Positions 1 to 64,000 of a DNA stretch of 64,000 bases are shown one piece after another (position 1 is the stretch's first letter; every line of letters begins with the position of its first letter). Both the position numbers and the translations under genes were made by a program. The DNA comes from Octopus vulgaris (lineage: Eukaryota), in assembly GCA_951406725.2 (NCBI GenBank), contig OX597839.1:992001-1056000 (forward strand), read 5' to 3'. The notes under the pieces are model-generated. The model was not told the DNA's origin. It saw nothing but the letters and a program-made list of their open reading frames with translations, and ran no database searches.

Positions 1-35
1 TATTTCTTTTGTGTTCAGCCCTTGTGGCCATAAAG

Positions 36-312
<277 letters not shown>

Positions 313-535
313 TAATTTTCATATATACGCAACAGATTAGACTGTTGGAAAAGAAAAAGTCTTAACATTGGGCTACGACAAGTTACCTTAGATGCCAAGG
401 ACCCTCCTAAGTATTCTAGCTGTCCCAAATAACACTGTTTTCTGGAGCTGTGCTGAACTGGGTTTTATTCTTATTTCCTGTATCCGTCTGTTCAAATCTT
501 TTGGAATAGTTCCCAATGCACCTATAACTAGTGCA
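313..535 (-). mobile_element. R4/Dong-type (RLE) non-LTR retrotransposon 3' fragment
   Basis: Mirror copy at 57410-57630 translates LVIGALGTIPKDL...QLQKTVLLGTARILRRVLGI*, a typical RLE C-terminus; abuts a (TAA)-type tract. Confidence 0.8.
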
Positions 536-554
536 CACACACTGCACTGGCACT

Positions 555-858
555 CCACCGATTACGACGACAAGTAATCCTATTGATCCGATCAACGAAA
601 CAACTTGCTCGTGAGATTAACGTGCGAGTTTCAGAGCACACCACATACACGCGTACCCCTTCACATACTTCTCAGGGAGATTCAGTGAGACAGTGTGTGA
701 CAAGGTTGGCCCCTTGAAACACAGGTACAACTCATTTTCGTCAGTGGACTGGAGTATCGTGAAATAAAGTGTGTTGTTCATGGACAAAGCGTGCCGCCGG
801 GAATCGAACTCGTTACCCAACGAGTTTAATAGCGTAACCACTAAACCACGCGCCTTCA
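555..858 (-). mobile_element. tRNA-derived SINE
   Basis: Minus strand begins GAAGGCGCGTGGTTTAGTGGTT (A box) then GAGTTCGATTCCC (B box); mirror at ~57082-57390. Confidence 0.8.
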
Positions 859-1012
859 CAAACACATACACACATATACACACACGCATAATACATATAT
901 ACATACATATATACATACATACATACCTATATATGTATACACACATGCACATATATGTATATATATTTATATATGTATATCTATCTATCTATCCATTTAT
1001 CTATCTCCCTAT

Positions 1013-1085
<73 letters not shown>

Positions 1086-1304
1086 AAGCACCTACTCCCA
1101 CAGGAAGTTCAATGTATCAATGTATTATCCAACAGTGAACATTGTCTGAAATATCTCCCAAGAAATTTCCATCGGAAGAAACACTCCAAATCTATTTTGT
1201 AGAAAGGAAGCAACAATCTAATCGTCAACAAAGGAGACTTTCACATGACCCAGACTATTTGTATCCTAGGCGTTTAACTTGTGTGTCTATATATATATAC
1301 ATAC

Positions 1305-1512
1305 ATACAGGAACTCGTGTGTACCGCGGGCGATTTTTTTCCTCTGTCTTCCCTTTTCTGGATCTTTCCTTCCCCTATGTTTCCGACGAAGAGCTCCGCT
1401 CGAAACGTTAAACCCTCCTTCTTTCCTTCTTTCCTGAGCGTCCAATAATACTACATTTGTTCCACGTCCTCGCGTTCTTGTGTTTTTATGTGCTTTCTTG
1501 TTTGGATTAACC

Positions 1513-1515
<3 letters not shown>
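1305..1515 (+). mobile_element. Short (TA)n-embedded element with a minimal hammerhead-like motif at 1379-1413
   Basis: GTTT-CCGACGA-A-GAGC tcc GCTC-GAAA-CG-TT-AAAC; U4C variant core; flanked by TA-rich tracts; mirror motif at 56553-56587 (-). Confidence 0.6.
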
Positions 1516-1604
<89 letters not shown>

Positions 1605-1780
1605 TTGTATGTATGTATATCCTCATTTCAAGTAGGTTTTCTTTTCTCTTCTCTTCAGCTCTGTGGTTAAACTCTTCCTTGCATTTACACCCTTACACTA
1701 AGTAGAAAAAACACTCATACTAAGGATAAACGGGAAAATGAACATAAAAATACCCTGTTTGTTATCACTCACAATCCCGG

Positions 1781-1852
<72 letters not shown>

Positions 1853-1929
1853 TAGTAATAATAATAATTATAAGGATTATAATAATTATAAGGATTATAA
1901 TAATTATAAGGATTATAATAATTATAAGG

Positions 1930-2013
<84 letters not shown>

Positions 2014-2014
<1 letters not shown>

Positions 2015-2463
2015 GGATGTGTTTATCAATTGACATGAGTATTCCCTGTGATCACAATATAGCAGCGAAATAATTTGACAAGATTAGTAAATATAAAGAC
2101 CTGCTAATGGAAATTGAAAAAATGTGGCGTCTCTAGACGACTACAGTACCAGTGATTGTAGGATCTCTAGGAATGATAAAAAAAGGTACTGAAACCTATT
2201 TGAAAATGATTCTAGGCTTACCATCCCTACATGAAGTGCAAAAAATCGTATTAACTGGAACGGCTCATGTACTGAGAAGAGCACTATCACTGTGAAAATA
2301 ACATCCATCCATGAATTTATTTATTTATTAATTTTTAAATACATATTTTATCTGTGAATTTGCGCGTGTAATCTGGGAATGCATACAATGATCTTCTCTG
2401 CCCGAGGTGTATGGAAAACACTCGGCGAGAAACGGAAGAAAATTTGAAGAAAGAAGGAAAAAA
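2014..2463 (+). mobile_element. R4/Dong-type LINE 3' fragment in (TAA)n
   Basis: CLSIDMSIP...KISKYKDL...VPVIVGSLG...LTGTAHVLRRAL motifs; (TAA)n on both sides; absent from the right arm. Confidence 0.85.
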
Positions 2464-2464
2464 C

Positions 2465-3966
<1,502 letters not shown>

Positions 3967-4013
3967 ATAATAATAATAATAATAATAATGATGATGATGA
4001 TGATGATGATGAT

Positions 4014-4083
<70 letters not shown>

Positions 4084-4145
4084 TTAATAATAATAATAAT
4101 AATAATAATGATAATAATAGTAATAATAATAATAATAATATTAAT

Positions 4146-4309
<164 letters not shown>

Positions 4310-4830
4310 TTGTTGTGACTCCCTTTGGTCATGAATGATCATGAGATTACACATAGAAAGTTACCCTCCGATGCACAAGTCTGGGCAAGGCTGTTAATGG
4401 AAGACCAGCACCCGCCCATGCTTACCAGCCTCCCCTCTCCACACTACTGATGTTATTCAAGAGAAAGGCAAAGGCCGATACAGCTTGGCACCAGTGACGT
4501 CACACCCCATTTATTAACGTGTAAGTGGCTGAGCACTCCACAGACACGTGTACCCCTAACGTAATTCTCAGAGAGATTCAGTGTGACACAGAGTGTGATA
4601 AGGCTGGCCCCTTCTGAATTACAGGTACAACATAAACAGGAAGAAAGAGTGAGAGAAAGTGTGGGGAAATAGTACAGCAGGGTTCACCACCATCCCCCGC
4701 CGGAGCCTCGTGGAGCTTTATCTGTGTTCGTTCAATAAACACTCACAATGTCCGGTCTGGAAATCAAAGACCGCGATCCTACTACCGCGACACAGCTGCC
4801 CTAACCACTGGACCATTGCCATTGCGCCTC
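4310..4830 (-). mobile_element. tRNA-derived SINE
   Basis: Minus strand head GGCGCAATGG..CCAGTGGTTAGGGCAG; the same head appears truncated at 13150-13185 and 44247-44282. Confidence 0.75.
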
Positions 4831-4833
4831 ATC

Positions 4834-4865
<32 letters not shown>

Positions 4866-4934
4866 AAACAACAACAACAACAACAACAATAATAATAATA
4901 ATAATATTAAAGCAAGTGGGAAAATAGCACATAC

Positions 4935-5090
4935 ACGCGGTAAACGGGGATCCCAAACTACAAGACCGTTTTTGTTGCACCTCAATGTTTCCTCATCAAC
5001 ACTTATTTTTACCATATCCCCTACATTTATCCCATTAGTAGAATCGGAACAACAACAAGACATTAAAACTCGTTTTACCTGCAAATTAAC
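4935..5090 (-). CDS. Exon encoding the first half of a Mind-bomb REP (SH3_15)-like repeat; MIB-like gene or pseudo-exon, left arm
   Basis: Acceptor ttgtttcag; ATG at 5063; MSCCCSDSTNGINVGDMVKISVDEETLRCNKNGLVVWDPRLPR; phase-0 donor GTATGT; resembles the REP pattern F.VGD.V.I..D.E.L...Q.GHG.W.P.M. Confidence 0.6.
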
Positions 5091-5372
5091 CTGAAACAAG
5101 AACAGCGATCTATTGTATCAAATTCATAACAAAGTGTATATATGTAGATCATAGATACATACATATATACAAACCTAACTGTCTAACCATTTTAATTAAT
5201 CACAAGATTACACACATGTTGAAATGATGATTTAAAGTGGTTAGAAGATTTAGCCTCTCTTTTCGGTATATAGGAAATATTTTTCTATGCCCTTCATTAT
5301 AATTATATATATGATTTTACCTTAATTGGTCTACTTTTATATGCTGGCCACTGATGAAATTTTAAATGATTT

Positions 5373-6772
5373 ATCACCTCTGCCAAGGAAGGAGGTTATG
5401 TTTTCATCGGCGTTGGTTTGTCCGTCTGTCCCTCCGTCTGCCCCTCTGTATACAAAATAACTCAAAAAATTTTGACCGGTATTTGATGAAATTCATAAGA
5501 AAAGTTGGTAATGACAGAAGGAATAGATGATGGAATTTTGGTAGTGATCCGGGAATTTTTATGGGTTCTTGAAGAATTTTACATTTGTTCTATTTATTTT
5601 ACATGAAGTATTACAATATTACGTTCTTTTACTTTCTCCCTTCAAAAATACGTTCATGGTTTTCACGTAACCTATGGTGGCGTTACTGTTTCCAAAGTTT
5701 ATTTTCGTTTCTCTATTAGTAATTTTACTCGCGTATCTATCTTCCTAGAAACTGATGGATAGAGAAATCAAACTCCCTAAACAAACGGCAGCGAAACAAT
5801 CCACACCAGTCCATCTGTTGTTCGTGAAATGGACTGGCTTCGACAGCAAACACCCTCTGAAACTTTGCCTTCTGCTTCTCCCACAGTTACTCATGGAGGA
5901 CTGCAGATCAGCCTGCTCAATATCATGGCCTTCTTTGAACATGAACAAGACTTGAAAGCGGACAACACTCTTCAAAATGTTGATGTGTTTTGTTTCGTGG
6001 AAATGTTCTTGAAGCAAAATCCTCATGAAGCATCCATCCTAACGTGGTCGAAGACCACTAGAGCAGGCAGGCATGCTGCACTGGGGCGTGGAGGTGGGGT
6101 GATGACTGTTTTCCAAGCAAATCGCCCCCACTGATATACATTTGAATGTCAATGGCTTAGAGTACACTGTTGTCGGGGTGACCATCTCGTCGACAAAAAT
6201 CAATATCATCACCATTTACAGATCTCCTTCCGTACAAGTTGCTCCTTCCTGCATCAACTTATAAGATCTTTGCCATGGAATAATCTGACCATCGTCCTTG
6301 GTGATTTCAACGTGAATCTTCTTGATTCCCCTAACCATGAGAACTTGGTAACTGTGAACCAGTTTGAATTCGACCAACTCGTCCAAAAACCCATCACCAA
6401 CTATGGAAGCCTGCTAGATCATGTTTACGTGAACCAGGATCGGCGTCCACAAGTCACCGTAACCTACCGTTACTTTTCTGACCATGATGTTGTGTGTGTA
6501 TCACTCAAGTTTTAGGTAATTGTTGTTCCTTTTTAGTTGTATGGTGACACTAGCTTGCTGTTGTCATTGATGTATTACTACTGCTTCAGATGATTCCTGT
6601 TTCTAGAAGGTTTTTTGTTAAAATCATATGGCTGTGTTATTTTGTTGTACCTCCACGAAGGTTATGTTTTTGCCGGCGTTGGTTTGGGAAATTGGACAAT
6701 TTACAGCATGCGTGTATATGGGTAGAAATGAGCTGCTTGGCGGAGGTCTGCGCTCTCGGAGAGCTTTTCTAA
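5373..6772 (+). mobile_element. Helentron (Helitron2)-like element with an AP-endonuclease remnant
   Basis: Subterminal IR ACCTCTGCCAAG / CTTGGCGGAGGT; 3' hairpin GCTCTC-G-GAGAGC; EEP motifs IVLGDFNVNLL, SLLDHVYVN, YFSDHD at 6270-6515. Confidence 0.75.
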
Positions 6773-6866
6773 TTATAATGTGAATAATTCCCATTCACTT
6801 ATCGGCTGTTCTGACCGAGCACACACGTGTTGAGGTAGGCTACGAAATTTGAAGAAGGGCTACGAA

Positions 6867-6868
<2 letters not shown>

Positions 6869-6897
<29 letters not shown>

Positions 6898-6953
6898 AAG
6901 AAGAAGAAGAAGAAGAAGAAGAAGAAGAAGAAGAAGAAGAAGAAGAAGAAGAA
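6869..6953. repeat. (GAA)n microsatellite
   Basis: Direct reading; (TTC)n mirror at ~52771-52871. Confidence 0.97.
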
Positions 6954-8120
6954 AGTTCCGCTCAATTACTTCTGTCTTTCATGATTTCTGGGTCGAAAAA
7001 GTAAGTACCAGTTTAGCACTAGGGTCGATGTAATTGACTATCACCCACCCCCAAAATTGCAGACTTTGTACTAAAAATTCAAACCAATATATTACAGAAC
7101 AATGAACAGCATATTTATCAGTCTCTATTTGCTACTAAGTTTGAAGTAATAGGTTTGTTGTTCCTGGAGTTGTTATTTTCTATGTTATTGAAATTTTGTT
7201 CAATAAGGTTTGTTCACTGGTTCTATTTTACCCTACAGTCTTCAAGATAGCAATACCCTTATTTGGAAGTTTTTTGGGGCTTTTTTTATAGATACCGATT
7301 TTTAATTTCTACCTTTGTAGCTATATGTTAAAACGATTTCGTTTATATTCGATGCTGGTGTTTGATTCACAGGCTGTGTTTAATGTTTTTAACGATGTTG
7401 ACAACTTCCGATAGCTTGATACTGTCCTGGTATCGAAACCATAGTAATATTATTTAGGCAGTTGATGATAGATGTATATAAATGCTTATAATTTGTTTAT
7501 CGTTATTTTTTGTTGTCCTTCACTCTCGCAAAGTTGAACGTATTTTGGGGTTCAGGGTCTATGGTGATTACATAGATTGATATTGTTTATCTTCAATAAT
7601 AGTCCGAAACTAGGAAAATACTTGATTGATGGTTTTTGAGGAATATGTGCGAGTGTGTGTGTGTGTGTGTGTGCACATATCTATTTATCAGCCGAAGAGA
7701 CACATTTGCATCGTTGAATGCTCCTGAACCTGTTGTTATGTATCTCAGCTGATGATCACTACTTATTACAGCTGCCATATCATTCTTGAATTTCTGTGAC
7801 TTGTAAAGCTACACGCTGTAAAATCAGGTAATTTCTTTCGAAATACCATGCAATGAATGACTTCTTAAATTGGAATTACCTCACCATCAATAATTTGCAT
7901 GCACACCCGGAGATAAAGTTACTTTTCAATCAACTTTTCTCTGTCGAGTCTGACTCTTAAAGAAAACGGGCCTGTCTAACATTTACTTCCTTTGTGCTGA
8001 GCCTATCAGCATCTTTCGGGTCCTGATGCTAGTTTACTTTCTTTTAGAAATTAAAACAGAATCAAACGTGATCTAAAAGCAAAAGAGATATGAGGAGAAA
8101 TAAAGGAATAAATAAGTTAC

Positions 8121-8290
8121 CTTAATGCGAGACAAGTGATTTGTTGCGTGGAAACGTTGGTTCTCTTCAGGACGGAACTTTGGCTCAGAACTTTGGCTCA
8201 GATACAGCAATGACTGTCTCTAAACGTTGTGTCAGAATGTGTTTACCTCTCTTCGCATATCGACTTATATGTGTTTCTTAGGAATGAGGA
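8121..8290 (-). other. Possible 5' non-coding exon upstream of the MIB-like exon
   Basis: Non-repetitive-looking sequence conserved in both arms, ending in donor ATTAAG|GTAACT (mirror 51470/51471); 5' boundary unknown. Confidence 0.25.
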
Positions 8291-8429
8291 AGAGTGGTAG
8301 TAAGAGAAGATCGAACAGTGAAGGAGTTGTTGAGAAAATGTTATTGCATCTTGCTGGTTATTGTTCTCCTGGGTGTTGTTTTGCTGGAGATTTTGTGTCA
8401 CCCACGCTTAGATACGTCAAATACCCATA

Positions 8430-8500
<71 letters not shown>

Positions 8501-8511
8501 TCACACACAAA

Positions 8512-8572
<61 letters not shown>

Positions 8573-8955
8573 GTATATGCTTGTATATATATATATATAT
8601 ACAGCAAGAAAAAAATGGAGGGGATACACAATTAGTATGCATCAACTGTTAGCCATGTTAGCCTTTATATTATGTCTATTTATTTATTTAAAACAATTAT
8701 GAGAATATATATACATGTGTAACGATTGTGTTTTACATATATAAAGTACTAGTAATTACTTCAATAGAGGAATAAGAACACCTGGTTCTGCCAAGATGTC
8801 ACAGTACTCCACATGTTAGTTCCATCGTAGTTATTGTTAGATAAACGTAGGGTACTTGGGTGTGCCTATAGGCTTCGTCAGAGAGTTTAGATGAGGGTCT
8901 AAAGAGTTCAGAGAGCTAACTTATGTATATATAAATATACATATACACACTCCCA

Positions 8956-9005
<50 letters not shown>

Positions 9006-9194
9006 CACACATATATATATATATATAAACATATATGCATATACGCATGTACACACATACAACAAAATCAGTTATAAGTAGGTATAGTGCAATATGCTTA
9101 TATATATGTATATATATATTTATATATACATATATATATAATGTTATTTTCAATCACTTCAAATGTTTCTATACGGCATTGTCCTTCATATATA

Positions 9195-9372
9195 CAGGTA
9201 TTAGATTATGCAACCGTTTACTTGTATGATAGGATCGTTGTATTTTCTCAGGAGATATTCAACTGCTGTGTCCGTTAGTTTAAATAAAAACGGCGACTGC
9301 AATTGAGTATCACCTGAAGAAATACAACTGGATCCCCTTTTGCAATTAAACGGTTGCGTAATCAAATACCTG
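9195..9372. mobile_element. Tc1/mariner-type MITE
   Basis: TIRs CAGGTATTAGATTATGCAACCGTTTA / TAAACGGTTGCGTAATCAAATACCTG with TA flanks; mirror at 50257-50434. Confidence 0.75.
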
Positions 9373-9409
9373 TATATATGAAGAACTATACCACATGGAA
9401 ACGTGTACT

Positions 9410-9806
9410 CTTTCCTCATTTACTTGTTTCAGTCACTTGACTGCGGCCATGCTGGAGCACCGCCTGTAATCAAGCCACTCGACCCCGGGACTTATACTTT
9501 TGTAAGCCCAGTATTTATTCTATCGGTCAATTTTTGCCGAACCGCTAAGTGACGGGGACATAAACACACCAGCATCGGTTGTCAAGCAATGCTAGGGGGA
9601 CAAACACAGACACAGAAACACACACACGCATATATATACATATATACAACGGGCTTCTTTCGGTTTCCGTCTACCAAATCCACTCACAAGGCTTTGGTCG
9701 GCCCGAGGCTATAGTAGAATATACTTGCCCAAGGTGCCACGCAGTGGGACTGAACCCGGAACCATGTCGTTGGTAAACAAGGTACTTAACACACAGCCAC
9801 TCCTGT
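9410..9806 (-). mobile_element. Abundant Octopus-type SINE with an internal (TG) tract
   Basis: Head CAGGAGTGGCTGTGTG...GGTTCAGTCCCACTGCGTGGCACC; tail GCTCCAGCATGGCCGCAGTCAAGTGACTGAAACAAG; relatives at 26000-26385, 37670-38055 and 49823-50220. Confidence 0.85.
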
Positions 9807-10094
9807 GTAGTGATTAAAAAAATAACTATCTAACCGTGCTCCTTCTTGATCACTATATCGTATATATTTCTATTTTCACACACGACGAATGGAAGTATAT
9901 CGTAATGCTACCGACTCTTCGGTAACTCTGACGGTGAACGAGCTCTATAATGTTCTCTGCTACGTTCCTAGTGGAAAGTGGAATATGTCTTACATATACA
10001 TACATACATACATACATACATACATACATACATACATACATACATACATACATACATACATACATACATACTTACATACACATATATATACATA

Positions 10095-10196
<102 letters not shown>

Positions 10197-10433
10197 TTAA
10201 GAGTAGAAATCAATATTTATCAATTAAAACTAGTGGTCTAGCATATTAAAAAAGAATCCGAAGGTTAAATCTTTATATATACCAATTAAGGACTGAATAC
10301 GAAAAAGTGGACACTCAACATGCTAGATATAGACGTCAAATCGCCATTCTCCACAAAAGATTATGTTCTCAGATCAAACTCAACACCAACCCAAGCAATA
10401 AACAAGTGAAAATATACGAAAAACAATACTTAT

Positions 10434-10498
10434 CCATGTACTGAATCAGTTTCCACTATTATTATCCGTAAGGATACCTGTAGTCTTCGTCAGCATGG
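10434..10498 (-). ncRNA. Type I hammerhead ribozyme
   Basis: CCATG-CTGACGA-[stem II with ACTA/TAGT and TATCC/GGATA]-GAAA-CTGattCAG-TA-CATGG; GUA cleavage triplet; stem II closing pair imperfect. Confidence 0.75.
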
Positions 10499-10968
10499 CC
10501 GATATAAATGCAATCTGCTGAACTAGATGCAAAAAACGATACCGGAGTATCATCATGTGCGTAAAGTTCAACCAATTACCTTCGAATGTATATTTCAAAT
10601 GCCTTCCACCTTGGCGCGTTGAGACCCGAAGAAAATAGCCTGCAGCTAATAATTAGCAGCAGTCAATTTATCGGTTAGAGAACATATTTAATCTTCGGAT
10701 TCTTTTTTAATATGCTAGACCACTGGTTTTAATTGATAAATATCGATTTCTACCCTTAATTAATTTTATAAAAAAATAAATATGTTCTCTAACCGATAAA
10801 TTGACTGCTGCTAATTATTAGCTGCAGGCTATTTTCTTCGGGTCTCAACGCGCCAAGGTGGAAGGCATTTGAAATACACATTCGAATGTAATTGGTTGAA
10901 CTCTACGCACATGATGATACTCCGGTATCGTTTTTTGCATCTAGTTCAGAAGATTGCATTTATATCGG

Positions 10969-11033
10969 CCATGCTGAAGAAGACTACATGTATCCTTACG
11001 GATAATAATAGTGGAAACTGATTCAGTACATGG
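10969..11033 (+). ncRNA. Type I hammerhead ribozyme
   Basis: CCATG-CTGAAGA-...-GAAA-CTGattCAG-TA-CATGG; the two copies differ at the free N7 position. Confidence 0.75.
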
Positions 11034-11183
11034 ATAAGTATTGTTTTTCGTATATTTTCACTTGTTTGTTGCTTGGGTTGGTGTTGAGTTTGATCTGAGA
11101 ACATAATCTTTTGTGGAGAATGGCGATTTGACGTCTATATCTAGCATGTTGACTGTCCACTTTTTCGTGTTCAGTCCTTAATT

Positions 11184-11238
<55 letters not shown>

Positions 11239-11265
11239 ACATATATATATGTATATATATATATG

Positions 11266-11336
<71 letters not shown>

Positions 11337-11738
11337 TTATTTATTTATGTACACACAAACGCATACTGTCTGCGGTGGGTAAATTGTCGCCATTTATATT
11401 TTTAGTTTGGCGCATGCGTATTGATTGCTTTTGTTTTTTGTGGACTACACAGTATAGCAGGTTCTGTTGTGAGAAACACAGCACCATGACATAATTTATT
11501 CACTCAGCAATTAAGAAACGACATGCTGTACTGCTTGGCATTCACGCCAGAAGATCCAATACGAATATTTCATAGTATATGGCTGTCAAACCGAGGACAA
11601 TGCAGAGGATTTGGAAAGAATTGGATGAGCCTAATGGTGATTACGAAGTTTTTTTGAGTGATCAGAACTTTAGAGCATCAAGTATTTAGATAATCTTACT
11701 TAAGATAACCTTACTGCGTGGCGTTCAATCATATAATA

Positions 11739-11825
<87 letters not shown>

Positions 11826-11830
11826 GTAGT

Positions 11831-11880
<50 letters not shown>

Positions 11881-11882
<2 letters not shown>

Positions 11883-13059
11883 TAGCAAACGCACCCTTCC
11901 TTTGGACGGTTTAAGTTGCTTTCGTGGTATTTTTTTTCACCAAATAATTGAACTACCGAGACGGTTTATGTGTAGGATGGTACTCTGTTTCCGATTAACC
12001 TAGGAACGGAAAATCAAATTGAAGTCTGGTTATTGTGTAGGTCGTTGCACTGTGATTATCATAGAACATATAAGTTTGCAAGTGATGTAAACTAGAGCTA
12101 CTGAAGTGTTTTGGGAGTAGATTACGGATAATGACTAGAAAATATAGTTGTTTTACATGAAAGCGAAATTTCTTATCAGCCACATGAATGGTGTAAGGAA
12201 TTTGAAGGAAGATGTTGAAACTTCCCCTCTGCGAGTTTATTTTTTTCAGCAGCATATGGAGCAATTTTTTTCGGTGAGCAGAGCTAACAAAAGCCACTTT
12301 ATTCTATCTTCCCACATAGTGTGCACACAAACTAACAGTGAATGCTGTTTGGAGCTTCCTGAAAGATACGTATAGCTTTCACTAGTGGTTGATTCTTTGG
12401 GACGAATCATATGTGAGTGTTTAGAAAAGGCTAGAATGACAATGCTAAAACATATTTGAAACAATGGATAGCAGTCGAAATATCATAGTGGATGGGTAAA
12501 GAAGCATCCTTAAAGTGAAGCAACGGTATCAAAGGTAAAAAAAAGGAATCAACAATCAGAAGAGGGGGAAGGGAACATCACTTTTCAAGTAACTCAGAAT
12601 AGGTAAAGGTAAGCTTGTCTTGGTATTGGATATTCATCACGTATAGTTTTCATAGTCAACTGAATCACCGTCGTATGAGGACAACAGAAATAAATAGACG
12701 AAATCGTTTCACTTTTATAAAAAGTTTTAAAAGAAAATGCGGGCAAAAAGCACTCGTTTTTTCACAATGAAAAATCGTTTCCTAGTAGCCGAATTTCGCG
12801 ACAAAATGTATGTTTATTAAGCACAAAAGCCTGTAGTGCATCGTGCTGGGCATTAAAAGCCAATCGCACAAATCTGGAGCGATAAAAATCACTTTTTGCC
12901 ATAGCAACCACATCTTTATAGCTTGCGAATTTTAACCACCGCGGGTCTCATCCTCACCACGCATTTAGCATCCCTGCCAATTTTCAGCTCGATCTTAGCC
13001 TCGGTTTGACCACCATTAACCGTCAAAGCAAAATGTGCATACAAGTTTAGTCTAAGGAC

Positions 13060-13070
<11 letters not shown>
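11881..13070 (+). mobile_element. Non-autonomous Helitron/HINE-like element
   Basis: Starts ACTAGC...CCC(G/T)TCCTTTGGACGG hairpin, has a CCAATTTTCAGCTCGATC block and ends TTTTATATAT; mirror at ~45925-47111. Confidence 0.5.
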
Positions 13071-13148
<78 letters not shown>

Positions 13149-13565
13149 GTGGAGGCGCAATTGCCTAGTGGTTAGGGCAGCAAACTCACGTGATCACGTG
13201 ATATATACATATATATATATATATACATATATATAAATACATACTCACATATATATAGGTATATATGTATATACATATATGTATGTGTGTGTGTGTGTAG
13301 AGGGTGTACATATATGTATGTATATACGCATATATATTATTGTTTTTAATATATATTATTATGTCACTGAACGCTACCATTCATTTCGAAGTAAGTTTAT
13401 CTTAATAATTTCGATGCGACTTTGATACTGTTCTCTCTCTCACCCCGTTTTGTTTTCTCTCTCTTCCTTTCTCTAATCCTTTTTTGTCCCCCACAGGCTT
13501 TTGGTTTTTCTTTCATCCCTTCTCTTGTTCCTTTTTCTCCCGTTCACCGTTTTCTATCCGTCTGC

Positions 13566-13596
<31 letters not shown>

Positions 13597-14109
13597 CTCA
13601 CACGTGGTCATCGTCCATCTTTCTTTTCTTCAATCTGTCATCGTCCATCTTTCTTTTCCTCTATCTCTCTGCCTCTCTCTGTCTCTCTCACTCTCTCTCT
13701 CGTTGCTCACACGTGGTCATCGTACACCTTTCTTTTCTTCAATCAGACTAGACACATTCTTATGTGTCTTCTCTCCTATCTTTTCGCCTGTCAAAGAATA
13801 TTCCTCCAGCGTTCGCTCTCTGACTTCGTTGTGGGCAAAAAGCGTACAGATCGTTTTTGTCAACGCTCAGATAACAACTTGGCTTTCTGTCCTCAGAAAC
13901 CACAAAAAACTTTGTGCCTTTTTGTTGGCTATATAAAGCCCTGGATAGCCTCGAAACTTTACTGGTCTGCTTATATTTGTAGCTGCTCCACTATGGTTTT
14001 CTCTTCGAAATCTTTTCTAAAACTCTCAAAGAAATGAGGGGTGTCTGAACACCTATGTTATCGTACTATGTTATCATTACCAAATCCAAAATAGACAAGC
14101 CATATAGAT

Positions 14110-14793
<684 letters not shown>

Positions 14794-15550
14794 TTTTAAT
14801 TATTAACCTCTGGGGCTTCATATCAAAGATTGGGGATAGCAAAACGCAATACGATACAAAAAGAAAGGGATTGAGGCGCTTAAAAACAGAATCACCATAC
14901 AATTTACAACAATTAGAATGCCCCCATTTCTTATTTTACGTAATTTCTTGTTATTATAAACAACTTTTGTGCAAACAGGAAGATTTCTCAATGTGAGTTA
15001 GAAACTGGTTTCGGTTGTGGTAGTATATTTTAATATTTTAGATCACAGAAGAATAAAACTGTTGAATAAATAAGTCCTTTCATTTATGATTTCTATAGCT
15101 TGTATTCAAAGTTCATATGAGCATTGACCTATATGAATGCCTGTGTACGTACATATAGTATGTATGTATGTATGTATGTATGTATGTATGTATATATGTA
15201 TGTATGTATGTATACATGCATGCATGCATGTATGTATGTATCTATGCATTATGCATTATGTATGTATGCATGCATATATGTATGAATGTATGCATACATG
15301 CATGTATGTATATATGTATATATATATATATATTTATATATAGGTATATATAATTATATACAGGTATATATATATATATAGGTATATATATATACCTATA
15401 TATATACGTACATATAGTATGTATGAGTGCATGTATGTATGTATGTACGTATGTATCTATGCATTATGTATGCATGCATGTATATATGTATGTATGTATG
15501 TATGCATACATGCATGTATGTATATATGTATATATATATATATATATATG

Positions 15551-15615
<65 letters not shown>

Positions 15616-15616
15616 T

Positions 15617-16032
15617 TAAAGCATCTTCCCTTTACTTAGCATTCAAACTGCACTGTAGTAAACAAGTTGACCATACTCTGATTCAAGTCCTTTTAAGAAG
15701 TTTAAACTGGCGTCGTGCACATTTCGGCCAAATGCCGCTGAGTTTCCCGTGTTTCTGCAGTTGTTATTGGCATTTAGTGACATAGTGCCCCACTTTCTAA
15801 GAGTTGTGGCATACCGCCGAAGTAGGCAATGCAGTCCATCCTGTGTTTCGGACTGCCATCCATTCCAAACAGTTGGGCGAAGTGCTGCTGAAACACCGCC
15901 ACACATCTGCTTGGGCCCGTGTCCTATGCGCACATTTTGATCAACAAAACACCGAAATGTGGCTTAGATGACATGTTGCACCCCTGCCACTCGAGTAGTT
16001 TTCAACCCCTCTTCTTTAAGAGCTTGCAAATT
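15617..16032 (-). mobile_element. hAT (SPIN/Buster/Charlie-like) transposase fragment
   Basis: Mirror ORF reads RQF...[27 protein letters not shown], matching the hAT motif LxxxYGxLxYxxEVRWLSxGxxL. Confidence 0.75.
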
Positions 16033-16314
16033 GTTATGTGTGCACACACACATGTACACACATAACAACACACACAGACGTGTGTGTATGTGTTTGTGTG
16101 TAAGCTTGTGTGTGTACGTATGAGTTTATATGACAGGACCTTTTCAGTTTCCATCCGCATAAAAGGCTTTCGTCAACCCGAAGCAATTGTAGAAGACACT
16201 CAAGCTGTCAGGCTGTGGGACTGAACTCGAGACCATGTTTTTGAGACGCTAAATTCTTTCCATATTGCTACACCTACGCAGCTAGCTAGCTAGATAGTTA
16301 GATAGATTGAAAGT

Positions 16315-16396
<82 letters not shown>

Positions 16397-16944
16397 TATA
16401 GATAGATAGATAGATAGATAGATACATAGATAGATATATAGATAGATAGATAGATAGATAGATATATAGATAGATAGATAGATAGATGCATACATATATA
16501 CATAAACGATGCGTAGTAGTTTGCGAATTAAAACAGGATGTAAATTGAAAATACAATGTGTCGTTCAATCAAAACCTCCAGAATTCGAACATTGACTCCA
16601 GACTTTTTAGGTCACGAAACTGCAAAACCACAACAGAGTATATTTACCTGTGCATGGGCGTGTGTGTGAGTTTGTGTGGGTTGGGGGTGAGTACACGAGC
16701 GTGTGTATCTACGTCAGTTAACAAGGAAGTATTTACGTGGTTCTTTTATACAATGTAGTATCAAAGGTTCCCAGATTAGTTATTTCATAAAAGACATTTT
16801 TTTTACCTAAGTTTTCACATCATCCCCTCGGTTCCAACGTTCCTGCCACTTTTTGAATCCGTCCTGGAAGCCAAGGTCCTTCAGCGATTCGCAACCATTG
16901 AGCTACATTTTTGTCTTGAGGAAAAATATGAAGGTTCGCAATGA

Positions 16945-17330
16945 CTCTCATGGCTTCCGATCTTAACTGAATCGAAGTGTTATCATCTATATTGTTTTGC
17001 CTTGGTATAAATCATGGGCTACAGCAAATGATCTGCTCAATGCCTCATATTTGCTTGTCACTTGTTTAACCTTAATCAGTTGAGCATATCTTTTTGTGCC
17101 TGACGATATATGCATCTCTGATCATGAGTAGTAGTAGGGGAGCATCATAACCATGTGTTGAGAGGAATTCTTTGGGGTTAGAATAATTAACATTTGGAAA
17201 TATGGGTGTTTCGTTCAACATTCTTAAACAACCCTCATTCCGGGACCTTATGAGCGGGTTTACTGAACGCGAAGAAAATTCTAACTGGGCCCCCACTTGC
17301 AAGGTCATGATACATGTATCGAACACAGAT
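16945..17330 (+). mobile_element. Diverged partial copy of the ~555 bp (TAA)n-inserting element
   Basis: CTCTCATGGCTTCCGATCTTAACTGA...AACTGGGCCCCACTTGCAAGGTCATG matches the reverse complement of 42410-42785. Confidence 0.8.
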
Positions 17331-17439
17331 CAAATATGGGCTCTACAACACAAGCAACACGCGGGATACGAAAAAACGACTTTAACATAAGTAACAATTA
17401 ACAATACTATTAAACAATAAAAGTTCCCTAAAAGCCGGG

Positions 17440-18625
17440 AGTCCCTCACAGGGACAGCCGAGGAACCCTACACAACCTGGTTACCCCAACAGCTTGAAAA
17501 GGAAAGTGATGGTGGAGAGGGGATTTCTTATCCCCACCACAGTATTTTTTTAAGGTAGGTGAATATAATGAGGATGGCCCGAGTGAAAGGGCCTACTCTG
17601 AGCCCTCACTCCTAAACTCTTCCGGTTTACACCTGAATGCTCAGAGTAGATCCATTCACGCAGGTCATCCTCACCACATTCACTCACCTTTCACAACAAT
17701 ACTCTGGTGGGGGTAAGAAATTCAATGTCCACCCTGACTTTCCTTTTCAAGCGGAGTTAGGAAAAGTCGATGAGGACTTGTCTGAAGCAGAGAGTATCAG
17801 TTTTCAGTCCTTTCAATCTCAACCCCCACACCATCAAACCGTCTTCACCATCAAACAGAACAAAACTGCCTTTCTATCCAGGCCAAAAGAAGGCAGCGGG
17901 ACGATCTTCACAAAGCATTCGGGTGATAACCGGGTCCATCCAACATAATTCAACAACTGTTCGACAAAGCAGAACAAGCAGGTAGTGACCGAATAATATG
18001 CGAGTGCATACAAGACGTTTTCGACGCCCTGCAAACAAACACCTTGGGCAGGTCATTCTGCGACCGTTCGGTGTCTGTAGAGCTTGTCTCGATCCGGCAG
18101 CGCTCCACAGTAGTACTGCTTGTTCTTGGATTACTGCAAGATAACCATATGCGTCAGTCCGAAAATCCTTCGGAAAACAAATTAATTCATCCATTCCGAT
18201 TCCCGGAGGTTTCCCTAAGATGTTGACGATCTTGCCCATCACTATTAACGAATAGAACTTCATCGTGGAACTTTCAACGACCGTGTTACTCGGGTGGCAG
18301 AAAGCTGTGAGCGCTTGCTGACACTCCAGCTTCCAAGCGCCATTTCTTGGTCTACGCTTGATCCAATTCTGTGGCTCTGTGTATGTCTGTGATGCGGAAA
18401 ATCCTATCTGACAAACGGTGACCACATCTACTCAACGAAGACGAAACGCTTGAGATATCGTAGCGCCAACTCACGTCCGCGCATCTTTACCCACTTTATA
18501 CGCAGTCGGCCACCCAGCGGCTGTTAACAGCAGATAGACAGTCTAATTAACGGACATGTCCCATCCACAGAAAGTGGAAGCGCAATCACTCCAAATTGAT
18601 CAACCACGAAGTGGGAAGAGGGACG
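17440..18625 (-). mobile_element. L1/Tx1-clade LINE 3' fragment
   Basis: WIKRRPRNGAWKLECQQAL; CPRC zf-RVT region; homologous to 57800-58950. Confidence 0.75.
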
Positions 18626-18796
18626 GGCCCATTTCAGTTTCTATCCTCCACATCCACACAATAGTTTTTTGTCGACCCGAAGCAATTGTAGAAGACACTC
18701 AAGCTGCCAGGCTGTGGGACTGAACTCGAGACCATGTTTTTGAGAAGCTAAATTCTTTCCATATTGCTACGCCTACAGAGCTAGATAGATAGATAA

Positions 18797-18839
<43 letters not shown>

Positions 18840-19490
18840 CATACATACATACATACATACATACATACATACATACATACATACATACATACATACATAC
18901 ATACATAAACGATGCGTAGTAATTTGCGAATTAAAACAGGATGTAAATTGAAAATACAAAGTGTCGTTCAATCAAAACCTCCAGAATTCGAACAATGACT
19001 CCAGACTTTTTAGGTCACGAAACTGCAAAACCAAAACAGAGTATATTTACCTGTGCATGGGCGTGTGTGTGAGTTTGTGTGGGTTGGGAGTGAGTACACG
19101 AGCGTGTGTATCTATGTCAGTTAACAAGGAAGTATTTACGAGGTTCTTTTATACAAGGTAGTATCAAACGTTCCCAGATTAGTTATTTCATAAAATACAT
19201 TTGTTTTACCTAAGTTTTCACATCATCCCCTCGGTTCCAACGTTCCTGCCACTTTTTGAATCTGTCCTGGATGCCAAGGTCCTTCAGCGATTCGCAACCA
19301 TTGAGCTACATTTTTGTCTTGGGGAAAAATATGAAGGTTCGCAATGGCTCTCATGTCTTCCGATCTTAACTGATTCGAAGTGTTATCATCTATATTGTTT
19401 TGCCTTGGTATAGATCATGGGCTACAGCAAATGATCTGCTCAATGCCACATATTTGCTTGTCACCTGTTTAACCTTAATCAGTTGAGCAT

Positions 19491-20755
19491 AGGCGTCAGT
19501 CCGAAAATTCTTCGGAAAACAAATTAATTCATCCATTCCTATTCCCGGAAGTTTCCCTGAGATGTTGACGATCTTGCCCATCACTATTAACGAATAGAAC
19601 TTCATCGTGGAACTTTCAACGACCGTGTTATTCGGGTGGCAGAAAGCTGTGAGCGCTTGCTGACACTCCAGCTTCCAAGCGTCCTTTCTTGGTCTACGCT
19701 TGATCCAAGCCTGTGGCTCTGTGATGCGGAAAATCCTATCTGACAAACGGTGACCACATCCACTCAACGAAGACGAAACTCTTGAGATATCGCAGTCTCA
19801 ACTCACGTCCGCGCATCTTTACCCACTTTATACGCAGTCGGCCACTCAGCGGCTGTTAACAGCAGGTAGACAGTCTAATTAACGGACATGTCCCATCCAC
19901 AGAATGTGGAAACGCAATCGCTCCAAATTGATCAACCACGAAGTAGGGAGAGGGACAGCAGTCAGGCGGTAGTAGATAACGGAAGCGATGTACGCATTCC
20001 TCACCTCAGCCCGGGCTTTCCGGATCACATTAGCCATGTTACTCGTCACCTCCCCTAGTTATTGTCCATTTCTAGCAATGGACTAAATCAGACGCCGAGT
20101 AGTTTGACGGGTCTTTCTATCCAGCGTCCAACACCACTGTCGCTTGGCATGGACCTAAATCGTCACCATCGAGCTGAAGGCCCTCCGACTTGTCCAGATT
20201 AATATTTGCTCCTCTCACCGCTTAGTACTCCCTTGCCACAGTGGACGTCTCTTCGATTTACGAACTCTCCGACACTATTGCAATCACGTCGTCCGCATAA
20301 GCTGACACGAAACGTCTGTATTCCAGTTCACGCGTGATGGGCCTCAAAATATCCAATTTGCTCAGTAATGGCTCGAGAGCCAGCATGTACAGAAGAGGCG
20401 AGAATAGACATCCTAGATGTACCGAACGGATGATGCTAAACGATTTCGATAGGTGGTCATTTATTTAGACCACTGAACAGATGTCTTTGTAAGACGTCCA
20501 GCCTCTGGAAACAGGACTGGAAACAGTATTCATGGTCAACCCCTTCGAAAGCTTTTGACTGATCCAAATTGATCAGTGCCCTATCGATGCTACGTTCCTT
20601 TCCTACACTTCCTTTGAGGTAGCGCGTCAGGTGGTGGTTGTCGTGGATAGATCTGCTCAGGATTGTGCATGTCTGCACGTCACCAACAAATTTATCTTCA
20701 AATAGTACCTAAGTCTTGGCTAACATCTTGGCCAAAACCTTATGATCTGCGTTGC
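19491..20755 (-). mobile_element. L1/Tx1 RT fragment
   Basis: NADHKVLAK, QT....RSIHDN, LINLDQSKAF..VDH, SAYADDV motifs. Confidence 0.85.
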
Positions 20756-20759
20756 CCTT

Positions 20760-22733
20760 TGTGGGAGACTCTTCTATGTTTCTGTTGTGTGCCCGCAGAC
20801 GACACGTAGGCTAGTCCAACTCGTATAAATAATGGACGTGATAGCTAGTCGGAAAAGCATCCCGCCGATTCTTAAAGTTGAGTTGGTGGAGAGAAAGCAT
20901 AGAGCGAGGCGAAGTTTTGTGTCTTTGATATTACTCACAAGTGAGTTGTTGCGTTATGTTATATTGAATTGTTGAATCGTTGAATAACGGAATTGTTAAA
21001 TTGCTGTATTATTGAATTGTTGAACTTGTAGTTATTTGAAGTTGTTGAAAATTTTGTTTGTCTTCCCATTTAATGGGTGAAGCGCTAAATAACGAAAATA
21101 TGCAGGTCCAGACGGGCAGTTATGTTGCGGTTACAGGCAAAAGTCTGCCAGTGGAGCGACTGCAAATACAGGAGCTGGAAGTGAAAATATAGATTATAAG
21201 AAGTTTTAAAACATTTTGAAGAAGGAAGAAGGTTGTTTGAGACCGACACCCCCAAAAGAACTAGCAGACAATTTGGAAAGAAAAATCATCACCTATCGAA
21301 CGCTGAACATAGCGACATGAGAAATAGAAATAGCAGGCGTTGAAGAACTAGAGGAGTGTTTGAAAGAAGTTAAGGAAGTGACGACTTTCTATAACAGAGG
21401 ACGAAAATTTGGCACGGTGGAGGTACGCTTCGTTAATGAGAATGAAGCAAAGAAGTACTCCACCGTAGCCTTGAAATCAGCACAGTGGGCACGCTTACCT
21501 ACCTAACGTGGCAGACGCGCTACCAGAGTTACAATAGGGAGAGTGCCACCCGATTTAACGAGGACTGGCTTGTGGCAGCTATCCTCTACAACACAGAGGA
21601 GAAAGTGGAAATACTGAAAATGTCAAAGACAGCGGAGGTCAACTAATGGGGGTACGGCCTAGAGTTGATGGTACTTATCAGCCTGCCTGACCTCCACAAA
21701 ATCACAGAAGAGATTGTCCTGACCGATGAGAGCAGACTGAGAGTCATAGTGGAGGGTAGACCACCAATATGCTTTAAATGCGGAGTAAGGAGACACATGA
21801 ATGCAAAGTGTCCCCAGAAACACGAACAAGAAGTAGTGGAGAAGAGAAGTCAGATAGAAGAGAATATAATATCGGAGAAGGAAACAGAGTTTACAATGGT
21901 AGAGAAGAAAGGAAAGAGCGAATCTCCACCGCAAAATAAAAGGAATGTGGAGGATAAAAAGAAGAGAAAAGAAGAAATGAGGAAGCAACGGAGAATCGAA
22001 CTCAAGAGCCAGAAACTTCAACGAGCAAGGATAAGGAAGAACGGAAGAAACGGGGGAACGAGCAACAAACTAGAAATGGAGTCACCAGTTACTGGTGTAG
22101 AGAGTAAAGAAATACAGCCAAGAAAGCCACGCAAAGGAAAACATGAACGAGTGTTGGTGACTTACGAGAGAAGTGTGGAAATGGAAAAGCGTATAGTTAA
22201 AATGAAAGGTGTAATAAGAGTGAAATTAGCAGATAATGAAGAGAACCGCATCATGGAAGCAGTGCTACTGGAAAGTGAAAGAGTGGCAAGATTGAAAGAG
22301 ATATTTGGAAGCAGAGTGTAAATTACAAGAAAGCGTTTTCAATATGATGAATTGCTACCAGTGGTAATGTATGAAGACTTAATACCTTATGCAATATAAG
22401 CATCATAAATACTGGACAAAATCATTAAGAATAAAGAACTGGGACTTTCTAATTTGCTGGGTAGAAAGCCATTTCATTATCATAAGTTCACACTTCATAA
22501 TTCATTCGTAAATCATTCTATGTACCCCACATTTGTTTTTGTAATGTCCATTCTATAGAAAAGGCTTTTTATCAATAATAAAGAGAAAGCTTTTAGAGAG
22601 CCGGAGCCTTCGGTAGACTAGACGTCGAGTTATGTTGTTTCGAGTCGTCGGAAGTAAGAGTTCGGTAGTTGAGAAGGGGTACGTTATTGGTGAAGGCACA
22701 CCATCCGAACGTGCGATATAACAGTTTCCAACA
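20760..22733 (+). mobile_element. ~2 kb TG...CA-bounded element containing a decayed Tx1/L1 ORF1-like gene
   Basis: Ends TGTGGGAGAC / GTTTCCAACA (8/10 inverted match); SYVAV, GTVEVRF, RVTIGRVPP and VEGRPPICFKCGVRRHMNAKC (CCHC) in a disrupted ORF from ~21073; AATAAA near 22577; no ORF2 follows. Confidence 0.6.
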
Positions 22734-23330
22734 ACCCTCCCTTTTATTCCTTTCTAAGACTAATACCTTACAAAACCTAACCAATTTTATTGTCATTGCC
22801 TTTCACGGCAAGGCTCCATTTGCTGTTGACGATTACCCACGTCAACCCCGTCTAAAATCATTCTTTAATACATTCTCTGTATCCTTGGCACGTCGCCAGT
22901 GACGACTTTAGCTTCTTGTCTGTGTAACCGGCCGGTTTTAAAATTGTCTTCTAAGGTATTCTAAGCTGTCCCTAGTGATCGCAAACTTCTTATCTGTGTA
23001 ACCGACCGGTTCGAAAATTGGACAGCTTAAACAATCTTTATCTGCTGGCCTACAGAATACTTTGTATAGATACGACCTGGGCGATCCGATGCAATTCGAC
23101 CACGTCCACATTGGCGCATCCGAGACATCCAATCTGTATCTAGCTCAGAGAGCTTGAAAAATTTGAGCATGTCTGTGAGGCTTTTACCACACCTCCTCAA
23201 TCCTTTAGCTCTTACCAGTCAAAGCATCGCTCTTAAAGCGAAACTGTACGCGAAAACTTGTCGATCGGTGAGTCTGGTTTCACTGATGGACACTACATCG
23301 GCACCTTGCTGATTATTGTAGTGTAGTTGA
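22734..23330 (-). mobile_element. L1/Tx1 endonuclease-region fragment
   Basis: DVVSISETRL; PMWTWSN.IGS.RSYL..VF; homologous to 29400-30200. Confidence 0.75.
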
Positions 23331-23614
23331 AAATGTTTGAAAAGGACTCTTCGTAGACCGCAAGTTGCCAATGACTGTTTTAGAGTCTTCTTTAAGCAGT
23401 CAGGTATCAATTTACCCAAAATAGAATAATGAAGTTATTAATAAAATGGGTGGAAAATAATGTTTGCAAGACTTCAGAATTCTAGCATCACTCCTCCTGT
23501 TATAGGCAGAAGGCCTGAAAATTGGGAAGGAGGACTATTCAATTACACCTTAAGCCTGGTGCATATTCTGTCGATGCCGTTAGTGGAATGGCTTCATTTG
23601 GAGACGTAAACACT

Positions 23615-23651
<37 letters not shown>

Positions 23652-23676
23652 ATATGTAGGTAGGTAGATAGATAAA

Positions 23677-23710
<34 letters not shown>

Positions 23711-24026
23711 CACAGATATAAATCATTATATGTACCCCACGTTTGTCTTTGTACACACACGTTTAGATACAATATAGATACACACAGAAAGTTTAAAATA
23801 CAATATATACAATATATATACACACAGACACTCTGTAAGCAGATTGTTGAATGGCCGTTGAATACGTTGTAGTTCCTCCCCCTTTTAACGGGCCTAATTT
23901 TTTGTCCCGCAGGGTGTCCAACAAATACCAAGTCTGGAGGGTTAACAGTTTAGTCGTCGACGACCCGACTATACAACAGATTGTACTGGGCTACATGTTA
24001 CCAGTTACACTCAAGAGCGACCTGAC

Positions 24027-24091
<65 letters not shown>

Positions 24092-26499
24092 GTATGTATG
24101 CATCTATATATGTGAGTATGGATGTAGGTGTGTACATATGTATGTGTGTGGCGGGGTCAGATACACTACACAGTGTAGGAGCTTCTCCGTGGTCAAACTT
24201 TCTCAACTCATATTTCACACCCTAGGTAGATTTACAACACACTGAATAATGTAGACCAAAGGTACAATATAATTTTCGAAACAGAAGACAATATGATCAC
24301 ATCTGGAATATCTTTGATTATGGATCTAATGCCTCGGGACTCCCCATGTGATAAATAACTAGAACAACAACAAAATGTCATCCCTAGAGATTGTATCAAA
24401 TCTCTTAAAATTAATGGTTGTTTTCAAAATCATTTGAAACACGGAGATATCGTATTCTTTTGAGGGATCTCTGAATTCATTAATGTTTAGCTAATCATTT
24501 CTTAAATGCTCATATAATTTGACCAATAGTTTAATTCTGTACAACTTTATACCATCTGATCCCGATATATATCACATGGCCGCTAAAACCGCATTGCACT
24601 CCATTCATTAATTTAAACAACAATAATTTTGTAGAAAATGTTGTGATAGGTGAACTCAGCATACATTTGCCGCATCTGAACATAATTTTCTTTTTGTTGT
24701 TTCCTATGATAGCTACTTTCTTTGTGAAGCTATGATAATTTTATTCCTCGTCTTACAGAATGATTGAATAAAAATATAAATTATTATAATGTTTACTAAT
24801 TCATATGAATATAAAAAGTTTTTTGTAATACAGATGATCGACGGATTTAGGTCATAAGACAAAAATCCAGAAACATCGAATGTAAGGAAATTTCCGCGAC
24901 GTTGTGTTCTTGAGCAAAACACTTCATTTCACGTTGCTCCAGTCCACTCAGCTGGCAAAAAATGAGTAACGCGTCCCGTCCAACTGGGGAACACATACGC
25001 CATAGAAACCGGGAAACCGGAACCATGAGCCTGGCTACGCTTTAATAAAGGGTGCATTCATTTTCTATTTAAGTATAGTACAGATTGATCCGGCGGTTTG
25101 ACCGTGCATTGAGTACACGCACACAAACAAGGTATTTTATATATTAATATGTGTGTGTATGTGTGTGTGAGTGTGGGTTTGTGTAAGAATGTGTGTGTGT
25201 GTGTGTGTGCATGTATATATGTATGTATGCACGAGATTCTGTGTCAGTACGTTTCACTAAATTGTAATTGATTACGACGCCGACTAGAAACCGATTCTCA
25301 ATGAAGATCTTACTCGCATCATTCGCATCATTCGCTGAGTACATATTTTATAATTCTCATTTACCTACTGCTCAATTCATTAATTTTCCGAAACTTTAAT
25401 GTGGCTTAAGGCGTTTAGATATGTCGCAGAAAGATATTCCATGATAGGAAGGATACATTAAACTTTCCATTCAAAAGATTCAACTCCTTTATACCATTTT
25501 CATTGTGGGACTAAGTCTATCAGCGGTGAATTAACCATTAAGCAAAATAATCACGTGGTTAGGGCATCAAGCGAAGTAGGGTGCACACAAAAATCTGCAT
25601 TTACACTAAGTAGAGATAAAGGCATCCCGAATATCTTAGCAAGTTTAAAGTGATTGCTTTTGTGCCGTAAACCACTTACCATTATTGTTGTGTATATATA
25701 TATACATATAGAAAAGACGCAACGAAAACTTTAGAAAAAATAAATAAGTAAATGAGTGGAAATCGAACTGTTGTGTGTTTGTTAAATAATAAGGCTATTC
25801 TTTCTCTTTCTACTAACGTCATTGTTACTTGATAATTTGCCTGACCTCAATATCCTTTTCTGGTGAATGAGCATAACAGTAATGCAAGTCGCAGTATAGC
25901 TGAGGCATTCAACGGGTTAATGTGACACCTTTAATGTTTTATTTGTTAGAAAACCTGTCACCAGTTTGTTCGTGTCGTACATATACGTACTTTCAAACAG
26001 GTATAGCTTGCTTCCTAACCACACGGCTCCAAGTTCAGTCCTACTGCGTGGCAACTTCGGCAAGAGTCTTCTACAATGGCCTCAGGTCGACTAAAGCCTT
26101 GAGTGTGGATTTGGTAAATGGAAACTGAAAGAAGCTCGTCGTATATACATATTTTTTTTATATAAGTGCGTGTGTGTGTGTCTATGTATGTGTGCGCGTG
26201 CGTGTGTGTGTGTTTGTGTGTCTGTGTTTCCCCCCCCACTATCGCATGTCAACCGATGATGGTGTGTTTACGAAAGAGACTGATAAAATAAGTACTGGGC
26301 TTACATAGAATAAATCCTGTTCGTCTAAAAGCGGTGCTCCAGCATGGTCGCAATCAATTGACTGAAACATGTAAAAGAATAAAACAATATGTATATGAAA
26401 TAATCCTTTTCTGGAACAGTGGATCTCGTAGAAAGTTTTTCAATCCAATATTTAAATATTCATAGCTCTATGTGATTCGAGGTCCACATTCTCAAAAAC

Positions 26500-26660
26500 A
26501 CAATTCCTTCACACCCACATAGATTGCATATCTGATTTGGATCATCAAGGCCTGCAGTTAAATTCTGATCTTTGTGTATCTTAAAATGTCTTTCGAGCCC
26601 TCCGTTAGATTTACAGACCTTATGGTATACATGGCATTGAAAGGTGTACACAGACATATA
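26500..26660 (-). mobile_element. Degenerate C2H2 finger(s), probably an RTE-type LINE C-terminus
   Basis: FQCHVYHKVCKSNGGLERHFKIH...ICNLCG; no TGEKP linker; second copy at ~38175-38335. Confidence 0.4.
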
Positions 26661-26815
26661 GACAGAGTAGTCAGTGCAGGATCGTTTCTCTTGGCTCCGC
26701 TAATGGAATATGAGCCTAGCGAAAAAGGCATGATCTGTAACAAACTGTGCACAGAAAATAAAATCAACGAGATCCACCTACACTGCTGCAACATCCTTAT
26801 TTAGATGTCTCTTGA

Positions 26816-26922
<107 letters not shown>

Positions 26923-26984
26923 GTGTATGGTTGTATGTTTGTATGTATGTATATATAATATATATATGAAGAAGAAATTAAATG

Positions 26985-27232
26985 TCCCCTTCTCCAGCGA
27001 TGCCAGGCTCATAAGGGCCGGTTTCTCAATTTCAGTGGCCTAGAATTTCCTCACTTGGACAGGACGCCAATCCGTCAAAGGATTACTTATTTTTGCTGCC
27101 TGAGTAGATGAGAGCAACGTGAAATGAAATGTTTTGCTCAAGAACACAAAGCGCCGCCTGGTCCAGGAATCAAATACACACTGCTACAATCACGAATCTA
27201 ACATTCTGACCACAGATGTTGCGCCTCCACTT
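26985..27232 (-). mobile_element. SINE
   Basis: Minus strand GGAGGCGCAA head and TGTTCTTGAGCAAAACA..TCATTTCACGTTGCTC core, shared with 24900-25050. Confidence 0.65.
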
Positions 27233-27286
27233 ATACACGTACATTTATACATATAAGTATATATATACTTACATATATGGGCATAC

Positions 27287-27326
<40 letters not shown>

Positions 27327-27789
27327 ATTGTGTGTGTATGCGTGTGTGTGTTTTAGTGTGAGCGCATATGTGTGCATGTATGTATGTATGTATGTATGTA
27401 TATATATATAATGGCAGTTGTATCTGGCGTTTCCTGGGTTAAAGACAATAAGGAAATTTTTAACTGTCTTTTAGATCTCTAACATGAAACATAGAATACG
27501 CAGGTATTTCCCAGGGTATTGAAAATAAGGAAATTTAAGTATGCCTTTTAAATCTGAAAGTAAAAAGAAACATGGATTATGCCGTTCTGAACAGTAATTA
27601 GCTAAGGTACAAACTATTGATGTCAATAACATGGTATATCCGATGTTCGCATTGTTTAAATTGTTTTTAAAACAACCAGGTAGTTCTGTGTCTTTGTAAC
27701 CCCCTTCCATTGTGAACAGGTGTGGTTACTGTTTGTGAGGTGCACTTTACCGCAGCTCGACTCTTTGGCTGAACTGCAGTATTCGATCA

Positions 27790-30290
27790 AACAGAAACCG
27801 AGGCTAGGCAAATGGATCGCCTAACCATCAGAACGTTTCCCTTCCGCAAAAAGTGGAACAGTATGCGTTCCTCTTTGGTGATGGTACGGTCGGGACACGG
27901 CATTACGATCAGGCGGTAATAGATGACGGATGCGATGTACGTGTTCACCAACTCCGCCCGACGTTTTAGGGATAGCTTTCTCTCGGCTCATTACTGGATG
28001 AAAATGACCACCCGATTCGTTACGTCATCTCAGTTCTCCATTTCGACGTCCGGGCCGAACCAGACCCCGAGCAATTTAACCGGTCCGTCGCTCCAGTATC
28101 CCAAGATGAAGACGCTGTTGGACGGCATGGACCTGCCTCTCCAGGTGCCAAGCCACAAGCCCACTGACTTTTCCAGTTCATTTTCGCTCCCGTTACCGCT
28201 TCGTATTTTTTAGTGTCTCGTTGACCAGGTCGATATGACTGTGACTCGACACTATGACAGTGACGTCGTCCACGTATGCAGATACGCTCCTCATGTATCC
28301 CAGTTGTCGCCAGATGCCTCTCAGCGTCGCCGGCTACCGCAGTAGTGACTCTGGAGTTAATAGGTACAGAAGCAATGAGAGATGGGCATCCTTGACGGAC
28401 CGAACATGTAATGTTAAATGGTCTAGATAGATGGCCATATACTTGAACCACCGAGCGGATGCCGCTGTGTAAGTCACTGATCCAAACGCAGAAGACGGGA
28501 CCAAATACACCCTCTTTAAGGCCAGCCTCCAAGTAACGATGGTCGTCCCTACCGAAAGCTTTCAATTGATCCAGCGCCCCACCAATGCCAGGATTTTAAC
28601 TACTCTGTCTATGATGTAGCGCATCAGATGGAGGTTGTCATGGCTACACCTGCCCAGCACGGGGCATGTTTGCGCATTGTCGACCAGTTTCTCGATGACA
28701 TGCACCAACCTCTCACCTAGCACCTTGGCCAAAATCTTCAAATCTGCGTTGAGCAGAGTGATGGGCCTAAAGTTATATCTGTTTGGATCTTTCTTTAACG
28801 GAACCACTGCTCCTCAGCTCTCAAAACTGGGGATACTCCCGTTTTTCTGCCAGTTGCAGTAGAATGCTACGAAGAGGCCTCCAAACAAGTCTGGCATATG
28901 ACAATAAATCATGTAATGCAGACCATCAAAACTTAGAGACTTGTCTCCTGCGCAGCCTGCCATCGCATCCCGGACGTCTGCGGTTGTGATGGGTTTTTCC
29001 CAGCATTGAGCTTGCCGTGAGTCGTAGCAAGCCATGCAGTTAGGCGCTAAAGTCCTCACTGTGTTCTGACCCACCAGTTGTCTTGAACAGTCGAGCAAAT
29101 CGCTGTTGAAAGGCCTCACACATCCTTTTGGGCTCGAGTAATTCGCACCCCTCTTCATCTGTCAGAGACCTAATGGTAGCTTTGTTGCCTCATTGCGCTT
29201 CCGCCGCTCGGGACTCTCGGGCGGTTCCAATTTCTTCGTTTCTCAGAGCAAGCATCCTATCTCTGACAACGCATCCTTTGTGTTTTTGGTTGAAGTGTTC
29301 GTCGGGGGCCAACCTCGCCGCTAGCACGTTGGACGCGATGCCACTTCTATGTACCTCTTCTAATTGTTTAACCAGGTTATCCTCTATTCTATTTCGATTT
29401 ACCGCTAGAGCCTTACTATACCTAACCGATTCTGATTTAATTGCTTCCTTATGAGCACACAACATCTATTGTTGACGATGGCGCCCGTCAAAGCCCTCTT
29501 AACTAATGTGCTAATCCGGTATCTGTAAGCATGGCGCGCCGAGAACGACGCGTTCAGTTTCCAATAACCGGGACTCTGCCTATGATTCATATATAAGTCA
29601 AGCGTACAAGTCACAAATTTGTGATATGTGTATCTGACTATATGTAATTGTGGACAACCTACACTATCCCTATCCACTGTCCTACAGAATACTCCATATA
29701 AATACGATCTGGATGACCCGATGCGGTTGTTCCATGTCCACATTGGCACATTCAGGCGGTCCAGTCGGTACCTGCCAGACAGTTGGAAACGTCTGAGCAG
29801 GTCTTTGAGGCATTTACATCCCCTCCTATTCCTACTTCTACCCACGTAGTCTGGGTGCGTGTTCAAGTCCCCCACTAAAGGTAAATGTCGAGACGTTCCC
29901 AGGAAAACTTCTAGACGTCGAAAGATATCCGACCGATCTGCTAAGGATAAACTGTTATCAATCGAAAAACACACCCATTACTGCCATCAACATCCAAGAC
30001 GGCAAGACGACCAGCCTACCCTCTGGGTCTAGGAATATTGCTCTTCTTTCGAGGTACAGACTCTTCCGTAAAAAGCTCTGCGGTACCACCCCGCCCATTT
30101 TTGGCAGAGATGGAGAAAAATAAATGTCGAATTGTCCGCCGAATATGTGCTGGAGGCACCGCGGCTTGTGTAGTCCGGTCTCACTGATGGCTATGATATG
30201 CATATTCTGTGACTTGATGTCATTTAACAGGTAGCTATGTTTCCAAGGCGACCCTAAGCCATGCATATTTATACAACCTGTTCTAAGCAT
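27790..30290 (-). mobile_element. L1/Tx1 ORF2 pseudogene (APE endonuclease + RT)
   Basis: INMHGL...IIAISET; LVGDLN; PGYWKLN; NFRPITLLNADLKILAK; SVRQGCP; multiple frameshifts. Confidence 0.9.
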
Positions 30291-30339
30291 GTTCTTATCG
30301 AAAGTTGCGCTTTACACACGAAAAGAAAAGGAAATGAAT

Positions 30340-30370
<31 letters not shown>

Positions 30371-30544
30371 TCACTGCTCGAAAGTTGGTTGTTCTTCACC
30401 ACACAATCTTCTCTCAGAAGGTTTTTGTAGAATTGTTTTTGGTAAGTACTTTTGAAATCTCCCTACTGCATCCGGGTAGAGAGATTTCAGTGTGTTGTGT
30501 GTGATTTGTGTCACGTGTATAGCTTTTATGTGTTGTGGAAAAGT

Positions 30545-31720
30545 TACGGGTGGAAAAGTTTTAATGATAGCTCAGCTTGATCAAGTCGAATCTGGGTCTA
30601 AACAGCAACAATAAAATGTAAGGATACATTAAATAATGCATTCCTGGATACACCATGCCTGATAAACAGTCGTGAGGTCACGGGTGGAAAAGAGTTAATG
30701 ATAATTCAGCTTGATAAGGTCGATTCTTGGGCTAAACAACAACAATAAAATGTAAAGACACATTAGATAATATATTCTTAGATACACTATGACGGGTAAA
30801 ATAAAAAAAAAGGTGAAGAATGTTGATGATGGTAAAAATATACCAATTTATTTATCATCTCCACTGCTTCCTTTGATGGTAGCAACTGTATATAAATTTC
30901 TACCGCCTGCCTCCCGCCAGATCTCTAACGTTCACTTGAAAAATCTGTGTGTAGAGCTTTAACAGCAGGATAATGATATTTTTCCGTAAATGTAGGATGG
31001 CATGTTTATTCATTGTCCGATTTATAGATCTTTGCTCATATTTAGAGAACAAACGAAGAGAGAAAAGTAAAGGGTATTGGGGTAAGGTGTATCTGTGGTC
31101 TGGAAGATCCTTCATAATGTTTGTAGATGTAGCTCAAAATATGCAGGCCATAATGAAAGCAAAAAAGCAGTGAAGAAATCGAACTTTTGGTCTGAGTTTA
31201 GAAAAAGATCTTACATTTTAGATCATGTTGCCGAGAAAAGGATGCATTAGAAAACAGGACACATGAGATTATAAATGAACGTGATGGTCACGGATTGAAG
31301 AGATCTAATGACAACTCAGTTTGATCGGATCGAATCTGAGGTTAAACAACAACAACAACAACAAACAGGTAAGGACACATTAAATCATGTATTCCTAGAC
31401 ACACTATGTCTGATAAACAGTCGTGATGGTCACGAGTGGAAAAGTTTTAATGAAAGCTCAGCTTGATCAGGACGAATCTGGGTCTAAACAACAACAATAA
31501 AATGTAAGGATACATTAAATAATGTATTCCTAGATACACCATGCCTGATAAATAGTCGTGAGGTCACGGATGGAAAAGAGTTAATGATAATTCAGCTTGA
31601 TAAGGTCGATTCTTGGGCTAAACAACAACAATAAAATGTAAAGACACATTACATAATATATTCCTAGATACACTATGACGGGTAAAATAAAAAAGTAGGT
31701 GATGAAGTGTTGATGATGGA
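30545..31720. repeat. Two clusters of a ~134 bp tandem repeat (30545-30830 and 31260-31720)
   Basis: Recurrent ACGGGTGGAAAAG..TTAATGATA..TCAGCTTGAT.AGGTCGA...AAACAACAACAATAAAATGTAA. Confidence 0.85.
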
Positions 31721-31817
31721 TAATTAGGGTTTCTTGATTGACCCTAGTTAACTGTCCCTTTGCAGGATTACTCTGCCTTTCATTCACTTTTATTGTATTG
31801 CCGTTTTTAATTTTCGC

Positions 31818-34800
31818 CCAGATTAATCTTTGCTCCTCTCACCGCTTAGTACTCCCTTGCAACAGAGGAGGTCCCTTCGATTTACGAACTCTCCGACACT
31901 ATTACAATCACGTCGTCCGCATAAGCTGACACGAAACGTCTGTATTCCAGTTCACGCGTGATGGGCCTCAAAATATCCAAATTGCTCAGTAATGGCTCGA
32001 AAGCCAGCATGTACAGAAGGGGTGAGAATAGACATCCTAGATGTACCAAACGGATGATACTAAACGGTTTCGATAGGTGGTCATTTATTTAGACCACTGA
32101 ACAGATGTCTTTGTAAGACGTCCAGCCTCTGGAAACAGGACTGGAAACAGTATTCATGGTCAACCCCTTCGAAAGCTTTTGACTGATCCAAATTGATCAG
32201 TACCCTATCGATGCTACGTTCCTTTCCTACACTTCCTTTGAGGTAGCGCGTCAGGTGGTGGTTGTCGTGGATAGATCTGCTCAGGATTGTGCATGTCTGC
32301 ACGTCACCAACAAATTTATCTTCAACAAGTACCTAAGTCTTGGCTAACACCTTGGCCAAAACCTTATAATCTGCGTTGCCCGTTGTGGGAGACTCTTCTA
32401 TGTTTCTGTTGTGTGCCCGCAGACGACACGTAGGCTAGTCCAACTCGTATAAATAATGGACGTGATAGCTAGTCGGAGAAGCATCGATCCGATTCTTAAA
32501 GTTGAGTTGGTGATTTGGTGGAGAGAAAGCATAAAGCGAGGCGAAGTTTTGTGTCTTTGATATCACTCACAAGTGAGTTGTTGCGTTATGTTATGTTGAA
32601 TTGTTGAATCGTTGATTGACGGAATTGTTAAATTGCTGAATTGTTGAATTGTTGGATTTGTAGTTATTTGAAGTTGTTGAAAATTTTGTTTGTCTTCCCA
32701 TTTAATGGGTGAAGCGCTAAATAACGAAAATATGCAGGTCCAGACGGGCAGTTATGTTGCGGTTAGAGGCAAAAGACCGCCAGTGGAGGGACTGCAAATA
32801 CAGGAGCTGGAAGTGAAAATATAGTTTATAAGAAGTTTGACAACATGTTGAAGAAGAAAGAAGGTTGTTTGAGACTGACACTCCCAAATGAAGTTGCAGA
32901 CAAGCTGGAAAGAAAAATGATCACCTATCGAATGCTGAACATAGCGACATGAGAAATAGAAATAGCAGGCGTTGAAGAAATAGAGGAGTGCTTGAAAGAA
33001 GTTAAGGAAGTGACGACTTTCTATAACAGAGGACGAAAATTTGGCACGGTGGAAGTACGCTTCGTTAATGAGAATGAAGCAAAGAAGTACTCCACCGTAG
33101 CCTTGAAATCAGCACAGTGGGCACGCTTACCAACCTAATGTGGCAAACGCGCAGCCAGAGTGACAATAGGGAGAGTGCCACCCGATTTAACGAGGACTGG
33201 CTTGTGGCAGCTATCCTCTACAACACAGAGGAGAAAGTGGAAATACTGAAAATGTCAAAGACAGCAGAGGTCAACTGATGTGGGTACGGCCTAGAGTTGA
33301 TGGTACTTATCAGCCTGCCTGACCTCCACATAATCACAGAAGAGATTGTCCTGACCGATGAGAGCAGACTGAGAGTCATAGTGGAGGGTAGACCACCAAT
33401 ATGCTTTAAATGCGGAGTAAGGAGACACATGAAGGCAAAGTGTCCCCAGAAACACGAACAAGAAGTAGTGGAGAAGAGAAGTCAGATAGAAGAGAATATA
33501 ATATCGAAGAAGGAAACAGAGTTTACAATGGTAGAGAAGAAAGGAAAGATCCAATCTCCACCGCAAAATAAAAGGAATGTGGAGGATAATAAGAAGAGAA
33601 AAGAAAAAATGAGGAAGCAACGGAGAATCGAACTCAAGAGCCAGAAACTTCAACGAGTAAGGATAAGGAAGAACGGAAGAAACGGGGGAACGAGCAACAA
33701 ACTAGAAATGGAGTCACCAGTTACTGGTGTAGAGAGTAAAGAAATACAGCCAAGAAAGCCACGCAAAGGAAAACATGAACGAGTGTTGGTGACTTACGAG
33801 AAAAGTGTGGAAATGGAAAAGCGTATAGTTAAAATGAAAGGTGTAATAAGAGTGAAATTAGCAGATAATGAAGAGAACCGCATCATGAAAGCAGTGCTAC
33901 TGGAGAGTGAAAGAGTGGCAAGATTGAAAGAGACATTTGGAAGCAGAGTGTAAATTACAAGAAAGCGTTTTCAATATGATGAATTGCTACCAGTGGTAAT
34001 GTATGAAGACTTAATACCTTATGCAATATAAGCATCATAAATACTGGACAAAATCATTAATTATAAAGAAAAAAACTGGGACTTTCTAATTTGCTGGGTA
34101 GACAGCCATTTCATTATCATATGTTCACACTTCATAATTCATTCGTAAATCATTCTATGTACCCCACATTTGTCTTGTAATGTCCATTCTATAGAAAATG
34201 CTTTACATCAATAATAAAGAGAAAGCGTGGAGCGAGCCGGAGCCTTCGGCAGACTAGACGTCGAGTTATGTTGTTTCGAGTCGTTGGAAGTGAGTGTTCG
34301 GTAGTTTAGAAGGGGTACGTTATTGGTGAAGGCACACCATCCGAACGTACGATATAACAGTTTACAACAATCCTTTCTTTTATTCCTTTCTAACACTAAT
34401 ACCTTACAAAACCTAACCAATTTTATTGTCATTGCCTTTCACGGCAAGGCTCCATTTGCTGTTGACGATTACCCACGTCAACTCCGTCTAAAATCATTCT
34501 TTAATACATTCTCTCTATCCTTGGCACGTCGCGAGTGACAACTTTAGCTTCTTGTCTGTGTAACCGGCCGGTTTGAAAATTGGACATCTTAAACAATCTT
34601 TATCTGCTGGCCTACAGGATACCTTGTATAGATACGACCTGGATGACCCGATGCGATACGACTGCGTCCACATTGGCGCATCCAAGAAATCCTATCTGTA
34701 TCTGTCTCAAATATCAGGAAATATTTGAGCATGTCTGTGAGGCTTTTACCACACCCTCCTCAATCCTTTAGCCCTTACCAGTCAAAGCATCGCTCTTAAA

Positions 34801-35479
34801 GCTAAACTGTGCGTGAAATCGTGTCTGTCGGTGTGTCTGCTTTCACTGATGGACACTACATCGGCACCTTGCTGATTATTGTAGTGTAGTTTAAAATGTT
34901 TGACAATGAATCTTCGTAGACCGCAAGTAGCCAATGACTGTTTTAGAGTCTTCTTTAAGCAGTCAGGTATCAATTACCCAAAATAGAATAATGAAGTTAT
35001 TAATAAAATGGGTGGAAAATAATGTTTGCAAGACTTCACAATTCTAGCATCAATCCTCCTGTTATAGGCAGAGAGCCTGAAAATTGGGAAGGAGGACTAT
35101 TCAATTACATCTTAAGCCTGGTACATATTCTGTCGATCCTGTTAGTGGAATGGCTTCATTTGGACACGTAAACACTGAAAGAAGACCGTCGTACATACAC
35201 ACACACGCACACGCACGAGCATACACGCACGTGTACACACATACTTACACACATCACAACACAAACAGACTTTCTGTTCGTCTGTGTGTATGCATGTGCG
35301 TGTATGTATGCGTTTATATGACAGGCCCTTTTCAGTTTCTATCCTCCACATCCGCACAAAAGTTTTTTGTCGAACCGAAACAATTGTAGAAGACACTCAA
35401 GCTGCCAGGCTGTGGGACTGAACTCGAGACCATGTTTTTGAGAAGCAACATTCTTTCCATATTGTTACGCCTACACAGC

Positions 35480-35578
<99 letters not shown>

Positions 35579-35914
35579 TTAGATATGTACCCCACGTTTG
35601 TCTTTGTACACACACGTTCAGATACAATATAGATACACACAGAAAGTTTAAAATACAATATTTACAATATATACACACACAGACACTCCGTAAGCAGATT
35701 GTTGAATGGCCGTTGACTACGTTGTAGTTCCTCCCCCTTTTAACGGTTCTTATTTTTTGTCCCGCAGGGTGTCCAACAAATACCCAAGTAAGTCTGGAGT
35801 GTTAACAGTTTACTCGTCGACGACGCGACTATACAACAGATTGTACTGGACTACATGTTACCAGTTACGCTCAAGAGCGACCTGACATATATATTATATA
35901 TATATATATATCTA

Positions 35915-35950
<36 letters not shown>

Positions 35951-38500
35951 TGCATCTATATATGTGAGTATGGATGTAGGTGTGTACATATGTATGTATG
36001 TGTGTGGCGGGGTCAGATAGACTACACAGGGTAGGAGCTTCTCCGTGGTCAAACTTTCTCAACTCATATTTCACACCCTAGGTAGATTTACAACACACTG
36101 AATAATGTAGACCAAAGGTACAATATAATTTTCGAAACAGAAGACAATATGATCACATCTGGAATATCTTTCATTATGGATCTAATGCCTCGGGACTCCC
36201 CATGGGATAAATAACTAGAACAACAACAACATGGCATCCCTAGATATTTTATCAAATCTCTTAAAATTAATGGTTGTTTTCAAAATCATTTGAAACACGG
36301 AGATATTGTATTATTTTGAGGGATTTCTGAATTCATTAATGTTTAGCTAATCATTTCTTAAATGCTCATATAATTTGACCAATATTTTAATTCTGTACAA
36401 ATTTATACCATCTGATCCCGATATATTTCACATGGCCGCTAAAACCGCATTGCACTCCATTCATTTGTGAAGCTATAATAATTTTATTCCCCGTCTTACA
36501 GAATGATTGAATAAAAATATAAATTATTATAATGTTTACTAATTCATATGAATATAAAAAGTTTTTTGTAATACAGATGATCGACGGATTTAGGTCATAA
36601 GACAAACATCCAGAAATATCGAATGTAAGGAAATTACCGCGACGTTGTGTTCTTGAGCAAAACACTTCATTTCACGTTGCTCCAGTCCACTCAGCTGGCA
36701 AAAAATGAGTAACGCGTCCCGTCCAACTGGGGAACACATACGCCATAGAAACCGGGAAACCGGAACCATGAGCCTGGCTACGCTTTAATAAAGGGTGCAT
36801 TCATTTTCTATTTAAGTATAGTACAGATTGATCCGGCGGTTTGACCGTGCATTGAGTACACGCACACAAACAAGGTATTTTATATATTAATATGTGTGTG
36901 TATGTGTGTGTGAGTGTGGGTTTGTGTAAGAATGTGTGTGTGTGTGTGTGCATGTATATATGTATGTATGCACGAGATTCTGTGTCAGTACGTTTCACTA
37001 AATTGTAATTGATTACGACGCCGACTAGAAACCGATTCTCAATGAAGATCTTACTCGCATCATTCGCATCATTCGCTGAGTACATATTTTATAATTCTCA
37101 TTTACCTACTGCTCAATTCATTAATTTTCCGAAACTTTAATGTGGCTTAAGGCGTTTAGATATGTCGCAGAAAGATATTCCATGATAGGAAGGATACATT
37201 AAACTTTCCATTCAAAAGATTCAACTCCTTTATACCATTTTCATTGTGGGACTAAATCTATCAGCGGTGAATTAACCATTAAGCAAAATAATCACGTGCT
37301 TAGGGCATCAAGCGAAGTAGGGTGCACACAAAAATCTGCATTTACACTAAGTAGAGATAAAGGCATTCCGAATATCTTAGCAAGTTTAAAGTGATTGCTT
37401 TTGTGCCGTAAACCACTTACCATTATTGTTGTGTATATATATATACATATAGAAAAGACGCAACGAAAACTTTAGAAAAAATAAATAAGTAAATGAGTGG
37501 AAATCGAACTGTTGTGTGTTCGTTAAATAATAAGGCTATTCTTTCTCTTTCTACTAACGTCATTGTTACTTGATAATTTGCCTGACCTCAATATCCTTTT
37601 CTGGTGAATGAGCATAACAGTAATCCAGGACACAGTCTTGCTGAGGTATTCAACGGGTTAATGTGACACAGGTATAGCTTGCTTCCTAACCACACGGTCT
37701 CGAGTTCAGTCCCACTGCGTGGCAACTTCGGCAAGTGTCTTCTACAATGGCCTCGGGACGACTAAAGCCTTGAGTGTGGATTTGGTAAATGGAAACTGAA
37801 AGAAGCTCGTCGTATATACATATTTTTTATATAAGTGCGTGTGTGTGTGTCTATGTATGTGTGCGCGTGCGTGTGTGTGTGTTTGTGTGTCTGTGTTTCC
37901 CCCCCCCCACACTATCGCATGTCAACCGATGATGGTGTGTTTACGAAACAGACTGATAAAATAAGTACTGGGCTTACAAAGAATAAATCCTGTTCGTCTA
38001 AAAGCGGTGCTCCAGCATGGTCGCAATCAATTGACTGAAACAAGGAAAAGAATAAAACAATATGTATATGAAATAATCCTTTTCTGGAACAGTGGATCTC
38101 GTAGAAAGTTTTTCAATCCAATATTTAAATATTCATAGCTCTATGTGATTCGAGGTCCACATTCTCAAAAACACAATTCCTTCGCACCCACATAGATTGT
38201 ATATATGATTTGGATCATCAAGGCCTGCAGTTAAATTCTGATCTTTGTGTATCTTAAAATGTCTTTCGAGCCCTCCGTTAGATTTGCAGACCTTATGGTA
38301 TACATGGCATTGAAAGGTGTACACAGACATATAGACAGAGTAGTTAGTGCAGGATCGTTTCTCGTGAGCCCGCGAATGGAATATGAGCCTAGAGAAAAAG
38401 GCATGATCTGTCACAAACTGTGCACAGAAAACAAAATCAACGAGATCCACCTACACTGTTGCAACATCCTTTTTTAGATCTCTCTTGAATATTATATATA
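31818..38500. repeat. ~6.7 kb direct duplication, copy 2
   Basis: Matches 20194-26830; includes a second TG...CA element at 32384-34369. Confidence 0.95.
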
Positions 38501-38519
38501 TATATATATACATATATAT

Positions 38520-39192
38520 CTTATAATTAAGGGCTAAAGAAGGTTATTTTAAAGCCAATACACTGATTTATCCACTTATAATCCACTTGTTACAGGAAAA
38601 TTGAACTGAAAGCGGGCAACTAGCCCTTAGAAAATTTAAATTTCGTTATCTCTATATAAAAATCAATTTCGGATTTAATCTCTATAAAGGATACATACTC
38701 ACATGTGATCATGGAAAATGCAGAAGCTAAAAACACAACTACATTTAAGTTCATCATTTATATCTAAAAATAAAAATTCTTTGGTCAGTCTCAGAACAAC
38801 GTGTTGACCTATCGCCGCTACATATTGTAATGGTTACCGGTCCCCTTGTAACAAGCAGTGAGTTTACTACTGACAATAAAGGACGAAGTCCCTTCCTCTA
38901 CAGAAAATGATTCCATCAAAAAGCGTGGCAGTATATTAAAAAAACCTTCACGGTTGAAGTATAAACATCTTATAATTAAGGGCTAAAGAAGGTTATTCTA
39001 AAGCCAATACACTGATTTATCCACTTATAATCAACTTGTTACAGGAAAATTGAACTGAAACTTAAATTTCGTTATCTCTATATTGAATCAATTTCGGAAT
39101 TAATCCCAATAAAGGATACATTCTTCATCAGTAGAGCTTACGAGGGAATATAAATAAAATACTCACATGTGATCATGGAAAAAGCAGAAGCT
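38520..39192 (-). mobile_element. ~1.5 tandem copies of a ~450 bp hammerhead-bearing unit at a (TA)n tract
   Basis: CTTATAATTAAGGGCTAAAGAAGG at 38520 and again at 38969; absent from the paralogous (TA)n at 26820. Confidence 0.8.
39076..39136 (-). ncRNA. Type I hammerhead ribozyme
   Basis: CTCTA-CTGATGA-[aGAAT..ATCC..GGAT..ATTCc]-GAAA-TTGattCAA-TA-TAGAG; AUA triplet; the upstream unit has lost CTGATGA. Confidence 0.75.
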
Positions 39193-39194
39193 TT

Positions 39195-40117
39195 AGTTCA
39201 GAAGAGGTACGTTATTGGTGAAGGCACGCCATCCGGACGTGCGATATAACAGTTTCCAACAACCCTCTCTTTTATTCCTTTCTAACACTAATACCTTACA
39301 AAACCTAACCAATTTTATTGTCATTGCTTTCACGGCAAGGCTCCATTTGCTGTTGACGATTACCCACGTCAACTCCGTCTAAAATCATTCTTTAATACAT
39401 ACTCTGTATCCTAGGCACGTCGCGAGTGACGACTTTAGCTTCCAGTAACAGCGACCCTGACTTCTAAGTTATTCTAAGCTGTCCCTAGAGATCGCAAACT
39501 TTTGTCTGTGTAACCGGCCGGTTTGAAAATTGGACAGCTTAAACAATCTTTATCTGCTGGCCTACAGAATACCTTGTATAGATACGACCTGGATGACCGA
39601 TGCAATTCGACCACGTGCACATTGGCGCATCCGAGACATCCAATCTGTATCTGTCTCAGAGAGCTGGAAATATTTGAGCATGTCTGTGAGGCTTTTACCA
39701 CACCGTCCTCAATCCTTTAGCCCTTACCAGTCAAAGCATCGCTCTGAAAGTTAAACTGTGCGCGAAATCTTGTCGGTCGGTGAGTCTGCTTTCACTGATG
39801 GACACTACATCGGCACCTTGCTGATTATTGTAGTGTAGTTGAAAATGTTTGACAATGAATCTTCGTAGACCGCAAGTAGCCAATGACTGTTTTAGAGTCT
39901 TCTTTAAGCAGTCAGGTATCAATTTACCCAAAATAGAATAATGAAGTTATTAATAAAATGGGTGGAAAATAATGTTTGCAAGACTTCACAATTCTAGCAT
40001 CACTCCTCCTGTTATATGCAGAAGGCCTGAAAATTGGGAAGGAGGACTATTCAATTACACCTTAAGCCTGGTACATATTCTGTCGATCCCGTTAATGGAA
40101 TAGCTTCATTTGGAACC
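39195..40117. repeat. Third partial copy of 22665-23610
   Basis: Same sequence from GGTACGTTATTGGTGAAGGCAC to GCTTCATTTGGA; ends at the inversion breakpoint. Confidence 0.9.
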
Positions 40118-40433
40118 GTAAAGAAAATGTGTTTTATGAAATAACTAATCTGGGAACCTTTGATACTACATTGTATAAAAGAACCACGTAAATACTTCCT
40201 TGTTAACTGACATAGTTACACACGGTCGTGTACTCACCCACTAACACACACACACGCACATACACGCCCATGCACAGGTAAATATACTCTGCTGTGGTTT
40301 TGCAGTGTCGTGACTTAAAAATTCTGTAGTCATTGTTCGAATTCTGGAGGTTTTGATTGAACGAAACTTTGTATTTTTAATTTACATCCTGTTTGAATTC
40401 ACAAACAACTACGCGTCTTTTATGTATGTATGC

Positions 40434-40524
<91 letters not shown>

Positions 40525-40839
40525 CATCTATCTATCTAGCTATCTATCTATCTTTCAATCTATCTACCTAGCTGGCTAGCTAGCTGTGTAGGTATAGCAA
40601 TATGGAAAGTATTTATCGTCTCAAAAACATGGTCTCGAGTTCAGTCCCACAGCCTGGCAGCTTGCGTATCTTCTACAATTGCTTCGGGTCGACAAAAGCC
40701 TTTTATGCGGATGGAAACTGAAAAGGTTCTGTCGTATAAACACATACATACACACACAATCTTACACACAGACAAACACATACAAACACACATGTCTGTG
40801 TGTGTTGTTATGTGTGTACATGTGTGTGTGCACACATAA

Positions 40840-41251
40840 CAATTTGCAAGCTCTTAAAGAAGAGGGGATGAAAACTGCTAGAGTGGCAGAGGTGCAACAT
40901 GTCATCAAAGCGACATTTCGGTCTTTGGTTGATCAAAATGTGCGCATAGGACACGGGCCCAAGCAGATGTGTGGGGGTGTTTCAGCAGCACTTCGCCCAA
41001 CTGTTTGGAATGGATGGCAGTCCGAAACACAGGGTGGACTGCAGTACCTACTTCGGCGGTATTCCACAACTCTCAGAAAGTGGGGCACTATATTACTAAA
41101 TGCCAAAAACAGCAGAAACACGGGAAACTCAGCGGCATTTGGCCGAAATGTGCACGACGCCAGTTTAAACTTCTTAAAAGGACTTGAATCAGAGTATGGT
41201 CAACTTGTTTACTACTGTGAAGTTTGTTTGCTAAGTAAAGGGAAGATGCTT

Positions 41252-41255
<4 letters not shown>
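40840..41255 (+). mobile_element. hAT transposase fragment (mirror of 15617-16032)
   Basis: C-terminal motif of ORF 40679-41254. Confidence 0.75.
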
Positions 41256-41298
<43 letters not shown>

Positions 41299-42062
41299 AT
41301 ATATAAATATATATATACATATATACATACATGCATGTATGCATACATGCATATATACATGCATACATACATAATGCATAATGCATACATATATACATAC
41401 ATACATGCATACATGTATGCATACATACATACATACTATATGTACGTACACAAGCATCCATATAGGTGAATGCTCATATGAGTTTTGAATACAAGCTATA
41501 GAAATCATTAATCAAAGGACTTATTCATTCAACAGTTTTATTCTTCTGTGATCTAAAATATTAAAATATACTTCCACAACCGAAACCAGTTTCTAACTCA
41601 CATTGAGAAATCTTCCTGTTTGCACAAAAGTTGTTTATAATAACAAGAAACTACGTAAAGTAAGAAATGATACCAGTCAAGAATATGCCGGATGGAATGG
41701 ACTAAACACAAAAATTCTTAAAACTCGATCCTAAATAAGAAACCATCGCCACCAAACAATTTTGTTAAACGTGAGTGAACATCGTGCAAATGGTTCATGT
41801 GAACGGACTTAATCTGAGCACGTCTAGATTGAGGATAGATGAAGAGGAGAGGACATATGCACTAGGAATCAGGGAGATCGTAGATTTTGTGGGGCTTCCA
41901 TCAGCAGTCCTTCGAAGTCTCCCTCTTTTGAGGGGATTCTAATTGTTGTAAATTGTATGGTGATTCTGTTTTTGCGCGTACCAGTCCCTTTCTTTTTGTA
42001 TCGTATTGCGTTTTGCTATCCCCAATCTTTGATATGAAGCCTCAGAGGTTAATAATTAAAAG

Positions 42063-42158
<96 letters not shown>

Positions 42159-42177
42159 CTTGCTGTTGTTGTTGTTG

Positions 42178-42214
<37 letters not shown>

Positions 42215-42219
42215 CATTA

Positions 42220-42254
<35 letters not shown>

Positions 42255-42255
42255 G

Positions 42256-42799
42256 AGTGAGAGAGCAGTTCATGCCATCAAAGTGACACTGGGGTAAAAT
42301 ATACGAAGCCCAATATACCCATCATGACTACCCGTCTGATAAAGGTACACCAGGCACATGCATCACAACCATATGTGCGCGACATGGTGATCTCATATCA
42401 AGATAAACAGCACATGACCTTGCAGGTGGGGCCCAGTTAGAATTTTCTTCAGGTTGAGTAGCCCATCCCGCTCAAAAGGTCCCTGAATAAGGGTTGCTTT
42501 AGGATGTTGAACGAAACACCTATGTTTCCAGAGGTGAATTATTCAAACTCCAAAGAATCCCTCTCAACACATGGCCATGATGCTCCCCCACTACTTCTGC
42601 TCGTGATCAGAGATGCACGTATTGTCAGCCACTAAGGGACATGCTCAACTGGTTATGGTCAAACAACTGACAAGCAAATCTGTGGTATTGAGCAGAATAT
42701 TTGCTGTAGCCCATCTTTTATACCAAGACAGAACAATGTACATGATACCACTTCCAATCAGTTAAGATCAGAAGCCATGAGAGCCTCTGCCTGGTACTG

Positions 42800-42802
<3 letters not shown>
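42256..42802 (-). mobile_element. ~555 bp non-coding element inserted in (TAA)n
   Basis: Near-identical to 54081-54637; the paralogous tract at 14650-14795 is empty. Confidence 0.85.
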
Positions 42803-42830
<28 letters not shown>

Positions 42831-43777
42831 GCTATTATTACTTTATCGATGCACAACAGTTTAAATTGTTGGAAAAGAATAAAATTCTTACGCTGAGCAA
42901 CAACAAATAACCTTATATATCAAGAATTTTCCTAAGTATCCTAAACGTCCCTAATCACACTATTTACTGGAGCTACACTAAACTAGATTCTGCGCTTATT
43001 TCTTCGATCCGTCTTTTCAATGGCCACTGCCGTATTCTTGTTAGACATCTCACACTGACTTTCTCTTTATTTGGAAAGGTAAAGTCGACTACCTTGTACT
43101 TTCGATTCTCATTGTCTACTGCAATTAACTAGAGTTTCTGTCACTCTATCAGTTTGAATGTTAAAATCTCACAATTCCTTATATTTCTTACTTTCTAGCC
43201 CTTCACTAGCTTCATGTTCATACCATTCATCATTATGGTTAAATTTAGCTTTCTACATAAGTCCCAGTGGATTATTCTCCCTAGGTTATCATGTGCCAGC
43301 ATACTACATTCACTTACTAAATGACTAACAGTTACCACTTTTGATTTAAATAGCCTATATTCGGAATCAATATGCCTTGTCTATTTTGGATTTGGTAACG
43401 ATAACATAGTACGATAACATAGGTGTTCAGACACCCCACATTTCTTTGAGAGTTTTAGAAAAGATTTAGAAGAGAAAACCATAGTGGAGCAGCTACAAAT
43501 ATAAGCAGACCAGCAAAGTTCGAGGCTATCCAGGGCTTTATATAGCCAACCAAAAGGCACAAAATTTTTTGTGGTTGCTGAGGACAGAAAGTCAAGTTTT
43601 TAATCTGAGCGTTGACAAAAACGATCTGAACGCTTTTTGCCCACAACGAAGTCAGAGAGCGAACGCTGGAGGAATATTCTTTGACAGGCGAAAAGATAGG
43701 AGAGAAGACACATAAGAATGTGTCTGGTCTGTGCGACAGATTGAAGAAAAGAAAGATGGACGATGACCGCGTGGGAG

Positions 43778-43810
<33 letters not shown>

Positions 43811-44145
43811 GCAGACGGATAGAAAACAGTGAACGGGAGAAAAAAGGAACTAGAGAAGGGATGAAAGAAAAACCAAAAGCATGAGGGGGAGAAAAAAGAA
43901 TTAGATAAAGGAAGAGAGAGAAAACAAAACGGGGTGAGAGAGAGAACAGTATCAAAGTCGCATCGAAATTATTAAGATAAACTTACTTCGAAATGAATGG
44001 TAGCGTTCAGTCACATAATAATATATATTAAAAACAATAATATATATGCGTATATACATACATATATGTACACCCTCTACACACACACACACATACATAT
44101 ATGTATATACATATATACCTATATATATGTGAGTATGTATTTATA

Positions 44146-44176
<31 letters not shown>

Positions 44177-44195
44177 ATATTTATATATATTTATA

Positions 44196-44228
<33 letters not shown>

Positions 44229-44311
44229 CACGTGATCACGTGGGCCTGCTGCCCTAACCACTAGGCAATTGCGCCTCCACTATATATATACATATATATA
44301 TATATATATAC

Positions 44312-44345
<34 letters not shown>

Positions 44346-44569
44346 ATATATATATATATGCATATATATATATATATATATATGTATATAGATATATATA
44401 TATATGGGTGTGTGTGATTGTGTATAGAAGAATATATTAATAAAAAGAATTCCAACCTTGTCTGATTTTCACGTTTTATTTACAATCTTATAATGATATA
44501 TTATAAGATAATATATTATAATTGAATAAAATAAAATGAAATAGTAGAATGTTAAATATTCATTCTGAT

Positions 44570-44614
44570 TGAACTAGTACTTTCATGCATTGAATTCTGC
44601 AATCTTCGGGTTCA
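44570..44614 (-). ncRNA. Minimal PLE-type hammerhead (variant core)
   Basis: TGAAC-CCGAAGA-tTGCA..TGCAt-GAAA-GTAC-TA-GTTCA; palindromic stem III; U4C. Confidence 0.65.
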
Positions 44615-44649
44615 TGTAGTAGTGTTGACAGTCATGCTTCACAATTTTT

Positions 44650-44795
44650 GACTGTAGCAAGATGAGTGATTCTGTGCTATAAATACAGCTGGGTAGGCTC
44701 CAGAGTGCTAGGTTTTGCAAACTGTATTCTGACCAATCAGTGTGTAGTATCACTCAATTACTTAAGCTGATTGGTTGGTTGAGCTGATTGGTTTA
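44650..44795 (-). promoter_or_regulatory. Putative Pol II promoter in the PLE pLTR
   Basis: Three CCAAT(CAG) boxes at ~44733, ~44770 and ~44787; TATTTATA at 44685-44678; Inr-like CAGT 32 nt downstream (44653). Confidence 0.5.
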
Positions 44796-45108
44796 GGCAT
44801 CACGCTTTGTTGGACAGGTCAAGAGTCCTGTATCTTGACCCTGGCCGAAGCAGCAATTGTTGGGTTATTTTTAGAAATGTTGTAAATATCCTTTGTCAGA
44901 GATTTTTATATTTTTATATTTCAATTGTCATCATCATCATTGTCAGCACCTTAATTATTGTTGCTAGTGGTGATGGTGGTGGCAATAGAACTTTTAACCC
45001 TAAATAAGATAATTTTCCTGCTATCTTCGTCTTGATCACCTTTAGTATTGTTGTTGTTGTTAGTGGTCATGGTCGTAGCAGTGGAAGTAATACCTCTAAG
45101 TATTATTA

Positions 45109-45774
45109 TTATTGCTTATTTAGCTTGGGTTCGAATTTATCAATAAAATTCTTTTCTCTGATTTTCCTCTCGATTTCACTTGGGCTGTGTAATTTGTAGA
45201 ATGGAAATATTATATATATTTTCCGACCACATGTTGCTAGGTGGTTACTCAAAGGTATCTGACGGACCTCTGGGTCTCTAATCTGTTGCCGGTGTACACG
45301 TGAGCGTTCTAATAGTGCGTTTCCCGTCTGACCTACATATATTTCTTCACAATTTGGGCATTTGATGCAGTAAATTAAATTTCTGCTTTTGCAGTTCATA
45401 TTCGCGTTTGTGAATATTTTCCCGGTTTTTGTGTTTATATATTGACCGGTATGTATGAATTGGCATGTGCCACATCGGCTATCATTGCATTTAGATACCG
45501 TGAATGTTTGGTCTTTGTTGCTGAGGTCAAATTTTGCCTTTGTTAGTAATGTTTTCAAGTTTTTAGGCTGTCTTTTACTAAGCACCATAGCTCGATCCTT
45601 GATTATGTCTTTTAATTCATTACTTTGGGCAATGATTGGTAGGTTTGCTTTGGCAATGTTGAAGATATTCTGGTGACATGGGTTGTGTGTCACTATGAAT
45701 GGTATGACTTGTTCTTGTTTTCCTCTTCCTTGGGTTGTCCTAAGTTGTTGTATAGGTATTTTTATAGCCCGCTG
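45109..45774 (-). CDS. PLE ORF C-terminus: Cys-rich linker and GIY-YIG endonuclease (open frame, 5'-truncated)
   Basis: IPFIVTHNP; [10 protein letters not shown]; CNDSRCGTC; [27 protein letters not shown]; RE..FI.KF.P.LN. Confidence 0.92.
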
Positions 45775-45808
45775 TATATATGTATATATATATATATATA
45801 TATGTATG

Positions 45809-45933
<125 letters not shown>

Positions 45934-47154
45934 GTCCTTGGACGAAACTTGTATGCACATTTTGCTTTGACGGTTAATGGTGGCCAAACCGAAGCTAAGA
46001 TCGAGCTGAAAATTGGCAGGGATGCTAAATGCGTGGTGAGGATGAGACCCGCGGTGGTTAAAATTCGCAAGCTATAAAGATGTGGTTGCTATGGCAAAAA
46101 GTGTTTTTTATCGCTCCAGATTTGTGCGATCGCCTTTTAATGCCCAGCGGCATGCACTACAGGCTGTTGTGCTTAATAAACATACATTTTGTCGCGAAAT
46201 TCGCCTACTAGGAAACGATTTTTCATTGTGAAAAAACGAGTGCTTTTTGCCAGCATTTTCTTTTTAAACTTTTTATAAAAGTGAAATGATTTCGTCTATT
46301 TATTTCTCTTGTCCACTTACGACGGTGATTCAGTTGACTATGAAAACTATACGTGATGAATATCCAATACCAAGGCAAGCTTACCTTTACCTATTCTGAG
46401 TTACTTGAAAAGTGATATTCCCTTCCCCCTCTTCTGATTGTTGATTCCTTTTTTTTACCTTTGATACCGTTGCTTCACTTTAAGGATGCTTCTTTACCCA
46501 TCCACTATGATATTTCGACTGCTATCCATTGTTTCAAATAGGTTTTAGCATTGTCATTCTAGCCATTTCTAAACACTCACATATGATTCGTCCCAAAGAA
46601 TCAACCACTAGTGAAAGCTATACGTATCTTTCAGGAAGCTCCAAACAGCATTCACTGTTAGTTTGTGTGCACACTATGTGGGAAGATAGAATAAAGTGGC
46701 TTTTGTTAGCTCTGCTCACCGAAAAAAATAGCTCCATATGCTGCTGAAAAAAACAAACTCGCAGAGGGGAAGTTTCAACATCTTCCTTCAAATTCCTTAC
46801 ACCATTCATGTGGCTGACGAGAAATTTCGCTTTCATGTAAAACAACTATATTTTCTAGTCATTATCCGTAATCTACTCCCAGAACACTTCAGTAGCTCTA
46901 GTTTACATCACTTGCAAACTTATATGTTCTATGATAACCACAGTGCAACGACCTACACAATAACCAGACTTCAATTTGATTTTCCGTTCCTAGGTTAATC
47001 GGAAACAGATTACCATCCTACACATAAACCTTCTCGGTAGTTCAATTATTTGGTGAAAAAAATACCACGAAAGCAACTTAAACCGTCCAAAGGACGGGTG
47101 CGTTTGCTAGTATATATATACATATTATTACTATTATTATTATTACTATTATTA

Positions 47155-47287
<133 letters not shown>

Positions 47288-47689
47288 TATTATATGACTG
47301 AACGCCACGCAGTAAGTTTGTCTTAAGTAAGATTATCTAAATACTTTTGATGCTTTAAAGTTCTGATCACTCCCAAAAAGTTCGTAATCACCATTAGACT
47401 CCTCCAATTCTTTGCAAATCGTCTGCATTGTCCTCGGATTGACAGCCATATACTACGAAATGTTCGTATTGGATCTTCTGGCGTGAATGCCAAGCAGTAC
47501 AGCATGTCGTTTCTTAATTACTGAGTGAATGAGTTATGTCATGGTGCTGTGTCTCTCACAACAGAACCTGCTATACTGTCTAGTCCACAAAAAACAAAAG
47601 CAATCAATACGCATGCGCCAAACTAAAAATATAAATGGCGACAATTTACCCATCGCAGACAGTATGTATTTGTTTGTGTTTGTGTGTAC

Positions 47690-47742
<53 letters not shown>

Positions 47743-47747
47743 CATAC

Positions 47748-47831
<84 letters not shown>

Positions 47832-47950
47832 ACAATCAAGGAACGGCCATAATAGGCCATTCACCCACTAGAAATAACAGCCAAAGCTTCAACCGCAAAT
47901 AAAGATTAATTCCGTAAACAGGAGAAAATTTAAAAAACATTTACCCTGTA

Positions 47951-48057
47951 ATTTCTTGTACGATGCACCGTTTCATCTGCTGTTTAATGGTAAACTAACC
48001 TGATTAAATTAAATCAAGCCAATCTTCCATAGGCCCTCAGATTCTTCAGCAAGAAAT
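47951..48057 (-). ncRNA. Type I hammerhead ribozyme
   Basis: Reverse complement of the 49238-49344 motif. Confidence 0.85.
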
Positions 48058-48441
48058 AGCCAAGTCGGAACAGATATTTTCACGAGGCATTTCCGACCCT
48101 GCCAAGGCAATATCTGACCTAAAATTTTCAAATCGTCGCACTCGCGCCAAATTTATCGGCAGCAAATAAATATAAGCCGTCGATTCCATTACGGAATTAA
48201 CCAGAAAATTCATAATTAATCAATATAGGGTGGCAAAAAAAATTTTGTAGAATTCTTTTTGCCACCAGCGGCCTAGTGGGAAAAAATTAAATAGTCATAG
48301 ACCATTTTTAAGTTCAACATCAACAATCAAGGAACGGCCATAATAGGCCATTCACCCACTAGAAATAACAGCCAAAGCTTCAACCGCAAATAAAGATTAA
48401 TTCCGTAAACAGGAGAAAATTTAAAAAACATTTACCCTGTA

Positions 48442-48548
48442 ATTTCTTGTACGATGCACCGTTTCATCTGCTGTTTAATGGTAAACTAACCTGATTAAAT
48501 TACATCAAGCCAATCTTCCATAGGCCCTCAGATTCTTCAGCAAGAAAT
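48442..48548 (-). ncRNA. Type I hammerhead ribozyme
   Basis: Second tandem copy, 491 bp from the first. Confidence 0.85.
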
Positions 48549-49237
48549 AGCCAAGTCGGAACAGATATTTTCACGAGGCATTTCCGACCCTGCCAAGGCA
48601 ATATCTGACCTAAAATCTTCAAATCGTCGCACTCGCGCCAAATTTATCGGCAGCAAATAAATATAAGCCGTCGATTCCATTACGGAATTAACCAGAAAAT
48701 TCATAATTAATCAATATAGGGTGGCAAAAAAAATTTTGTAGAATTCTTTTTGCCACCAGCGGCCTGAGGGCCTATGGAAGATTGGCTTGATTTAATTTAA
48801 TCAGGTTAGTTTACCATTAAACAGCAGATGAAACGGTGCATCGTACAAGAAATTACAGGGTAAATGTGTTTTAAATTTTCTCCTGTTTACGGAATTAATC
48901 TTTATTTGCGGTTGAAGCTTTGGCTGTTATTTCTAGTGGGTGAATGGCCTATTATGGCCGTTCCTTGATTGTTGATGTTGAACTTAAAAATGGTCTATGA
49001 CTATTTAATTTTTTCCCACTAGGCCGCTGGTGGCAAAAAGAATTCTACAAAATTTTTTTTGCCACCCTATATTGATTAATTATGAATTTTCTGGTTAATT
49101 CCGTAATGGAATCGACGGCTTATATTTATTTGCTGCCGATAAATTTGGCGCGAGTGCGACGATTTGAACATTTTAGGTCAGATATTGCCTTGGCAGGGTC
49201 GGAAATGCCTCGTGAAAATATCTGTTCCGACTTGGCT

Positions 49238-49344
49238 ATTTCTTGCTGAAGAATCTGAGGGCCTATGGAAGATTGGCTTGATTTAATTTAATCAGGTTAG
49301 TTTACCATTAAACAGCAGATGAAACGGTGCATCGTACAAGAAAT
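49238..49344 (+). ncRNA. Type I hammerhead ribozyme with a long stem II extension
   Basis: ATTTCTTG-CTGAAGA-ATCTG...CAGAT-GAAA-CGGtgcaTCG-TA-CAAGAAAT; 8 bp stem I, intact core, GUA triplet. Confidence 0.88.
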
Positions 49345-50613
49345 TACAGGGTAAATGTTTTTTAAATTTTCTCCTGTTTACGGAATTAATCTTTATTTGC
49401 GGTTGAAGCTTTGGCTGTTATTTCTAGTGGGTGAATGGCCTATTATGGCCGTTCCTTGATTGTTGATGTTGAACTTAAAAATGGTCTATGACTATTTAAT
49501 TTTTTCCCACTAGGCCGCTAGTGGCAAAAAGAATTCTACAAAATTTTTTTGCCACCCTATATTGATTAAATATATATATATATATATATTTATATATATG
49601 TGTATCTATGTATGTATGTATGTATGTATGTATATGTAATGCATATTCCACTTTCCACTAGGAACGTAGCAGAGAACATTATAGAGCTCGCTCACCGTCA
49701 GAGTTACCGAAGAGTCGGTAGCATTACCATATACTTCCATTCGTCGTGTGTGAAAATAGAAATATATACGATATAGTGATCAAGAAGGAGCACGGTTTGA
49801 TAGTTATTTTTTTAATCACTACACAGGAGTCGCTGTGTGTTAAGTACCTTGTTTACCAACAACATGGTTCCGGGTTCAGTCCCACTGCGTGGCACCTTGG
49901 GCAAGTGTATTCTACTATAACCTCGAGCCGACCAAACCCCTGTGAGTGGATTTGGTAGACGGAAACCAAAAGAAGCCCGTTGTATATATGTATATATATG
50001 CGTGTGTGTGTTTGTGTGTCTGTGTTTGTCGCCCTAGCATTGCTTGACAATCGATGCTGGTGTGTTTATGTCCCCGTCAAATAGCGGTTCGGCAAAAAGA
50101 GACCGATAGAATAAATACTGGGCTTACAAAAGTATAAGTCCTGGGGTCGAGTGGCTTGATTACAGGCGGTGCTCCAGCATGGCCGCAGTCAAGTGACTGA
50201 AACAAGTAAAAGAGGAAAGAGTACACGTTTCCATATGGTATAGTTCTTCATATATACAGGTATTTGATTATGCAACCGTTTAATTGCAAAAGGGGATCCA
50301 GTTGTATTTCTTCAGGTGATGCTCAATTGCAGTCGCCGTTTTTATTTAAACTAACGGACACAGCAGTTGAATATCTCCGGAGAAAATACAACGATCCTAT
50401 CATACAAGTAAACGGCTGCATAATCTAATACCTGTATATATGAAGGACAATGCCGTATAGAAACATTTGAAGTGATTGAAAATAACATTATATATATATG
50501 TATATATATATACATATATATAAGGATATTGCACTATACCTACTTATAACTGATTTTGTTGTATCTGTGTACATGCGTATATGCATATATGTTTATATAT
50601 ATATATATGTCTG

Positions 50614-50680
<67 letters not shown>

Positions 50681-51076
50681 GAGTGTGTATATGTATATTT
50701 ATATATACATAAGTTAGCACTCTGAACTCTTTAGACCCTCATCTAAACTCTCTGACGAAGCCTAGAGGCACACCCAAGTACCCTACGTTTATCTAACAAT
50801 AACTACATTACACTGAGAAGATGGAACTAACATGTGGAGTACTGTGACATCTTGGCAGAACCAGCTGTTCTTATTCCTCTATTGAAGTAATTACTAGTAC
50901 TTTATATATGTAAAACACAATCGTTACACATGTATATATATTCTCATAATTGTTTAAAATAAATAAATAGACATAATATAATGGCTAACATGGCTAACAG
51001 TTGATGCATACTACTTGTGTATCCCCTCCATTTTTTTTCTTGCTGTATATATATATATATATATATATATACAAGC

Positions 51077-51166
<90 letters not shown>

Positions 51167-51878
51167 GTATTTGACGTATTTAAGCGTGGCCGACACAAAA
51201 TCTCCAGCAAAACCACACCCAGGAGAATAATAACCAGCAAAATGCAATAACATTTTCTCAACAACTCCTTCACTGTTCGATCTTCTCTTACTACCACTCT
51301 TCCTCGTTCCTAAGAAACACATATAAGTCGATATGCGAAGAGAGGTAAACACATTCTGACACAACGTTTAGAGACAGTCATTACTGTATCTGAGCCAAAG
51401 TTCTGAGCCAAAGTTCCGTCCTGAAGAGAACCAACGTTTCCACTCAACAAATCACTTGTCTCGCATTAAGGTAACTTATTTATTCCTTTATTTCTCCTCA
51501 TATCTCTTTTGCTTTTAGATCACGTTTGATATGTTTTAATTTCTAAAAGAAAGAAAAGAAGTATCAGGACCCGAAACTTCCTGATAGGCTCAGCACAAAG
51601 GAAGTAAATGTTTGACAGGCCCGTTTTATTTAAGGGTCAGACTCGACAGTGAAAAGGTGATTGAAAATTAACTTTATCTCTTTAAGAAGTCATTCATTGC
51701 ATGGTATTTCGAAAGAAATTATCTGATTTTACAGCGTATAGCTTTACAGGTCACAGAAATTGCAAGAATGGTATGGCAGCTGTAATATGGGTAAGATGAG
51801 CAAATTGGTTTAATTCTCTCCCTCCCTCCCTGTCTCTCTCTCTCTCACACTCTCTATCTACCTACCTATCTATCTATC

Positions 51879-51909
<31 letters not shown>

Positions 51910-52871
51910 CTATCTACCTATCTATCTATCTATCTATCTATCTCTTCAAAGTAGTGATTCAGGAGCATCCAACGATGCAAATGTGTCTCTTCCTCTTATA
52001 AATAGATTCGTGTATAAACACACACGCGCAAATACACACGCACACGCACACACACACACACACACACACATTCACACACACACACACACACACACTCGCA
52101 CACATGCCTCAGAAACCATCAATCAAGTATTTTCCTAGTTTCGGACTATTATTGAAGATAATCAATATGAATCTATGTAATCACCATAGACCATGAACCC
52201 CAAAATACGTTCAACTTTGCGAGAGTGAAGGACAACAAAAAATAACGATACCCTAAAATATAAACAAATTATAAGCATATATATACATCTATCATCAACT
52301 GCCTAAGTAATATCACTATGGTTTCGATACCAAGACAGTATCAAGCTATCAGAAGTTGTCAACAGCGTTAAAAACTTTAAACACTTCCTGTGAATCAAAC
52401 ACCAACATCGAATATAAACGAAATCGTTTTAACATATAGCTAAAGAAAGGTAGAAATTAAAAGTCGGTATGTTTAAAAAAATTTTTAAAAAAACTTCCAA
52501 ATAAGGATATTGCTATCTTGAAAACTGTAGGGTAAAATAGAAACAGTGAACAAACCATATTGAACAAAATTTCAATAACATAGAAAATAACAACTCCAGG
52601 AATAACAAACCTATTACTTCAAACTTAGTACCAAATAGAGACTGATGAATATGCTGTTCATCGTTCTGTAATATATTGGTTTCGGGGGTGGGTGATGGTC
52701 AGTTACATCGACCCCAGTGCTAAACTGGTACTTACTTTTTCGACCCAGAAAGGATGAAAGACAAAATTAATTCTTCTTCTTCTTCTTCTTCTTCTTCTTC
52801 TTCTTCTTCTTCTTCTTCTTCTTCTTCTTCTTCTTCTTCTTCTTCTTCTTCTTCTTCTTCTTCTTCTTCTT

Positions 52872-53245
52872 TCCCAAACCAACGCGTGTAAAATTACTAA
52901 TAGAGAAACGAAAATAAACTTTGGAAACAGTAACGCCATCATAGGTTACGTGAAAACCATGAACGTATTTTTGAAGGGAGAAAGTAAAAGAACGTAATAT
53001 TGTAATACTTCATGTAAAATAAATAGAACAAATGAAAAATTCTTCAAGAACCCATAAAAATACCCGGATCACTACCAAAATTCCATCATCTATTCCTTCT
53101 GTCATTATCAACTTTTCTTATGAATTTCATCAAATACCGGTCAAAACTTTTTCAGTTATTTTGCATACAGAGGGGCAGATGGAGGGAAAGACGGACAAAC
53201 CAACGCCGATGAAAACATAACCTCCTTCCTTGGCAGAGGTGATAA
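52872..53245 (-). mobile_element. Deleted remnant of the Helentron-like element
   Basis: Mirror of 5373-5734 joined to 6676-6691 through GCGT. Confidence 0.75.
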
Positions 53246-53528
53246 ATCATTTAAAATTTCATAAGTGGCCAGCACATAAAAGTAGACCAATTAAGGTAAA
53301 ATCATATATATAATTATAATCAAGGGCATAGAAAAATCTTTCCTATATACCGGAAAGAGAGGCTAAATCTTCTAACCACTTTAAGTCATCATTTCAACAT
53401 GTGTGTAATCTTGTGATGAATTAAAATGGTTAGACGTTTGGGTTTGTATATATGTATGTATCTATGATCTACATATATACACTTTGTTATTATGAATTTG
53501 ATACAATAGATCGCTGTTCTTGTTTCAG

Positions 53529-53684
53529 GTTAATTTGCAGGTAAAACGAGTTTCAATGTCTTGTTGTTGTTCCGATTCTACTAATGGGATAAATGTAGGG
53601 GATATGGTAAAAATAAGTGTTGCTGAGGAAACATTGAGGTGCAACAAAAACAGTCATGTAGTTTGGGATCCCCGTTTATCACGT
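53529..53684 (+). CDS. MIB REP-like exon, right-arm paralog
   Basis: ttgtttcag acceptor; ATG at 53556; MSCCCSDSTNGINVGDMVKISVAEETLRCNKNSHVVWDPRLSR; donor GTATGT at 53685. Confidence 0.6.
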
Positions 53685-54020
53685 GTATGTGCTATTTTCT
53701 CACTTGCTTCATCTCTATTTATCAAATACTCGGCAAGCATTCTCATTTTACTCCTCTGTACTAATTAGTTCTCTGTCACCATTTCTTTCTTTTCACATAC
53801 AGTCTGTTGACGTTTGATTTAGGGTGTAGATCCCCCTGCAGCGTCATCAGCTTTCTCGTCCTTCTATCCAGGGAGGATATTTCCTCCACCGCATCTGCCC
53901 AGCTTTTTATTGCTGTAATCAACGTTTTGGCATTCGGGTTGTATTTCAACACCATCTTCACCCTTTTTCAATACGCCTCGTTGACCTTGACTTATTATTA
54001 TTATAATAATAATAATAATA

Positions 54021-54753
<733 letters not shown>

Positions 54754-54776
54754 TTATTATTATTATTATTATTATT

Positions 54777-54877
54777 CTATGTTTGACTTTTGCTTTATGT
54801 CTGTACAAGTTGGCTCCAAGTCTCACCCAGAGACCTCAAGAGACAACAGGTTAGAAGTTCTGTGCCATATATTTGGG

Positions 54878-54913
<36 letters not shown>

Positions 54914-55872
54914 TATGTTTGACTTTTGCTATATATTTGTACAAGTTGGCTCCAAGTCTCACCCAGAGACCTCAAGAGACAACAGGGTTGGAAGTTCATG
55001 TTGTTGTTATGCCTAGTGTGCCATATATTTGGGGGGTGGGGGTGTTGTACTAATGAATGTCTAAAAAAAGGTGGGGTGTTTTTGTTTTTTTTTAAACCGA
55101 AAATTATGTTTGTTTTAAACCTTGGGATTACATAGAAAGTATTTTGCGTAGGATATGAGTAGTTCCCATGAGCACTATCTTTTGAATTTCTGTCATTTTT
55201 GGGTTTCCTGGTATCTGAGTTAGGTAACTATCAGCCCATTTTGCTATCATTCCCAGGGCACCTATGACAACAGGTATTGTTTTAGTCTTCAGCTTCCACA
55301 TTTTGCTGATTTCTATTTCAAGATCTTTATATTTGCTCAGTTTTTGGTAGGTCTTGACAGATACGTTTATATCAATTGGGACAGTCAAATAAATGAGGAG
55401 GCATGTTCTTTGTTTGAAGTCTTTCAATATGATGTCTGGCTTATTTGCATCTATCTTTCTGTCAGTTTGAATGGTGAAGTTCCAGAGGAGTGAGATGTGG
55501 TCATTTTCAAGCACTGGGGGTGGTTTGTGTTCCCACCAGTTTTTTTCATGGGGCAAATCCAGGTTTTTACAGATTACCCAGTGAATATATTGTGCAGCTC
55601 TATCGTGCCTGTTGAGATACTCTGTAGGCGCTAGAAGACTGCATTTGGAGACAACATGGTCAATGGTTTCATTTTGTTGCTTGCATACACGACACGTTGG
55701 ACTGCTTCTGATCTTTAATATGTTGGCCTGGTAGTTTCTTGTTGGTCGGCATTGATCTTGAGCTGCTATGATAAACCCCTCTGTTTCAGATTTTAAGCCG
55801 GAGGCCATTAGCCATTGATGGGTCAGGGCTTTGTCAACATCTGCATTATTTGCTCTCTTTGGGTATTTGCCA

Positions 55873-55873
<1 letters not shown>
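54777..55873 (-). mobile_element. R4/Dong-type LINE 3' part with a duplicated 3' UTR
   Basis: ORF 55128-55808: ETEGFIIAAQDQ, CRVC..ETIDHVV, RHD, KPDIIL, KLSKYKDL; 3' UTR repeated at 54777 and 54913. Confidence 0.93.
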
Positions 55874-55912
<39 letters not shown>

Positions 55913-55939
55913 ATTATTATTATTATTATTATTAGTATT

Positions 55940-56008
<69 letters not shown>

Positions 56009-56038
56009 ATTATTCTTTTATTATTATTATTATTAATA

Positions 56039-56070
<32 letters not shown>

Positions 56071-56090
56071 GTTATTAATATTATTATTAT

Positions 56091-56121
<31 letters not shown>

Positions 56122-56159
56122 ATTATTATTATTATTATTATTATTATTATCATTATTAA

Positions 56160-56199
<40 letters not shown>

Positions 56200-56879
56200 A
56201 TTATTACTATTATTATTATTATTATTATTCCCGGGATTGTGAGTGATAACAAACAGGGTATTTTTATGTTCATTTTCCCGTTTATCATTAGTGTGAGTGT
56301 TTTTTCTACTTAGTGTAAGGGTGTAAATGCAAGGAAGAGTTTAAACACAGAGCTGAAGAGAAGAGGAAAGAAAACCTACTTGAAATGAGGATATACATAC
56401 ATACATACATACATACATACATACATACATCATACATACATACATACATATATATATATATGTTTACTCCAAACAAGAAAGAACAAAAAGACACAACAAC
56501 GCGAGGACGTGTAACAAATATATTATTATTGGACGCTCAGGAAAGAAGGAGGGTTTAACGTTTCGAGCGGAGCTCTTCGTCGGAAACATAGGAGAATGAA
56601 AGATCCAGAGAAGGGAAGACAGAGGAAAAAAAATCGCCAGCGGTACACACGAAGTCATGTATGTATATATATATATAGACACACAAGTTAAACGCCTAGG
56701 ATACAAATAGTCTGGGTCATGTGAAAGTCTCCTTTGTTGACGATTAGATTATTGCTTCCTTTGTACCAAATAGATTTGGAGTGTTTCTTCCGATGGAAAT
56801 TTCTTGGGAGATATTTCAGACAATGGTCACTGTTGGATAATACATTGATACATTGAACTTCCTGTGGGTGTAGGTGCTT

Positions 56880-56981
<102 letters not shown>

Positions 56982-57692
56982 TACATATATACATATATAT
57001 ACATATACGTGCATGTGTGTATACATATATAGGTATGTATGTATGTATATATGTATTATGCGTGTGTGTATATGTGTTTGTGAAGGCGCGTGGCTTAGTG
57101 GATACGCTATTAGACTCGTTGGGTAACGAGTTCGATTTCCGGCGGCACGCTTTGTCCATGAACAACACACTTTATTTCACGATAATCCAGTCCACTCAGC
57201 TGACGAAAATGAGTTGTACCTGTGTTTCAAGGGGCCAACCTTGTCACACACGGTCTCACTGAATCTCCCTGAGAAGTATGTGAAGGGGTACGCGTGTATG
57301 TGGAGTGCCCAGCAACTCGCGCGTTAATCTCACGAGCAAGTTGTTTCGTTGATCGGATCAATAGGAATACTTGTCGTCGTAAGCGGCGGAATGCTGGTGC
57401 AGTGTGTGCACTAGTTATAGGTGCATTGGGAACTATTCCAAAAGATTTGAACAGACGGATACAGGAAATAAGAATAAAACCCAGTTTAGCACAGCTCCAG
57501 AAAACAGTGTTATTAGGGACAGCTAGAATACTTAGGAGGGTTCTTGGCATCTAAGGTAACTTGTCGTAGCCCAATGTTAAGTCTTTTTCTTTTCCAACAG
57601 TCTAATCTGTTGCGTATATATGAAAATTAATAATGATGATGATGATGATAATAATAATAATAATAATGATGATGATGATGATGATGATGATG

Positions 57693-57724
<32 letters not shown>

Positions 57725-57799
57725 TATGATAATAATGGTGATGATGATGATGATGATGATGATTTCTTTATGGCCACAAGGGCTGAACTCAAAAGAAAT

Positions 57800-59980
57800 A
57801 GGGACAATACAATGAAAGGGACAACAAAATTTCTATCGGCAAAATCTCCAGTAGGGAAGAGTTTCACCCAAGACCAAACAAGCACACCCCCCCGCATATC
57901 CTGATCACCCCGACCGTCAAGAGCACCTCAAGAAGGCAGCCCTCTTCCTCTCAACTACCCTGTCCTACAAGCGTATGTTCAGAGAAGGCCGTTTCACACG
58001 GGACATTTCCGCCACATTCACCCATCTTTCAACGAAAATACTGGGTAAGGGCAGAACTTCCCACTCTACCTTCACTCTCCTTTTCGAGTGGAACCTGAAA
58101 AAGTCGATGAGAGGATAGTCGAAGTGGAAAGTATCTGTCTTCAATCCTTTCAGCTTCGTCTATATACTACCTTCTTCGTCATAGCCATCAGACTGAGGAA
58201 AACTGTTTTTCTTTTCTGGCCAAAGGAAGGCGGCGGAGCTATATTCACGATGGACTCAGTTGATAACTGGATCCGTACTCTATACAACAACAGCTGCTCG
58301 ATAAAGCTCCAGAAGTCAGTAATGCACGGATATTAGACGAGTGGATGTAGGATAGCTTCGTTGTCCTGTGCATACCTCGGATAGGTCACTCTGACAACAC
58401 TTCCGTATCTGTAGAGCTTTTCGCAAACGGCAGAACTCTCTGGTAGCACTGCCAAGTTAGGGATTTCTGAAAGTTATCCATAGACCCTGAGTCTTCCGCA
58501 AAATATCAGTTAATTGATCCCACCTAGTGCCCAGAGTTTCTCCGAGGACGTCGTCACTCTTGCTTGCCAATAATCCCCTATAGAACTTCTTAGCGGAACT
58601 TTCACCGCTCGTAATGTCTGACTGGCAAAAAGCTGTGAGCGCTCACCAAAACTCCAGGTGCCAAGCGCCTTTTCTTGGTTTACGCTTGATTCAGGACTGT
58701 AGCTTCGTCAAAGAGACGAGCTGCGGAGCGTCCCGCTTGACAAATAATGATCACACCTGCTCACCGTTAATTTAACGCAGGAGATGTAGTCTCAACGCAT
58801 GTCTAAACATCAATAGCCACAGCATACCCAGTCTTTCACTCAGCAGCTATTGGCAGCTGATGGGCGATCTGACTGGTGGAACGCATTCCTCCTATAGAAA
58901 GTAGAAGACCAAGCGCTCCAGTGTCATCAGCCACGAAGTAGAGCGAGAGACGACAGTTAGACGGTAGTAGATGACGGATGCGATTTATACATTTGCTACT
59001 GCTGCCAGACCTTCAGGGATGACTTCCTCTCTGCCCATTTCTGGGTGAGACTAGCTACCCTGCTCATTACCTCCCTTCATTTCTTGTCCTCCAGGAGGTC
59101 CAGACTAAACAAGATCCAAGTAATTTAACAGCTGTCGGTCGGCATGGACCTGACTCTCCAGGTGCTGAGCAGCAGGCCCACCGACTTCTCTTGGTTAATC
59201 TTTGCTCCTGTTACAACTTTGCACTCCCTTAGGGCATTGATAACCACATCGGTTTCAGAGATGTCCGACAGTATTGCAGTGACTTAGAAACCGACACGAA
59301 ATACCGCAATACTGCATCCAAGATCATGCAAGACGTCTCTTGAAACATCCAGCTTCCGCAACAGTTGCTCGAGAGCCAGTACCTACAGAAGAGGCGAGAG
59401 TGGGCATCCTTGACGGACCGAACGAGCGATGCTAAACGATTCCGATAGGTGGCCATTTCCTTTGGTCACCGAGTAGATGTCGATGTACATTGCAGCGATC
59501 CAGCCTCTGAAAGCGAGTGCGAAACCTGCTTCTGCGAGAACAGCCTCCAGATATTGGTGGTCAACTGTATCAAAAGTTTTCGATTGATACAAATTGATCA
59601 GGGCCCCACCCATCTCAGGATATTTACCTAACCTCTCTATGATGTAGCGGGTGAAGTGTCAGTTGTCGTGGGAAAATCTGTTTGGGATAGTGAGTGTCTG
59701 CGCTTCAACAACCAGTTTATCGAAGACAAGCATCAACCACTTGGCTAAAATCTTATCTGCATTCAGCAAGGTTAAAGGCCTTATCGGGTCCTCTCTCAAT
59801 AGCATCCTCACTCCATGGTTCACAGCTCCGGAAATTCTTCCGTCCTACTTCCAGTTGTGCTAGACATCTGCTAAGAGATCACCGAACAAGTTTGACATAT
59901 GAAAATAAAGCTCGAAGGGTAGACCATCCAGCCCTGGAGTCATCTCTATTGCACAGCTAGTAATTTCCCAGCTAGTAATG
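57800..59980 (-). mobile_element. Degenerate L1/Tx1 ORF2 3' half
   Basis: ALINL.QSK.FD.VDH; SVRQGCPLSPLL; homologous to 17440-18625 and 28300-28950. Confidence 0.85.
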
Positions 59981-59984
59981 CCCT

Positions 59985-60360
59985 TTCGAATAAAGAAACG
60001 ATCGAATTTAAAAAGTCAATGAAGCTGAGCAACACACAACTAAGCATACCAAAGGAAAGAATTAATGAACACCGGATTCCATTTCTCAATATGCACAATC
60101 TTGGGGTAGCGAACATTTTTCACTCCATAAAAGCAAACTTACCAATACTTCTACAAAGCCTCAAATTTTAAAAAATCACTAAACGGCCATATCGAGAATA
60201 TCATGTTAAGAGCCTAAAGAGAATGCATCATTTTGTTGTTGGATTGCAATTTCAACGTTTACTAATCGGTACAATTGAAACGCGTTGGTCTTAAATGCGG
60301 TGTATGATTATCGAATTAAAGGTAATGATATTGCTACTTCAGAGTAATCCTTATATTTAT
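59985..60360 (+). mobile_element. Older Penelope-like fragment with a degenerate hammerhead at 60206-60294
   Basis: RIPFLNMHNLGVANIFHSIKANLPILLQS is homologous to [29 protein letters not shown]; TTAAGAGC-CTAAAGA...GAAA-CGCG-TT-GGTCTTAA. Confidence 0.7.
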
Positions 60361-60369
60361 ATTGTCTAC

Positions 60370-60426
<57 letters not shown>

Positions 60427-60469
60427 ATGTATATATATATACAAATATATATTTGTATATATATACAAA

Positions 60470-60705
60470 GAGAGATCAAAGAGGAAAAGGATCCCATCAA
60501 CTTTAAACGGAGTCTGGATAGATTCCTTCAAAGAATACCAGATAAGCCACCCATAATTGGATACAACTCACCCAACAAGAACTCACTACTTGAACAAAAC
60601 TTGACTTAAACAGGATTCGAATAATCCTATCAGGTGGTGCTATTAAGTTAGACATGGCCTGGACCAATCTTTGGTCGAAACATATCTAAGTTTATCTAAG
60701 TTTAT
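60470..60705 (+). mobile_element. CR1/L2-like LINE 3' end
   Basis: FKRSLDRFLQRIPDKP...NSLL*; 3' stem-loop GACCAA/TTGGTC; tail (ATCTAAGTTT)2. Confidence 0.65.
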
Positions 60706-60708
60706 ATA

Positions 60709-60758
<50 letters not shown>

Positions 60759-60809
60759 CATATTTATTTATTCATTTATTTATTTATTTATCTATTCTTG
60801 TGGTTTCAG

Positions 60810-60949
60810 TTGAATTAGAATTTGCGGAAACAATGGGTGAAACCCAGTCTACATTCAAACCAGGTGATCAGGTAGAAATGTCTGGAAACATAACTTCATT
60901 AAAGAAGTTACAAAAAGGACATGGAGAATGGTGCTCTGGAATGGAATCC
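60810..60949 (+). CDS. Mind-bomb REP (SH3_15) exon of a MIB2-like E3 ligase family gene
   Basis: tttcag acceptor; ACA ATG G at 60833; TFKPGDQVEMSGNITSLKKLQKGHGEWCSGMES closely matches the MIB REP motif LQxGHGEW..xM; donor GTAGGT at 60950. Confidence 0.82.
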
Positions 60950-61047
60950 GTAGGTGTTGCTTTCTCTCTTTTTACCAGTATGCTATCTGATGTCTGTTAA
61001 TCAATGTAATTCATACTTATTCAAACATAATTATTATTATTATTAGT

Positions 61048-61092
<45 letters not shown>

Positions 61093-61186
61093 GTTGTTGT
61101 TGTTGTTGTTGTTGTTTTTGTTGTTGTTTTTGTTGTTGTTGTTGTTGTTGTTGCTGCTGTTGTTGTGTTGTTGTTATTATTATTTT

Positions 61187-63068
61187 ATGTTTGCCTTTTG
61201 CTTTACATTTGTACAAGTTGGCTCCAAGTCTCACCCAGAGACCTCAAGTGACAACAAACTGGAAGTTCATGTTGGTGTTATGCCTAGGGTGTCATATATT
61301 TGGATGTGTACATAGTATTGTTCTAGAGAATGTTTAAGAAACCATAAGAAAATTATGCTTGTTTTAATATTTGAGATTACATAGAAAGTATTTTGCGTAG
61401 GAGATGAACAGTTCCCATGAGCACTATCTTTTGAATTTTTGCCATTTTGGGGTTTCCTGGTATCTGAGTTAGGTAGCAATCAGCCCCTTTTTCTATCATT
61501 CCCAGGGCACCTATGACAACAGGTATTGTTCTAGTCTTCAGGTTCCACATTTTGCTAATTTCTATTTCGAGATCTTTATATTTCCTCAGTTTTTGGTAGG
61601 TCTTGACAGATACGTTTATATCGATTGGGACAGACATATAAATGAGGAGTCATGATTTTCGTCTGAAGTCATTCAATATTATGTCTGGCCTATTCGCATT
61701 TATCTTTCTATCAGTTTGAATGGTGAAGTTCCAGAGGAGTTAGATGTGATCATTTTCAAGCACTGGAGGTAGTTCGTGTTCCCACCAGTTTTTATCATGG
61801 GGCAAGTCCAGTCTTTTATCCAGTGAATATATTGTGCAGGTCTATCATACCTGTTGAGATACTCTGTAGGTGCAAGAAGACTGCACTTGGATGCATGATC
61901 AGAGGTTTCATTTTGTTATTGACATACACGACATGTTGGGCTACTGCCTTTTTTTAATATGTTGGTCTGGTAATTCCTTTCAGATTGTAAGCCAGAGGCC
62001 ATTAGCCATTCATGGGTAAGGGATTTGTCAACATCGGCATTATTAGCTCTCTTTGGGTTTTCAGTCAGAATATCTAAGGCAGCAGTTTTAGCACGGGTTT
62101 TCATGCACTTAGCTTTTTTTCTGCGCTTGTTTCTCGTATGCCTAATTCCGGAATTTGTTGTATATGGAATTCACTTAGATATTTCTTTGCCTATTTTGTT
62201 ACTGAGTACGATGCTTTCTTGATTTCATGTTTTGAGACAAGTTTTAACATCCAGTCCTCAGAGTTTTTCAGGTAGGTGTCTAGGCCAGTTGTGGTAATCT
62301 TCACTCTTATTGCCAGTTGTAAAAGTCCACGGCCTCCCTCTTTTCTTGGCAGATGTAGTCGTTCTATATCTGCCTTAGGGTGCTGCATTTTATGCATTGT
62401 TAACGGTTTTCGTATTTTTCTGTCAAGAATACATATTTCAGTAATTGACCAGTTAACGATATTGAACCTGTAAGTCACGACTGGTAGGGCTAAAGCATTG
62501 ATCGCTTCGATCCTGTTTCTCGCATTCAGCTCAGTATTGAGTATTACTCTTACTCTGCGATGACACTCTCTCCTGATCTTTTCCTTTGTCACTGAATGCC
62601 TTATTCCGTCCCCTTCAATTACCTCTAGGTATTTGTAGCTCTCCGTTGGGTCTAACTCTTTTATGAAGGTTAACGTTAGATGTTTCGCTTATTTTTCCTT
62701 TGATAAAGGTAGCTTTTGCACATTTATCTATGCCAAATTGCATTCTGATGTCATCACCGAATTGTTTAACAATCGCTAGTAAGCTCTTGAGTTGTTGGTC
62801 ATTTTTTGCAAAGAGCTTTAAATCATCCATGTAAATGAGATGATTTATATTTTTATCAAATATTTTATAACCGTACTGTGCATCATTAAGTAATTTTGAG
62901 AGAGGTATTAAGGCTAAACAAAAGAGGAATGGTGATAGTGAGTCACCCTCGAAAATGCCACGTGAAATGTTTACATCTGCAGCATTTAGAGATTCACTGT
63001 CACTGTTCAAAGTTAGTGTGGTTCTCCATGATCTCATACTATCAATCCAAGGGGGCCTTTCGTTGTGT
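61187..63068 (-). mobile_element. R4/Dong-type LINE (RT to 3' UTR), decayed
   Basis: RGIFEGDSLSP.LF; NHLIYMDDLKL; FGIDKC; ELNARN.I.AIN; RLE end; same family as 55128; microsatellite flanks. Confidence 0.93.
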
Positions 63069-63160
63069 TTTATTATTATTATTATTATTATTATCATTAT
63101 TATTATTATTGTTGTTGTTGTTGTTGTTGTTTTTGTTGTTGTTATCATCATCATCATCAA

Positions 63161-63236
<76 letters not shown>

Positions 63237-63245
63237 TTCATTATT

Positions 63246-63283
<38 letters not shown>

Positions 63284-63309
63284 TATTATAATCATTATTA
63301 TTATTCAAT

Positions 63310-63661
63310 AGTTTTATTTTTATAACGTGCTTTCACCGCACAAGCGAGCGCAGCTCTGTGTGCCTTGGGTATGTGCTCTGGTTTGCTGTGATGCTCTTAT
63401 GGTTACTGTATTGAAAGTGTTTTACGTAGGATGTGTGCAGTGCCTAGTAGTGCTATTTCCTGTATGTTATATATATTTGTTAATCCTGGTGTTTTTGTTA
63501 TGTATTTGCCTGAATATTTTTTATCATACCTAATGCACCCACCATGATAGGAATTGTTTCTGTTTTTAGACTCCATATTCGAGTTGCCTCTATTTCCATG
63601 TCTTTGTATTTGGAAAGTTTCTCCATTTCTTTTAGAGAAACGTTATCATCTGTTGGTATTG

Positions 63662-63665
<4 letters not shown>
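63310..63665 (-). mobile_element. Another R4/Dong-type 3' fragment
   Basis: Minus strand EKLSKYKD.EIE...TIPI.VGALG...IALLGTAHILRK. Confidence 0.8.
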
Positions 63666-63706
<41 letters not shown>

Positions 63707-64000
63707 GTTGTTGTTGTTGTTGTGTTTCGTAATACTTTGGTTTATATTCCTATTATGTTTTTTATTAATCTTTTTATCAGAATTTTTACTTTTTCAGTTC
63801 TTTTTTATAAGCCTTGTTTGTATCCGTCTCAGTAGTATATATCCATTCATTTTCCCCATCTTTATCTATATTACTCTTATATCTATAGACTTTTTTATAC
63901 ACGGATTTTAAGTTATTTCTTTATTAACCTCATAGTGTGGATCTATGTTCTTTCTTACATTTCAATTTTTCTTTATATCCTGTCTCACTAAATGCTAGGT

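Follow-up and report, generated by a model that had tools for sequence, protein, structure and literature searches.

The locus described here, a non-coding 491-bp repeat carrying a ribozyme motif and arranged as two opposed arms between TA microsatellites, raises the question of how such a repeat is copied and inserted, and by which enzyme. Both the integration route of retrozymes in animals and the cause of Penelope inverted copies with a one-sided tail are stated to be open in the available text of PMC7229834, PMC8557442, PMC11167929, and bioRxiv 10.64898/2026.07.22.740005. The relevant features of the 64-kb window (the whole stretch of DNA that was analyzed) are given below, with unit position 1 being the first base after the cleavage site.

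44370..45777, minus strand: separate insertion, a 5′-truncated young Neptune-like Penelope copy, with its GIY-YIG domain at 45112-45741
47690..47829, no strand: (TA)n microsatellite, left portion of the insertion target, read from the sequence
47828..48765, minus strand: left arm, unit positions 176-491, 1-491, and 1-131, with its outer end at site A (+131)
47951..48057, minus strand: complete type I hammerhead from the descriptor scan, predicted cut after 47959
47959..48449, minus strand: predicted 491-nt monomer between both minus-strand cut sites, putatively released
48442..48548, minus strand: complete type I hammerhead from the descriptor scan, predicted cut after 48450
48764..48765, no strand: head-to-head junction of two 5′-truncated arms, with 2-nt microhomology
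48764..48853, plus strand: 5′-truncated hammerhead lacking the 5′ strand of stem I and CUGAAGA
48764..49573, plus strand: right arm, unit positions 410-491, 1-491, and 1-238, with its outer end at site B
49238..49344, plus strand: complete type I hammerhead from the descriptor scan, predicted cut after 49336
49520..49557, plus strand: hairpin just upstream of site B, present in sister families
49029-49066 (plus), 48229-48266 (minus), and 48720-48757 (minus): further copies of the site-B hairpin
49570..49635, no strand: (TA)n/(TATG)n microsatellite, right portion of the insertion target

Comparison of the window with itself gave a period of 491 at 99% identity and inverted arms of 704 nt and 530 nt, bearing out the 491-bp period and head-to-head layout of the original prediction. 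The array does occupy the span 47830..49569 assigned to it there, but its arms run 47828-48765 and 48764-49573, with ends that overlap the TA runs; the head-to-head geometry had also been seen, but not that it is the family's standard two-fixed-end Penelope-type insertion. The array sits between two TA microsatellites, and a target-site duplication would not show in such (TA)n flanks. The right arm ends at +234 to +238, running into the TA run. Elsewhere in the window, two similar blocks ~11.6 kb apart (21647-23949 and 33279-35801) contain near-identical ORFs (zinc-knuckle-like, 224 aa) and represent a local duplication or two retroelement copies. Fragments resembling decayed LINE-type reverse transcriptase/endonuclease frames lie at 28020-29977, 55128-55874, and 62191-63304, and 134-bp tandem repeats with ~83% matches at 30546-30791 and 31280-31677.

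Exactly three type I hammerheads were detected when both strands of the window were scanned with a descriptor (core CUGANGA, GAAA, and NUH, three stems, and stem I open). Each contains an 8-bp stem I, CUGAAGA, GAAA, a GUA triplet, a stem III closed by UGCA, and a stem II consisting of a 5-bp base with a long extension of about 58 nt. The scan thereby confirmed the three complete motifs and one truncated motif that had been placed here, together with the core, stem I length, stem III loop, and long stem II ascribed to them. The catalytic fold was calculated to lie 0.5 kcal/mol above the minimum free energy (−31.0 vs. −31.5), and a cofolded dimer reached −79.3 vs. 2 × −31.5 kcal/mol, a gain of ~16 kcal/mol, with the two copies predicted in this model to pair through palindromic stem-loop III. 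Among 38 family-1 loci, loop III was found to be palindromic (UGCA or UAUA) in 32 and non-palindromic (UACA) in six; the family 2 hammerhead has C at core position 4, and both points count against the reading preferred below. No match to an Rfam hammerhead model was obtained at the gathering score, with only chance matches at E ≤ 10, probably owing to the long stem II; a match to Rfam is not, however, a defining feature of the hammerhead fold.

Covariation of the stems among genomic copies, which the ribozyme reading implied, was indeed observed. Among 33 hammerheads drawn from three families, pairing was found in 98% of stem cells, as compared with 28-44% in slid controls, and double changes affected nine of 15 stem pairs in all three stems, although the three families are related and the sequences were selected by core pattern, such that few independent events are represented and the invariance of the core is to some extent a product of the sampling. 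Changes that restore pairing occur in each of the three stems, both between and within families, and imply that the fold is under selection.

The unit is a dispersed family present at several hundred places. Genome-wide, 1,121 exact ribozyme cores were counted in the 2.8-Gb genome (0 in the reversed control), and contig 1 carries 83 cores in 25 loci, extrapolating to ~340 loci. Units differ by 0.5% within a locus, including between arms, and by 1.9% between loci, indicating that both arms share one source. Two successive units that each carry a complete hammerhead are present on the minus arm of the window, and longer head-to-tail runs elsewhere reach a dozen or more units per arm with no intervening ORF. 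The unit has a GC content of 0.37 and folds as a circle with a z of −5.7, and units of all three families do so with z from −5.1 to −8.3 (30 shuffles). Two older sister families, of 487 bp and about 459-470 bp, are colinear with the unit, have homologous ends, and lie in TA runs; a fourth, older sister family is likewise colinear and TA-associated with homologous ends, and all four families are colinear along the whole unit. No ORF conserved across the unit families was found, and a 55-codon ORF in the unit was rejected as coding sequence, being missing from the sister families.

Several variants of the family were also noted. A tandem 240-nt mini-unit at L069:4723-5291, with an internal deletion joining +139 to +391, keeps the hammerhead and site A. 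L141:4038-5606 and L199 are two separate family-1 insertions ~290 bp apart, the first having an arm of 12 or more units with six private variants in every unit. A hairpin at unit positions ~335-380 (~49180-49225 of the window, plus strand), upstream of the hammerhead, includes a GCCUCGUG motif that is conserved throughout the four families.

In these properties, the family agrees with the criteria by which animal non-LTR retrozymes are recognized in sequence, with circles predicted. As in the metazoan non-LTR retrozymes described in the accessible sections of PMC7229834 and bioRxiv 10.64898/2026.07.22.740005, the family is made up of non-coding units in tandem, each with its own type I hammerhead, and shows a GC content below 45%, dispersed multimers, a structured monomer, and coexisting Penelope elements; its 491 bp compares with 150-450 bp in the former and 51-972 bp in the latter. 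It differs in the ~58-nt stem II extension and in that no homologous coding pLTR was found here.

The distinction from an ordinary pLTR depends on what adjoins the unit. In 155 loci containing the unit, a sample of several thousand candidates searched by tblastn with one protein query, no Penelope ORF was detected closer to it than 400 bp; the nearest match among these loci lay 443 bp away, beyond a TA run. A genome-wide search for a short-stem hammerhead with a UGCA loop gave nine matches, mostly sister-family derivatives, with no coding partner seen. The copy-number and linkage search that had been suggested for the locus thus favors the proposed retrozyme over a plain pLTR, as do the dispersed tandem loci, the covarying stems, and the structured unit. 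It is improbable that an undetected autonomous Penelope instead has the unit as its pLTR (5′ leader together with 3′ end), with the arrays as truncated by-products. Its end structure does match Penelope insertions, frog retrozymes are homologous to pLTRs in the available text of bioRxiv 10.64898/2026.07.22.740005, and the genome searches scored only the best 40 of 1,474-2,553 candidates; against this, a dozen or more units can stand head to tail in one arm with no ORF between them, four families are colinear over the full unit with no ORF in common, and neither an adjoining Penelope ORF nor homology to the coding element described below was found. The lack of Penelope RT/endonuclease-like sequence within 400 bp in the 155 loci supports, at the sequence level, the view that the unit behaves as a non-autonomous non-LTR retrozyme.

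How the unit is inserted was read from its ends in 79 family-1 loci: 39 first chosen as best matches, including the window, 20 chosen by position on contig 1, and 20 chosen mainly by one haplotype. L033 was left out as a duplicate of L032 with the same flank, and L070 as having no unit; L032 and L033, ~510 kb apart on contig 29, share an identical insertion and flank, representing a segmental duplication or a duplicated haplotype. With A ends defined as +124 to +136 and B ends as +227 to +242, A+B ends were identified by BLAST in 52 of the 79 loci, and reading the ends of 27 loci by eye added six with short or deleted arms (L065, L184, L192, L195, L199 with L141, and L200). Overall, 58 of the 60 two-armed loci with standard ends pair an end ~131 nt past the cleavage site with one ~238 nt past it. 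None of the 79 loci has A+A ends, two have B+B ends, both with a flank that is itself inverted-duplicated (509 and 158 bp), and 19 are single-armed or non-standard. Among the position-sampled contig-1 loci, A+B ends were found in 17 of 25 by BLAST and in 22 of 25 when readings by eye are included. Independent choice of sites would make about half of the loci same-ended, and under that null 58 mixed loci of 60 have a probability of ~1e-15. The head-to-head form is the normal insertion product of the 491-bp family.

(TA)4 occurs within 30 nt of 134 of 138 arm ends, overlaps of 1-6 nt were found in 18 of 33 junctions, and the inner 5′ ends of the arms are scattered over the unit. These 5′ ends show no excess at the cut site (3/72 within ~6 nt), such that the genome carries no direct mark of in vivo cleavage, and the arms cross the ribozyme site repeatedly. 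An assembly artefact, or an ordinary satellite with a chance hammerhead-like motif, can scarcely account for this arrangement. Inverted structures can be misassembled, and the two mirrored-flank B+B loci (L052:3108-5369 and L216:1640-2510) may be a secondary inverted duplication or misassembly, but the left and right flanks of the window insertion are unrelated to each other, its arms stop at different unit positions (+131 vs. about +234 to +238), the pattern recurs in 58 loci, and the stems covary. The unit was also present in the contigs of all four public runs examined, none of which is on record as RNA; such contigs carry no information on strand, ends, or circles and are neutral as to expression.

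In L1 twin priming, two primers on the target strands give rise to head-to-head arms with microhomology at their junctions, as in the 491-bp family. The second L1 site varies, however, and the L1 arms occupy separate parts of the template, whereas the 491-bp family has two constant sites 107 nt apart and arms that span a common sequence.

A further parallel is provided by Penelope, whose insertions are recognizable by 3′ ends at fixed positions, truncated 5′ ends, an arm in inverted orientation, and a tail on one side only (PMC8557442, PMC3846280; available text). The 491-bp family shows fixed 3′ ends, variable 5′ truncation, an inverted copy, and a one-sided tail. Like endonuclease-positive Penelope insertions in the accessible parts of PMC8557442, PMC3846280, and PMC11167929, it has partial tandems, a head-to-head inverted copy, a tail at one end, two internal RT start sites, and a microsatellite or AT-rich target. 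Unlike those insertions, with a tail of 30-40 bp, the unit has no ORF, its tail of ~107 nt falls outside the Penelope range, and both arms can be multi-unit; its hammerhead has a long stem II, as opposed to the minimal type of Penelope elements. According to the portion of PMC11167929 available, a Penelope enzyme, once purified, nicks both strands in vitro and extends them, two internal RT start sites bound the tail, and the enzyme is predicted to be a dimer.

Target priming of the first arm only, followed by fold-back self-priming of the second with the first cDNA or an antisense strand as template, is an unlikely origin of the inverted arms. Such a model has been proposed for Penelope inverted ends (PMC3846280, available text) and agrees with the junction microhomologies, with a few near-palindromic junctions (L061 and L041), and with the haplotypes common to both arms. 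In seven of 30 A+B loci, window included, however, the shorter arm includes sequence missing from the longer one, and the longer arm may be either, being B in 18 of the 30; both observations disfavor fold-back copying. Furthermore, arm offsets span the whole unit, and a self-primed second arm would have to stop precisely at the other fixed site.

A candidate for the enzyme that would prime at both sites is represented within the window itself. The Penelope fragment ~2 kb from the array derives from a 4,271-bp (4.27-kb) element, a full unit of which is present in L093:3627-7897 (minus strand) and for which all 150 scored matches, the best 150 of 19,683 first-look candidates, were 100% identical. 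The element encodes an RT followed by a C-terminal GIY-YIG domain, with a CX2-5CXXC linker motif and a DKG motif, and is Neptune-like by sequence, Neptune and Nematis both fitting. Its insertions lie in (TA)n and include tandems and head-to-head pairs; in all 12 two-armed copies scored at both ends, which were picked as head-to-head pairs, a short end is paired with one 30 nt longer, the length of its tail, and two further copies agree by BLAST. Of its two overlapping frames, one spans ~430 aa without a match in Pfam and the other 775 aa (RT/GIY-YIG); they are offset by −1, the overlap contains a seven-T run resembling a slippery site, and recurrence of the 775-aa frame in dozens of copies suggests programmed frameshifting.

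No significant sequence similarity between the coding element and the unit was detected, nor was a hammerhead found in the element by descriptor or model, and it was accordingly rejected as a hammerhead-bearing or homologous partner. As a helper acting without homology, it is the foremost candidate at present, an assignment for and against which we see the case as evenly balanced. Counting against it, other TA-associated Penelope families are present in the genome, leaving the element a candidate helper, and no cross-mobilization between Penelope types is reported in a rotifer (PMC3846280, available text). Non-coding dependants of Penelope with multicopy head-to-tail insertions are exemplified by Chlamys MRC1; in the available text of PMC8557442, the Chlamys elements share 3′-end similarity with their autonomous partners, whereas similarity of the 491-bp unit to a partner was not found, and the Chlamys clade has no canonical hammerheads, unlike the unit. 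In L063:2320-3500 (minus strand), a different GIY-YIG Penelope fragment has a 3′ repeat with a short hammerhead-like motif of variant core, and shares the TA run in which it ends with a family-2 unit.

On this evidence, the 491-bp family is likely to be a non-LTR retrozyme copied in trans by a TA-targeting Penelope RT/GIY-YIG protein, with both target strands primed at two fixed sites; mobilization of retrozymes by Penelope has been proposed in PMC7229834 and bioRxiv 10.64898/2026.07.22.740005 (available text of both). The enzyme, probably a dimer, would nick both strands of (TA)n, with one target 3′ end starting cDNA at A and the other at B, aided by short AT microhomology. Each cDNA would then run upstream, over anything from one unit to about twelve, with an uncut multimer or a religated circle as its template, and the two cDNA ends would be joined by microhomology. 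The hammerhead, probably aided by loop III pairing of two copies, would cut transcripts into RNAs of unit multiples, and we lean slightly towards these predicted RNAs being circularized by a host ligase. Hairpins between A and B may, by hypothesis from the modeled folds, shorten the 107-nt spacer to approximately the normal tail length.

The 491-nt monomer, as originally proposed, is a prediction that the positions of the two minus-strand cut sites entail. A transcript of the window locus driven from its flank would meet the antisense arm first and was predicted to fold into a hairpin of ~700 bp, with 92% of it paired and 699 long-range pairs, which makes the locus a poor source of monomer unless there is an internal promoter. 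Productive sense RNA would thus probably need an internal promoter or one-armed loci. No trace of A-to-I editing was found among 183 unit-private changes (A>G 10 vs. T>C 20, p 0.46). Private variants are fixed in six of 29 long loci, and in L199 six are fixed in 14-15 units of both arms, which fits a monomer bottleneck such as a circle. Within-array variants, on the other hand, recur at mixed spacings, which a single monomer circle cannot give, and L042 has an aberrant unit common to both arms, indicating from sequence that some templates are heterogeneous multimers. A five-unit circle, suggested by one variant in L067/L068, was ruled out by 20 further loci, in six of which the variant is fixed and which showed it to be an allele of a subfamily, and exact n-mer periodicity was rejected as well, a two-unit spacing occurring in five loci, yet with differing spacings inside L034, L184, L199, and L201.

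These variants also bear on the possible, if doubtful, reading that the ribozyme is irrelevant to the present cycle, the templates being linear read-through multimers with no circle and the arrays growing by unequal exchange. The mixed spacings and the shared unit of L042 are in keeping with it, as are the arms that cross the cut site freely, the role of uncut RNA as the main in vitro substrate (PMC11167929, available text), and the lack of cleavage in eight of nine frog dimers (bioRxiv 10.64898/2026.07.22.740005, available text); the compensatory changes, present in every one of the three stems, imply that the fold has been under selection, and the fixed private variants of L199 and the six long loci are as a single-unit bottleneck predicts, both of which speak against it. 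This reading overlaps the preferred one, that of a Penelope-copied retrozyme, and the ribozyme step is the sole difference between them.

Retrozymes, Penelope tails, and inverted copies are already published, and the element class is not new. As far as the available text of PMC7229834 and bioRxiv 10.64898/2026.07.22.740005 goes, insertion ends, head-to-head arms, TA targeting, and fixed start sites are not described; 'octopus' is absent from the main text of PMC7229834 in its available part, and 'ribozyme' was not found in the available part of the octopus repeat annotation (PMC13282606), while a giant squid paper lists 235 hammerhead hits (PMC6962438, available text). In the openly accessible literature searched, neither a description of the 491-bp family or its 107-nt tail nor strict end pairing in a retrozyme was found.

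The 491-bp family, with its sharp rule of pairing A with B, connects a retrozyme with Penelope chemistry through a footprint in the genome. It supplies a 491-nt template with mapped start sites, and the same genome supplies an intact, very young candidate enzyme, making the question ready for an existing in vitro assay. More tentatively, the family may be a long-lived self-cleaving circular RNA lineage lacking homology to its helper, whose folded RNA mimics a two-site tail, such that an RT dimer would roll along the circle from both strands and the A and B starts would be obligate partners. If such mimicry is true, strict A+B pairing would explain inverted, tailed Penelope insertions in general, and would provide a direct demonstration of how animal retrozymes move.
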